DNA of 64,000 nucleotides from Oikopleura dioica. Lineage: Eukaryota; Animalia; Chordata. Of the stretch, positions 1 to 64,000 are shown piece after piece (position 1 is the first letter of the stretch; every line of letters begins with the position of its first letter). The notes beneath the pieces are model-generated. The model did not search any database. It had not been told where the DNA came from and saw only the letters and a program-made list of their open reading frames with translations. Where the stretch lies: contig OU015569.1 in assembly GCA_907165135.1 (NCBI GenBank), forward strand, positions 6,572,001 through 6,636,000, given 5' to 3'. The position numbers and the translations under genes were made by a program.

Positions 1-1462
1 GGTTTAGCCACAAACATTTACATCTAATGAAAACAATTATGTTCAATCGACAGGTTTATCTATCAACCTTTAAGTCTCATCACACGCAGCAAAATTCCGA
101 AGACCAATGGTACAATCCGATGCTAGAATGCAAACAAGGGTTGGCATTCAACGGAGATACAGCTCCCACTCCACAAGTAAAATTTCACTGCCCAATACCG
201 GGACTGTTATTTCTGTTTTAGGGGAAAATGAGATACATGGCTACCCCTAGCTATCCCTCAAGAACTCTGGGTGTATTCAAATGCAAGTGGACAATTCAGA
301 GGTAAAGAATAGAACTTGTCGTTTCTTGTGAATAACAATTTGCTAGGGGCGAAGGTCCTCTAATAAAGCTCATTTTCAACTCAATCGACTTCGAGTGCAA
401 CGGGCTCAACCCAAAAGTCAAATCATGGGGAACGGCGAATCACGTGCAAATTACCGACAAAGGGAACGTAAAGACAATTTATTGCGGCAAAAAACAAGAG
501 GAATCATATTACACCAACTCTGACGAAATCGATGTTGAGATTCAGGTACAAACACGACCCTTTCAAAGAATATTAACTTGGAACTCGAAGGTCAATACTG
601 CTGGATTCGGCAAGCGAGGATCAAGAGTCCAAATAATCTACCAAACTGTAAAAGCCAAAGGACGCCCCATTATCCGTCAACCAAATCAGCAATCCGTAAA
701 GGCAAAAACTACACCGGCAGGAACGTCTCATAAATCTCGCTGCATTATTTTTTCAAATATATCTTTCGTCTTGTATTTTTTGTGAGACCGAATAGGACCG
801 ATCGGAGGTTTTACGCTAGCTCCCGCCCCAACGTTACCTCCGGTCATGGCTAGCAGTAACAACGTCGCTTCACGAAAACCGCTAGTCAATCAAAACTCGG
901 GAACCTGGAATCGTGCCGCAATCGTCCCCTCTACTAATCAAATTCATCCGAATCAACAGCCAAATCAACCACCGGGGAGTGTTCACTTCATTCCCAAAAA
1001 CCATAACAACGGTGCTTTTTACCCGCAGCTAAATACCAACCAATACATCAACTATGCGGATTATCATACAACAACCCCGCTTCCGGGCGGCAACGCGAAA
1101 GGATCGGTTCAAAAAATTATAAAAATGAAGATGAATAACCACTTTCTAATTTGATTCTCTTAAAATTCAGGGCATGTATTGAACTAAAAATAGTTGCCGC
1201 TACTTCAACTGAAGCATCCGAAATAACGAAAGGAGGTTTGGGTATCGCCATCGGTGGAATAATCGTACTGCTGGTGATAGGAGCAGTCTTGTTGGCAATT
1301 CGAAAAGTAAAACAGAAGGTTGAGGAATGGCGAAGACCAAAAGAACACTCGCCTGTGGGCACTGTGCCTAACGTAGTCACTTTTGTCAACGAGCTCGTCG
1401 ATGAGAGCAATAAAAAGACGGTCTCTCAAGAACCACTTCGCAGTAAAACTTCTGAGCAATGA
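1..1462 (+). CDS. CUB-domain type I membrane protein, 5' partial, spliced
   Basis: Joined exons give ATPSYPSR..CKWTIQ..LIKLIFNSIDFEC..QITD..TIYCG (CUB pattern), a P/Q/N-rich stalk, a hydrophobic segment GLGIAIGGIIVLLVIGAVLLAI followed by RKVK, and a stop at 1462. Confidence 0.7.
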
Positions 1463-1729
1463 ATCTCTTCAATATTGAGCTGTACATTTAACGAACAAAT
1501 TTCGCAAAAAGCTGATAAATTTGTAACTGTATAATAAATAACTGAATAAAATTCAAACTAAAACAAGAAGGAATTTTCGTTCATCGCATAAGAAATTCGT
1601 ACGATTCTTACTATTTGGACTTAGTTTATTCAGTACAGTGGAATTGGCAGTGTAACTGATTTTACATTGGCTTTCGTCAGATAAATTTGAACTTCATGAA
1701 AAGATTTCTAATTCAGATTTGAATGATAT

Positions 1730-2800
1730 TCAGAACTTTTTTGCTTTTTTTGCTGGTTTTTCGCTCTCTCCGTTGTTATCTGTTAATTTCGGAAGAGTAT
1801 CACGGTTGGGGCGATCGTTTAATTCAAGATTTTTTGCTGTCAACTCTTCCCCGACCTCACTTTCGTCGAGCTCGTAGTCGGACTCGCTATTCGGACTCAA
1901 ATCGTGCTGGCTATAATTTTGCTTGAGCGTTTTTTTCAAGTCGAAGACAAAATACTGAAGCAACGTTAGCTTTTAATCGTATTGGTGCTCCTACATTAAC
2001 TGGGTTACTCCAGATTTCGTCTCTGAGAATACCAGCTATCTCGTCGTTTTCTTCCTCTGTATAAGTACTAGTTCGAAATAATTCTTAATATTCAGTTTTA
2101 TATCTCTTACGTGAGCCAGCCGAAGAAGTAATCGTCATATTCACCTTCATCTTCGATTTCAGGAGATACATTTTTGTCTTTTCTTTTCAGAATATTCATC
2201 CCCTTCAAAGCGTTATTACTAAAGAATTTATTCATAAAAACAACTTACCGGCTTCCAGGTGATCGTGACAGGATAATTCCGAAGTTTATTCCGTTCTTTA
2301 TCCCAAAGTGTTCTCTTTTCCATCACTTTTTCTTCGAAGTATGGATTGTCTTCCCACAAAAGTTTTATTGTGAACCCTTTAGTTTGGTCCATTTCCTCCA
2401 TAATTTCGATTTCAGACAAATAGGAAAGCACCTTTTCGGCTGAAGTTCAGGTAACAAGTGATCTAACCATTGCCATACTTTTGTGAGTAAAATATGAAAA
2501 TAGTCTGGGATGGTTGACCATGGTGTCTGGCCAGAAACTCATGCCAGTCTCTTGATCATACTCTCGGATGGCTTCTGTGCGCTGGGCATAAAGGGGCTGC
2601 CGTAGTTTGTTGTATTTTGAATCGATTTCGACTATTTTTTCACTTAAAATGTGCCCTAGAAATGCAGCTGCTTCAAAAACCTACCTTGCTTGTGCATCTA
2701 TGCCCTTAATTTCCTCACAAATCCTCACTAAGTTGTCAAATGCAACGACAGTGGGGAAGTCGTCATTTTTAGCGCGCTTTGCAGGCGGCTCGCCGCTCAT
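1730..2800 (-). CDS. SET: SET/TSPY-like nucleosome assembly protein (NAP family), spliced
   Basis: KYNKLRQPLYAQR..FWPDTMVNHP..VLSYLSEIEI..EDNPYFEEK..ITWK..FFGWL..LRDEIWSNP..LQYF matches SET motifs recalled from memory; acidic/basic C-tail. Confidence 0.85.
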
Positions 2801-2956
2801 ATCTATGCCTCTCTTCTTAGTTATCATCAAAAATTACAAAAACAACAATTCGGGTAAGTAAATTATAAAAATATATATTGAAATGATATCAAAAGTAAAC
2901 TCTCTATACGGGCATTTGCAGGGAATTATAGAAACAGTGCACAGTCGGTGAAATCA

Positions 2957-4126
2957 TTACTTCTTTGCCTGGACAATTCCTTCGAGTTTCTGCTTCAGCT
3001 GTTGGTTGTTTCGCTAGCGACGTGTTAATATCACATATTTGTATCAGAATATTACCTTAAGGAACTGGACTTCCTCCGCTTGTTTTTTCTTGAGTGCCTC
3101 TCGCTCGGCCTCCTCCTTCCGCTGGACAGCCTCGATTTTAGCTACGAAAAGATTCCTGAAAATGCGTAGGTGATTGAAAATACCTTTAAGATCGGCGGAT
3201 TCTTTCTCGAGTTGCGCAAGCTCGCCCTGCAAACTGCTCACCAAGTTGCTCGTCTCGATCTCGCTCTTTTTCGCGTAAAGAGCCTGAAATAGGCGTTAGA
3301 CATTCAGAACTGAATGAGTTTCTGTCACCTTTCTGCAGCCAAAACCGATGGATGATTCGTAAATGGTTTGATATGCTTGGAGAGTCATGTTGATTTCGTC
3401 CCGAACTCGAAGAAGAAGAAGACCTCGCTCGGCACAGTTGATTGTTACCTGAACAAATAACTGAAAATGAAAGGAGATCGATAATTACCTGTCTGATAAT
3501 CTCGTCAAATGCTTGTTTATAGAGTTCTCGGCGAATTGGGCAGATTCCAGTTTCTCGGGCCTCTCGAAGCTCAAGTTTTCTGTCCAATTGCTTGAAAATA
3601 TTAGCTGCTGATCAAATATGAAAGTCTTACTTCTGCAAGTCGCTGAACGTCGAGTCTGGTAGCAGGCGTTGAAGAGACCTTCTGGAGCCACTTTTGCCCG
3701 TCTTTCTCAAAAACAACAGGTGGCAAGATCTTAGGAAGAATATCCTCTGGTTTTTGCTGATCGATGGGGTCGACACGGCCCCATGGCTGCAGATTCTTCA
3801 AGGGAACGGGCTTGGCGCGCTGGTCATGCTTTGGTGGGAGAGGCTAAACCATCAAGATATACTTATATCACAATAATTTCAATGCTCAGACTTTGCGTTA
3901 AGAAAAGCTGCAATAATAACTTGGCGGTAATAAAGTAATAGGGCCCAGAGTTCGGAATTTCAAGAGAATCGGAAAGAAAGCAAGTTACAGATGGACCCTT
4001 TAATATTTTCCAGTGAATTACCTTGAGGAGCTCGTCTAAGTTGATATCGGTGGTTTTGGAGATGAGGATGGGCGAGTCATATTTCAACAGAGAACTTTGT
4101 GGCGTAATCATTTTGGTCTGCGCCAT
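2957..4126 (-). CDS. DNALI1: Axonemal dynein light intermediate chain p28
   Basis: SLLKYDSPILIS; ILPP..WLQKVSSTPATRLDV; ARETGICPIRRELY; VTINCAERGLLLLRVRDEI; EEVQFLK..NQQLKQKLEGI. The start could be 4111. Confidence 0.93.
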
Positions 4127-4538
4127 AAACTGTCTTAATATAAAAATCCCTACTAACTGATCACCATTAAGGAACAATTTAAGCATCAACATTTGTTCTA
4201 GAAAATCATGATTCGCGAAAATCAACTTTCGAAGAAAATGATTAGTGTCAAAAGAGTCAACGCTGGTGAAGTTCCGGAACGAGTTCGGAGAAGGGTGTTT
4301 GCATTTTCAATGAGTTTATTTAGAATTGAATTGGAACATATTTGAAGTCATAAGGAACTGGTAGGTACGAAAAAGGAAGAAATAACCCACTACAAAGTTA
4401 AAAATGTAACCCTTCAAATTGGCAGTTTTTGACCTCTTTGAATAGCTCAAAATACACACACACCAGAATCAAAACACTCCTAATCAACTTTCATACGAAT
4501 GCAACCAAAGAAGCGATAGGGCTTGAAAACAGTAGAGA

Positions 4539-6889
4539 TTATATCGTATAGGTTTTTAAGCGACTCAGAGCTGGAGTAAACGACTTGATAGGATAAGTTT
4601 GATGAATACGTCCAGATATTCTTATTTCGTCGTCGCGGAAAACTGCTCTCTGCTCGCTTCGGATGACTTCTGGGCATTTGATAAAGGCGAAGTTTATTTT
4701 CTTTCATCGAGTCCACATTTTCGGGCAAAAAAATAGCGCAAATAAAATTCCTAGAAACCAAAAACTAGATGCGACTAATCTAAGAGTGGACCCTTCCCGG
4801 AGACTGGCTCTCGCTAGGACAGACTTCAGGAATGCGCTCGTCGTTTATGAAAATGGCTTCTACTCGGACAGTTTGGCGCACGTTGCCGACGTGCGCGGTC
4901 ATCAGTTGACCGACTCGAATGTTCCGAAGCTTCGGTTTCTTTGAGATTGAGAAGATGGCGCACTCTGCGACGAAGTGAAGAGAAACTTCGGGCACATTAT
5001 GAACAAGATGTAGGCCCTTGCGGAGAACGAGTTTTTCTTTGCAACGCAGTTTAACAGTGGCGAGGTGTCCAGCACCAAGCCGTTGCTTCGTCACATTGTT
5101 TTGTTTGATCGAGAGCACAGAGCAAGAATGGAAACGACCTCGATCATCTGGACCGATCTTAAGTTCGTCGCCTTTCAAAATGATTCCCGATTGAAGTCGC
5201 CCTTCAACAACGAAGTAATCAGTTTCATTATTGTGGAAGTCTTCGTGCTGGTAGTAACGCGACACGAGGAATTCGCAATCTTTGCCGCATTGATAGTCTT
5301 CTGCTCTAGTTGGAAGGAGGTAGATGAATTTTCGAAGAAGCTAAAAAATGAAAAGGTGTTATTCAAGCAGTTGAAGAACCTCGAGGCCTGCACCAGTGAC
5401 AGACGAGGTAGTGAAAATGGGCACTAGTTTTGTGTTTTCAGAGATAGCGTTCGCCAAATTTGACGATTTTGAGGTGGAGTCGGCGAGAACGGGCACATAA
5501 TTGAATGGTAGCTCGGATAAAAATTCTTCGATTTTTGAGATTTGTGCTGAAAATTAAATGCGTTAATTTTAAACTGTGCCTATAAAGTCACTACCTGAAA
5601 CCCCTTCAGGTGCCACAAGGTCGATTTTTGTGACAACAACTATCACCGGTAAGGCAAGGGCGTAAGCTGCGTAAAGTTGCTCAGCTGTTGTTCCCTGAAT
5701 GACTATGATTATATTTCAACGGATTCTGGAGCAGTCTCTAAGTTCCAAAAGCAAACAGAAACGAGAGGCGCAGTTTCCATCAATAAGTCCGCGCAGGCAA
5801 ACAATGGAACGAGACAAGGAACAAAACGTTATTGTCGACATAAATGTTTCTGATTGATAGAAAACTTACCTGGATGCCTTTGTTGGCGGAAACTATGAGA
5901 ATCACGTAGCCGGGCTTACTAGAGGTTAGCCCGTAAAGCGTCGTCTTCATATATTTCGAGTCGCCCGCCAGGTCCCATATTTCGAAGTTTTTAGCTGCAG
6001 ATGACTGATCTTCGGTGATGTTTCCGTTTTGGTCAAACATTAGCAAGTCAATGGATATGGAACTAGTCCGCCCACTTTCCATCTCATGTGGATGCCGGAA
6101 CATCTTGAAAGATAATCTAATGCTTCAGTTTTTTAAGAGAGCAAACCTGAAGCCGGCTACGGCCACGTCCGTTGTCAAGCTCGTCGTTTACGAGAACGCC
6201 AACCAAAGTACTCTTGCCAGCGTCTACGTTCCCTAGAACAGCAATTCGCTTTTGAGTTGTTAGACATTATAGAAACAAAAATAAGCACCTGGTCCATGTT
6301 CGTCGAGTCTTCATTCGTTTGTCGAACTAGAAGTTCCATCACAAACTTGTCTTTTGAAATTTCACGCTTTCGGATGACAGTAGTTTCTGCTGAAAGCTGC
6401 TTAGCCATAGAATTGAGAGTCTGAGCGACGATATCAAATAGTTTTACAAGAAATACAATGAAGAGACGGTTATTTATCGAAAAGGTGATACCGCTCCTTT
6501 AAGGTCTCGTTAAGTTGATTCTTTCCCAAGCCGAAGAAAGAGCCGTCATCGTTTACACCAATAATGTATCTCATTTTAGATGTTGACCTGGTAGAAAGCT
6601 ACAGCTTCAGCAAGGTTCAGTATCATTCCTGCATTCGCCATTGCCTTCAGTAAGCCGAAATTGCATTTGCGTTGCCAAATGAGTCAGTCTTTCGGGCTTT
6701 ACTGATGTTAACTGGCGTTTGTATTCGACGGGGCCGTAGTATTCTTCGGGAGGCAAAGAGGAAACGTTCTAAAAATTAGTCAGTCCACGTTAAAAAAACG
6801 CTGGTTACTTCTCCAAGCTCACAGTGCTCATCGCCAGGCTTCGGCGAGCTGTCTGTGTTTGTCCCAAACAAGCCCAATATGTCAACCAT
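4539..6889 (-). CDS. GTPBP2: GTP-binding protein 2 (translational GTPase family), spliced
   Basis: [24 protein letters not shown]; P-loop GNVDAGKST; DNGRGR; [12 protein letters not shown]; DLAG; VTKID; C-terminal beta-barrel domains ending [11 protein letters not shown]. Confidence 0.9.
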
Positions 6890-6981
6890 TTAGATCCTCT
6901 TTCATAAAAATCCGCTACGATATCTAAATTGAGATCAAAAATTAACACAGGATGTTAAAACCGAAATGTACAGTAGCGTGG

Positions 6982-9760
6982 TTACAGTTTCGGGAAAAGA
7001 TTGAATTTTTTCTTTGAAAAGGCTTTCGTTTCTCCTTCTTGATTCGCCAGGGAACCCAATAATGCCTTTGTCTTTCGCTTTCTTTGATCGTCGAGGGCCT
7101 TCTGCTTTCGAAGCTTTTGCTCCGCAAGGTATCTGCTGTCGTCTTTCAATTTCTTCAGTGTCGATTTCTTTTCCTCTGAAAAGGGTGTTAGCGCGCTTTC
7201 AACCCAATAAACATACTCTTTAGCTGATCTGCCAGTCTCTTCACAGATTTCGCCTTTCGTGAGACAGACGCGCGAGCATCTCCGTCAAAGTCGATCTTTG
7301 GATCGTACATTTTTATTCCTAAAATTCAGACAGGTCAATTATCAGCGAGATATACCAGTATTTACCGGTTACTTTCTTCTTTTTACATAAATAAGTTTTT
7401 GTAGTCTTGCAGGCATTTTCGATTGCCTCGTTGACTTCGTTCTAAAATATGCTTCTTTCTTAGCATGTCAATTATTCGACGAACCTTTTCTTCGTCGTCC
7501 AAAGGCAATTCCTCCACGAGTTGTTTAAATGGGCTGAAGATCTCCTGGCTGGAGACAACCTTTCGAATAGAAGCAGCCCTTGTTACTAATCTGACGGCAG
7601 TTTTTATGATTGAAGTGTGTGTCGGAGTCGAAACATCAAGAACTTTCGATTCGTCTTCTGAAGACATTCGATTTAACTCGATCTACATGGACTAGTCTTT
7701 TACCCTCTGCGATGGAAAATTTCAAGTTAGACAAACGAAAGCTGGGGAGGATACGCTTGCTTCTCTCGTCAGAGAACAGCGTCAGATTCAAAACAGACTC
7801 GAGATAGATCACCACTTCCGGAATGAAACGGTTACTCAGCCTAATTGATTTCAAAAGCAATCCGCAAAGATATAATCCAAGGGCAATATCATTGATGTTT
7901 CTTGTTCATGGTTTAGAATAGTTCGACTTCATTAATTTAGACCTTAAATTAATAGACCATTTCCTTGCTCTGATTTTGCTCAGCATTCTTATCGCGACCA
8001 TTTGAAGAGGGAGGGTTATGGGGTGGGAAAAGTCGGAAACACTGTAGAGAGTGAAAGCTAGCCGGAGGAGACGGACAAACTCAATCGAGACAGGCTTATC
8101 GGCAAATTCTCGGACAATCTGGAGTACGCTTCCACCGCAGGCCTTGCACTTCTCGGAAATATCAAATAAAATGGGCATCACAGATTCTCCATTTTCGTCA
8201 AACACTTCCTTCTTCATTATTCTAAGCACAGTGTATTGGAAAAGCGACAACAAACGAGCCTGTCGTTCAGCTTCATTTCCAGATATCGTCGATGCTGCTA
8301 GCTGTTTCAGAAGTTTGATGCGTCCCGCGTTGTTGTACGTCATTAAATTCTTCCGGAAATTTTTGTCTGAGGAGAGCATTTCCGTTGACTTGTCAATCGC
8401 GTCAAGAAGGGTCGGTAGTTTCTCCTTCTCCGATTCCTCCTTTTCTTCGGCGATTTCGTCAATATTTACTTTAGTCTGCTCCGCTTGTTCTTCATTCTCA
8501 CTCTCTTCTTCTTGTTCATCATCTTCCTCATCCATATTTTCGTCGCCGCTTTCTTCCCCACTTTCTTCAAATTCCTCCTCGTCGTCTTCTTCGTCCATTT
8601 CTTCATCTGATTCCGTCTTTCGAATGTTTCTTTCGCGAGGATATATTATATATCATATATATTTTATGAAATCCTAAATTTTTTAAAAGTCAAATCCTCT
8701 CCTGAGCGCTTCCGAGAGTTCCTCTCTATGATTAATGAGCTCGCCCGTCTCCATTGAATACGCGATAGGCTCAACTTCTTTCCGCTCTTCCGTCTTCTGG
8801 TGAATCGTTTCTACACTTTCGAAGTTATTCTCGATGAGTGTGTCTTCTTCGTCGTCTTCCATTCGCGCCTTTGCCGCGGTAATACGTTCCAATCGTTCTT
8901 TATTCGCCGCTTCGAGAACCTCCGCTTGCGACTTCGCCCTTTGACCAGGCTGTATTTTTCCTTCGAAGGTCATCTCCCTCATCAACCGCTGGAATGAGTC
9001 TTTTCCCAACTCTTTCTTGTCTTCGTATTTATCATCGTTCGTCCGCGTCATTTTACTCGTCAATTTGAGGATGCTCGAATAGCTTGAGTCCAATTTCTCA
9101 AAGTCGTTTTGCTGCGCTTCTTTCTGCTGCTGTCTTTCGAACTTGTGCTTTTTGGATTTTGCGATAACGTCGAGCATGATCTCTTTGTGATCCCTTTTCT
9201 TGTCGAATACGCCGCCCCCAAATAGCGCTTCCGTCTGCTGTTCCGTCAAGTTTCCAGCGTCGGCTGGATCTTCGTCGTCGGATTGGATCGGACTCTCCAT
9301 CCGCTCCATGTCCGTAATGCTTTTTCCCCGATGAGTCAGCATAACGTCCTGCTCGAGATCATTACCACTGTGGAATAAGTCCGATTTCACTCGTCTTTTG
9401 CTTCTTTTGCGAATTTCTCCACCTCCAATGCTTCTTCTGACATATTTTGTCTAAAGTAAATAACGCGCATGACTACAATGAATCGCCAGTATGGGCTTAC
9501 TTGGCACTGAGACGAGCATCAACGAAGTTATTCCGCTTCAGTCGATTTCTAAATTCTTTGCCGAGAGTATCATCCCGCATCTTTTTTGCTTTGGATCTAC
9601 TCTGGTTCGGCGCAGACTTCTGAAACCTTCGCACCTTAGTATTCAGCGTGTCATTTTTTGTCTTGATCACTTTGACCTCGAACGGGTTCGACTTTTTGGG
9701 CTTTGCTGCTGAGTTGAACCCTGTAGTGGTCTTTTTTCCTTTCGATTTCGACTTCGCCAT
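6982..9760 (-). CDS. NOP14: Nucleolar protein 14 (SSU processome), spliced
   Basis: N-terminal SNPFEVKV..TLGKEF..FVDAR; KEIMLDVIAKSKKHKFERQ; acidic middle; C-terminal KRKTKALLGSLANQEGE. Confidence 0.92.
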
Positions 9761-10350
9761 TTTTTCTTAATTATTCCTGTAAGTTGCGTCTACGCCTGCA
9801 CTTCCAATAAAAACAAAGGAAACTTTTAAATGTGAGGTTTATTATTAATAGACAAACAATTGGTCTTGCATCATTTCTAGAGGGGCAGTCAGGATTCATC
9901 AAAAGGGAGCCTCGCAAATATCATGAAGCAAAATGATTTTGAAAAGGAACAAGTGTTCGCATTACAGTATTGGAAAAACTCGAGCTTTCCAAAATCAGGT
10001 CTCTACTTCATAAGTATTATGTCGAAAGGCTCAAGCAAAAGCAAATATGATCAGTCAGGAAAAAGCGGGGGATGTTAACGAAGTAGTGAAGTGAACAACG
10101 AGATAGTTGAAGCGCAAGAATAGGTTTGAAGAGATTCGCCACTCGCGAATCTGGAATACTAAAAACTAGGCACTTAAATTTTTTGCGGGTAATAATATTT
10201 CTATTGGGGAGGGTTAGGGTTTATTATCAATTATTGCAGCTGGCAATGGTGCAATAATTGATTCTCTATCCATTATGAAGGGCATCTGTATCTCAGAGTT
10301 TAGGGATGTACGTTATTACTTTTTTTTATAACTGATGATAGAACTCTTTC

Positions 10351-11333
10351 CTAATAGGGACGATATCCAAAGCCCCATCGTTTTCCGCGCTTGCCGCTGG
10401 TGGATCCTTTGAAGAAGTAAGTATTTCCGCGCCGCGCGCCACCGACATTGGGCGCTCGTGTTCCACGGTTAAAGCCACGGTTTCCTTCATTGGGTTTGCG
10501 TGACTTGAATCTCTTCGGGTATCGCGAGTTCAGAGGCGTGTAATTTGGATTTCCAACAAGATCGGGTTGGAGTCCTTTCTTTCGATACTCAAAGTTTTCT
10601 GGAGGATCATCTCCGGGTTGTGCATTTTTGCCAAGGCCATTCTTGTCCGTTTTGAGGAAAAGATGTCCATCTGCTGTCATCCAGCTACCAATACATTCGT
10701 GTCCGTTCTGAAAAATAATATCATCATGATTTTGACGATTTTGCTGCATACCTGAGTATCAAAGCTGAAATAGTGCCGATACTTCAGCCCAAGAAAATCT
10801 GTTCTGTTGGTTCCTTGGTTGTAAAAGCCAACGATCGGACTTTCATCAGCCATTTCTGCCACATCATTGAGATCTTTCTCTTCGTCAAAATGATCTTGGC
10901 GTCCGGGGAAGCACCGATCGTGATAGTACTCATCAACTTCCAGCAAGTATTTCTCGCGGTGAGCATATCTTTATAAAGGCTATCTAAAGGTGATATAAAA
11001 AGAGAGAAGACTTTTTAATTGTGAAAAAGTAATAGAGAGTCCGTTCCTTTCGCCTTCATACTTGGCGCGATGAGCATATTCGGGGCGGTGGTTATTATTG
11101 TTCCGATCTCTAAAATTTAGCGTCATTGTTGAAAATATTCTTTGGTCATACCGTCGTGGATAGTTCTCCTCGTTCCGCTCAGCTCGGAATGGCGTAGATC
11201 GAGCAGAAGAGTAGGCTGGTCCTTCTTCTATGCCGGAATCACTGTGTTGCGCCAGCACATTGACGCCTCTTCGCGGCATCGTCGGCGGATTGTTGCCAGC
11301 AGGCTGCTCGTCATCGACAAAGACGATTCGCAT
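10351..11333 (-). CDS. Hypothetical ~280 aa protein with RG/aromatic-rich C-terminus
   Basis: Three ORF segments join in frame via a GA-AG intron and a GT-AG intron (CAG|GTATGC..TTTCAG); AG acceptor upstream of the ATG; no family recognised. Confidence 0.6.
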
Positions 11334-12261
11334 TCTTAATAGGAATCTCTGTTAGAAATGAAGCTCTGGCTGGCGAAGGACGGGCATAAGAATGGCTGGT
11401 ATGGGCGCACAGGTCCGTTTTTATCTCCAATACGAATGTTCTTGAATTCGCGCGACCAACAAATAACAGTCAAGATCATTAGTAAGAATGGATCATCCAG
11501 CAATCATCTCAAATACTGTCATAAGCGCGCAAATTTACTCTTCAGGAAAGCTGCTCTAACTCTGAGTGCAAAAAATGAGGATTTGGCGTTTGACCAATGA
11601 GCGTCAGCGCGCTCGAAGCAGCGCGAGAATTTCTTTTCGTTCTTACGATGAGAAATTAGAGAAATCAAATCAAGATTACCCGCAGGATCGTGCTTAAATT
11701 TTATCTAAAAGAGGTTTATTTTTTCCAATTGCTAGTTTATTTGCTTAATTCATCCACAATTTAACGTTTAAGTTTCCATAGTTTCAAAAACTCTGAAAAT
11801 AAGAAAAGTCAGTCAAGAAATTCTCTCATAATTTGCGGTCCTTCGTAGGAAATACGATATTTTCTTCCCAACAAGCCTTTATTTGCAGATTGATCAGATA
11901 TGAATGCAAACAATAAGTGCATTTTTCCGTCTACAGCAAAACTCAGCGTTAATAGATTTCCCATTCATAGATTCATACTCAATTTCTCCTTTTTTTTTCA
12001 AAAGCAAAAGTCCGAGTTTTTCTCCAATGATCAATATTTGTGCAGTGAGAGAATATTGATTGCACCTTTCTGGTTGAATACTGTCTCGATTCTCGATCGC
12101 AATTCTCCATTTTTTCAATTGAAATTCGTTCAATTGGGATTGTACTAAATGTACTGGGTTACGATTGAGGAAATAGTTAATCGAGCAAATTTATGAAGCA
12201 CGGGGAAAGAGAGCAGCTGCAATTTCTGTCGAGCAGCTTTTTCGACAGAAGCGCGACGACG

Positions 12262-14361
12262 ATGACAAACGAAAACACAGAAATCATTATCGAGTCTGGC
12301 ACCTCGACAGAACAAGGTACACAACGCGTTAGTTGATTACTGCCAGTCGAGCTCACCGCGATTTTTAAGGGTCTTCTTCGAACGATGAGCCCTCGGTCAA
12401 GTGCCGGAAGAATACCGCCGCCCCCACAGCCGAAACTCGCCAAAGCGATTCAGGTAACAATCAAATCCTAAAGCCGAATTAGGTGTGAATTAATACGCTG
12501 CCAAGAAACACAACTCGAGCCACAAATATTTGCAAAAAAGCATGATTTTATGGCCCCGCATAACATTTGGAGTATTTCTCGATCTGGAAGGCGTTTCTCT
12601 TCGACTCTACTGTAGAATTAACTCGCGCTTTTCAATTTTTATAAATCGAGAAACAAGGGATCTATCAAGGTAAACAAAGTGAAACGAACAGATAAAAAAG
12701 ATTGGATTTGAGCCTTTTGCACCATAAAAAGTGTTTTATATGAATCAGGAATCTGCGAACATGAGAAGTTGAGGTAGATTTGCTTTCGACATTATTCTTA
12801 TTAATTTGAGCTCATTCAAGCGTTCTTTAATTTTGAAAAAATTAGATTTGGCTATCAATTGTCAATTGAAGTGCCTAGTAGTCTTGAAAAGTATTCTTTT
12901 ATTTGGTTGAAATAATAGCCTCGGCGTAAATGGCTAAAGCGCATTGTTATGAATGAGAAGAGCGTTTTTTCTTGATCTCGGCGCGTGGTCAAGAGAGCGA
13001 GCAGCCAACTTGCTCGAAAGGAAGAAAACGATTTTTACGAGCTTCAGAAAAATTACGATATTGAGAGAGACGAATCAATTCTCACAATTTTTTTGTTCAG
13101 ACTCTTTTCATGAAGAAGACGAAAGTGATCGAGCGATGCTGATACAGAGATCCAGTGCCAGAAGACGGCAGAAGGAGTCCACGTCAAAGTTTAAATCGCC
13201 ACAAAAGAGATACGTCCCAGAATGGTGGAAAACATTTGTCATTTTAATCTACTTGCAATGCTGTCTGTTTCTGATGACGGTGACGGAAGCAATCGTCCAC
13301 GACAAAGTGCCAGGTATTCAACCCTGTTCATTTTTCGGCTTTTTGACTTGTTTAGATCAAAACACCACTGCTCCTCTTCCTGATATCGCATGGGAATTGA
13401 CCGCAAAGTGGCCCTTCGAGACTGAATTTGGGAATCACCTCTGTTTCAAACTTACAGAAATCATTATTCTCTGCCTCACAGTTCTAGGTAAAAAACACCT
13501 TCTTTTTCACAAAATTACGAATGATTTAGCTCATCTCCACTTTATCACTCATGTTCACTTCTCGATCGTCTTTCGTCGCTGGTTATTTCACGTCGGAACA
13601 GGTTTTGCTCGCTCTCCTGCATTTTTGCTAAATGTTATTAGTCTATCTGTACAGAGTGCTGACTATCTCCGTCACAATCCTTCCAGTGCCCAAGTTACCG
13701 CCGAACCACTGCATGCCAAAGACGGACGGCTCGGTCGAACAGATTCTCCAAAGAGCATGGAAGACACTCTCTGGCGCAGGGATGGAAATCTGAGCGGCAC
13801 GGCACGGCACGGCACAGCGGCATGGACATGACTGGCATGAATATGTGTGGGTAAGTCATTATTATAGCCGTCTGAGCTTTTCTTATATAATATTCAGTGA
13901 TTACATGTACTCTGGTCACACTTCGATCATCACTTCTTCGGCGCTCTTCATTTTGGAGTATTCTCCGCGCCGCTGGTGGGTCTACCACTACATCGTTCAA
14001 ATTGCCGCCATCATCGGCGTTTTTTGCATTCTAGTCGCTCATGAGGTACCATCACTTATTCCCTTTTCGTTCCTCCTATTTACCAATTCAGCACTACACG
14101 ATCGACATAATCATTGCTTATTACATCGTGTCCAACCATTTCTGGATGTATCACACGATGGCCGCTATTCCTGACGTAACGAGTCCTACTGGGTCATCTA
14201 CTCGGGTCCCGCTCACCCGAGCCTGGTGGTGGCGCATTTTCAGATTCATGGAAGTGAACGTTCCAAGCCCGCTGCCGATCGCGCACGAGAATCCGCTTCT
14301 TCGCGTGCATCGCTATTTAAAAACATTCACAGCGAAGACGCAGCCTCTAAGTCCGATCTAA
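12262..14361 (+). CDS. SGMS: Sphingomyelin synthase
   Basis: HDKVP..PLPD; SIVFRRWL; catalytic CGDYMYSGHT and HYTIDIIIAY; LEYSPRRWW; FWMYHTMA. Two 5' exons (from 12262) join in phase across a 647-nt intron at 12454-13100. Confidence 0.92.
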
Positions 14362-15416
14362 CTCGAGCTCTGAATGTCTGAATGAAACTGAAGTAGCCAT
14401 GAAACACACACAAGCGCCTGGTTATTTGTATGATGCCTTTTGCTGACGGGTATTTATTTTTCTTGTAGGTATTGCCAATTTATTTTCTCCCGAAAGTAAC
14501 CAGACGCGTGTCAATTTATCTTTACTTTTATCAATCCTAGTTCCAAGCTCTTGTATCTGTTCCTGTATTATATTTTTCTTTGGGCGAGATAACGACTTTC
14601 CCCGTGTTGAGTATCTCACTCTCTTCTCAAGGTACAAAGATCTTCTGGTTCCGACAAAACTCTTCTTCGCTTTCCTGTTTATTCCTTTTCGAAAACAAGA
14701 CCTCTTTACTGAAACTCTTTCCGCTCATTTTGTCACATAACCTCACCACAGGTTGGTGATCCTATTTTCGATTATGCAAGTTCAACGCGAAGAATAGTAC
14801 ATTACAGATGATCCGCTCCTTGAAGCCAACAAGGAGTCCGTAAATCTGAGTATTTATTGGCAAGTGTTTTTACTGATATGCTATAACTTTAATTCTTCAT
14901 TCTTCCTTTGTCTTATATTTTTTCTGTTCATACATTATATATTTTCTGCTGTATATCGAACTTTTCTTAAATACCTAACAAACAACGATGACCTAATAAA
15001 TACTTCAAATAAAGTTATATCTTTCTAAAAGGAATGTTTCCACCTTCTGATGGATATTCCTTTCGCCTTCGAGAATTTCAGCATTGCGCAGTCTGCATGA
15101 AAATTGAGACTTCAAAAAGGGATTTCTGTTGGTGAAATATTGAGAATCTCTTTCTTCTAGTGCACACCTGACTCTTAAGGGAATCAAGATGAATTTAAAT
15201 ATCGGACGGAAAAGATCTACTAGTAGAAGGTTGTCTTATTAGCATCAGATTGGATCATTTATCTCAATCAGCGGGATGACCAGTTCCGATCTTGGTGGTT
15301 ATCACCTGCGCAACCGAACTTTTTCGGTGTCTGCTTATTGATCACTTTACGCCCTCTTTCGGTTGATCTTATACATTTAATCGGGCACTGAGCCCACACT
15401 CTATCAAAAAACTAAA

Positions 15417-16151
15417 ATGTCAGACAATATCTACTTGAAATATGACGGCTTCGAAGGATACCCAAACTTCCAGATTCGATTGAATCCGATGGGTACAAAA
15501 GACTGCGACTTCGAGCTGTCCTGCAAATGCAAATTCCGAGTTCCAGATATTCCTCTCAGAGATGCGACTTGTGAAGGAACGCTCATCGAAGACATCTACC
15601 AAGGACTACCGATCTTCTTGGCCGGCCTGTACAAAGGGGAAGTCGTCCAGAAAGAGGAATCGCTGTGGAATGTTCCCGATTTCAAACCTGCAAAGCATCT
15701 CTTTTGCCCGAAAGATGAGGGGCAGGTACAGCACGTCAAGGAATTCGTCGAGCAAAGACGGGCAATGCTCATTGAGTCTGGAGGGAAAGAAATGGAGAAC
15801 TGCAATTGCTGCCTCTACGGCAACGACACATTGCAGACGATGATGCACCTGATTATTTTCCGAAGCACAGTCCAAGGATCCTCCCACTCGTCAACATCCA
15901 GAGACTTGACTTCGGCAACGAAAACAGCGAGGAAGGGCCCGCGCCTACCAAAGGCCGTCAAGAAAGTGCTCCAGAAGGCTCACAAGGATCTCGAAGCCGC
16001 GACAAAGCCATACACGTCTGATGAAAAGATGGCAGAGCTGTTCAAAGAGACCGTCGGAGTCAAGCCACAGAAGAAATTGATCAAGAAGAAGCCGAATCAA
16101 GGAAAAGCACCAAATAACATCCGCAAGACGAAGAAGCCAGCACGTCTATGA
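15417..16151 (+). CDS. Orphan Cys-rich protein with Lys-rich tail, copy 1 (intronless, 244 aa)
   Basis: Single ORF; strong similarity to copy 2 with many synonymous third-position differences; AATAAA at about 16214. Confidence 0.8.
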   Translation: MSDNIYLKYDGFEGYPNFQIRLNPMGTKDCDFELSCKCKFRVPDIPLRDATCEGTLIEDIYQGLPIFLAGLYKGEVVQKEESLWNVPDFKPAKHLFCPKDEGQVQHVKEFVEQRRAMLIESGGKEMENCNCCLYGNDTLQTMMHLIIFRSTVQGSSHSSTSRDLTSATKTARKGPRLPKAVKKVLQKAHKDLEAATKPYTSDEKMAELFKETVGVKPQKKLIKKKPNQGKAPNNIRKTKKPARL

Positions 16152-16718
16152 GAAGTTTTCCGTCAGATCGAAACTGCCACTTGTCTACCTGTACTATTCT
16201 ATTCCATACTAAAAATAAACCAAGAGGAACGGTCAACTCATGGTAATAATAATATTATTAAATTTGTAGAAACTCTCTCCGATGGAGTTCATAAGTCTTT
16301 TCCATGGCCTGATAATTTTAGACTAAAAACTTTTAGTTCGCGTAGATGAGGTTTCAATTTGAGCGGGGTTACTCTCTTGCGCTCGGGCGTTATTGTGTGG
16401 TAGCGCGATGTGGTGTCGCCCGAAACTGTGTGTCCATCCCGATCGCTCATGTTTTGAGTGCTGATTGGCTGTGATTTTAATAATCGGCCCTTATTGGGCA
16501 ACTAAGAAATCTTATTGCAATTCCCGAAAGAAAAAGCAACTCCTGGATCAATTCAAAGAGAGCCGAAGTAGGGGGTGACCTTGTTAATTCTAGAGTAGGT
16601 TCATGTATTGCCTTTCATTTCGGGTAAGGCTGAGCGTCCCCACAAATTGTAGGCTACAACGAGCAAGGCACGTGCACCTACTTACAGGATGAACAAGGTC
16701 ACCGTCAATTACATTAAA

Positions 16719-17799
16719 ATGTCGGACAATATTGTCAATATGTTCGTGAAATTCAATGGCTTCGAAGGATTCCCTGACTTCCAGATTCGGATGAATCAGA
16801 TGGGAACTGGCGACTGCGATTTCGAGCTCTCCTGCAAATGCAAATTTCGAGTTCCAGACATTCCTCTCAGAGACGCCACTTGTGAAGGGACACTCATGGA
16901 AGACATCTACAGAGGACTTATGACATTCTTGGCCTGTGTGTACAAAGGAGAAATCGTCCAGAGAGAGCAATCTCTTTGGAAGGACCCAGATTTCGTTCCT
17001 GCAAAGCATCTCTTTTGCCCTGAAGATGAGCAGCAAGTGGAGCACGTCAAGGAATTCATCGCGAAAAGACGGGCAATGCTCATGACGACTGGAGGCAAAG
17101 AAATGGAGAACTGCAACTGCTGTCTTTTTGGAAACGATACAATGCAGACTATGGGTCGAAACAGACTACCACTATAGACTGGACTTCAGCATGATTTGTT
17201 GATTTTTGTCCAAATTTCTACCCCTGTTACAGACAATAATGCACATGGTTCTTTTCACAAACACCGTTCAAGGCGCTTCTCCCTCTTCAACATCAAGCAA
17301 CTTTGCTCCGGCGACGAAAACATCGAGGAAGGGCCCGCGCCTACCAAAGGCACGTTTTTAAATGTTCTAATTTTGTAGCCCTGTTCTAAGTAATAATCAT
17401 TTACTTTTACAAAAAAAAAGCGTGAAAGGCTGTCAAGAAAGTCCTGCAGAAGGCGCACAAGAATCTCGAAGCGGCGACTAACCCATTTACTTCTGATGAA
17501 AAAATGGCAGAGCTGTTCAAGGCAGAGTTGCAAAATCTAATAGATTGCCGATTGTATTTTTAGCTGATTTAATACTATTAATTATTACTAATTTATAAGT
17601 AGTACATAATTTAAAACTATGTACTATAGTTACTATAATACTATAAAATTTATAGTATAAATTACTAAATTTTCAACTCTGGTCCAAGGAGGCTGAAATC
17701 AACGAAGATAAAGGCCCGAAAAGTGCATCGAAGAAAAAGCAGAAGCAAGGAAAGACACCGAACAACACCCGCAAGACAAAGAAGCCGACACGCCTCTAA
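16719..17799 (+). CDS. Orphan Cys-rich protein, copy 2 (three introns absent from copy 1)
   Basis: Aligns to copy 1 after removing 17154-17232 (GG-AG), 17350-17428 (GC-AG) and 17522-17688 (GC-AG); homologous 3' UTR through AAAATAAACCAAGA. Confidence 0.75.
17351..17424. mobile_element. 74-bp MITE-like insertion forming intron 2 of orphan copy 2
   Basis: 5-bp direct repeat AAAGG at 17346-17350 and 17425-17429; ends CACGTTTTT / AAAAAGCGTG (8 of 9 inverted match, partly low complexity); single AAAGG in copy 1. Confidence 0.55.
17523..17681. mobile_element. 159-bp hAT-like MITE forming intron 3 of orphan copy 2
   Basis: TIR CAGAGTTG(C)AAAAT ... ATTTTCAACTCTG; 8-bp TSD GTTCAAGG / GTCCAAGG (7 of 8); very AT-rich core with palindromes; absent from copy 1. 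Confidence 0.75.
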
Positions 17800-18037
17800 G
17801 AATTTTCCCCAAACTGTGTCACTGCCCCTTATCTTGCATAGCTTGATAGCATACCGAAAATAAACCAAGATTAACACAGACCAAGAGGGAGAATACTTCC
17901 GAAGAATTCAAACTCTTTTGTTAGCATGTTTTACAGAAAATAATTATCTTATTCATAATTTGTAGGAACAGACGGTGCAGGACCAATAATCGAAATTGTC
18001 GATGATTTCTAGACACTTTTTCACAAGAAAAAAGTTT

Positions 18038-18110
18038 TGACCACGATGGGACTCGAACCCACAACTTCCTGATTCGAAGTCAGACGCCATATCCATTAGG
18101 CCACGCGGCC
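18038..18110 (-). tRNA. trnR-TCG: tRNA-Arg (anticodon TCG)
   Basis: GGCCGCG TG GCCT AATGGATA TGGC G TCTGA CT-TCG-AA TCAGG AAGTT GTGGG TTCGAGT CCCAT CGTGGTC A folds as a cloverleaf with A and B boxes; a T6 Pol III terminator lies just downstream. Confidence 0.93.
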
Positions 18111-18452
18111 GCTGGAAGCCGAGCAGAATCTAGAGTACAAATATATAAATACAAAGCATTTTAGAGAATAATGGTAGATATCCGATAATCTCGGAAGTCA
18201 AAAGTCAAAAAGACGCTGGATCCGAGAAAGAACGGTAAAGCTGAAGCTTTAAATGTGATCATAAAATGAGCTCTCATTTTCTGTCAAAGCTTCTTCTTTA
18301 TCAAATTCTTTCTGCCAAAAAATTTCTGCAAAGCTGTTTTATCTGGAGTTGCAGAAAAAGATCTTGATCCCGAGAGTCTGTGAATGATTTACTGAGCAAG
18401 CAAAAGAAGGCATGAGTCAATAATAACCTGGGGCGTAAAGAGAGAGCGGAAA

Positions 18453-19629
18453 ATGGACTTTTCGGGACGAAAAATCGTAGTTACTGGAGCAGGAAGTGGT
18501 TGGATAGTTAATTTTACGAGTTTTATTGGGTGCATATAATTAGATGATCTTATTTCTAATTTAGATCTAACTAGAAATGATCGTCAGTAAGACCACTAAA
18601 AAGGAAAGGGGATAGGACGAGGAATTGCGCAGAAACTCGTTCAACTAGGAGCATCCGTATACGGTAGACATCTTGGCATAAGTACCAACTAAAGGAATCT
18701 CTAGCTGTCTCACGAACACAGTCTGATCTTGATGGCCTCAAAGCAGAGTTAGGAGAGAGGCTGATTCCGATCCAATGCGACGTCTCAAGCTGGAACGATA
18801 TCGATCAAAAACTCGGAGCACTAGAAGGATAGGGCTGATTTGTGTAAAATTAATCATGCAAATATGTACTGTTTAATACAATTAAATCGAGCTTGAATGA
18901 GGGATCGACGGACTCGTGAACAACGCTGCTGTGGCGATTTGTCGACCATTTTTGGAAGCAACCGAGGCAGATTTCGATACCCAAATGAACATCAATGTAA
19001 AAGGTCATTCTTTTCTATATCAATGATGAATATTTTCGGACTAGGTGCGATGCACGTGGCTCAAGTAATCGGCAAAGATATGGCGAAACGGCAAAGAGGG
19101 TCGATTGTTAACATTTCTTCACAAGGAATGAGTTCAAGATAAACTTTTGGCAGATACTTGGCTAATTTATCAAGAATAATAAACGAACTCGAGCCTCAAG
19201 CTTCCCAAGCTGCCCTAGCAGATCACGTGGTCTATGGAATGACAAAAGCCTCCCTTGATATGCTCACGAAAATCATGGCGCTTGAGCTTGGTCCGCTCGG
19301 AATAAGGCAGGAGTTAACAAAGTATTCCCGAGCACCTTGTTGATTGCTCTTTTTAAACTTCAAAACAGAACTAATGCTGTCAATCCGACGGTGGTTATGA
19401 CTGCGATGGCGAAAGTAGGATGGTCTGACCCAGCTAAGGCAGGTCCTATGCTTGCCAAAATTCCACTCGGCCGATTTGCTGAGGTCGAAGACGTAGTAGG
19501 GCCGGTGCTATATCTTCTTTCAGGTAGCAAATTAGCTTCAAATTCAAAAATATATATGCAATTTAAGACCTTTCTTCAATGGTTAATGGAACAACTCATC
19601 CAATCGATGGAGGATTTTTAGCTCAGTAA
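18453..19629 (+). CDS. DCXR: L-xylulose reductase / dicarbonyl reductase (SDR)
   Basis: [64 protein letters not shown]; includes two GA-AG introns and one GC-AG intron. Confidence 0.92.
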
Positions 19630-20069
19630 GTGAAAATGATATAGTACTTAGCTTCATCCTGCATAATAAACCGAAAAAACGAAACAAGATAAATTATGGC
19701 TTTGATATTGTCTTAATGATCAGGACTGACATACTTTGAGATGGAGAATCCTATATAAATGTGTTATTTCTACTAGCTTCAAGAGCTCAATCGGTGGGTC
19801 AATCAAGCAACAAGCAGAACAAATAGATATAAACTCGAGAAGTTCAAGGAGTTCTAATCAGTTGACTTGGTAACCTATTGATACAATATGAAGTGCTCAT
19901 TCACAATGAGGCTCGAATTAGTCAGTCTCCAACTTTTACGACTTCAATAAGGGTAGCTTTTATCCCTAGCATAGAGACTGAGTCTATTTCTCGTTTCGTC
20001 ACACTTTCTGAGCACAATTACGATTTTGAGGATACAAAGAGAGACATAGAGAGAGAAGATAAGTGCAAC

Positions 20070-20979
20070 ATGAAGCGAGTGAAACTTATTTTTCTTGGGA
20101 TTATCATCATCGATAAAGGGAGCAAAAGAGCAATAAGTACTTAAATAGTTGATAAGATAGTCCGAAACATAAATGAATCACCGGTAAAGTGACCGACAAG
20201 ATAATCTTTAATGCGATTAAAGAGCTCATTCTCGCACTCGGCGGTTTTGGAATTTCTGCATATTTATACGCACAAGTCCCAGATCCTCGAAATGTGCTAT
20301 CAATGGTGCCACTCTGTTTTATGGGGTAAGACTCAGTTGTAGGAAGACACTCGATAAAAATAAACCATCAGGTACGCTGTGTTCGTAACACTCCTCGGAG
20401 CATTGGCAGGAAAATGCCAGAGCCACTGGCTTCTGCTCTTCCATCTTATTTTCGGCTTTATCGCCATCATTGGGTTCAGCGGAAGCACGGTTATCAGCGG
20501 AATGTGGCTTGGCAATAAAACTATAGTGGTAAGTTCTAAAACCAATGCCAATCATTAGAAATATCAATTTTCTAGCCGATATCAAGCTTGGACAATTCTA
20601 CACTGACTGCCTTCCGAGAAATCTGTAACCTAGACAACCTTGGCACGGATTTGGACAGGATAGAAGCTAACAACGGCACCGATACTGAAGAGCCATTTCC
20701 AGGTGCTTATGAGACAATAAGATAGTTAATCCCGCAACTCTCTGTTCAGGAATCAACGTTGACCGCAGCACTGTGCTTGACTTTATGGGGCTTTTCCGCC
20801 TTTGCGACGCCAGTGAATTGGCAACAGATATTATTCTCGGTCGAACTAGTGAAACAACCGCTTATCTTGTCAACATCATCATGGCTTTATGCATTTTTTC
20901 AGGAAGGGCTCAGAAAGTCTCCCGTCTATTGAGAAACCACAGAAACAATAGAAACTCTTCGTCACTAATCACAGTATAA
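20070..20979 (+). CDS. Tetraspanin-like four-TM protein (no CCG motif)
   Basis: Joined exons give three N-terminal hydrophobic segments (LILALGGFGISAYLY; YAVFVTLLGALAG; LLLFHLIFGFIAIIGF), a loop with N-x-T sites and a fourth segment AYLVNIIMALCIF. Confidence 0.5.
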
Positions 20980-21553
20980 GTAAATAGAGGAACTTGCTAT
21001 TTCAGGGAGCACTTATGTGAAAGCTCATCAAAAAATTGACTGATAGGTAAGTGATTAACTAACAACGTTCAGACTAATAAAAGACTGACGGGCCCAACTT
21101 CCTCAAGTGACGAGGACAAGTTGATTGTCTTAATGAGTTAATGGATCATAAAGATGATGTTCTCGCTTCAAGGGCCTACCGGACTAACGTTAAATACAAC
21201 AAGATTGCGTGGCAATATTTCTGAGCTTCATGAAGGGACCTGCTTCGTTTTTTATTCATTGACATTTATCACTGGAGTCTGCTTCATGAATGAAATCAAA
21301 ACATATGGCTGGTCGGCATAGAAAAGTTGGATCGTCTTAACAGCTTTCTATCACCCAGGTCGGTTTTTATCTGTTATGTGAACTGTATTTAATAAATAAA
21401 ATACACTGATATGGACCTTGATTTCAGCAGAAACACAATCTAAGAGGCAATTATATATTTTGTCGGGCACAGAACACACAGAACTAGAAACATAATACTT
21501 TTTGTAGGGCAGAATATAACATGTGAGAAAACTTTAGTTTGAAATTGAACGAT

Positions 21554-22575
21554 TTACTTCTTGGCGCCGCCAGTCTGAGCAGCAACTTTTTCCATGGCGG
21601 CCTTGACAGTCTCCTCATCTCCGAGGAACTTCATCGAAACAACGGGCTTGAAGTTCTCATCGAGCTCGTAAACGAATGGGATTCCAGTAGGCAAGTTCAA
21701 GCCCATGATTTGGTCCTCTGTCATGTCATCTAAGAAAAGGAATAAGTGCCGAGCTACTCTTATTAAGGCCCCGCATGATCGGAGGACCAAAAATTTCAAA
21801 AGCCCGAAAAAAAATGTTGAATATTAATTTATATTGTTCCTGTCCCTAGCTTTTCTTAGGTTTCCGAAAATAAGAGAGATTATTTTAACTTACCGAGGTA
21901 CTTGACAATGCCTCGAAGGGAGTTTCCATGAGCGGCAATGAGAAGCTTTTTGCCCTCCTTGAGCTGAGGGACAATCACGTCGTTCCAATATGGGAGCGTT
22001 CGTTTGATGGTGAGCTCGAGCGATTCGCAAGCTGGGAATTCTTCAGCTGGAACGTCCTTGTACTTGGGGTTCTAGAGGAAACAGTTTGGCTATTTTAACT
22101 TAGTCTTGATTAGAACCTTTTGAATGGTTTCGAAGTAGGCATTCGCCTCAAGGATGGCAGGTGGAGGAGTGGCGAAGGATCGTCGCCAGATCTGAACCTG
22201 ATCAGCTCCGAACTTTTCGACGGCTTCCTTCTTATTCTGGCCTGTCAAATCACCATAGTGGCGCTCGTTCAAACGCCAGGTGTAGTTGATTGGAATGTCT
22301 TGCTGACCAAGAGCCTCGAGAATCGAGTTGCAGGTCTTGTTGGCACGCTGAAGGAGAGAAGTGTGTGCAGCGTCGAACTTGTAGTTAGCGTCTATTAAGC
22401 GGTCATAGAAACGAGAAGTAAAAAGGAGAAACTTACTCTTCAAGGCCTGTCCAGCAGCGGCGGCCTCAGCAACACCGGCTTCAGAGAGGTCGGCGTCGAA
22501 CCAACCACAGAAAAGGTTCTGCTGATTCCACTGGGACTCGCCGTGGCGGACCATAACAATTTCGTACTTGGCCAT
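21554..22575 (-). CDS. PGAM: 2,3-BPG-dependent phosphoglycerate mutase
   Basis: [71 protein letters not shown]. Confidence 0.97.
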
Positions 22576-23257
22576 ACTGTCTCTATAAATATCACAGATT
22601 TTCTTTGGGCTCGCTTCGCTAAAAATCTAAGCTAGAAGAGCACGAGAACAGACAGTTTTTGAACTGCTAACAGTGTGACAATTATGCAACAGGCATTGAA
22701 GAGTTACATAAAAAGGGGGTAAATCAAAGGTGAGAAAATTGCTCTTTACGTTGACTGATATCGGTACCCAAGGGTGTGGCATAACCCCGGGGGCATACAA
22801 TTTGAATCGTAAGAGTATCTATAACTTGAAAATCAAGAACGAATGTAACTTAATGTTGACTTCAGCTCTCCCGAAATGCCATTATCAGGTAGTGTCAGGG
22901 TGACACGATGAGGGTTTTGTAAAGACCTGAAATCACTTTATATAATTGTATAGCCCTATAGTTTTTAAGTGAGAGTTCTAACAAAACTATTCAACTAAGT
23001 CTGAAACCCACCGAGGCTTCAGTATATCATGTTTAGCAATCATCATTACCAAAAATTCGTCTCGACAATTTTCCACAATAATGAGAAGCTCTGAGATTAG
23101 TCACCCCTCTTGCTAAAATGTTCCCGGGCATAAGATCGAACGAGACGATCGGAAAGCTGCAATAAGCCCCTTTCACTCGCACAATCAGATAGCAACCACC
23201 GACAACACCCAATTCGAAAAAATTGCCTTTTTAAAACGAATTCCAGCAAACTCGAAA

Positions 23258-23498
23258 ATGCCTTTAGCGAAAATGGACACACCTGATCCGACTACTTGCT
23301 CGGGAATATTTGGTAAGAAATTATCTGGATCAGCTGATTGAATTTAATAATACAAAATTAGAAGCTTGTCGATCATCTGGAATTTCTACGTCGAAAGATT
23401 GCGCGAACTACAAAGAAAAATGCTCGAAATTCGTCAACTTCAAGCGCATTTTTCCCAATGAGCCTGCTCAAAAGACCGATTTCGTTCTCAAAAACTAG
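23258..23498 (+). CDS. Putative 63-aa protein with four Cys (Cx6C-x10-Cx6C)
   Basis: TTCCAG acceptor 11 nt before the ATG; canonical 49-nt intron 23313-23361 joins in frame; AATAAA at about 23524. Confidence 0.4.
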
Positions 23499-23770
23499 CC
23501 TGTAACATCCAATTCTATTCTGAAATAAAGCATTCTAAACACTCTGAATCTCGAAACCAGAGCAAAGTCGCCAGGTTATTTTGAGCACTAGAAAGTGTTC
23601 TCAGTTTTATAATTCTTTCCCTTTACAAATAAATTCCGATATAGTTTGCATTGTATAAGTTTCAATGACGAGTATAAGATTGGAGAGTTTCTTCGAAGCA
23701 AAGCATTTCAATGGCAAAGCTCGAGGAGTTCAGCAGATTCGCAATATTTATATATTTTATTCAGATGCTT

Positions 23771-24464
23771 TTACTTCATCTCAACAGTGGCGCCTTCCGC
23801 CTTGAACACTTCCATAATTTTTTCGGCTTCTTCCTTGGCCACGTCTTGTCTCAGAACCTTTGGCAGATCTTCGACAAACTTCTTCGCAGAGACCAGATTC
23901 ATGTCAGGCATATTAGCTTTAATAGCTTTGATAACTGAAGCCAAAGATTAAAGACGCGTCCTTCAAATCATCCTAAGAATACCTTTAATCTTATTCTTGG
24001 CATCGAAGCCCGTCATTGTGACTGTGAACTCGGTTTGAATCTTCTTAGCTTCTTCCTTTGACTCTTCGGCGGCTTCTTCCTGAGGAGCAGCGGCGGCAAC
24101 TGGGGCCGCGGCCGCTGCTGGGGCAGCATAAGACACTTCGGAGATGTTGAGGCGCTCTTTAAGTGCTGTGTTGAGATCTGCGACTTCCTTTGAAAAGATG
24201 GTGATTAGCGAACTACTACTCTCAGAAAAAATGAGTTACTTGGAGAGTCAGGCCGGCAATAGCATCAACGAGCCCAATTACTTTTTCTGATGGTTGTCTT
24301 TCCTCGTCGTCGACTTTTGGGACAGCTAGAATCACAGTCAGATTTACTCAAATTCCCCAAATGTTCATTTATCTCGGCTAAACAGTACCTGCGAATCTAG
24401 CAGCACTGTATCCGAAAGATCGTCTGACAACGCTGGTCTGCATTCGAACAATGTGCGAAAACAT
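23771..24464 (-). CDS. MRPL12: Mitochondrial ribosomal protein L12
   Basis: Presequence-like MFSHIVRMQTSVVRRSF; LVDAIAGLTLQEVADLNTALKERLNI; Ala-rich hinge; KIKLIKAIK..MNLVSAKKFVEDLPKVLRQDVAKEEAEKI..AEGATVE. Confidence 0.93.
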
Positions 24465-25684
24465 AATATTATATTTCTATTATTTTCTAAATAAGTTTCA
24501 TTTATTGGCGTGTTCCTCGACTTAGTCAAATTCCTCTATTGTAAATAAATATTAGGCACATTGTGATAGAACAGATTGTCAGCGTGGGATGGTCATTATG
24601 AACGAAAAACTAGTTGCATTGAGAAAAAATTGATTTGATTCTTGTATTTATCATAATATGTATTGTTGTCATAGTGCTTCTTTTTCACGTCGCAGCTTTT
24701 TTCATTGGAAAAAGTGAAATAAATAAAAAAAAACAAGACATTATCATTAAAGAACGTAGGATAAGTTGAAGAGACGCTTTTCAAACAGATAATTTTAAAG
24801 TCGAAGTAGTAGGCTAGGAACTTAAAAAGGGTATGTAAATATTGCACGTTGGTAGGGAAGCACATTTTTGTTGAATGTTAAAATTGACGGTCTTTAGACA
24901 GATCGTCATTGTTTCTGTTTTGTTCCAAGTGAAATGAAATCGAGAGGTTTTAAGATCGAACTTGATTTCAGCAGCTTTGCTTTACTATCGCATCGGTAAA
25001 AATAGCATCAAAAAACGCAGGAAGTGAATGAAAAAGGGATCTATCCTAAATAGATATATCATATATGTTGGTAGCCCGTGGCGAATGCCGCGGCAAACAA
25101 AAATAGATCTGATCGGAAATAAACATAAGAAACAAGCTAATTAAGATGATTCTGGTAGTTTCATAGCACCAGCTCACAAGAGAAGAGTTTAGTTCTGTTG
25201 AGATGGACATACATAGTTCTTCTTGATGCTTGGACAACCCTATTTAGTTGTCCAAAGTGTCGAGGGATGATTCGGTATTTAGTACGAGTACGAAATTGCG
25301 ATAATAAACGCTAAAGATATCCAAGGCCAAGTTAGAAATCGGGGCTGTTGGAAATTATTGCTCACTTTACGCGAAGAATGGTAAAATGACAGTAGTGAAG
25401 TAATAGGGCCAGTAAGGGAACGTAAAATGACTTTCTGAATTGAGTCAGCTATGGAAAATTGAGCACTGCCCTTCAAGGGGTGTCTGTGAAAGGGATGAAT
25501 TGCAATAACGGCGGAATCGGACTAAAACATCAGGCGAATGTTAGAATGAATGAGGAGAAAGAATAACACCTAAGAATTTGGTCGAAGTAGATCGAAGGTT
25601 TTTTCTTAAGTTTTTATATGGATACCACAACGGGATGATTAACCACCAAAGAAACTACACTGTGATACTGAGCAGAAAGGAGCT

Positions 25685-28600
25685 TTAGTGCTTTGGTCGC
25701 CAGTTGACGTTAGGCGCTGCGCCGGCGTTGTTGCCCAAGGTAGGGAAGTCAGAAGAGGAGCCAGAGTCCCATGGAGCGTTGGCAACCTTGAAGCCAGCCT
25801 AAAAATAAACTTGCAAAAAGTTCAATTTTCTAGCGATACTCACATTGCCACCCTTCTTCTTTGAGCTCTTGACCTCGAATGGGTCCACTCGTTGAGGACG
25901 AAGGCGAGATTCCTCAGATCTTTCGGCGATTTCTTGCAGGATCTCTTCTTCGAGGTTGAGCAAGTGGTCAATGCATTCTTCGACCTTATCGGCCGCGCCG
26001 ATGACAGTTACCTTGTCGGGTTGAGCCTGGGATCGTCCGAACTACATATTCCAATAATTATCGTTTCAAAAACAAGGGCTTTTTACCTTTATTTCGACAT
26101 CAAAGTCGCCCATGATTTTTCGAACTCCGGAACCACGAGCACCGATGATTCGCTAGAAATGTGGTTTTACTTCTTTGCTTGATATTTTTAAACTACCTTG
26201 TGGCAGGACTGGCTAATGAGAACATCCTGTTGCACGTGACTTTCGAGACCCTTGACAATGTCCATAATGGCGTCTTTCATCTTTGCTACCTCCGCTTCGT
26301 AACCGGTAATTCTGATCTCGTCCTAAAGTAAAAGCATTAGATCCATTTTTCGATAGAAAATGCACAATGCAACGAGACTTACAGCAGCAAGATCCTTGTT
26401 CTTATCACTGGGCATAGTAATTCTAGCGTTGATCTCAGCTTGCAGCTTGTTAATAACAGCGCCCTAGAGAAGATTAAAATGGACTTTACCAAAATAAATG
26501 CAACCTTTTGTCCGATGATCTTTGGATGGAACATTTGGTGGACATCGATGGTCTCGGAGTAGCTTCGGAGAGCTCGATCTTCAGCATCTGCTTCCCATCC
26601 CTTCTTCTTCTCATTGAGAAGCTCTACAACCGAATCGATGACCTCTTGCTTTCCAACGAGGGTGATGGAGTCTATAACAATTGGCTGTAAATATTAAAAG
26701 CATTTGAAAATATCAAACCTTTCAGTTCTTCACCATCAGCTCTCTTTGGAACTGTTATTCTAATAGATGGGAATTCTGACTGTATCGCCTTCAATCCAGA
26801 GCCTCCTTGTCCGATCAAATCTCGGTGGTAGTCAGCAGCAAGCTCATACTCGAAGGTCACTGGAATAAGAGCGATGATAGCGGCCTTGGCGGCCTCTACC
26901 TTCTCTTCTCGACCAGAAACAGTGATCGTGTTGCAATCATCGGGCTCGTCACGTCCTGGGAACTTGATGTTGACGTTAAAGTCGCTTTGAATCTATAAAA
27001 TTGTTTTTAAACGAAAAAAGAAGAGCACAACCTCTTGGACTTGCTTGCCACCCTGTCCGATGATTGTTCGATGGAAAGCCTTGTCAACGTCAAATTGAAT
27101 GGTAACTTGCGCTTCGAAGTCTTCAACAGCCTCGGTAATCTGGGCGATTGCTGCTTTGACACAGTTACCGGGTCCTTTGACCGAAACAACGGTGTCGACT
27201 TCTTCGGATTCCTAAATACTCATGAAACTCTTTCTGGAATTTTCTCTGTTACCTCTCGCTTTCGAGGAAAGGAGATCTGTACACCGCCGCAGTCCTCGGA
27301 AATTTTATTAATGAGTTCCGCTCGTCGAGCGGTGAAATTCTTGTGGTACTTCTCGGGGACATCAACAGTGTGCTCCTCGATACTTTCGAGCTCCTTGATT
27401 CGCTTCTCAAGGATTTCCTTTGCTTTGGCAACGCCTTCCTTCGTTCCAAGAATTGTGATTTGATCTTGTTTTTCCTCATTAGCGCCTGGAACAGCGATTC
27501 GGCATCCAGTAGTATCACTTGAATAATGTTTTAAAAGCGACTAACAAAATTATGTTTACCGGATGTCCTTGATGTTGGAACCATTCTTGCCGATGAGGAA
27601 GCGATGAAGAGAGGGATCAGCGTTAACCTTTGCAGTGAAAGATTGGAGTCGAACCTGGCCGGCTTCTTCCTCCAACGCCTTCTTAGCAGCCTTCACGGCT
27701 TCAGGCTTGCCTCGGATGGTGACCTGGTCGGATCCATCTGAGGGGAAGTGGATGACGCAGTCATCACCTTGAAGTTTTTAACTCCCTTTCCACCAGCACC
27801 GATGAGTGCCTGATGAAGTTTCGTTTCGATCTTGACGGTGATCTCTTCGATTTCGCCGAGCTCCTTCTCGATCTTTCTGATTTCTCGCTGAGCCTTTTCG
27901 CAATCCGCTTTTCGGCCAATGATAGTAATTATTTCGGAGTCAGTATCTTCTTTGGGTAGTTCGATTTGGCAGTTGGTGGCTTCTCGGATTCGGGTAATGT
28001 TCGAGCCATTTTTACCGATAATGTTACGATGGAATCGCTTAAGGATGGGGACTTCGAGGCGGAAACCACGCTCCTCAATATCCCTCGCCATTTTGCTCAA
28101 AACTTCCTTGGCTTTCGCCAATTCTTTGGATGGACCGCGAATGGCGATCTCGTCGGACTTGGAGTTTTCGTCAGGGATAGAGATGTTGACGTTAGGGAAC
28201 TGGTCTCGGAGCTTCTTGATGTTCTCCCCACCCTGGCCGATGATTTGTCGATGGAATCGGCGCTTCAAGATGATCTTGTCAGCAGCTTCGTCGGCAATCT
28301 TGTTAGCCAACTGAGTAAGAGCAGCTTTAGCAGCCTTGACTCCAGCGGGGGGCCCTTCGATCCAGATGTTGGTATTTTTATCTGAGTCTTGGGGGATTTT
28401 GATGATGACTTTATGTTCCTCTTTGAGCTTAGAAATGTTGGAACCGCCCTTTCCAATGAGATGGGGATGGAACTTGGGGTTCACAACGATCTCTTCGTGA
28501 GAAGTTGTAGACTTGATTTCCTTGATTCGTCGGAGAAGCTCATTCTTTACAGCCTCTAGCTCGGAAGGAGAACCCTCAAGAGCGATACCGCATTTGCCGT

Positions 28601-29843
28601 CTTCGTTTTTGAAGTCAACTTGAACTTTTTCGAATCCAAAGTTGTCGGTAATTTCCTTGATTGCGGCACCTTTGTTACCGATGAGGAGACGGTGCATCCA
28701 CTCGGGAGCGTCGACGAAGGCGTCCTGCTTGGAGCTAGCAAGTCCATACACGGCAGTGATCGCATTTCCGAGAGCCTGGGGCTCACCACGAAGAACGATC
28801 TCTTCCGAGCTCGAATCTTGGGGAGGAACTTCGACAATGACCCCATGCTCTTCGAGAATGTCTTGGATACTCTTCCCACGTTGTCCGATAACGAATCGAT
28901 GTTGCTTCTTTTCCACTTTGATGGTGAGGGTGGTGCACCTGGAGGACTTGAGTTGAACCATAGCTTTGAGCTCGGCAACAGCAGCTACCGCGCCCTTCTG
29001 AGGACCACGGACAACGATCTCGGTCTTACCCGCGCTTGGAGGAGGAACGTCGATCGCCAAAATTCCGTGGCGAGTTTTCAGGGAGTTCAGGTTGGAATCG
29101 TTACCGCCGCGGATGAATGGTTGGTACTCAATAGGACATTCAAACGTTGCACGGTATCGAGCCATTTGTTCGGCCGAAATTCGTTCAATCTTTGCCTTGG
29201 CAGCCTTCATAGCGTCCTTGGCACCGGTAATCCTGACGGGTGCACCCTCGGCCTCGTCAGCCTTGGGCACAGTGATCTTGGTTCCAGTTTCAGCTTCCAG
29301 TTTTTTCAGAGTCTCAGCGCCCTTGCCCAAGATGAATCGGTGGTGTTCCTTGGGGATAAGCACATCGATGGAGCCCTGTTGGGTCATATTAGCGAGAACC
29401 ATCTTCTTGGCGTCCTTGACTGGTTGCGGTTTTCCGGAAATCAAGACGGTGATGGATCCATCTCGTTGCTGCGAATACTCGATCTCGGTCTTGGTAGCTT
29501 TCATAATCTTAAGCACTTCGGCTCGACCTTGGTCAGCAGAGGTACCCTTTCCAAATCCTTCGTTCAATCCGGGACGGAAACGTCGTTCTTCAAGCGGAAT
29601 GTCGAATCGTACGGAGGTGATTGAGCTTTTAATCGGTTTCACATTAGCACGGTTGATCCAAGCACCACCCGGAGCTGGAGCAGATCCACCGCCGAGTTGC
29701 GGGAAGGCGTCCTCATAAGTTGGAATAACCTAAAAACGAAAATCCAATAAAATTCTTAGAACGAGTCAGCTTACCTTGGGAGCCTCCTGCTGGGCGACGG
29801 GCTGCTCAACAGCATCAGATTGGTTTTGAATTTCGTTACTCAT
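25685..29843 (-). CDS. HDLBP: Vigilin (multi-KH RNA-binding protein); apparent 1-nt frameshift at 27775-27779
   Basis: PTYEDAFPQL, VRFDIPLEER, many KH repeats with HRFILGKG/HRQIIGQG/HRNIIGKN, and a C-terminal DFPTLG motif. Confidence 0.95.
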
Positions 29844-30109
29844 TGTCAGTTTCAAGCAAGGTTCAGTTCCAGAGTCCAACCGTGAAGGGATCGCGGATGC
29901 GAATCACTTTTGTTATCTAAAAAGAAGACGCTTCAGAAAACATCAGCCACATTTCCACAGTGGCAATTGGTATTTATAGTTTAACGGCAGTTTACAAGAA
30001 GCAGTGTTAGTCTGAGAGCAAAGCAGCAAAGGAAAGTCATTTACAGCAGTTTTCAATCTACGCAGAGCTTCAACGGTAGAAGGAACATTGTCAAGGACGT
30101 GGTGTAAAG

Positions 30110-31851
30110 TCACGACTGGCCCGGTGTGCCTGGACGGTTCTGCTGCATCTGACCTTGCGGCATCTAAGATTCGGGTTAAGTTCAGTACCCTCTAGGGAGT
30201 AGGCGAGTTTAAGTATGAATCTCACGATCAATCAAATCCCAAAGAAAAGCGAAAATTGCGTGTTCCCCCGAATATACGTGAATATAAAATATAATATGTG
30301 ACATATTGTATTACTTATAAAATCATATAATTGAGAATAGTGAGACTTGGGTAGTACCTGTTGCTGTTGCTGCTGCTGATTTGGCTGTGGGCGTCTTATT
30401 GGGAAGTTACTACCAACCTTATGAAGGTCACGATGGGACTCTTGAAGAATTTTCGTTGTCTCTTTCGCACACTCAATCTGCTCTTTGACGATCTCAACGA
30501 ATTTGTTGTACTCTTTGAAATCCATGGCGGCGTTTGCTGAAAAATTATGAAGAGCCCTTCTTGATTTTTTATTGTTATTATTATAGCACATCAAATCAGA
30601 GATCGCTGGGAGTGAAAAAAAAAGATACGAATCCGTTACGCTTTTTTTGAGAAAAGTCGCTTCGCGAACAAAGAAGGCCGGCTGACAGGCAACGTATGAG
30701 TGCATCAAGATCCCTATCAGCTCTCCCAAAAGCGGCACAAAGAGGAGGAATTATGATCCGATTAGCATCCCGCCGGGAGATGGTGCGTAAAAGGACTTCG
30801 ACTAAGACGAAGTGGTCATAAAGCACGAAGTGATTCTCATTTCAAAAAAAGGAAAATGAAGAATAAATGTAACAATTGTGAAAAAGTATTCATAGAGAGC
30901 AGAGAGCTTGCTATGCATCTGCTTGTATGTGCCCCAATAGTGCCGACCTGCAAGACCTGTGGGAAGGAGTTCCTCACACACAAGCTGCTGCGTGCTCACA
31001 ATACAGAGCACTACAACTCGACAGGGCTCGACGAAGTTTGCTTCCAGCTTCAAAAGAGACCGATATCGAAGGGACAAAAATTCTGTTGTTACAAATGCGA
31101 TCGGCGCTTTTGGACTGAGCGTGCCATGCGACTTCACAATTGCATCAGATAGAGATCAACTTACTACTTGGTGGCTGTCGCTGCGGAATGAGGAAGTTCA
31201 CGTGGCTAGGAGCGATAGTTTGAATGACTTGCAGCGTGTTGAGGCATTGCTGCAGAGCGAGACGAATGTTGGACTCCATCAAGTCGGTGTTGTGATAGAA
31301 TTCCTCGAATGCTTCTTCCAGATCTTTTCTCAGATCTGTACCACAACCCTTAATAAATATCTTAAACAAAATTATGGCTCTATTTCTTACTCTCTGCTTT
31401 TGTTCAGTTTCCATCGATTGAATATTGTCAGCCGTTGCATTCGAGAGAAATGCTTTGGATGCCACTTCCATCAGCTTCGTCAGCGAGTTCTTGAAGCCGT
31501 CCTCTTTCGCTAGATGCTTGATAGATCTGATCGCGTCCTCTGGTTCATTCTGGTGGGATTGCGTTGCCTGTGCCTGTCCTTGATGGTTGTGCACTTGTTG
31601 AACTTGAGCTTGATGCTGGGGCATTCCCGGATTTCCTTGCTGACCTTGTCCCATATGCGGATTTTGCATCATCTGTTGTTGATTAGAGCCCATCATCGGT
31701 TGCCCTCCTGGCACTGTATCCTGTTTTTTAATTGAGAATCAAGCAAATATAACTTACTCTGCGAGTGGTTCCCCATCATTTGAGGAGCCATGTTGTTTGG
31801 CTGTCCACCGTAACCTTGATTCATCTGCCCCGGGTTCATGTTCGGATTCAT
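30110..31851 (-). CDS. MED29: Mediator subunit 29
   Basis: Q/M-rich N-terminus; FKNSLTKLMEVAS; AFEEFYHNTDLMESNIRLA; after a 628-nt intron (30537-31164) FVEIVKEQIECAKET; last exon MPQGQMQQNRPGTPGQS*. Confidence 0.85.
30856..31152 (+). CDS. Small zinc-finger protein nested antisense in a MED29 intron
   Basis: C-x2-C-x12-H-x3-C, C-x2-C-x12-H-x3-H and C-x2-C-x12-H-x-C, each with the conserved Phe; may have an upstream exon. Confidence 0.75.
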   Translation: MKNKCNNCEKVFIESRELAMHLLVCAPIVPTCKTCGKEFLTHKLLRAHNTEHYNSTGLDEVCFQLQKRPISKGQKFCCYKCDRRFWTERAMRLHNCIR

Positions 31852-32160
31852 GCTCTTCAATCTGAAACAGAGAGTCTACAGTTTCTGTGTGATGAGCTTA
31901 AGTTTATGATAAATATCATAAGGGATGTTGATAAAGTATAAAGGGGCATATATACAGGGAAATAAATAAGGGGGTTGATATAACTTAGGACCGAGGATAG
32001 AGTCCGTTTAAAAATAATAATTGAACATTTCCAAGCTCTTAAATAAGTGAGTAGGTTCAAGCAGCGAGCTAGGAAATCGACAAAAATTGGGACTAGATAG
32101 GGAGAACTTGTGGGCATTTGGTTTAGTATCTGTTTTATTGCACTAGCTGTGCATATGCAC

Positions 32161-35100
32161 TTATTCGTCGTCATCGAGCAGTCCCTTTAGTAAGGCATTT
32201 TGGTGTCGTGAACTGGGATTCATCAGTGGGGACATAATAGAAGGGCTTGTGAACGCATTTCGCCCCTCGATTCCTAAAAATTCAAATAAGTAACGAATAA
32301 GTAAGCTTTTATGATACCCTTATGAAAAGTACATTCGGCTTTTACTTACCTCTATCACGATTATCAGAAGAATTCGTACGACCAATGTCCCCAACCATTG
32401 AATTAGCGGGCAGTGGAGGTAATTTCTGGCTGGGGGTTTCATTGTCTTCGACAGGGTTAGAGTTGGACTCTAGGTATTCGACCAAGAGCTCAGAAAAGCT
32501 TTTATTTGGGTCAAGAGCTGCTGGAACTGCCCTAGGGGCCCTAAACGTAATTGATTAACACTCTGAAAGCTGCCTTACTGACGATGTGTGCATGACGCGT
32601 GTCAACTAGTGTACGCAAACAAGAGCAGCTTACCTTAACCAGCTGGTCCATGAAGAACCACTGCTCAATTGTCGGGCTTCCTCGATCTCGTCGTTCGAGA
32701 TGCCGAAAACCGCATGAAGGACAGTGTGACAATCTCCTTCCTTTCCAGAAGGCATTCCAACGTACTTCAGGAACAGGTTCTTCGCTAATTCTTTATCGAC
32801 TGTTTTCGTCGCAGCTTCCCGAGCTTCCGCCAGTCGTTTTCGAGCCTTCTCTAATTCGATCGCTTTCTCGTCAATTACTGCGCGCAGACGATCGAATTTT
32901 TCTTCCCTAAGAGCACGCTCGATAAATTGTAAAGTACGACTAGAGCACTCACGATTCAAGAAGCTGAAGTTCCAGGTGCTTGGTCTCCTCTTTCTTCGCT
33001 TCCGCAGCCATCAAACGCCCCTTGAGCTGATTGATTTCCTTAAAGGCGCTTCGTAAAAATAGCAAATACGCTGTTAGACGGCAACTTTGTTACATAAAAT
33101 TTTACTTAGATTAATGGCTGGATGGGAATACCTGTCGGAGACCGTTTGCTTCTGTTTGAGCTCGTTGGAGTTCGATCCCATGTCGCCGCTCCTTGTTTTT
33201 TGCTTCCAGTTCTAGGTTATTTATAAAAATCGAGCATGCTTTACTTTTTCAAACAATAGATAAAGGAACTATCAATGACGGCGACGACTATAAAAATGGA
33301 TCAATTCAATGTTTACCTTTTTGTTCGCGGAAATTATCGATGAACTGGCGGAGTTCAGAGATGCTTTTCTCGCTTTGGATATCTTTTTTCTTCGCGGCTT
33401 CGAGCTCGGCAAGGAGCTGTTTCTCCTTTATTTCCTGGCCTCTGGCGTTCTCTACGAGGTAGTGAGCAAAGCTCGTATAATTTGAGACACCAACTACGCT
33501 CAAATATTTTGAACGGGAAAGCTACTATTTACATCTTCGATCTTTTTATTTGCTCAAACGCTGGTGCGAGTAAGTGATTCTCGCCCTCGCCCGAGATACT
33601 CGTTTCATCCTACAAAGTCTTCATTCAAAAATATTAATCGCCAAACTTCCTCGCATTATTACAAAACAATCAAAAATTTTACGACTCGCGCTTTCTGAGC
33701 AGGAATAAAAGAGAAAGATTTGTAGGTAATTTTAGCAATGCACCAGCACTTATTAGAGTACTAAGTATTGAAGTAATCGTACTTGCTTCTTACTGAGACA
33801 AAAAAAAATTGAAACAAGATTATTCGAGAGTAAATTCCTCCAATACGGAGTCATTAACGCATTGCCGCGCAACACTATTTGTAGATTGCTCACTATTTTC
33901 CTTGTGCTTTTTCTTCGAGGTCTTTTCTTGCACCAGTAACGTCGTGGAGACCAGATCGCAGGGAGTCAACTTGCTCTTGTAGTTTTTGCTCATTAGATTG
34001 AATCAGCTGTAGTTCTTCTGAGTGATCCAAATCCACTTGGACTAGTCGCTCGCGTAGGCGATCGACCTCAGAAATGTCTTTTTGCATTGCTTGGTAAGGA
34101 GATCATCACTTATTTCTGCCGAAGCTTAGATAGTACTGGTAAATTATTATTTCATAGAAAAAAACGTTGTTTTTTAATCATGGAAATCATTGAGGATACT
34201 ATTTTTCATACTGCCTGTACAAGATGGTTCCCTTTCCTTGAAGCTGTTGATCTTTCTCAATCAAGGAAGACTTCAACTCATCGATGCTTTCCTTCATTTC
34301 GATCATTTTCTCATCTCTGGAGGTGATCTCAGCTGCCATCTTCTTGTTAACCATTTCCAGATTGTCCCATTTGTCGCGTCTGTCCATTAGTTGATCCCTC
34401 AAAGCGTCGTTATCTCTCTTGAGTGCGACGTTAGTTGCCTCGAGTCCTGAACATCGCTCCCGAAGATTTTTAACCGAGTTAGCTAGCATGTCTCGGTCCC
34501 CGTTGATCTCAAGAGAAGATTCGGATGTGCCAGCTCGCTGGGTTGTGTCAGCCTGAGGATGAGCACGAATCTTTGCGATGATGATTCGCAATTTTGCAAG
34601 TTCGAGCTCGGTTTCCTCAGCCTGTTGCTGCAGCTGATCATTTGCCGTCACCAGCGCCTGCAGCTCACCGCGCTCAGATTCACAAGCGCTGCGATATTGG
34701 TCGAATGAAGAACGAATCTGCGAAGAAGAGGACTCAATCTTTCGATAAGCATCCTCAAGTTGGTTATAGCTTTGTTTCTGGGCGATGAGCTGCTGATTTA
34801 GAGAGTCGATTTCTTCTATCTTCGCATTAATAAGGTTGTTAGCATCGTCGGAGCGGAGGATTTCAGTCAATGACTGATTTTTCGAATTTAATGCTTCAAT
34901 CTCGTCATCTTTAGCCCGAACAAGATGGCTTAATTTGTTCATCGCCTCTTGAGTCATTTCTTGGCGATCTGAGATTCGCTTCGCCTCATCGATCTTTGTA
35001 GCAAATTCATCAAGTTGCTTAGATTTGACATGGAGGAGTTGACCTGTTTCTTGTAGCCTGTTGGAGAGTTCTTGGGATTCTTTCTTCGATTCTTTGATAA

Positions 35101-38100
35101 CATGTCGAAGATGTTCTTTTTCAGCTTCAAGATGAGCAATTTGCTCCTGAAGCCTGTTTTCAGGATCAGAAAGTTTCTCTTGCTCCTTTTCGTGCATCGC
35201 GCGCAGCTGTTTGTCCATCCTTTTGAGGGCTTTAACTGCGGCTTCATACTGATGCTCACGCTCCGCAAGAGCAATTTTAAGATCATCGTTAATTATCTCT
35301 AGTTGTACATTGGGCTCATCCCTCTTGCCGGGCGTCGATTGCAATTTTTCCTGAAGTGTACGAAGCTCTTCTTGGAGTGATTCAATCTCCTTCTTTTTCT
35401 CCGCCAGTTCTTTCAGGTCTTTTTCTCGTAATCTACCTGCAATATTGGTAACACCGTCGAACTTCTTCTGAAGCTTGTTATTTCTTTCTTCAAGCTCTCT
35501 AAGTTGCTCCAGAAGCGAGCCGGCGTCTTGGGCCGCTGCTTCCGCATCTTCAAGCTGCTCGAGAGTGCTTGACAGTTGCTCACGAAGCTCGCCGATCTAA
35601 ATCGCCGGTAAATTGCCTATTCTTATTTCGGGAGAATATTTTCTTACCTCAGCATCTAACTGCTCTGTGGCTTTTCTCTCACTGGAAAGATCATCTTCGA
35701 GCTCTTTGACTTTCGAGATCAGGGAAGATTCCTGCTCTTTGACGGAACATAAATCAGATTTGAGAGTCTCTATTTCATTTTGACTAGCAGATGCTCGTTC
35801 TTTCACCAATTCCTCTTCTAATGATTGGATTTTCGCAAACATGATAGACTCTGCTTCTCGAAGAACTTCCAGCTCATTCTGCATTTCTCCGCTTGAATCA
35901 TGCGATTCTTTTTCGGAACAGTATTTTTCCAAAGCCGACCATTTTTTCAAGCGCTCTCTAGACAATTCCTCCTCCAAAGTGTTCACCTTCGAAAAGAGAA
36001 GAGAATAAGCTTCCTCGATCTGGGCTTTTTGATCTTCTGTTGCCTTGACAGCCGTAGACATGTTTTCAAGTTGCTCTTTCAGCTCATTTGTGAGTTCTGT
36101 TTCTCCAGAGAGCTTTCTGATTTTTTTGTCTTCAGCTTGGTCCCTCTTCAGTCTTTGATTCGCCTTCTTCTCTCGGGCAAGTTCTTTTTGAGCTGCTTCT
36201 AACTTATTGCTAGCTTCCGTCTTCGCCTGCTTGAGAGCACGACATTCATCTTGCAGCTCATATAGCTGTCCTTCCTGCATCTTCAAAAGAACTTGCGAGT
36301 TTTCCAGGTCATTCGATTTTCGTTTGAACATTTGCTCCAAATCCGAAATTGACTTAGTGGCAACTTCTTTCTCCTCCGCCATTTTCTCTATCAGATCTTC
36401 TGTGTCTCTGCGTTCCTGGCATTCTTTGGAGAGAACTTCCATCTCCTTCTCCAACTTTTTGACATACGAGTCTCTTCTCTTCAATTCTTCTTTATGACTG
36501 TTTCGAAGGAGCTCGATTTGCTCGCCCTGGTCCGCCTCAGAAGAGGAATCAGCTATCGCAGCATTCAGATCGGTGATATTCGACATCAATTTTGCAATTT
36601 CATTTTCTAGCCTCTGGATTTCATGATTCTTTTCCGTTGCATACTGATTTTGCTGATCTATCAGGCGCTGCATCTTTTCTTCATGATCTTTATGCATTTG
36701 CGCAGCAGCAACTTGCGTTTCATCAGAAATTCGCTCGAAATCAAGCAGTTTCTGCTCCAGATCACCTCGCTCTTTTTCAAGGCGGAGAGCAGTCTCCCGG
36801 TATCGGTCACGTTCTTCTTGCAAGTCAACAACTTGCGTCTCGTGATACTTTTTGGTATAGTGATCTACTCGTTTGTTGAGATTAGTATTCTCTTCTGAAA
36901 TTTTCTCAACAAAATCTTTGGCCGCCACGAGTTCGGTTTCGAGCCTCTGAATTTTGTGTCCCCTTGCTTCGAAGTTTTTATCAAGCAAAGCGTTCTGCTT
37001 TCGGAGCTCTTCAATAATTTGATCATTCTTTGAAGCTTTCTTCAGTTTCTTTCCGAGGTCGGACTTTTCTTTCTCGCCTTGTTCAACCAACTTCTTACTT
37101 TCCCCGAGTTTATTTTTCAGGTCTTTTTCTCTCTGGAGAGAACCATCCAGTCGGTCTTGCAGTTTTTTGGTTGAAGCCTCGAATTCTTCTTTCTGAGCTT
37201 TAAGTTTGTCTCGTTTTTCGTCGTTCTCTGCTCGAAGTTTAGCGATGCCTTCAGCGATGGAGGCTTGAGCTTCGTCGTTGTCCACTGCCATTGTTTTATA
37301 TTCAAGGATTTGAGCCTCTGCCGTTTCCAACTGCTCGCTAAAAGTTGCCACCTGACTTTTTAGTTCGCTCTCCATCGAGTCCACTTTTGCTTTCAGTTCG
37401 TTCTCGACACTTTTGTACTTTTTCGACGATTTCTTAAACTCACTCTGGAGCTCTGCAAGTTTTTTCTTTTGCTCCGAAAGCGTCTCAACGAGCTCGCTTT
37501 TGTCATCCTGGAGCTTCGTGATTTCGGATTCCATCTCATTTTGAACAGATGCATACGCCTGCGCCGATTCCATTGCCATTTTCAGTTTCGATTGAAGATT
37601 TTTTTTCTCCAACTCAATCTCCGCATTATTGGCCAAAACTACGGACATCTCTTTGTGCAGTTTTCTCTTTTCTTCTTCGAGCTGCTTTTTCGCAGTGTCA
37701 GACATGATGACCCCCGCTTCTAGAGACTGGCACTTGTCCATATAGAACTCGAGCTTCTTTTCGATGTTTCGATGGTCGTTCAATCCTTCGGCGATCGCTC
37801 GAGTGTCTTCCAACTGTTGCTTCAGTGTTTCATTCTCTGTCTGCAGGAGCTCTTTCTTGTTTTTGACGATATCAACAAACTCTTTCATTTTCTTCATTCT
37901 GGCGGCACTTTCTTCTCGCTGCGTTTCCAGCTGCGCTCTGGTCGATTGCAATTCATTTTCGTAGTTCTTAATTTCTACTTCGAGAATGCCCGTGTTTTGA
38001 ATCAACATTTCATTCTTAGCATGCTCTTCTTGCAGCATTCTTGCACCCATTTCTGAATCCATTCGCTCCGCTTCCAACGCCTCGCATTTTTCCTTGAAGT

Positions 38101-39287
38101 TAGAACAAAGCTCTTCAGACCTTTTGAGTTTGGCCAGAAGCTCCTGAATCTTTGTTTTATTTTGCTTTTGAAGCTTCGCCATTTTCAGCTTGAGGTCTGG
38201 CGTCGCTTCTGTTGGCGTTGGACTCGGTGTGCTTGGCGTAGGACTCTCCGTTCTATTTAACAGCTCGATCTCTTTCTTCAGCTTGGCTATTTCATCAGCT
38301 TGTGCTTTAGTAAGCGCGAGCTCGTTCGGATCCAGCTGCGATTTAAGCTGCTCTCTCTGCGCCAGCAAGGTCTCGATCTCTTCCTGGTGGACGGCGTCGA
38401 CCTCTTCGAGACTTTTTTGGAGACTCTCATTGTCCTAACAAAAAATAACTTGTTTGAAAAAAATTATAGAAAAAAACGATGCTCTTGACAAAACGTTGCT
38501 CCGATATCAACCCTCCGAACTAGTAGCGAGTCGATACATATGATAAGAATGCGCCAGCGCTTTCGTTCGCTTTGCCCAAAGGCTCTGGTCCCAGTCGGCG
38601 AAAAAAATTCAATGATGAATTTGGAAACCTTTTGGTTGATATTTAACTTGGAAAAATAAACATAACTCTTTCATTTGAAATGCTCCGACGAATTTCACGC
38701 ACAAAATGTTACTTTTTCGATTTTTATAACGAATAGTCGTTAGGGAATGCTATACAAAATATTTGTCCGCTGATTCGTTACCTCTGAAAGTTCTTCGTTT
38801 TTGCTGAGCAAAGTCGAGTTCTGCTTGGAAAGGTGAGAGTTACGCTTGGCGAATTTGTCGTTCTCCGCGATTGAGTCCTCTAACTCCTCACTCAAATTCG
38901 TCACTTGGTTTGTTAAATCCTCGATTTGGGAATTTAAAGCTTCATTTCGTCGTTGCAGCTCATCTTTTTCGATAAATTCTTCGATTGTGCCGTGGACTTT
39001 CGCGTCAAGACGGTATTTCTCGACTTCTGCTTTGTAGTAGTCTCGTTCTTTCCGCACTTCGGACAAGTCTTCTCCGTTTTCCAGCGGTGGAGGTTCCGCC
39101 GCTTATTTTTGATTTTCAGCAAGCTCCTTTCAAATAAAACATATAATATGTTACATATTTGACAAAAAATAAAATTTCCAAATTGAAAATTTGCGATGAA
39201 ATCAGTTCCTAGAACATCTTCGGCAAAGTTAGAGACTGTCGAAGATATCTCCTGAAGATGGCTGAGGGATTTATTGAGCCAGCTCAT
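32161..39287 (-). CDS. TRIP11: Golgin GMAP-210 (TRIP11)
   Basis: N-terminal amphipathic MSWLNKSLSHLQEISSTVSNFAEDVL; more than 1,400 aa of coiled coil; GRAB domain VDKELAKNLFLKY..WTSWL; GA1-like KSFSELLVEYLES. Confidence 0.88.
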
Positions 39288-39428
39288 GTCTTTGGTGTTC
39301 AGTGGTAGAGATCACTTCAGTGTCCGATTTCGTTGTCTTCTTCTGTCGAGTCAGTCTTCTGAGCGTTCGGCGGTTTCTCAGTCAATTACTCTAGAACGGA
39401 ACTTCGTTTTTACTTTCTTCCGCTAATC

Positions 39429-39928
39429 ATGGCGCCTTTGACAGACGCCTCTGGTCTGTCTGGCAGACGAATGGCCAGTAAAAAGGGATGAAAATGCAGT
39501 TTTTACTATTTCTTTTTCTAGCAGTCAGTAATTTTGAGTTTGGGATTGGAATTCTGGTTCGATCCTCCCAGAGAAGAATTGAACGTGGCGCCCTGAATTT
39601 ACTGGAGCGGCCGGGTCCACGCTCCACCTACGAAACGGTCGGCTTAGGGTGGAAACGTCCGATCGATCAAACCGTTTGAATTACTACGGTAATGTCACAG
39701 TACAGCTCTGACATAAGCAAACGATTTAAAATCATTGTTATTCTGCTAGCAAGAAAGGGCGAGAGAAGAGAAGACAAACTTTTTCGCAAATAAAAAACAA
39801 GCGACCACCCTAAACGCGAAAATGCGCGAAATGAGTGACGCGAAAAGGAGAAGTGAGCGCACTCTCTGTAGAAAAATATAAGAGTTCTGATCATCTTCGT
39901 TCCTGCTGAAAACGTTTGCAGACAATGA
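39429..39928 (+). CDS. Hypothetical small spliced protein (~110 aa)
   Basis: ATG at 39429, a typical 44-nt GT-AG intron, and further phase-compatible exons; no homolog recognised; 3' end uncertain. Confidence 0.35.
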
Positions 39929-40091
39929 GTAATTAACATCGGCCAATCATTAGCAACTTTTGAGCAGTCTGACCTGCCTACGCCTCGAAAAATTTACCAT
40001 TCCTCCATTTCAATTTCTTCCTTCGAAGGGAACAAGTCGGTAAGAAGGATCGTCGATTACTAAGTCGAATTTATAAGAGATTTTTAAGGGA

Positions 40092-40984
40092 ATGCGACCA
40101 GGAGACAAACACAAAGCAAAGGCGTCTCGAGAATACCAGAAAAAACATGGCTTGATTCCAGCGAAGCAGAGCAAAAAGCAGAAGGAAAAAGCTGCTATCG
40201 CGAAGTTAGAGTCGAACTGGGATCGCTACGATGACCCTTCTATTAATCATGGTGAGAAATTATAAATCTTGAATCATCGAATCGCTCGTCGCGCATCACG
40301 TGCTATCGAGATCATCATGATCAATTTCCTTTTCGTTTCTTCTCATTCATGAATCCGAACGAAATGATTGGAAATTTTCTTACTAGTATTTAAATGAATT
40401 TCAGAAACGAGAGGTCTTTCATTACAAGAGTTGCTGGGCCGGGCAAAGGCTCCGTCCGCTTTTCTGACTCCCCCAGTTGAGAGCACATTCCATCCGAAGT
40501 ACAAGTACCCAGTGAAAATTCAAGACTGGGAAGTTGCGCTTGCTGGCTTGGATCTCTCCAAGCTGCTGAAAAATGTGTCGGTCGAGGGTGAGCCCGCGCG
40601 CTTTCTCAATAAAAAAAGAGAGAAAATCGAGAAAGTAGACCCAATCGAGGAGATTCTTAACGATCCGCTCTATGAGGAAAGGATTTTATAATACTTTTAT
40701 TTTATGTTTTCTTTTCGAGGAAATATTAAATCCGTGAAAAGGCAGCGCGAAAGGCCGAAAATCGTCCCGAAGATGAAGAAGAGTCAGAAATGACCCCTCC
40801 AACTGAAGAAGAAATAGATGATCCGCAAGCCGCCCAGAAAGAAGAAAACAGCGAAGCAGAAAAGAAACGACCCGAAGAAAGACCAAGTAAAGAAATTGAA
40901 GCGGACAAAGAAGAGACAATATCAGCCGAAGAAGGTTCCTCAAGTGAATCGGATTTAGAAGACTGGCTCGACTCCGTGATTTGA
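40092..40984 (+). CDS. AVEN: Cell death regulator Aven homolog
   Basis: LESNWDRYDD, RGLSLQELLGRA and C-terminal ESDLEDWLDSVI match the conserved Aven blocks (SNWDRY, DFSVLL, LEDWLDSMI) as recalled. Confidence 0.75.
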
Positions 40985-41172
40985 TATTTGAACAATCAAA
41001 TATTCAAGAACATAAACTCGTTCCAAATAGTGCTAATTTAAAATTCAAAGAGAATCATGCAAATTCGATATTTTATTTTTATTTTACTTCACTCACTTTT
41101 GTACATATTATTTTGCACCACCTATCATTTTAATCCTGACCCTAGTTTACTAATACTTTTCTTTATGTTAGA

Positions 41173-42906
41173 ATGAGCGCGATTATCGCGGATGCACCAC
41201 TTTTGTCCCTCGCTGAACGAGACACGTAAGCTTTTGATACTCTTTCCGATTTCCTAGTGTACATTTTAGTATCGGGCCACCGATAGGCAAGGAAATCTCA
41301 CAGTTCAGCCTTACAGAGCTCCTGCAAGAAGGCGAAACAATCCAAGCGAATTTCATCCGAAGTTTCGGCCAGTACCGGATGCCCATGGGCTGCGAATTGC
41401 TCTTGGTAAGTTTTACTTAAAATTTCTCTAATTCTTCATGAACTTCATCATTTCTACTCAACATTTTAGAGAAATCTTCGTCGGAAATCCTGATCTCGGT
41501 AAAAAAGCAAATATCCGGTGAATTACAAATAGTGGTGTAACATAGAATTTGTGCTTTCTTAGATTTTCCAAGAATGCTTCTTAATTTTACTAATTTTTAT
41601 TGCAATAAAGTCGTTATTAAACGTTACATGATTGTTGATTAGTATGCGCTGCTCCTTTTCATGGCGCGAGTGACATTCAGTTCTAGGATGAAGTGATGAT
41701 TGCAAACATGAACAACGGCACCGTCGAATTCCACGATCACGATGGCACCCACAATATGACGCTCCCCGACGAGGACCGAAACGGTGGTCCCGCTCAATTG
41801 CTGGAGCCCACGATCGCGACGATTCTGCTTGGTAATAATTTATTCACTAACAGATAAAGTCTGTTTTCATCGCTTCTCAACCATTCTAGACGAGTCGATC
41901 CTCGTGGCGGACAAGAGGGGCGCGCATAAATACTCTTGCACCGGGCAACACATTGCTTCCTGTCAACCAACCGCTCCAGGAGGCGACATCTACGGAATGA
42001 TTCCAATCCGCAAGGACGATGGCTGTATTTTGTTTGTTGTTCAGGACAGCCGACAAGCCTACTTTCGCTTCAGAATTTATGACAAAGATCTAAAAGAGGT
42101 AACATTAGTAATTCGTTTGTAATTCTTATGTCTTAGAAATTAATGGACAAGCCTATTGCTTTCGGGGATCTAGACGTCGATGAAACGGGTTGGCACACGA
42201 TTCGATTCGCAGCCGGAATCGGTAACACAATCGCCCTGTCAGACATGAGTCCAGCAGGCCAGGGAATCTGGCTGACTGACTTGGAGGGGAGAGTACGAAA
42301 AAGAGTTGGTGAGGCGAAGAGTGATGCGGATGGCGAATTCATCCAGGCTGCTGGTGTCTGCTTCGATAAAGACGGTAATTCAATTGAAAGTACAATTTTT
42401 GATAAATATTTTCAAGGAAACTTTCTCGCAATCTGTTCTAAGAGCAGCAGAATCCAAGCGTTTGACAAAGACGGCAACTTCCTATGCTGCCTCCAGTTTC
42501 CCGAAGGAGCCATTCAACGCCCCAGCAATTTATCCATCGGTGATGACGGCACAATGTCGGTGGTATCCTTGACCGGCCAGGTGTTCCTGTTCAAACTGGT
42601 CGCCGCAGACAGAAATAGCAACTACGTTACCAGAGGCCCACGTCCTGATGGTTAGTTTTCCATTCCCTCAATGCCTAATCATCGAATCTAGAGGGATACT
42701 CAGTGATCGGACGTCATCGAAGAAGTCGGTATTACGAGTACGGAAGAGGTGGCCCACGAGGTCGTGGACGAGGACGTGGTCGAGGTGGTCCACGCGGACG
42801 AGGACGAGGGCAACACAGATACTCCCCATTACCTCAAAGAAATGATCCTCGCCGAGATGCCCAGCAAGCTCGGGCAAATCTCCCTATTCCTCTTATGTAT
42901 GACTGA
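41173..42906 (+). CDS. Stand-alone NHL-repeat beta-propeller with C-terminal RGG box
   Basis: NHL-like GEFIQAAGVCFDKDGNFLAICSKSSRIQAFDKDGNFL and QRPSNLSIGDDGTMSVVS; phase-1 intron joins the last exon GRGGPRGRGRGRGRGGPRGRGRG. Confidence 0.75.
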
Positions 42907-43353
42907 CGTCACTGTTCGCCTTTGTTTCTCCTTGCGGGTGCATATCAAGCCTTCGCGTATTCGCGCATCGTATAGATGCTCAAAATGTGTTCTTCACCCC
43001 GCCTTTCATTGAAAAATACTTTTAACTGCCTCTGTTAGAATCCTGCCACGAATTCGCGCAGTACGTTCAAACCCTACTGCCTTCAAATCATTGAAATTAT
43101 CAGTCTGTTATTATTATTGAAAAATTGCTTTCTAAGCGTGCTCTACTCATCCCGTGTGGCATACACGTTGACTTTCTCCACCTTTAATGCAAATGTGGCT
43201 AATCTGCTGATTTATTAAACTAAAATTAAGAGTCTTAATTTAAGGCCTATTTGATCAGTCTTTCTTTCTCAAATGTAACAAGCAAGAAAATAAGGGCGTT
43301 ATTTCAGGGGCGCGAATATCTCGTGCAAAGTGCAGGGACAAAAAAATAAGTTC

Positions 43354-44392
43354 ATGAACTCGAGTGATAAAACCAAGATCGGATCACCAGCATTTGTAGT
43401 CAAGTCGATTCATAAGCGACATCGCAGAGAATTCTTGAAAAGCGGCAGTTCCAAGCTCTTATGGCAGCAAAGTGAGTTCGTTTCTATAAATCGTGTAATG
43501 CAGCGCTGAATTAGTTGTGACAGACAAAGAAACTTTGCGAGAGTACGCATGTGCGATGGATATCCTCTCGAGAACGTGGGAAAAAGACGGCGATGGAGCC
43601 TCAAGAACCGAATGGTGTGGGAAAAAACTTGCCGATTACATTCAAAAGAGACACGCTAAATTTTGCAAGCAGCATTCAGAATTGCAAATACCGCCATTGC
43701 CGTCAGACAAAAAGTTGAAAATGCTCGATGTAGGCAGGCGGGTGTGGACGCACTTTTGCGGATTAGTTGTCTTACTTGCGAATAAACACTCTCGATTAGT
43801 TGCAATGGCCTCACAAAAGAACTCTTTGACCATGAGATTATCCCAGTTGACATTGCCCCGGCGAACACAAATGTCTACTGTCTTGACATGACAAATGCAG
43901 TTGTCGGAGGCAAGACGACTATTTCCAATGGGAGTATCATGCAGCTGGGCTCCGATTTCAACGCAGTTTCGTTTTTGTACGTTTTGACATTTATTCCAGA
44001 TCCAGTTCTCAGAGTCAAAGGTACTGCAAAAGGCTGTGATACGTGTCTTTTATCTTTGTTAGCCTTGATGAGTGCTAACAAGTGCCTCGTCCTTGGTGGG
44101 TTACTTTTAATAGCATCGCCTGATTCAGCCTGTCAGAACAAACACATGCACCTCATTAGAGATTGGTTCTCTGGCTTGGGTACGTTTTCGGTCCTACTGC
44201 GTATTTACCTGCCTATCTTTAGAATTACTCGGATTTCATAAACTTTCTTACACGAAAGAGAAGCATTTTCACGGGCTCACTGTGGGCAAGTTCAAACACA
44301 TTCCCGAGCTAAGCCACGAGGAAATACAACAGGCGGCATTAAAATTCCATGTTCTGCAAGACAAACATAAGATAGAAGATCTTGAAGAGTGA
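43354..44392 (+). CDS. SAMTOR: SAM sensor upstream of mTORC1 / BMT2-like methyltransferase
   Basis: VVKSIHKRHRR, TLREYACAM, LDVGSC (across GC-AG intron 43738-43799), PVDIAP, GGLLLIASPDSACQNKH. Confidence 0.88.
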
Positions 44393-44409
44393 AAACAGAT
44401 CAAAAAACA

Positions 44410-44426
44410 TTATTTCTTTATTAAGA
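44410..44426 (+). promoter_or_regulatory. Putative SL trans-splice acceptor in the 34-nt SAMTOR-POP4 gap
   Basis: TTATTTCTTTATTAAG|aATG with no upstream donor between the SAMTOR stop (44392) and the POP4 ATG (44427). Confidence 0.6.
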
Positions 44427-45149
44427 ATGGTGAGAGCACGGCGACAATACATTGAAGATATCGTGGAGGCATATGGAAAGAAACACCAGAAGAGTCAAAA
44501 CGAGCAAACCCTAAAAAGACTGCGAAATGTACCGATTCAACTTGACTCTGACAGAAAAAAGATTGCAAGACGAATAGAAAATATCAAAAGAAAAACCTCA
44601 AAAAGATTGAGTGGGAAGGATCGAAAAGTCTTGAAGCTCTTCAGAATTGGCGAGGAAAAAGGTAAATTTTAAGAAAAAACTGTCATTTCAATTCAGTGTT
44701 TTTATATTAGTGGAATATGCAAACTTTGAAAAGGTGAACAAGCTCTGGGAAAAGTACATGTTATCCTTGTTACCAGCAAGTAGCGGGAAAGGAGGAAATT
44801 TGGCAAACTATCACGACATTCTAACCCGTGCCAATTACATTGGTGCCAAGGTGACTGTCAAGTACTCGCGATGTAAAAGCAAGATTGGACTCCAAGGTGG
44901 TGTATTGATTAGAGAAATAGACTGACTCGAAGTTTTTGCCTAGGCATCATTGCAATGGAGTCAAAGAATGTCTTTCAGCTCGTAACAGCGGATAATCGCC
45001 TCCTTCTTGTCGAAAAGAAGCACACAATATTCCTCGTGAGTGTGGAAAAGTTTGAAATCGAAATATACGGATCCAATTTTCGAACAACTCCGCCTTTCAG
45101 AGCGGGTGGACGTCTTACCTCTCATCATACAATGCTAAACGTTCTTTGA
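44427..45149 (+). CDS. POP4: RNase P/MRP subunit p29
   Basis: NKLWEKYM, ANYIGAKVTVKYSRCKSKIGLQGIIAMESKNVFQLVT, VEKKHTIF, IYGSNFRTTPPFRA. Confidence 0.9.
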
Positions 45150-45405
45150 AATAATTCAAAACTAACTCGAGAGTGTCAATAAAAAATCTCTCTTTGACAT
45201 CAAGACATCCAGTATGCTTTGTGATTCAATATCTTCGTTGATTTCTCGAGTGCTAAAAATATTTTGAGCTCGCTCACTCTTCTTGTACTACGAGTTTTGA
45301 TTATTTTACTTTTGTGCCCTTTTTTGGAAGGGTTCTGAGGGTTTTCAAGCGCGCGTTTATGTGGTGACAAGTGAGATTAATTAGACAGTGGGGATCGAAT
45401 GAGGC

Positions 45406-46617
45406 ATGAACACTCCTCATGAAAGGCTTCAAGCTATCAAAGAGCAAAATGCAGAAGCGGTGCGGCTGAGGCACAAAACACCTCCTGGTCCGCCGCCCCC
45501 GCCGATGGACTGGAGGGAACCTAACAAAAATCCAAGAATGGTAAAGTTAAGAAGATTCGAGCCAGGAAGAGTTCCTGGCTCTCGCGAAAAGTCAGAGATT
45601 GAGCAAGGTTCGTATTCTGTCACTCAAGCAACGACTTAAATTTCGTTTACTTAGTTTCACTTGGCGAAGGAGAAATCCTGCTTTATTCGAAGGAGCTGGC
45701 ATCTTCCAACGCGGAAGACTCGATTCTTCGCAAAGGAGGTTTTTCGTGGATCTCTTGCAATACATCAGTCGAGAGCTACCTTCAAGGCTCGAAGCAGCCC
45801 ATGTGCGGTCTTGCTGCTTCGCTGATGGCGGCAGAAGCGATCCGAGTGCCCTTCGCCCAGAACTTAGATTTGGAAGATTTCTTCGAAAAGGCGAAGGAAC
45901 GGGGCTACACAAAGCAGGGTGAGATGTTCGAGGCCCAAGATCTGGCAAAACTTATCGAAGAAATTCTCCTGTGCGAGACTGAAGTGCTTCAAGGCCCGAT
46001 TGATCAGTACCGCAGAAAGATTCTCGAGCATCTCGCAGCTGGTTATCCATTCCTAATTCCCCACGATGCTGATCATGATCACAGACCGGTAGAAATCATG
46101 CTTCAATTGCTTGGTAAAATAAATTATTTTAGACGAAAAAGAACGGCGAGAAGAGCCACTGGGGAATCGTGACTGGTTTCCTTGTTGGAGCGCAAATCGA
46201 CACCAATCAAAGAGGAATCGTCAAAACTCCTGGAACAAAAGTAAGAATCTTCATGGCCTTCTTAAATCTTACTGATGTCTAGGTGAAAAATCATTTCTTC
46301 TGCAAAAAGTGGGGGAAAATCAATAAAGAGACAAAAGATGCAATTTTCGACGTCGATCCCTCAGAAAACCCCCTTTTCCTTTTTGCTAAACAAGGGCGAG
46401 CTCCAGGTATGAATTGAAATATATTGATAAAAAATACCCACTTTTATTTCAAGGTTTGAAAATTTGGAGCTGGGAGTCTCTAGCAGAATCGAACACTCAA
46501 TTGTTCAACTTTGACACGTCGCGATTTCCTGGCGACTATATTCTACCCGCTGGTGGTCCAGCAGAAGGCCTAAATGAAAAGTCAATTCTAATCCGACCAA
46601 GAAGTAACCAAAGCTAA
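45406..46617 (+). CDS. ACTMAP: Actin maturation protease (C19orf54)
   Basis: Pro-rich N-terminus; QPMCGLAAS (catalytic Cys); AKERGYTKQGEMF; LIPHDADHDHRP; SHW (catalytic His); WSWESLAESNTQL. Confidence 0.9.
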
Positions 46618-46879
46618 CTTCTTGCTGTTTCGTCTATATTTATTATTCGTCTTTATCTAATCAAACTCCGCTTAATCGGCAAAAAACTGCTTATCCTGTA
46701 ACTTGACCTTAAAACAATATATTTTCTAGATGTTTCTTATTTTTTAATATTGTTTTCAATTTCAAATCAGTTCATTTCGGTCTTTTCTTATTATGTTCCT
46801 TGTTAAACCCTCTACCTCTTTTAGAACCATCTATTCGCCTGCTTTGTAATTCTCTCGCAATCATTTTCTTTTCAGAATC

Positions 46880-47164
46880 ATGGCACATGATCATGCTGAA
46901 TACCAGTACAACCCAGTAGAGGTTGAATACCTCCAGTTAGAACGAGAGTTCCTCATCCTAAATGCCAAGTTTGATCGAACTTCTCAGGATATCGATCATA
47001 TTGATCAAAGTAAAAGACTTCTTATCATGATCTCTGATTAAAATTAAATTCTAGTGCTCCGTGAACTCGACGAGTTCAGTGTTCGAGTTCGGGCTTGGGA
47101 AGCAGCGAACCCTGGCTTCTACCATAGCGACATTGACGAAGGATACGAATCTGTCTTCGAATGA
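46880..47164 (+). CDS. Hypothetical 78-aa helical acidic protein
   Basis: TTTTCTTTTCAG|aatcATG; one canonical intron gives MAHDHAEY..LRELDEFSVRVRAWEAANPGFYHSDIDEGYESVFE*. Confidence 0.5.
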
Positions 47165-47433
47165 TGAGTCCAAAATCAGAGTAGAAATAATATATTTTTG
47201 TACTTTTCACACACACGATTTTTATATACTCCACCGGATCATTTACACTGCCGACAATGCTGTCGAACAAATACCTCACGAATAAACGACAAAAATATAA
47301 ATTTGCTTAATTCGAGCAATCTTGTTTTTGTATTCAATTCATGTTTGAAAGAATAATGTAAGCAGCAAGGTAGACTATGTCTTGAGGTCGACGTTTTTAG
47401 GTGTTGATTAGAAATTAATTTATCTCTCAAAGA

Positions 47434-48339
47434 ATGGTATCGGGAAAGAAACGACGTGCGAAATTGGAAATTTTATTACAGGACGAAAATGGAATTTTAG
47501 TAAAAGAAAAGGAAATTCCCCCAATCGTTTCACAAGCAAAGAGTCGAAAAATACTCGAAATTGAAGAAGAAAACGAATCTTCAGAAAGTTCCTCAGAGGA
47601 AGAAAGAACGACGGAGCAAGATTCGGAAGACGAATGCGAAGACACAAAAGAGCCAAACACAAGAGAGACGGAAGAAGTAAATGATCAAGGAGAAGCGTCA
47701 GATGAAGTCGAATCGGAATCCGACGAGGACTCGCAGCCAGAGATCATCACCTTCGTAGGTAGTTCTTTTTATGGATTAACAAAAATTAAATGAGCTTCAG
47801 ACCCAATGCAAGCGGCCAAGGAAAAACGCGAAAAGGCCAGACGTGAACGAGAAGCTAAGTCAATAGATAAGAGACGGAACAAAAGAAAGGTTGTGGAGAT
47901 GGAGCAAATCACGAAGAAAGAAATGCGTCAGCAAATCGAAGATGTGAAATTTAAAGTGCAACAGTACGGTCTCCAAGGCTATACGCCCGAGGAAAGAAGA
48001 AAACGTGAACGCGCAAGATTAATTAAACTCGGGGCGAAAGCGCCGAAAGCAGAATGGAAAAACTACAAAGGTTCATAGATCATGTAAATAATCTTCTTTT
48101 CCTTTTATTTTCCAGTGATGATGGAAGAGAAAAAGCAAGCAGCTATCGATGCAGCAGAAAAGAAGGCCTCAGAAGATCCGTCGATGGCGTTTATGACCGC
48201 TCCCTCGTTGACGAAGCCGAAGAAGATCAAGAACACTTTCTGGTCTGACAGGACGAAGAACTCAAATCGACAGTCCATCGGCTCTTGGAAAGGAGGCCAG
48301 CTTTCAATCTCCAAAACGAAAGTCAAAAAATTCTCCTGA
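47434..48339 (+). CDS. FSAF1: 40S SSU processome assembly factor 1 (C1orf131/Faf1-like)
   Basis: Acidic N-terminus; VQQYGLQGY..RARLIKLGAKAPKAEWKNYK; IGSWKGGQLSIS. Confidence 0.85.
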
Positions 48340-48395
48340 AGCTAAATGTGATAAAGATTCAAATCTAACTTTGTTAAAAAATCTTGTTTTGTAGA

Positions 48396-49608
48396 ATGAC
48401 CATCGGAATCGTTCGAGCGTTATCAAGAAATGCTTCGATTGTACAGTCGATTCGGACTTCGAAATACAGAAAGCAAATCACTTTTGGAATCGCAGTTGCA
48501 TGGGGAATCGGCGGGTTTCAGCTTTACAAGGTATAGAAGGTCCGTCTTTTGGAGTCAATTGTGGAGGTTTGCCTTCCAGAAAAATAATCAAACTTTAGGT
48601 GGCAGAAAAAGCAAAAGAAGATGGGAAAATCGACACGCCTGTGCTCAACAAAACAAATAATCCACTCAAACTTGAAGATTCGAAACACTATCGAGACCTC
48701 ACCATCCCCGAAGTAATTTTGAAGAGTCTGGGATTCGGGCGTGACTGGATGACCGAATTGGATCCAGAAAAGCGACTCAAAATTCACAAGTGGCCTTGGG
48801 TCGAATGGTGGCGTTTCAATGTTCTGCCCTCTGAAACCCGCTACATGGTTCACGAAAACACAAGCAAATACTTGCAGCATGAGTATTATGTCTCGGAAAT
48901 CTGCCCAGATTGTTACAGAGTTACGCTCTATGGATCGACATTTATTCTGTTCACAAAAAGAGTGTAAGTCCGAAATAAATCCGAGCGGCCCCTAAGTTAA
49001 ACCTTTTTAGGTTATATGGATATTTATCATTAAAAGCGAAATTCTTTGGATTTCTCATCATCGCGAGTTGTCTCGTCGGGCTCGTCTGTGGGCAGTCCGG
49101 CGGTTCTGAATTTACTAGTGGAAATGATCAAATGGCGCACAGAAACAACCAAGACATGTTGAATAATATCTACTCGATCACGCAGAGGCGGATGAACTTG
49201 GAAGTATTCAAGCTGAATATGTGGGGATTGCCGAGAAATGCGATTCTCCACGAAAAAAGGCGCGCAGAACAAACTTTATCCCAAAGAGTAATTCCCATAG
49301 AGCAGATCGACGAATATGTGAGAAAAGCTTCGAGGGAGGACTTGCGAGCTGCTGGTGTTGACAAGGTGAGTTCTGTCGTGGATTCATTTTTATATATTTT
49401 TGCCAAGGATAAGTGGGCGTATGGAGAACCATTTCCCGAAGTAATTCAAATCAGAATAACGAGCGAATGTCTCGAGTATCGTGGGCAGCCGACTGATATT
49501 TCAACTAAATTCGTTCCGCCTGAAAAGACTGAAGACATGGATGAGATGGATCATTTTATGCTCAAACTTTCGAAAAAGCTTGAAAACTCTGATTCACAAA
49601 AAAAGTAA
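48396..49608 (+). CDS. Hypothetical membrane protein, possibly mitochondrial
   Basis: TTTTGTAG|aATG; basic N-terminus then ITFGIAVAWGIGGFQLY; a second hydrophobic segment FFGFLIIASCLVGLVCG; exons join in phase. Confidence 0.55.
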
Positions 49609-49644
49609 AAGGCGAAACTAAACAAATCACTTTCAGACTTGAAA

Positions 49645-50862
49645 ATGCCCCGAAAACGTAGGATTATTGTATCTTCTGACGATGATGAGGAAGAGATGCC
49701 AGCGCCCCAGTCCAAAAAGCCTGCTCCTGCAGGAAAAGATAATGTCGGATATCTGACCAGGGGACTCATGGGACAACTGGGCAAAGATGCCAGTCAGATT
49801 TCAACAGTGGTTATTTCCTCCGATGAGGTATGATAAATTATGTTTCAATATCTGCCTCAGTGTTAAAATTCCAGGAGAAAGAAAACCTGCCGAAGCCAAT
49901 GTTTCAACAAGCCACAGAAATCGATGAGCTAGATGAAGCTGAGAAATTTCAGCCAGTTGCCTCTTCCACTCAAAAAGAGGCCGAGACGCCATACATAGAA
50001 GTAAAGCCCGGGAAGAAGACCAGAAAGCTTAAAAACGTGTCTCTCAGCTCAGATGAAGAAGATAACTCCGAAACTGCAATCTCAAAAACAGATACTGACA
50101 AAATAAATCCTCGAAAGAAGAGGGCAACTTTGAATTCAGACGAAGAAGCTACTGGGAATCAGAATTCTTCGGTAAAGAAGGGTGGTCAAACAGACTCAGA
50201 ACAAGGTAAAGCGCATTCTATTTTCAATTGACTCGTATCGTAATTTTTAGACGATTGTGGAGGACTGCCACGGCCCAAGAAAAGCGAGTTTAAAAGTCCA
50301 CTAGATGGGAGCTTCTCAAATAGGCTTTACGTAGACGATTGTGAGTCGCCGGTTTGCACAAAAGACAGAAAGTACATGCAGACCCCAATACGAGTAGTCC
50401 ATAAGCGCTCGCCAATCGTGCGATTTGTAAACGAAGAAGAGATGAAAGATCGGCCTAAAGGCATCTTCTATCCTAAGCCAGCGCCAGACTCGCCACCAAA
50501 GCTTAAAAAGCCAAACCCCGTCGACGAAGGAAGCGGAGTTAGCGTTGCTCCCTTAACCAGAGTGAAGTGGAATCCGCCGCGGATGCTTAAGCGGGGCGAG
50601 CAAGCAGATACGATTGTATTCTCCAACCCTGGCTATCAGGAAAGATTCATCAAACAACTCTTTTTTTGTCCACTGTCGACTGAACTTTTGATGAAATCGA
50701 GAAAAGCGATCTCCAGGACAAGGACTTCGAAAAGTCTCCGGGAAGCAAATCGTCCGCTTCCTCAAAAAAGAAAAGATCAACTCAGAAGTTGTCCTGAACA
50801 ATTCGACACCGACCCCAACTGATAAAAATGAAGAAGAAGAAACGGAAAACGGACTCATTTAA
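49645..50862 (+). CDS. Hypothetical low-complexity, probably nuclear protein
   Basis: TTTCAG|acttgaaaATG; PRKRR NLS-like start; repeated SSDE acidic motifs; canonical introns; the last exon needs a GA-type donor. Confidence 0.55.
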
Positions 50863-50933
50863 CTCTTGTAATATTATTTTTATTAACTGCCAAAAGATGA
50901 GTGGCTCCTCTCACTGCAATTATATTCAGAAGA

Positions 50934-51214
50934 ATGGTAAAAAGTCAATTGCAGCAGCAAGTTCTCACGTGTTATAAAAATTTATTGCGCGCGACGAAAG
51001 GCATGCCCAGCTCCCAAGCCAAAGTGCGGGAAGAATTCGCGAAGGGAAAGAACATCCGCAGAATGGATATTCATAACATTGGTATTTCCATCTTCTTCCG
51101 GCCTGTCTTTCATTCTCTCTTTTAGAATACAAACTACGCTATGCAAACAGACGCCTTGAGAAGCTCAATTCAGACGAGGTCACTGGCAGCCGGACGTTCA
51201 CGCCCAAACGCTGA
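50934..51214 (+). CDS. SDHAF1: Succinate dehydrogenase assembly factor 1 (LYR family)
   Basis: LQQQVLTCYKNLLRA..KVREEF..RMDIHNIEYKLRYANRRLEKL matches the SDHAF1 pattern. Confidence 0.82.
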
Positions 51215-51910
51215 CAAAAAAAATTAATGTTATTAACGAGTTCATTATTTTAAATTCAAAGGAATAAATTTCTATTCTCATTCAAGGAAAAACACCGAAA
51301 ACACACGTTTCAGAATATCTCGCAGCGCAAGCTTCTATTTTGTTTGATTTACGAGCCATTCAAAAATTCTAGTCTTTGTCTCATTTTGAGGACCAAATAA
51401 GCTTGGACTTTGTTAATGCAGACGCTGTTTCGAAACGTGTCTGCAGATCAGAGAACAGCCGTAAGACTCGCGGGTATATTTACACAGAGAGGAAGATACT
51501 GGTATTCGGCCCGTTAAAGGCTCAAAAGGTTAAACTTCGATTATCCGAGTTTTAAACTGATGTAGTCATAAGATGGATTTTTACGAGGTTGTTTTTAAAA
51601 CTTGGTGAAAATATATTTTACGGGCTTTTCGCGATTATTTATTTAATAAAAGAGCTAGGGTGATATAATTCGCTTTCGATTAATTGAGTGATTTGATAAA
51701 AGCGAAGATAGGATAAGGAAAAGTGCACCTGAGGTCGGACTCCGCGGCGCATTATCACTCGCGCTATTTTTGCGTAGGTTCGCCGGGCTCATTCCTTCCC
51801 GTGTCCCAATGAACAATCCGTGAGAAGTAAGCTCGTAGTAAAGGGATAAGCGCAAATTTTCGAGATTCGTTAACGTTGGCGATTGTAGAGAGCTAGAAGA
51901 AAGAAGCAGA

Positions 51911-53970
51911 ATGACGCACTACCTCCACGAAGCAGTCAATCCCTTCCGCTTTGACCTCGAAATACCCTGGTATCGATACATACAGGTACTTCACTCGAGA
52001 AACGTGTTTTTTACGTAAGATAGGCACCGTCTTCGTTTTCTTGTTAATATTGACATTGATCTTGTTTCGGCTTAATTTGATAATCTGGTTCGATTCTTCT
52101 TCGCGACTCTCATTTTCTTCTAGATCGTCATCGCTACTTTCACACTCGTTCCTTTCCGAATCTGCGCCTCAATTCTAGCCGCGACGGCGATCTACATAGC
52201 AGGCGTGATCACAACAATTGGTCTTCCTCTTCAAGCAGATGAGTACGACATTGTTGGATTCCGATCAAAGCTGCAGTATTTTCTCACTCGCATTTGCTAC
52301 GGCTTCTGGCGAATATGCCTGGGCGTACGCGTTACCACCAAGGGAACTGCCGTTTCCAAAGACAAAGCGCAAGTGCTTGTGCTAGGCCCACATTCCACAG
52401 TCTATGACACGATGATCGCTGACCAGGTGCGAACTTGCTCTCAATTAACGCCCCTTTCCAATGATTCTTCAGATTCCACACTGTCCATTTCCATGGACTT
52501 TGGTCGGAGGAACGTATGGCAACGAATTCTCGTATCGAATGTTTCGCTCGTTAGGCTCAATCTTTGTGGACAGAACGGATCGTTCGTCCACCTCGAACGC
52601 AATCGAAGTGATAAACCAGCGTGTCGCCGATCCTAAATGGCCGCAGCTGATGATCTGGCCCGAGGGGACTACCCACAACCGTCTCGGAATGATGAAGTTC
52701 AAGAACGGAGCTTTCAATCCTGGAGCCGTCGTCCAGCCACTTACCTTGAAGTGGACCAACAACTGGGACACCTTCACCTGGTGCTTCATGGGTCCCAGTT
52801 TTCTGCAGATGATTTATCTCACTCTCTGCCAGTTTAGTATCAACGTCGAAATAAACTTTCTCGATCCCGTCACTCCGACCAAAGAGGAAAAAGGTAAAGT
52901 TGAATTCAACTCATTTGAAATGAGTCATTTCCCTTTCCCCTGGCCTCGGAATTTCGATTATTCAACTAAAAATTAAAACCCTGAAATTTGACTTTACAGG
53001 CTTTACAGGCCTGTGAAACCTAAAAAACAGGACCTGTATCCTGTGTTCTTTATCCTGTCCTGCTTCCTGTGTTGCAGATGGGCCCTAAAACAAAATCCCT
53101 GTTCCTGTTTACAGGATTCCGAGGCCAGCCTTTCCCTTCGAGTTTATTTCTCGCCTTTTGACAAACTATTTCAGCAAATCCATCTCTATTCGCTGAACGC
53201 GTGCAAAAAGTCATGGCTGACTCGCTGGAAATCCCTGCTCTCAATTTAACCCGCGACGATGGGCTCGCACACATGAAAGCGACTGAATATGGATTGCCTG
53301 GGCACGTCGCGAACATCGATATCGAATCGTACAGAAAACAAAGCGGCCTCTCCCGAGAAAAATATACCAAGAACTCAAACAGTTCGCCTCCCTTAGTCAG
53401 AAAAAAGGTTGAATCATTAATCAATTCGCGTTTGCTTACTACTCTCTTCCAGAGCTCGCGGATTACGACAACTTATGCACTTTTCTTCAACTCCCAATCG
53501 GCCTTTTTACAAAGCAAGTGTTCGCCAAATACGACAAAGATGGCATATTCTGCTTCACTTTCAAAAACTTCCTCGACAGAAGATTGGGAACATTCTATCC
53601 TGCATCAGAGCGAATTAACTACGAGAAGTTGATGGAGGTAAAACGGGTTTAATACTCATCAGAGATTCACTATTTCGTCAAGTGCATGGACGTCGACAAC
53701 GACGGAGCGATTTCACTTGGCGATATTCAAGCAGTTTTTCCAAAAATCTTCGGCGGCCAGGCGCCCATCTTTGCACAAATCTGGGATCTCCATTCCGACG
53801 GACGCAAAGTATTAGACCTAGTCGATCTCAAGCGCATTTGGTAAGAATTTCAAATTCTTTGCTCTTTGTTGATGAAAAAATTAAGCCACGAATATCCCGA
53901 GTACGCTTTTATATACGAATGCTTCCTGGAGTCACGGGAGAACTCACGAGTTTCCCGCGTTCTCGGTTGA
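51911..53970 (+). CDS. LPCAT: Lysophosphatidylcholine acyltransferase (LPCAT1/2 type, EF-hand)
   Basis: PHSTVYD (HxxxxD), IFVDR, WPQLMIWPEGT, FKNGAFNPGAVVQP, WDTFTW; EF-hand DVDNDGAIS; YPEYA. Confidence 0.92.
52940..53128. mobile_element. MITE copy A (189 bp) inside an LPCAT intron
   Basis: Perfect 13-bp TIR CTGGCCTCGGAAT; perfect 8-bp TSD CCTTTCCC at 52932-52939 and 53129-53136; homologous to the right end of copy B. Confidence 0.92.
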
Positions 53971-54381
53971 ATTGCTGAACTGATTGTACGATCTCCACCG
54001 AGCCGAACATGAACTGTCATTAATACGAGTCGAGCTTCCGTTATTTGCCCTGCGCCTCACTTCCTTTTCTTGCCACTTATTTCAAATCGCGCAGAGTGAG
54101 TCCGACGAAATAGTAGTATTCAAAGTCTTACAAAATATTTTTCACTTCTAAAAAAACAAAAAGACATCCGAAGTTTCTGTACGAAATTGCTTTTGACTTC
54201 CGACTTTGTAAATTCATTCAACTGTATTTAAAAGAAGGCGTGCCTTTAATAAGCATCTTCGATTTGATCGTTGATCAACTTCACTTGATAAACAAACCGC
54301 TGAAATGCTTCCTTCACACCCTTTTCAAAGTGTCTCTCATAAACAAATAATTAAATATCAATTCAAATGCCGATTTGCAGA

Positions 54382-56199
54382 ATGGACATTTTGTTGGAGG
54401 CAGACTCGCGAAATTTGCACCACGTCACGGATAAAATTCTTTATTCCCTGTCGAATAAGGACCTGTACGCGTGTTCAGCTGTTTCTCGCGCATGGAGGGT
54501 GATCTTGAGCGACTCGAAGTAAGAATAAGTTATATAGCTCGTCGATAAAGAATTGAGGGTCTTTGAAAAACGTCTGGAGAACTACTTGGAGACGGATATT
54601 TATGGGAAAGTGATCGCCAAATCTGTCAAGAATAAATCAGCGAAAAAGCACGAACGGACGAATTTAGAATTCCAGAGATGGCGCGTTTCGTCAGGTTCAA
54701 AAACATTATGGACGAATTTTATTCGAAAAGTGGCGCCTACAAAGTCAGAAATCTTCAGATACGGCCGAATACTTTTGAAAATAGAATAACGTCTTTTGCC
54801 GCCGCACCCGAATTTATTGCAACAGGTAGATTCGCTCTCTTCGTCTGAATTCTTTGACTAGTCTTTTTCAGCCACGATCTCCGGCGAAATACATATCTGG
54901 TCGCGTGACTTCTTCAATCATCTCGGGATAATTCCAAATTGTACTCAAGATGAGAAAACTCGTCTGCACGTGTGCGGCCGTCTCCTCGCAGCGACAGACA
55001 AAGAACGGAGTGTCGTGACACTCTTTTCAGTTGAAGCACCTAGTTTCATCAACAGAGATTGCGCTTTCTCTGTCACTGCTCTTCAGACTTTTCCGATTCC
55101 CGCCCGTGTGAATAGGGTTCATGTGAGACTCTCTCAGCCTGACGAAAACCAACCTGGGCGGTTTCTGGTAAGATTTTTCTTTCCTAATTCCACGACGGAA
55201 ATTGAAATTGCTCGAAATGAGCTGTCTGCCATGACAGCGGAAATCATGCAGAAAAGAGCATCCAGTATTCCATATTTAGCTTGCCGCCTCCAACGATGTC
55301 AAGATATCATACTTGTCTCCAGCCACTTCATATTGGGCAAGGAGTGATTCCAGTTTCCCCAAGCATCAAAAGCACCGGAATCAGACAGATTCTGCTGCCG
55401 GTGAAATTGCTACCATCAATGCCGACGAGAGCGTGATGATCCCGAAAGTCAATTTTGCGGTGCTTACGACCAAACATACAGCCATTTTGTGGGAGTCAGG
55501 AAACAGGGAATCATTTTCATTCGATGATAGGCAAAGTTTTTTTCTCGTCTTCGAAGAAAGCCCATTTTTCTATTGCTCAAATCATAAACGATCATTTGCT
55601 TCCCCGATGCTCAGAAACTCTTATTCTTGTTTATGATGTCAAAGGCGCAATAAAGCACAAGTTGTACTCAAACTCAGATAGCCATGCTTGGCGCAACGAG
55701 GAGGATCTTATGAGCATGGACAGCTTCGGTGAACTCTTGCTAGTCGCCGAACGAAGGAAAGTAGCTGTTTGGAGTCTGAACACAGGTGCATTGGTGCAAC
55801 ACATCGATTTGGGGCAGCCAGAAGGTCTGGACCTCACCCAAGTGCAAATCACCGGCAAGTGCGGACGATTTCATGGCGCGTTAGTCGTGATGATGATGGA
55901 GGAGCTGGAAGATGATACCGCAGAGGACCACATTTCAACTGACTACAGAATCTCTTCATACACTTGGAAGTCCGACAAGGATCACAGCAAGTTTGAAATA
56001 GAGAACGGTTCCCTTGACTTGCACCAGGTAGATAATATATATATAAACGAATCATTAGGATTAACATGATATGAAGGTCCCTGAAACTACTAATGACTCC
56101 TTTTCTGCCGACGAAACAGCGATTTACCTTCCGAATTTCCCTGACCCAATAATCACCGTCTATGACTTCATTGCCCCGCTTTTCCAGGCGAAAATCTAA
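54382..56199 (+). CDS. Divergent F-box/WD40 protein
   Basis: F-box HVTDKILYSLSNKDLYACSAVSRAWR; WD-like ITSFAAAPEFIATATISGEIHIWS and KVAVWSLNTG; C-terminal DETAIY..IITVYDF. Confidence 0.7.
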
Positions 56200-56849
56200 T
56201 GGCTCAGTTCCTCTACCGGCATACAAAAGCTCGTCTTTCTCATCGAAATCGTTGTAACTTTTAAGAGCCACTTTTTACATGTATCTTTGTATTTAATTTA
56301 GCAAAACCTTTTACTTTGCCATAAAACAACTCTTTGTATTCCGCGAAATATCCAAAAATCATTCTCGATCCTAGACTACCTCAACCGTTATTTTTGCCCT
56401 ATTTTCTTACGACTCACTATATTCTCGTACTCCCTAGAATTAATTTATTCTGTGTGAACTTTTTCCGCTCCTGCTTGCTTCATAAAAAATAAATGGATAA
56501 AATTTGAAAAATTTATCTTGACTCAGCATATCGCCTCATTCCAGTGCTGATGTCAGTAGTACTTTTTCCTTCATCGAAAATTCAGGTTTTAGAAGCGTTT
56601 CTAGTTAGCATTTGTAGCAAAAATAGATTTTAATACGTCGACAGGACAGTCTTCGCTTTCAATGTATTTTTTCTAATGGGGTTTATCTGTTCCTTTGTTG
56701 AATTTTCAATAGAAAAACAGATCTTTGTTCAAGCCATGTTTGCGGGCTTTGGTTGGCTCGACCACTCGATGATTATTCGTATGAATGATTTTACTACCAT
56801 TACCCAGGAGCGTTGTCATTTCCTGGTTTAGCAAAGAATAGAGAAGATA

Positions 56850-58542
56850 ATGCACAGACGAAAGAGACGTGCTCGAATTCTTATTATCATATCAGTCTTA
56901 GTTCTTATTTATGGGGAAACTGGTTGCTTCTTTCAACAATACATAAGATGGCCAAGAAAGGGTTTCTCTGATCTGATGTAGTTTCGTCCCTCACTAGAAT
57001 CTTGGGATTGCATCTTCTTGGCAACTCAAAATTAGGTTCAGCAGCAGTGCAGCATCTGTTCTTCTTGTTGCCGATCCACAAATTCAAGGATTCCGGGATG
57101 AACCAGCGGGAATTCTAGGCGTGATAACCAGATGGGACTCCGACCAGTATTTGTCAAGGGGTTTTTATTGGGCTTCACGGGCGGTAAAACCGAATCTAAC
57201 GATTTTCCTTGGTGATTTGATAGACGAGGGGTATTCTGCATCAGGAAAGAGATTCTGATAATTATTAATGATAGGTAATCGTTGATAGCTTTACATTAAT
57301 AGGGAGTAAACTAAAAGAATCGCAAATACTCAGACTCCGAATATGAACTCTATGTAAATCGGTTCAAGAAAATTTTTCCAGTCTCCGATGAAAAGGTTAT
57401 CTATCTTCCTGGTGACAACGACATAGGAGGCGAAGGTGGTGAACGAGTCACCAAGTGAGAATAGTTTCAAGTTAGCTATCAAGTAAAGCTATCTTAGTCG
57501 CCATCTTGAGCGATTCCACAGAAGTTTCTCAACAGACTTTGCGGTTTTAGCAGGGCGTCGTTTCCAGGCATCCCACGAGATCGAAAGAGAAGAGCCAAGA
57601 ATACTGGAAAAGTCAGATGTTTTGCTACGACATTTTCCAATGGGTTCGCCAATACCATCCGTGGGTAAGCTCATCCTGTCAGCGCACAACCACGTCGGTG
57701 AGATCTGGCCTCGGAATTCTGACCTGTCTAAAAACCTGAAACAGGTCCTGTTTTTTGGACCCTGTCCTGTTTCCTGTCTTGCATTTCGAGACCAAAATAA
57801 ACCTGTAAACAGGCCTGTTAACAGGAAATACAGGAAAAACAGGAAAAAACGCCTGTATACAGGAACAGCCCTGTAAAAGTGAAACAGGCCTGTCAAAAAA
57901 TTGCAGGAAAACAGGCGAAAAATGGGGAATATCAGGTATTTTTCGTAAAAATTTTCTTGGAGTTCCCTTCAAATATGTTATAAAGAATCTTTTATAGTTG
58001 AAACTGTCTACAGACATGATTATAACGAGAAAAAAATTCTTAATTTTGATTCTTCAAGAAAAAATTAAAACCCTGAAATTTGAGTTTACAGGCCTGCAAA
58101 GCCTGTGAAACCTGTAAAACAGGACCTGTTCCTGTGTTTTTATCCTGTCCTGTTTCCTGTTTTGCAAATGGGCCAAAAAATAAAATCCCTGTTCCTGTCC
58201 CTGTTACTGTTTACAGGATTCCGAGGCCAGGGTGAGATGAGGCAGCATCACCGGAGTAAAATGACTAGAAGCGTTCTTCGTCATCTAAAAGGAAAATTCG
58301 GAGCGGAAAATATTGAAATTCTTATGCCCACGTGTTCCTACAGGATGGGAGTCTATAAAATGGCATATGGGTATCTAACATTTATTAAATTATTGTCTTT
58401 ATCATGCAATTTCAGTGCTCTTATTCTTGGAGAAAACGACGAATTCGAGTTCATCCCCTTACACATTCCAGGCCGCTTTCCTTTCCTCATAATTTACATT
58501 TTGCTTTGTTTTCTATGGCTTCTATATTTCTGTATTGAATAA
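56850..58542 (+). CDS. MPPE1: MPPE1/Cdc1-like metallophosphoesterase with a MITE in a coding exon
   Basis: N-terminal TM; LLVADPQ, FLGDLIDEG, YLPGDNDIGG, LLRHFP, LILSAHNH, EILMPTCSYRMG; C-terminal TM. Confidence 0.82.
57705..58230. mobile_element. MITE copy B (526 bp) inserted in a coding exon
   Basis: TIR CTGGCCTCGGAAT(T/C)CTG; perfect 8-bp TSD GGTGAGAT at 57697-57704 and 58231-58238; dense CCTGT/ACAGG subterminal motifs; no transposase. Confidence 0.93.
57732..58192. repeat. Internal ~75-bp direct repeat within MITE B
   Basis: 57732-57806 resembles 58108-58192, including an exact 17-mer CCTGTCCTGTTTCCTGT at 57761 and 58144. Confidence 0.7.
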
Positions 58543-58679
58543 AAAGCAAAGATTTTGAAAATTGAAATATTCTATATTTTGATAATTGAAGTAGATGCAT
58601 TATCCAAGACTTAGCACAGAAATTTTTTTTATGAATACTTGTTCAACAGAGTTTCTCTTGTTCGGTTTTGCCCTTGATG

Positions 58680-60322
58680 TTAGTGGACAGCAATTTCGTT
58701 CGGCCCCCGCAAAGTTTCTTCTGACTTTGAGATTTTCCTTGTATTTAGCAGCGTTCTAAATTTCGTAAAGAGTAATATTCATTGCTACGATTTACCTAAA
58801 AGCATTCATTCTATCATTTGCATATTCTACGTATCCGAACTTGATATCAGACACTTTCGCTTGGATTTCCGACCAAAGTGACCAGTAAACATGTCCAATC
58901 ATCGCAAACTCCATTACTTCCTTCAAAATCAGCTTTTAAAAATTGGTGATATGAGAATGTTCACCTCCTGAATTTTGTTAATGTTTTCTTCTGATAGATC
59001 GCCCTGCTGCTGAAGATACGCTTGAATGAAACGCCTCTGCTGGTCGTTGCTGGGAAAATCATTCTGGTTGAAGAAGTAGTGAGGCCATTCTTCATTACTG
59101 TAGTTCATCATCCACTCGTTGAAATGATTGGCAAAGTCGAAGCCTGAAAGACAAATGTTTACTCAGCAGTCTTGGCAGTTATGGCACCATAAAAGTGCAG
59201 CGATGAAAGTTATTGACCTCGCTGAACTCACCTCTGAACCCGTAGGCCGAGTACTCGAAGTCGATCAGACGCAGGGACTCAGTCATCGACGAACCCTTGT
59301 TGATCTTCTCCTGGTCGATCAGAATATTTCCCTCGTGACAATCGTTATGACTTAATCACGGGTAAGCTTCATTTAATCGACCTAGTTAAATGCTTACCAA
59401 AAAACAATCGGCGATTTTGTATTTTGGATAAGCTGGCAACAGAATTTAAACGGGTCTTTGTATGGTTTCATATTGACGCCTAGCTGCTCGCATCGGTTGT
59501 AATATCCTTGAAATTGTTCTAAAAGGATAGGATCCTTAGACATAGGCACTTCAAGGCGATGGTAGTCCGCCAGACGCGTCGCCACAGTCGTGGAAATCTC
59601 AGGCACTTGTAATTCCGCCGTTCTCAAATTCCGCCCCTTCGAAGCAAATGAAAGGCAAGTCGAATATATTTGCACTTACGGGAATGTACTCCTCAAGTCT
59701 TCCTTCTGAAAAGGCACCATAGAGCTTGGGTCCAAGTCCCTTCTGTCCAAGAATAGCGAATACAACAGATTCGGTTATTTGCGCGTTCACATCCTACGAA
59801 CACCCGTTGTAGATACAAAATAAGTCACATAAGTTGTCATACAAACTTTCAGCTCGATCACAGACGAGATAACAATGATTTACGCGAAGCAACTTACGTT
59901 CAAATTACGAGACGCCTAAAATAATCACGTCACTGAATATAACATAACATGCAATACGTCTATTAGACATGGTCAACACTCTAACATGCTTTTTCACGAG
60001 TGGACAGACTTTGCTTCCACAGAAAAATGCGTCTGTGCACACGTGTTCTCTAGTAAATAGTCAATAGTCTAGGTATACCTGCATGATCAAGCCGTAAATT
60101 CGAAGGACGACTTTTTTCGTTAATCCCTCTTGATTTGTAGTGCTGCAAATATAGAGTTTGTTTGTGAGTCCCCCGTTTAATTCTTCGACTGAGTGAATAT
60201 GTTCAATTCAGTGAATCTCAATTTAACATACGCTTGAAGTTATTGCGCTCTTTCCATTCGCCACAAAGGAATTTGGAGCATAGTTGGAAGGCTTTTTCTG
60301 ATAATTCTGTCTCTTTGTCCAT
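58680..60322 (-). CDS. CHK: Choline/ethanolamine kinase
   Basis: [81 protein letters not shown]. Confidence 0.93.
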
Positions 60323-61429
60323 CTTGGATAATGCCAGTGCAAGGCGTCTTATCGGAGCTCTTACCTAAATGATTTTTTGTTGAATCGATCTAGAGATTAG
60401 ATAGAAAAAATATTGAGATGAATTTATTCTTTCTGATTCACGAAACGGCCAATTCATTTTATGAACACTTTCTTCGATCATTTCCGCCTTGTGTCTCTCG
60501 AAATTCACTTCGATTTCACTAGTGTTCTTAGTATTCAAAAGTAAATTGCTTACTTTCGGTTTACCACTGAATCGCAGTAAATTCCTCAACATAATTTGGG
60601 GTTCATATTGTGGCGCGCCATTTTTCCTCTGTTAATATTTGTAAAAAGCTGTTTGTTTTTACTTACTATTTGTATTGTGCAATAAGAAATTCAATTGATC
60701 TTCTAACTCTTTGACAGTGGCAGGAATATATTTCAAGTTTATTCCTCGTTTCTCTTTCTTTTGAACTGGAGGCGTCGACCAAGCGATCGATTATCCTCAG
60801 AAAAACCTTTTTTGGCTCTTTTTCTTTTTTTTTCAAGTCACGTGTTCCTTAAAACTAGTGCCGGTTTCAACTGGTTTCCTTATACTTTTGATCTTTTTTA
60901 CGAGAGCGGCAGGGAAATTTCGGGAGAAAATTTGCCTGGCTATTGCGACATCGGTTCGCTTTTGCGCCAAAATTATCTACTTCTTGGATAACATAACCTT
61001 TGAACTTCTAAGAAGCCTGGGAGTTTTTTACAAGTTTCAACAAAGAAAAAATCTACAAGACCAAACCACGTGAGCGGAATTGTGAACGCCCAGCCCTGCA
61101 ATAAAATCTCGGATGAATGAACTCTCAATTCATAAAGAAAAGAATTCGCTGCATGTACTACTAATTTGTGGATTCAATGTTTTCATAGTGTATTTTTAAC
61201 TCTGGCGGTGTCAGTGATAGTTTTTATGGCGGATGATTGTTGCTACCAGTCGTGAGAGTTGTTTTGAGTGCTTTCGTTGTTGTCGTTTTGTGAGTCTTAA
61301 AATTTGTCGATCATAAATTAATACGCATATAATATTTTTTAGAAATATAAAGGTATAATAAAAATACGTTTTAATTACTACTTCCTGAGTTCCATCCACT
61401 TTCATTCTTCTTATCATCGTTCTGTTTGA

Positions 61430-62640
61430 CTATCTTTTCTCCAGCTTTTGGGGTCTTAGATGCTTTTTTCGCTTCCTTCACTGTTTTCTCGTGCTCAATC
61501 TTCTCGATTTCCTCCTTACGACTGTTCTTGGGCGCTTTCTCCAAATCCGTGTTCTTGCTGTATATTTTAGCTGTTTTCTGAATAATTCTATAAAAGAAAA
61601 ATCTGAGCTTTAACGACTTACAAAAAGCATGTACATAAACGCCGAGAGAATCATAAGCGAACTAATGGCTGTTACCCCGTGGATATACGCGTTGAACCTT
61701 AAATAATCGGACTTTAATTCTTGATTGAAAATATGTTAATATTACCGTATGTAGTCGAGTTTGCAGTTCACTTCGATTTCTTCGGGCGCGGGGTGCTTGC
61801 CGTATTCCACTTCTTCTTGGTAAGGGTTTACTTTGGCTACCAGACCGTCTCCTGCTTCAACCCAGAGAACAATGATATAGACAAATTTCCAGGTGTTTCC
61901 AGTGGCAACAAGTATCGCGCAAAAAGTCGCAGATGTAAACTTGATGCTCTTGAAGGTCTCAAAATTCGGCTTCGGGTTGGAGTGAAGAACTGAAAAGTTT
62001 TCCTGGAAAAAGAGATTCTTAGGTCTCACTTACATGCCACGCACCAAAAACATCCAACAATAGACAAGCATACGAAGAAGTAATTACTGTGGTTATATTC
62101 TTCGCAGCGCCTGACGAAAAGTCGTTCGAATGAAACAACCATCTTTTGGCAGCGGCTGTCCAATCCTTCCGCCTATTTTTTCAGATTAATAGGGTAAAAC
62201 TTATTGGTACGTTACATTGTCAAGATGTTCTTGTTCACTTGTTAGACGTTGTTGGTCGTGTTTGAATGCGATTCTTGCCTCTTCTTCTTCGTCTGGAGCA
62301 TATTTTTTGCTCATTTTGGTTTCAAGAAGACGCTCAAACTGCAGAATCCTCTCCCCTTGCTCACGAATCGATTTTTGAAATGCTGATCATATTTTATGAA
62401 ATCGCGTGCATAAAAAATAAACCTGGTCCTTGGACGTGTTCGCAGAGTTGCTTCATGTTGCCCCATGACGCTCGTGCCCAGACGATAGGATACTATGCAA
62501 TCATTGATATTCGTATCAATTTAGATTGAATGATTGTTACTTACTTGATTGAGAAACAGATCCGTCGCATTCCCGGTGAGACAGATCAAGGCAAACCAAA
62601 CGATGTGTTCAAACTTTTTGAGCTTCTTGGTGATCTTCAT
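61430..62640 (-). CDS. Hypothetical multi-pass membrane protein
   Basis: GTATTTAG|ATG; canonical GT-AG exons; hydrophobic segments IVWFALICL, YFFVCLSIVGCFWCV, FCAILVATG..FVYIIVLW, AISSLMILSAF; K/E-rich tail. Confidence 0.55.
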
Positions 62641-63059
62641 CTAAATACAGAATATTCCAGTCTGAAAAACTCGTTTGGAAGATTATCTTTTCTTTAGTGA
62701 AAAAGGTGTAACAGTCATAAAACTATCTCTAGTATAAGTCTCTGTCTTGCTACTAGGGTAAATTTCTGGGAAAAATCTGGAAAATTCGCAGCGCGGGGCC
62801 CCAAAAAGGGAACACCGCGCGGAAAAGGGAAAAAGTCACTGCTGGCACCTGGGAGTCATCTCTCATTGCGGCCAAATTTTCAACCCATCGAATCAGCGGC
62901 GGAAAACTGACGACGCCATCGGATGATATCCATTAGGAGAAGAGGAAACCATTCATTAGATGGAATTTTCGATAGTGACAAAATCGAAATCGCGACAGCG
63001 AGCAATTGATACTAGCGGAAATCATGACTTGAATAAGATGCAATCATAAAGCTATTATC

Positions 63060-64000
63060 ATAAGTTCCTGAATCGGCGACGATTGCGATCTATTCAGGCG
63101 TTGAAAGCTCCGACTTCTCAATCGGAAACGTCGTTCGTGACCAGAAACTCATTTGGAATCGCTGCAGACATTTATCCTTTGTCTCCATATTATGTGGACC
63201 ATATATGGAATTTGTGAAATTTCAAGTCAATTGAAATCTGCCTCCTTGATTGAAAGGCAACCCGACGGAAAACGCGGCCCTTCTAGGATAAAATTACTTA
63301 AACGGAAAGCATAGAACCCAGTGCTCCAAGATAAATCTCATTTTAAAAACGTAAAGAATAAATTATAACAATCTTCCTAATCGGACTTTTGGAAACGATT
63401 TCCAGCAACTATTGGTTCCGTTCAAAAACCCATGCTTACTGGATTGAAGCCTATTTTTCAAAAATTTGGGCCCGTAAAAAATATAGCTTTTAGATAGTCT
63501 GAGTCAATAATGAAATGGTTTTGCAAATTTCATCACTACCGATAGACATGCGAGCTGCTCGATTTATAGATCCTCAGAGCAATTCTCACGGCTACTCGCA
63601 AAAGAGACGCTAAAGAATCCAGTCGAGAGTTCGGGAAAATGGAGAGACCACAGAATCGACAAAGCGAAAGTTCAAATGAAGCTGCAAACTCACCATCGAA
63701 TCGGTTAGAATTATGTGTAATCGCTAATAAGTAGTCAAATTGATGCACTAAAATTACCAATAAAAAGAATGATCGTCTGATAATCAGACTCTGATTACTC
63801 TTCAATCGACGGCCTTTCCGAAATTTATCTATCATAAGCGTAAACTTGTTTTCATGGCGAGTTAAAATATATAGAAACATTATTTTAATTCCAACAGACT
63901 GTATTTTAGACCAGACAACGATCAGCTTTACTGGGCGAAGATTTTCGGCGGAGCTGCGCCTAGGCAAAGTTCAAACATTCTCGTTCATATTCTCAGCTAT
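63060..64000 (+). CDS. Probable spliced gene, unidentified, 3' partial
   Basis: Open segments bounded by intron-like AT-rich gaps (VPESATIAIYSG.., SDFWKRFPAT.., ANFITTDRHAS.., PDNDQLYWAKIF..); no family recognised. Confidence 0.3.

Follow-up and report, generated by a model that had tools for sequence, protein, structure and literature searches.

A hAT-like MITE forms one of three non-GT introns in a tandemly duplicated orphan gene of Oikopleura dioica

In the larvacean Fritillaria borealis, non-canonical introns termed introners are derived from MITEs, according to the summaries of Henriet et al. 2019 in PMC11282704 and bioRxiv 10.1101/2025.08.15.670264. Their splice sites reportedly lie at the TIRs and are mostly AG-AC or AG-AT, and most introns of the genome are affected. 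For O. dioica itself, Table 1 of PMC3443670 lists Denoeud et al. 2010 as attributing intron gains to inserted transposons. The mechanism considered here is already known from F. borealis and has earlier been credited to O. dioica too. Introner elements are also described from Micromonas, Aureococcus and others (Huff et al. 2016; Gozashti et al. 2022, PMC9860276), typically in aquatic hosts, and the text of the 2022 survey does not mention Oikopleura. Recently gained introns of Daphnia have short direct repeats on either side (Li et al. 2009; PMC4202315), and double-strand-break repair has been given as the explanation of these repeats.

The locus described here, in the X-specific region of the Okinawa assembly of O. 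dioica, shares features with each of these systems. As in the summarised F. borealis cases, a larvacean coding exon contains, at a lineage-specific position, a non-autonomous DNA transposon that has TIRs and a TSD and is spliced out at sites other than GT/AG. However, its splice sites lie within the 8-bp TSD (GC..AG here, GA..AG in another copy), and few members of its family of approximately 55 lie in exons. Intron 1 stands apart in its splice sites, since it can never be G..AG; AC..AG or AG..AC is possible, the latter being the Fritillaria type. As with introners, the element is spliced out together with one TSD copy, and one of the splice sites is recruited from the TSD. Whereas introners occur as hundreds to thousands of near-identical intronic copies, members of the O. 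dioica family have only their termini in common and lie mostly outside long ORFs. The species and the proposed route of gain are those that PMC3443670 lists for Denoeud et al. 2010; relative to that entry, the present locus contributes a defined hAT-like family and, from within one genome, an empty-site control. As in Daphnia, the new introns have short direct repeats at each end and are present in one close relative and absent from another, but at least intron 3 here carries the TIRs and 8-bp TSD of a transposon family.

The stretch analysed (the window) spans 64 kb and contains two tandem genes on the forward strand. Copy 1 (15417-16151) is an uninterrupted ORF of 244 codons and 735 nt. Copy 2 runs from the ATG at 16719 to the stop codon at 17799 (1081 nt) and, in a pairwise alignment, is collinear with copy 1 save for three insertions. 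Similarity between the copies extends 90-120 nt past the stop codon and beyond the poly(A) signal of copy 1 at 16214, which fits a duplication at the DNA level; their 5' flanks have no detectable similarity. Both belong to an orphan family restricted to Oikopleura. Searches gave no Pfam match, no PDB sequence match and no usable Atlas match, and no convincing fold was found (nothing in Foldseek at E<=0.001, a best Atlas TM of 0.30 and a best VIA-align Z of 5.0). Exon 1 represented copy 2 in the protein and gene searches, and translation, dN/dS, alignment and tree were based on the joined CDS. A wild allele of copy 1 (P0001/L014) encodes a protein 96% identical to it. The family's conserved C-terminal motif is altered in copy 2, and the protein-collection model of copy 2 (P0003) stops within intron 1.

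The alignment places the insertions at 17145-17229 (85 nt, shiftable by 0-5 nt, direct repeat CAGAC), 17346-17424 (79 nt, shiftable by 0-6 nt, direct repeat AAAGGC) and 17518-17684 (167 nt, shiftable by 0-5 nt, exact repeat CAAGG). The third can also be read with an 8-nt repeat, GTTCAAGG/GTCCAAGG, that contains one mismatch (GT[T/C]CAAGG). Copy 1 holds a single empty site for each: TTGCAGAC at 15831-15838, ACCAAAGG at 15947-15954 and GTTCAAAG at 16040-16047. All three junctions have 5-6-nt repeats, more than the splice consensus alone would account for, with a joint probability that we put, as a rough and uncomputed estimate, at ~1e-4 or less. None of the allowed boundary pairs begins with GT. 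The alignment thus bears out the sequence-only reading, which had described an intronless copy 1 with single site copies, three repeat-flanked insertions in copy 2 and a need for non-GT donors at each.

Exact splice dinucleotides can be proposed within these limits. GC..AG boundaries fit the observed junctions of intron 2 (17350-17428, 79 nt, within a slide range of 17346-17430) and intron 3 (17522-17688, 167 nt). The six options for intron 1 are CA..TA, AG..AC, GA..CA, AC..AG, CT..GA and TA..AC, none of which combines an initial G with a terminal AG, so GC-AG is not available. Read as AC..AG, intron 1 would occupy 17148-17232 (85 nt, slide range 17145-17234) and exon 1 16719-17147 (429 nt), with an end possible anywhere in 17144-17149. 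The remaining exons would then be 17233-17349 (117 nt), 17429-17521 (93 nt) and 17689-17799 (111 nt including the stop codon). In RNA folding the intron ends are able to pair, yet the z-scores are only -1.1 to -1.6.

All three insertions are removed from poly(A)-derived cDNA. A single 286-nt contig of depth 2, from an oligo-dT marine metatranscriptome of a wild sample, matches the copy 2 exons with 0 mismatches and skips all three insertions, and we take them to be spliced, as the earlier reading had thought probable. Its joints are 17144|17230, 17345|17425 and 17517|17685, the last two skipping exactly 79 and 167 nt. At the first, 13 loose contig letters are identical to 17132-17144, a copy-2-specific 13-mer of exon 1, directly before 17230. 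The contig lacks 2 nt at 17460, through an error or because the allele is frameshifted. Three laboratory RNA-seq runs gave 0-2 poorly fitting reads over 14300-17900, the 3' end of the neighboring gene included, and are uninformative on expression. Removal would be by the U2 spliceosome.

The spliced frame of copy 2 is also under purifying selection. The joined CDS is 750 nt long, with 249 open codons and a single terminal stop. Over the whole CDS, the copies differ by 69 synonymous and 78 nonsynonymous changes (dN/dS 0.22, dS 0.67). Exons 2-4, downstream of the first insertion, have a dN/dS of 0.24, and exon 3, between introns 2 and 3, has 0.05. Selection on copy 2 had been proposed from about 17 synonymous differences around the insertions; the selection stands, but the tally becomes 34 synonymous and 39 nonsynonymous differences in exons 2-4.

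Intron 3 is a hAT-like MITE, and its ends belong to a genomic MITE family. The 159-nt element lies at 17523-17681, with no strand assigned, between near-perfect TIRs (CAGAGTTGCAAA at 17523-17537 and TTTTCAACTCTG at 17667-17681) and TSDs that are identical at 7/8 positions (GTTCAAGG at 17515-22 and GTCCAAGG at 17682-89). In the intron, the MITE is preceded by the last base of the left TSD and followed by bases 1-7 of the right TSD, so that 167 = 159 + 8. The TIRs are short and of the YARNG type, and CAGAGTTGCAAA... / ...TTTKCAACTCTG pairs are common to a multi-copy, noncoding family; a CTGGCCTCGGAAT family is named beside it. Searched as a paired pattern, these TIRs gave 54+56 matches in the genome against 1+1 with a reversed control, or about 55 elements with these ends against 1. 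Family elements are 129-324 nt long, and perfect 8-bp TSDs flank 17/20 fetched copies and 30/40 in a larger set. A strict scan of the window for TIRs with TSDs found 3 structures, compared with approximately 0.2 in shuffles.

The family is held together by its termini. The interior of intron 3 aligns with no other family copy, only the 12-15-nt ends being common, and a DNA search of the genome with the insert found only itself. The search for an autonomous hAT element with these TIRs was negative: the genome has copies of the hAT dimerization domain, and the flanks fetched around them contained no matching TIR. Most of 40 family copies lie outside long ORFs (median stop-free span 207 nt, versus 297 nt at random sites). 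One copy (L068) interrupts an EGF/EGF_CA exon in frame and could use GA..AG from its TSD, and another (L075) sits in a 308-codon open frame.

For intron 1, an older, decayed element of the same kind is the most likely source, judging from its sequence. The candidate spans 17150-17226 (77 nt, to which an 8-bp repeat adds), with ends TATGGGTCGAAA / TTTCTACCCCTG that are complementary at 9/12 positions (shuffle P 0.02). Its 8-bp flanks, ATGCAGAC (17142-17149) and TTACAGAC (17227-17234), agree at 6/8. At its right end, 12/15 positions agree with the MITE family TIR; this match adjoins the 8-bp repeat and stops exactly 8 nt before the exon. Intron 2 has the ends CACG...CGTG (shuffle P 0.055) beside its direct repeat, and the inverted ends of introns 1 and 2 are only marginally significant. 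An inner TIR-like motif of intron 2 (17369-17383), between TTCTAATT (17365-17372) and TTCTAAGT (17384-17391), may be the remnant of a further, nested element. Matches to the family TIR at 12/15 or better occur at only 13 sites in the window; two are the ends of intron 3, one is in intron 1 and one in intron 2. The Poisson probability of at least two background matches in the 164 nt of introns 1 and 2 is ~4e-4. These observations suggest a transposon origin, probable for intron 1 and at most tentative for intron 2.

Introns 1 and 2 might instead be filler DNA from microhomology-mediated repair of double-strand breaks, with their repeats as the microhomologies and only intron 3 as a MITE. O. dioica reportedly lacks classical NHEJ and relies on microhomology-mediated joining, as such an origin would have it, and the exact repeats of the two introns are 5-6 nt rather than 8. 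The CAGACTA motif also recurs within intron 1. Neither intron has relatives in the genome: searches with either insert returned only the insert itself and no detectable family, the CACG...CGTG ends of intron 2 as a paired pattern had no match, and the intron 1 end and the intron 2 inner motif, searched in the same way, each led to one unrelated place. A single-end 17-mer of intron 1 had 20 matches against 4 in a control, all heterogeneous. Against this, we found no template for either insert within the surrounding 4 kb, where the best local alignments are at shuffle level (P 0.29 and 0.57). Repair also leaves unexplained why each intron holds a 12/15 match to a TIR so rare in the window, why that of intron 1 ends 8 nt before the exon beside a 6/8 repeat of the left flank, and why the ends of intron 1 are complementary. 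We therefore regard filler DNA as unlikely. The end of intron 1 resembles the middle of intron 2 at 23/32 positions, which was taken as chance, local alignments being at shuffle level.

Sequence comparison makes it more likely that copy 2 gained introns than that copy 1 lost them. The three sites are uninterrupted in copy 1, in its wild allele (L014), in an intronless wild relative (L013/P0002) and in at least 15 further paralogs, L003 among them, and the empty sites of L013 are identical or near-identical to those of copy 1. In the tree, (L003,(copy 2,(P0002,(copy 1,P0001)))), with clade support of 100/99, copy 2 is nested in an intronless family. Together with the TIRs and 8-bp TSD of intron 3, these relationships are why we favor gain. 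JGI metagenome contigs yielded no copy 2 ortholog from another lineage, and the protein collection contained none apart from the model of the window itself; the timing is accordingly judged from paralogs, which suggest that the insertions postdate the duplication. Decay is unequal: the TSD of intron 3 matches at 7/8 with near-perfect TIRs, whereas intron 1 retains 6/8 and 9/12, which suggests separate events at different times. Of the burst of independent gains proposed in the sequence-only reading, we would thus keep the gains and not the burst.

That reading had named reverse-transcriptase-mediated loss in copy 1 as its alternative: the three introns would be ancestral to both copies, and one recombination with reverse-transcribed mRNA would have removed all of them from the lineage of copy 1 and L013. 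The 3' half of the gene does contain all three introns, in line with the model of cDNA-mediated loss, a single event could remove three, and the dissimilar 5' flanks would be compatible with it. Yet three gains would still have to fall on the short stem after the L003 split, with a loss in addition, which makes for more events, and the TIRs and TSD of intron 3 are far too intact for neutral sequence older than a duplication at dS 0.67. Copy 1 itself bears none of the marks of a retrocopy: an A-tract after its poly(A) signal and flanking repeats were looked for and are absent, and its homology to copy 2 is not limited to the transcript. With at least 15 other paralogs likewise intronless, we consider such a loss very improbable.

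Least probable of all is the reading that copy 2 is in decay, its sequence full of transposon insertions, and that the cDNA derives from an insertion-free allele rather than from splicing: one low-depth wild contig with a 2-nt gap in exon 3, the truncated P0003 model and the changed C-terminal motif might suggest it, but the spliced frame is open throughout and, past the first insertion, constrained, and the exons of the contig agree perfectly with the reference where another wild haplotype differs by 2.6%, which makes an allele without three insertions of different age on an otherwise identical haplotype unlikely.

Gain by insertion after a tandem duplication, with the insertions spliced as new introns and intron 3 as a MITE, is the history we think quite likely. 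An intronless orphan gene would first have been duplicated in tandem (dS ~0.67), and the coding sequence of copy 2 would then have been hit several times by short DNA insertions. The youngest, intron 3, would be a non-autonomous, hAT-like transposon of 159 nt whose arrival created the 8-bp TSD. The duplicated target contains AAG|G, so each TSD copy offers the spliceosome a cut at an equal offset (GC..AG), and the excised piece would be exactly the element plus one TSD copy (167 nt), with the original reading frame restored. Intron 1 (85 nt) would be an older, decayed element, and intron 2 (79 nt) an insertion, perhaps with a nested remnant. Transposon insertion would thus be the mechanism for at least intron 3 and probably for intron 1.

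More tentatively, and with slightly more doubt than belief, these observations can be joined into one account. The hAT-like MITEs of Okinawan O. dioica, still or recently active, would make introns in which the position of AG in the TSD sets the register (1+7, 2+6 or 3+5) and the second intron base is arbitrary, and this would account for the abundant G*-AG introns of the species. Intron 1 would show the U2 spliceosome accepting a first base other than G (AC..AG) or a Fritillaria-type AG..AC, and three or four insertions within 540 bp would reflect local hopping.

The birth of spliceosomal introns in animals is rarely caught in the act. Within 2.4 kb, this locus unites empty sites, a young transposon-made intron with intact scars, an apparently older, decaying intron and a third of obscure origin. 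It shows how a TSD can supply both splice sites and so render an exonic insertion harmless, and it offers a candidate source for the many non-GT introns of O. dioica. Intron 1, in turn, may be a natural substrate for gauging how far the O. dioica spliceosome departs from the G...AG rule.

The paralogous proteins in public databases are named Oidioi.mRNA.OKI2018_I69.XSR/chr2/PAR, which places the window in the X-specific region of the assembly of Okinawan Oikopleura dioica (PMC8008620). Copy 1 is a single ORF of 244 codons (15417-16151, forward strand). Copy 2, on the same strand, runs from an ATG at 16719 to a stop at 17799, both homologous to those of copy 1. Pairwise alignment shows that the copies are collinear apart from insertions of 85, 79 and 167 nt in copy 2, flanked by the direct repeats CAGAC, AAAGGC and CAAGG (8-nt form GT[T/C]CAAGG), respectively. 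Each insertion site is present once in copy 1. The alignment thus bears out the sequence-only reading of an intronless gene beside a copy with three repeat-flanked insertions. Its claim that all three need non-GT donors also holds, since no boundary pair compatible with the repeats begins with GT.

Several other features lie nearby. Copy 2 has a further ATG in frame 30 nt before its homologous start (16689-16718), which would add 10 residues (MNKVTVNYIK) and has no counterpart in copy 1. On the opposite strand, a tRNA-Arg (anticodon TCG; 18038-18110) lies 240 nt past the stop codon of copy 2. Between the two copies, after position 16301, a wild haplotype (L014, an ENA metagenome contig with 97.4% identity over 14431-16301) carries a different repeat, absent from the reference at this position (L014:1860-2250). 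With at least 70 genome matches, frequently on both strands at one place (a long inverted structure), this repeat is a polymorphic transposon insertion within the locus.

The gene's protein had no match in Pfam, the PDB or the Atlas; for copy 2, database queries used exon 1 alone, and the joined CDS was confined to local scripts. Against 1.84 billion representatives, a profile search returned only 44 proteins, of which the named ones checked were all from O. dioica and the others came from marine assemblies. AlphaFold, given the paralog alignment, models residues 1-150 confidently (pLDDT about 85-92) and residues 153-244 as disordered; fold searches gave no convincing match. The introns lie where the folded domain ends and within the disordered tail. 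A C-terminal motif, KKKPN(Q/K)GKAPN(N/A)IRKTKKP(A/T)(R/K)L (copy 1 residues 223-244), occurs in all paralogs (L003, L081-L094) and is almost invariant, though they are only ~25% identical elsewhere. Copy 2 deviates from it (KKKQKQGKTPNNTRKTKKPTRL).

RNA evidence comes from one oligo-dT marine metatranscriptome (X8), three raw RNA-seq runs having given practically no reads anywhere on 3.6 kb. One 286-nt X8 contig of depth 2 matches the copy-2 exons with zero mismatches. It starts with 13 letters identical to 17132-17144, three of which are different in copy 1, and continues with 17230-17345, 17425-17517 and 17685-17750. Because these exon blocks are joined directly, all three insertions are missing from a poly(A)-derived molecule. 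This single depth-2 contig supports the removal of introns 1-3 by splicing, which had been thought probable from the sequence. If the boundaries are taken as AC..AG for intron 1 (17148-17232) and GC..AG for introns 2 (17350-17428) and 3 (17522-17688), they yield exons of 429, 117, 93 and 111 nt, with every intron in phase 0 and a 750-nt CDS with one terminal stop. Intron 1 has no possible G...AG boundary. In exon 3, the contig is 2 nt short at 17460 (one CA of CACA), which may be an assembly error, possible at depth 2, or a frameshift allele.

The expectation that copy 2 has stayed under selection in the copy-1 frame was confirmed by Nei-Gojobori comparison of the copies: dS is 0.67 and dN 0.15 (dN/dS 0.22), and the ratio is 0.24 downstream of insertion 1. 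For exon 3, which separates introns 2 and 3, the ratio is 0.05, with 10 synonymous and 3 non-synonymous changes.

In intron 3, a repeat scan detected inverted repeats of 12 nt, CAGAGTTGCAAA (17523-34) and TTTTCAACTCTG (17670-81), immediately bounded by the 8-nt direct repeat GTTCAAGG/GTCCAAGG. An 8-bp target-site duplication (TSD) and CAGAG-type termini are hallmarks of hAT elements. Across the genome, the paired ends (spacing 60-300 nt, at most two mismatches) match 54 times on the forward and 56 times on the reverse strand, compared with 1 + 1 for the reversed pattern, indicating a MITE family of ~55 elements. The TSD is perfect in 17 of 20 copies fetched with flanks (7/8 in two, 6/8 in one), a picture unchanged in a larger set of 40. 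A blind scan for terminal inverted repeats (TIRs) with 8-bp TSDs found only three such structures in the window, one being intron 3 and the other two belonging to a separate family, against ~0.2 in shuffles. Intron 3 and its family have only the terminal 12-15 bases in common; its AT-rich interior is unique, with neither a genome match nor an alignment to family copies found. Judged by its termini and TSD, intron 3 is a hAT-like MITE, so labeled because no autonomous partner with matching ends was found among hAT-domain copies and fetched flanks. The cDNA skips 167 = 159 + 8 nt, the element plus one TSD copy. AAG|G within the TSD would supply the 3' AG, and the same AAG|G plus the first TIR base would supply the GC donor.

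Elsewhere in the genome, the majority of 40 family copies lie outside long open frames, and the stop-free span after in-silico excision has a median of 207 nt, compared with 297 nt at random window positions. One copy lies within a 308-codon open frame (G000:C1:5203181-5203379). Another (L068, G000:C4:4000653-4000913, minus strand; CAGAGTTG... family) sits in frame within an exon that encodes EGF/EGF_CA repeats. Both its flanks match EGF domains in one frame (E about 1e-16 to 1e-17), and removing the element and one TSD yields ...NVNECEQE|NMCSNNAKC.... With GA..AG possible within its TSD (AACAGGAA/AATAGGAA), it is a candidate intron. Six near-identical copies (L056, L063, L069, L070, L071, L073) share the TSD GTAGGCAC, and their MITE was probably multiplied as part of a larger surrounding repeat. 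A second MITE family in the window (52940-53128 and 57705-58230) has the TIR CTGGCCTCGGAAT... and perfect 8-bp TSDs, CCTTTCCC and GGTGAGAT. Near-identical hAT dimerisation-domain ORFs lie ~4.86 kb apart at G000:C1:636914/641782 and again at 732634/737494, and more copies are found on C4 and C5. They look like a multi-copy hAT-like element; CAGAGTTGCAAA termini were absent from their fetched flanks.

Insert searches and paired-end pattern searches found no relatives of introns 1 and 2 in the genome. Matches to two variants of the family TIR at ≥12/15 occur at 13 positions in the whole 64-kb window: two are the intron-3 ends, one is in intron 1 (17212-17226) and one in intron 2 (17369-17383). 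About 0.03 background matches are expected in these 164 nt (P for at least two, about 4e-4). The intron 1 match stops exactly 8 nt ahead of the exon, the 8-nt flanks ATGCAGAC and TTACAGAC are 6/8 alike, and the ends are complementary at 9/12 (shuffle P 0.02). The resulting layout (2 nt + 77-nt element + 6 nt) most likely reflects a decayed hAT-like MITE. In intron 2, the match lies mid-intron between TTCTAATT and TTCTAAGT, 11 nt apart, and may be what is left of a nested element that has largely been deleted. The termini of intron 2 itself, CACG...CGTG, adjoin AAAGG (P 0.055). A search of the surroundings gave no support for templating of introns 1 and 2 by repair from nearby sequence.

This genome contains 17 or more members of the gene family, every one a single ORF across all three positions. 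In a maximum-likelihood tree, copy 2 is sister to P0002 plus the pair of copy 1 and its wild allele P0001, followed by L003 (clade support 100/99), and this clade is nested among the remaining intronless members. The intronless relative P0002 (locus L013), which comes from a marine metagenome, has a 5' flank similar to copy 1's. Its sites 1 and 2 match the spliced copy-2 junctions exactly; at site 3 it has a one-base difference from copy 2's left target-site copy. Gain in copy 2, the reading first made from the empty sites in copy 1, is favored because it takes three events on the copy-2 branch, whereas ancestral introns lost from copy 1 through reverse transcription would take the same gains plus a loss. 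We consider such a loss very unlikely: intron 3's TIRs and TSD are well preserved despite a dS of 0.67, copy 1 has no retrocopy marks, and the similarity of the copies continues beyond the poly(A) signal. The gains do not look like the single burst first proposed, because the introns' unequal decay argues for successive hits.

Exonic MITE insertions are established as a source of non-canonical introns in another larvacean, Fritillaria borealis (PMC11282704; bioRxiv 10.1101/2025.08.15.670264). For O. dioica, a 2012 review citing Denoeud et al. 2010 attributes introns partly to transposon insertion; about 11-12% of its introns are non-GT/AG, GA-AG being frequent among them (PMC8008620). Our literature search found no description of the intron-3 MITE family or of this locus. 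Local hopping of hAT-type elements may explain the clustering of the insertions in copy 2. Copy 2 adds an unusually complete case to a process already known, with one odd detail, an intron 1 that lacks a G...AG option.
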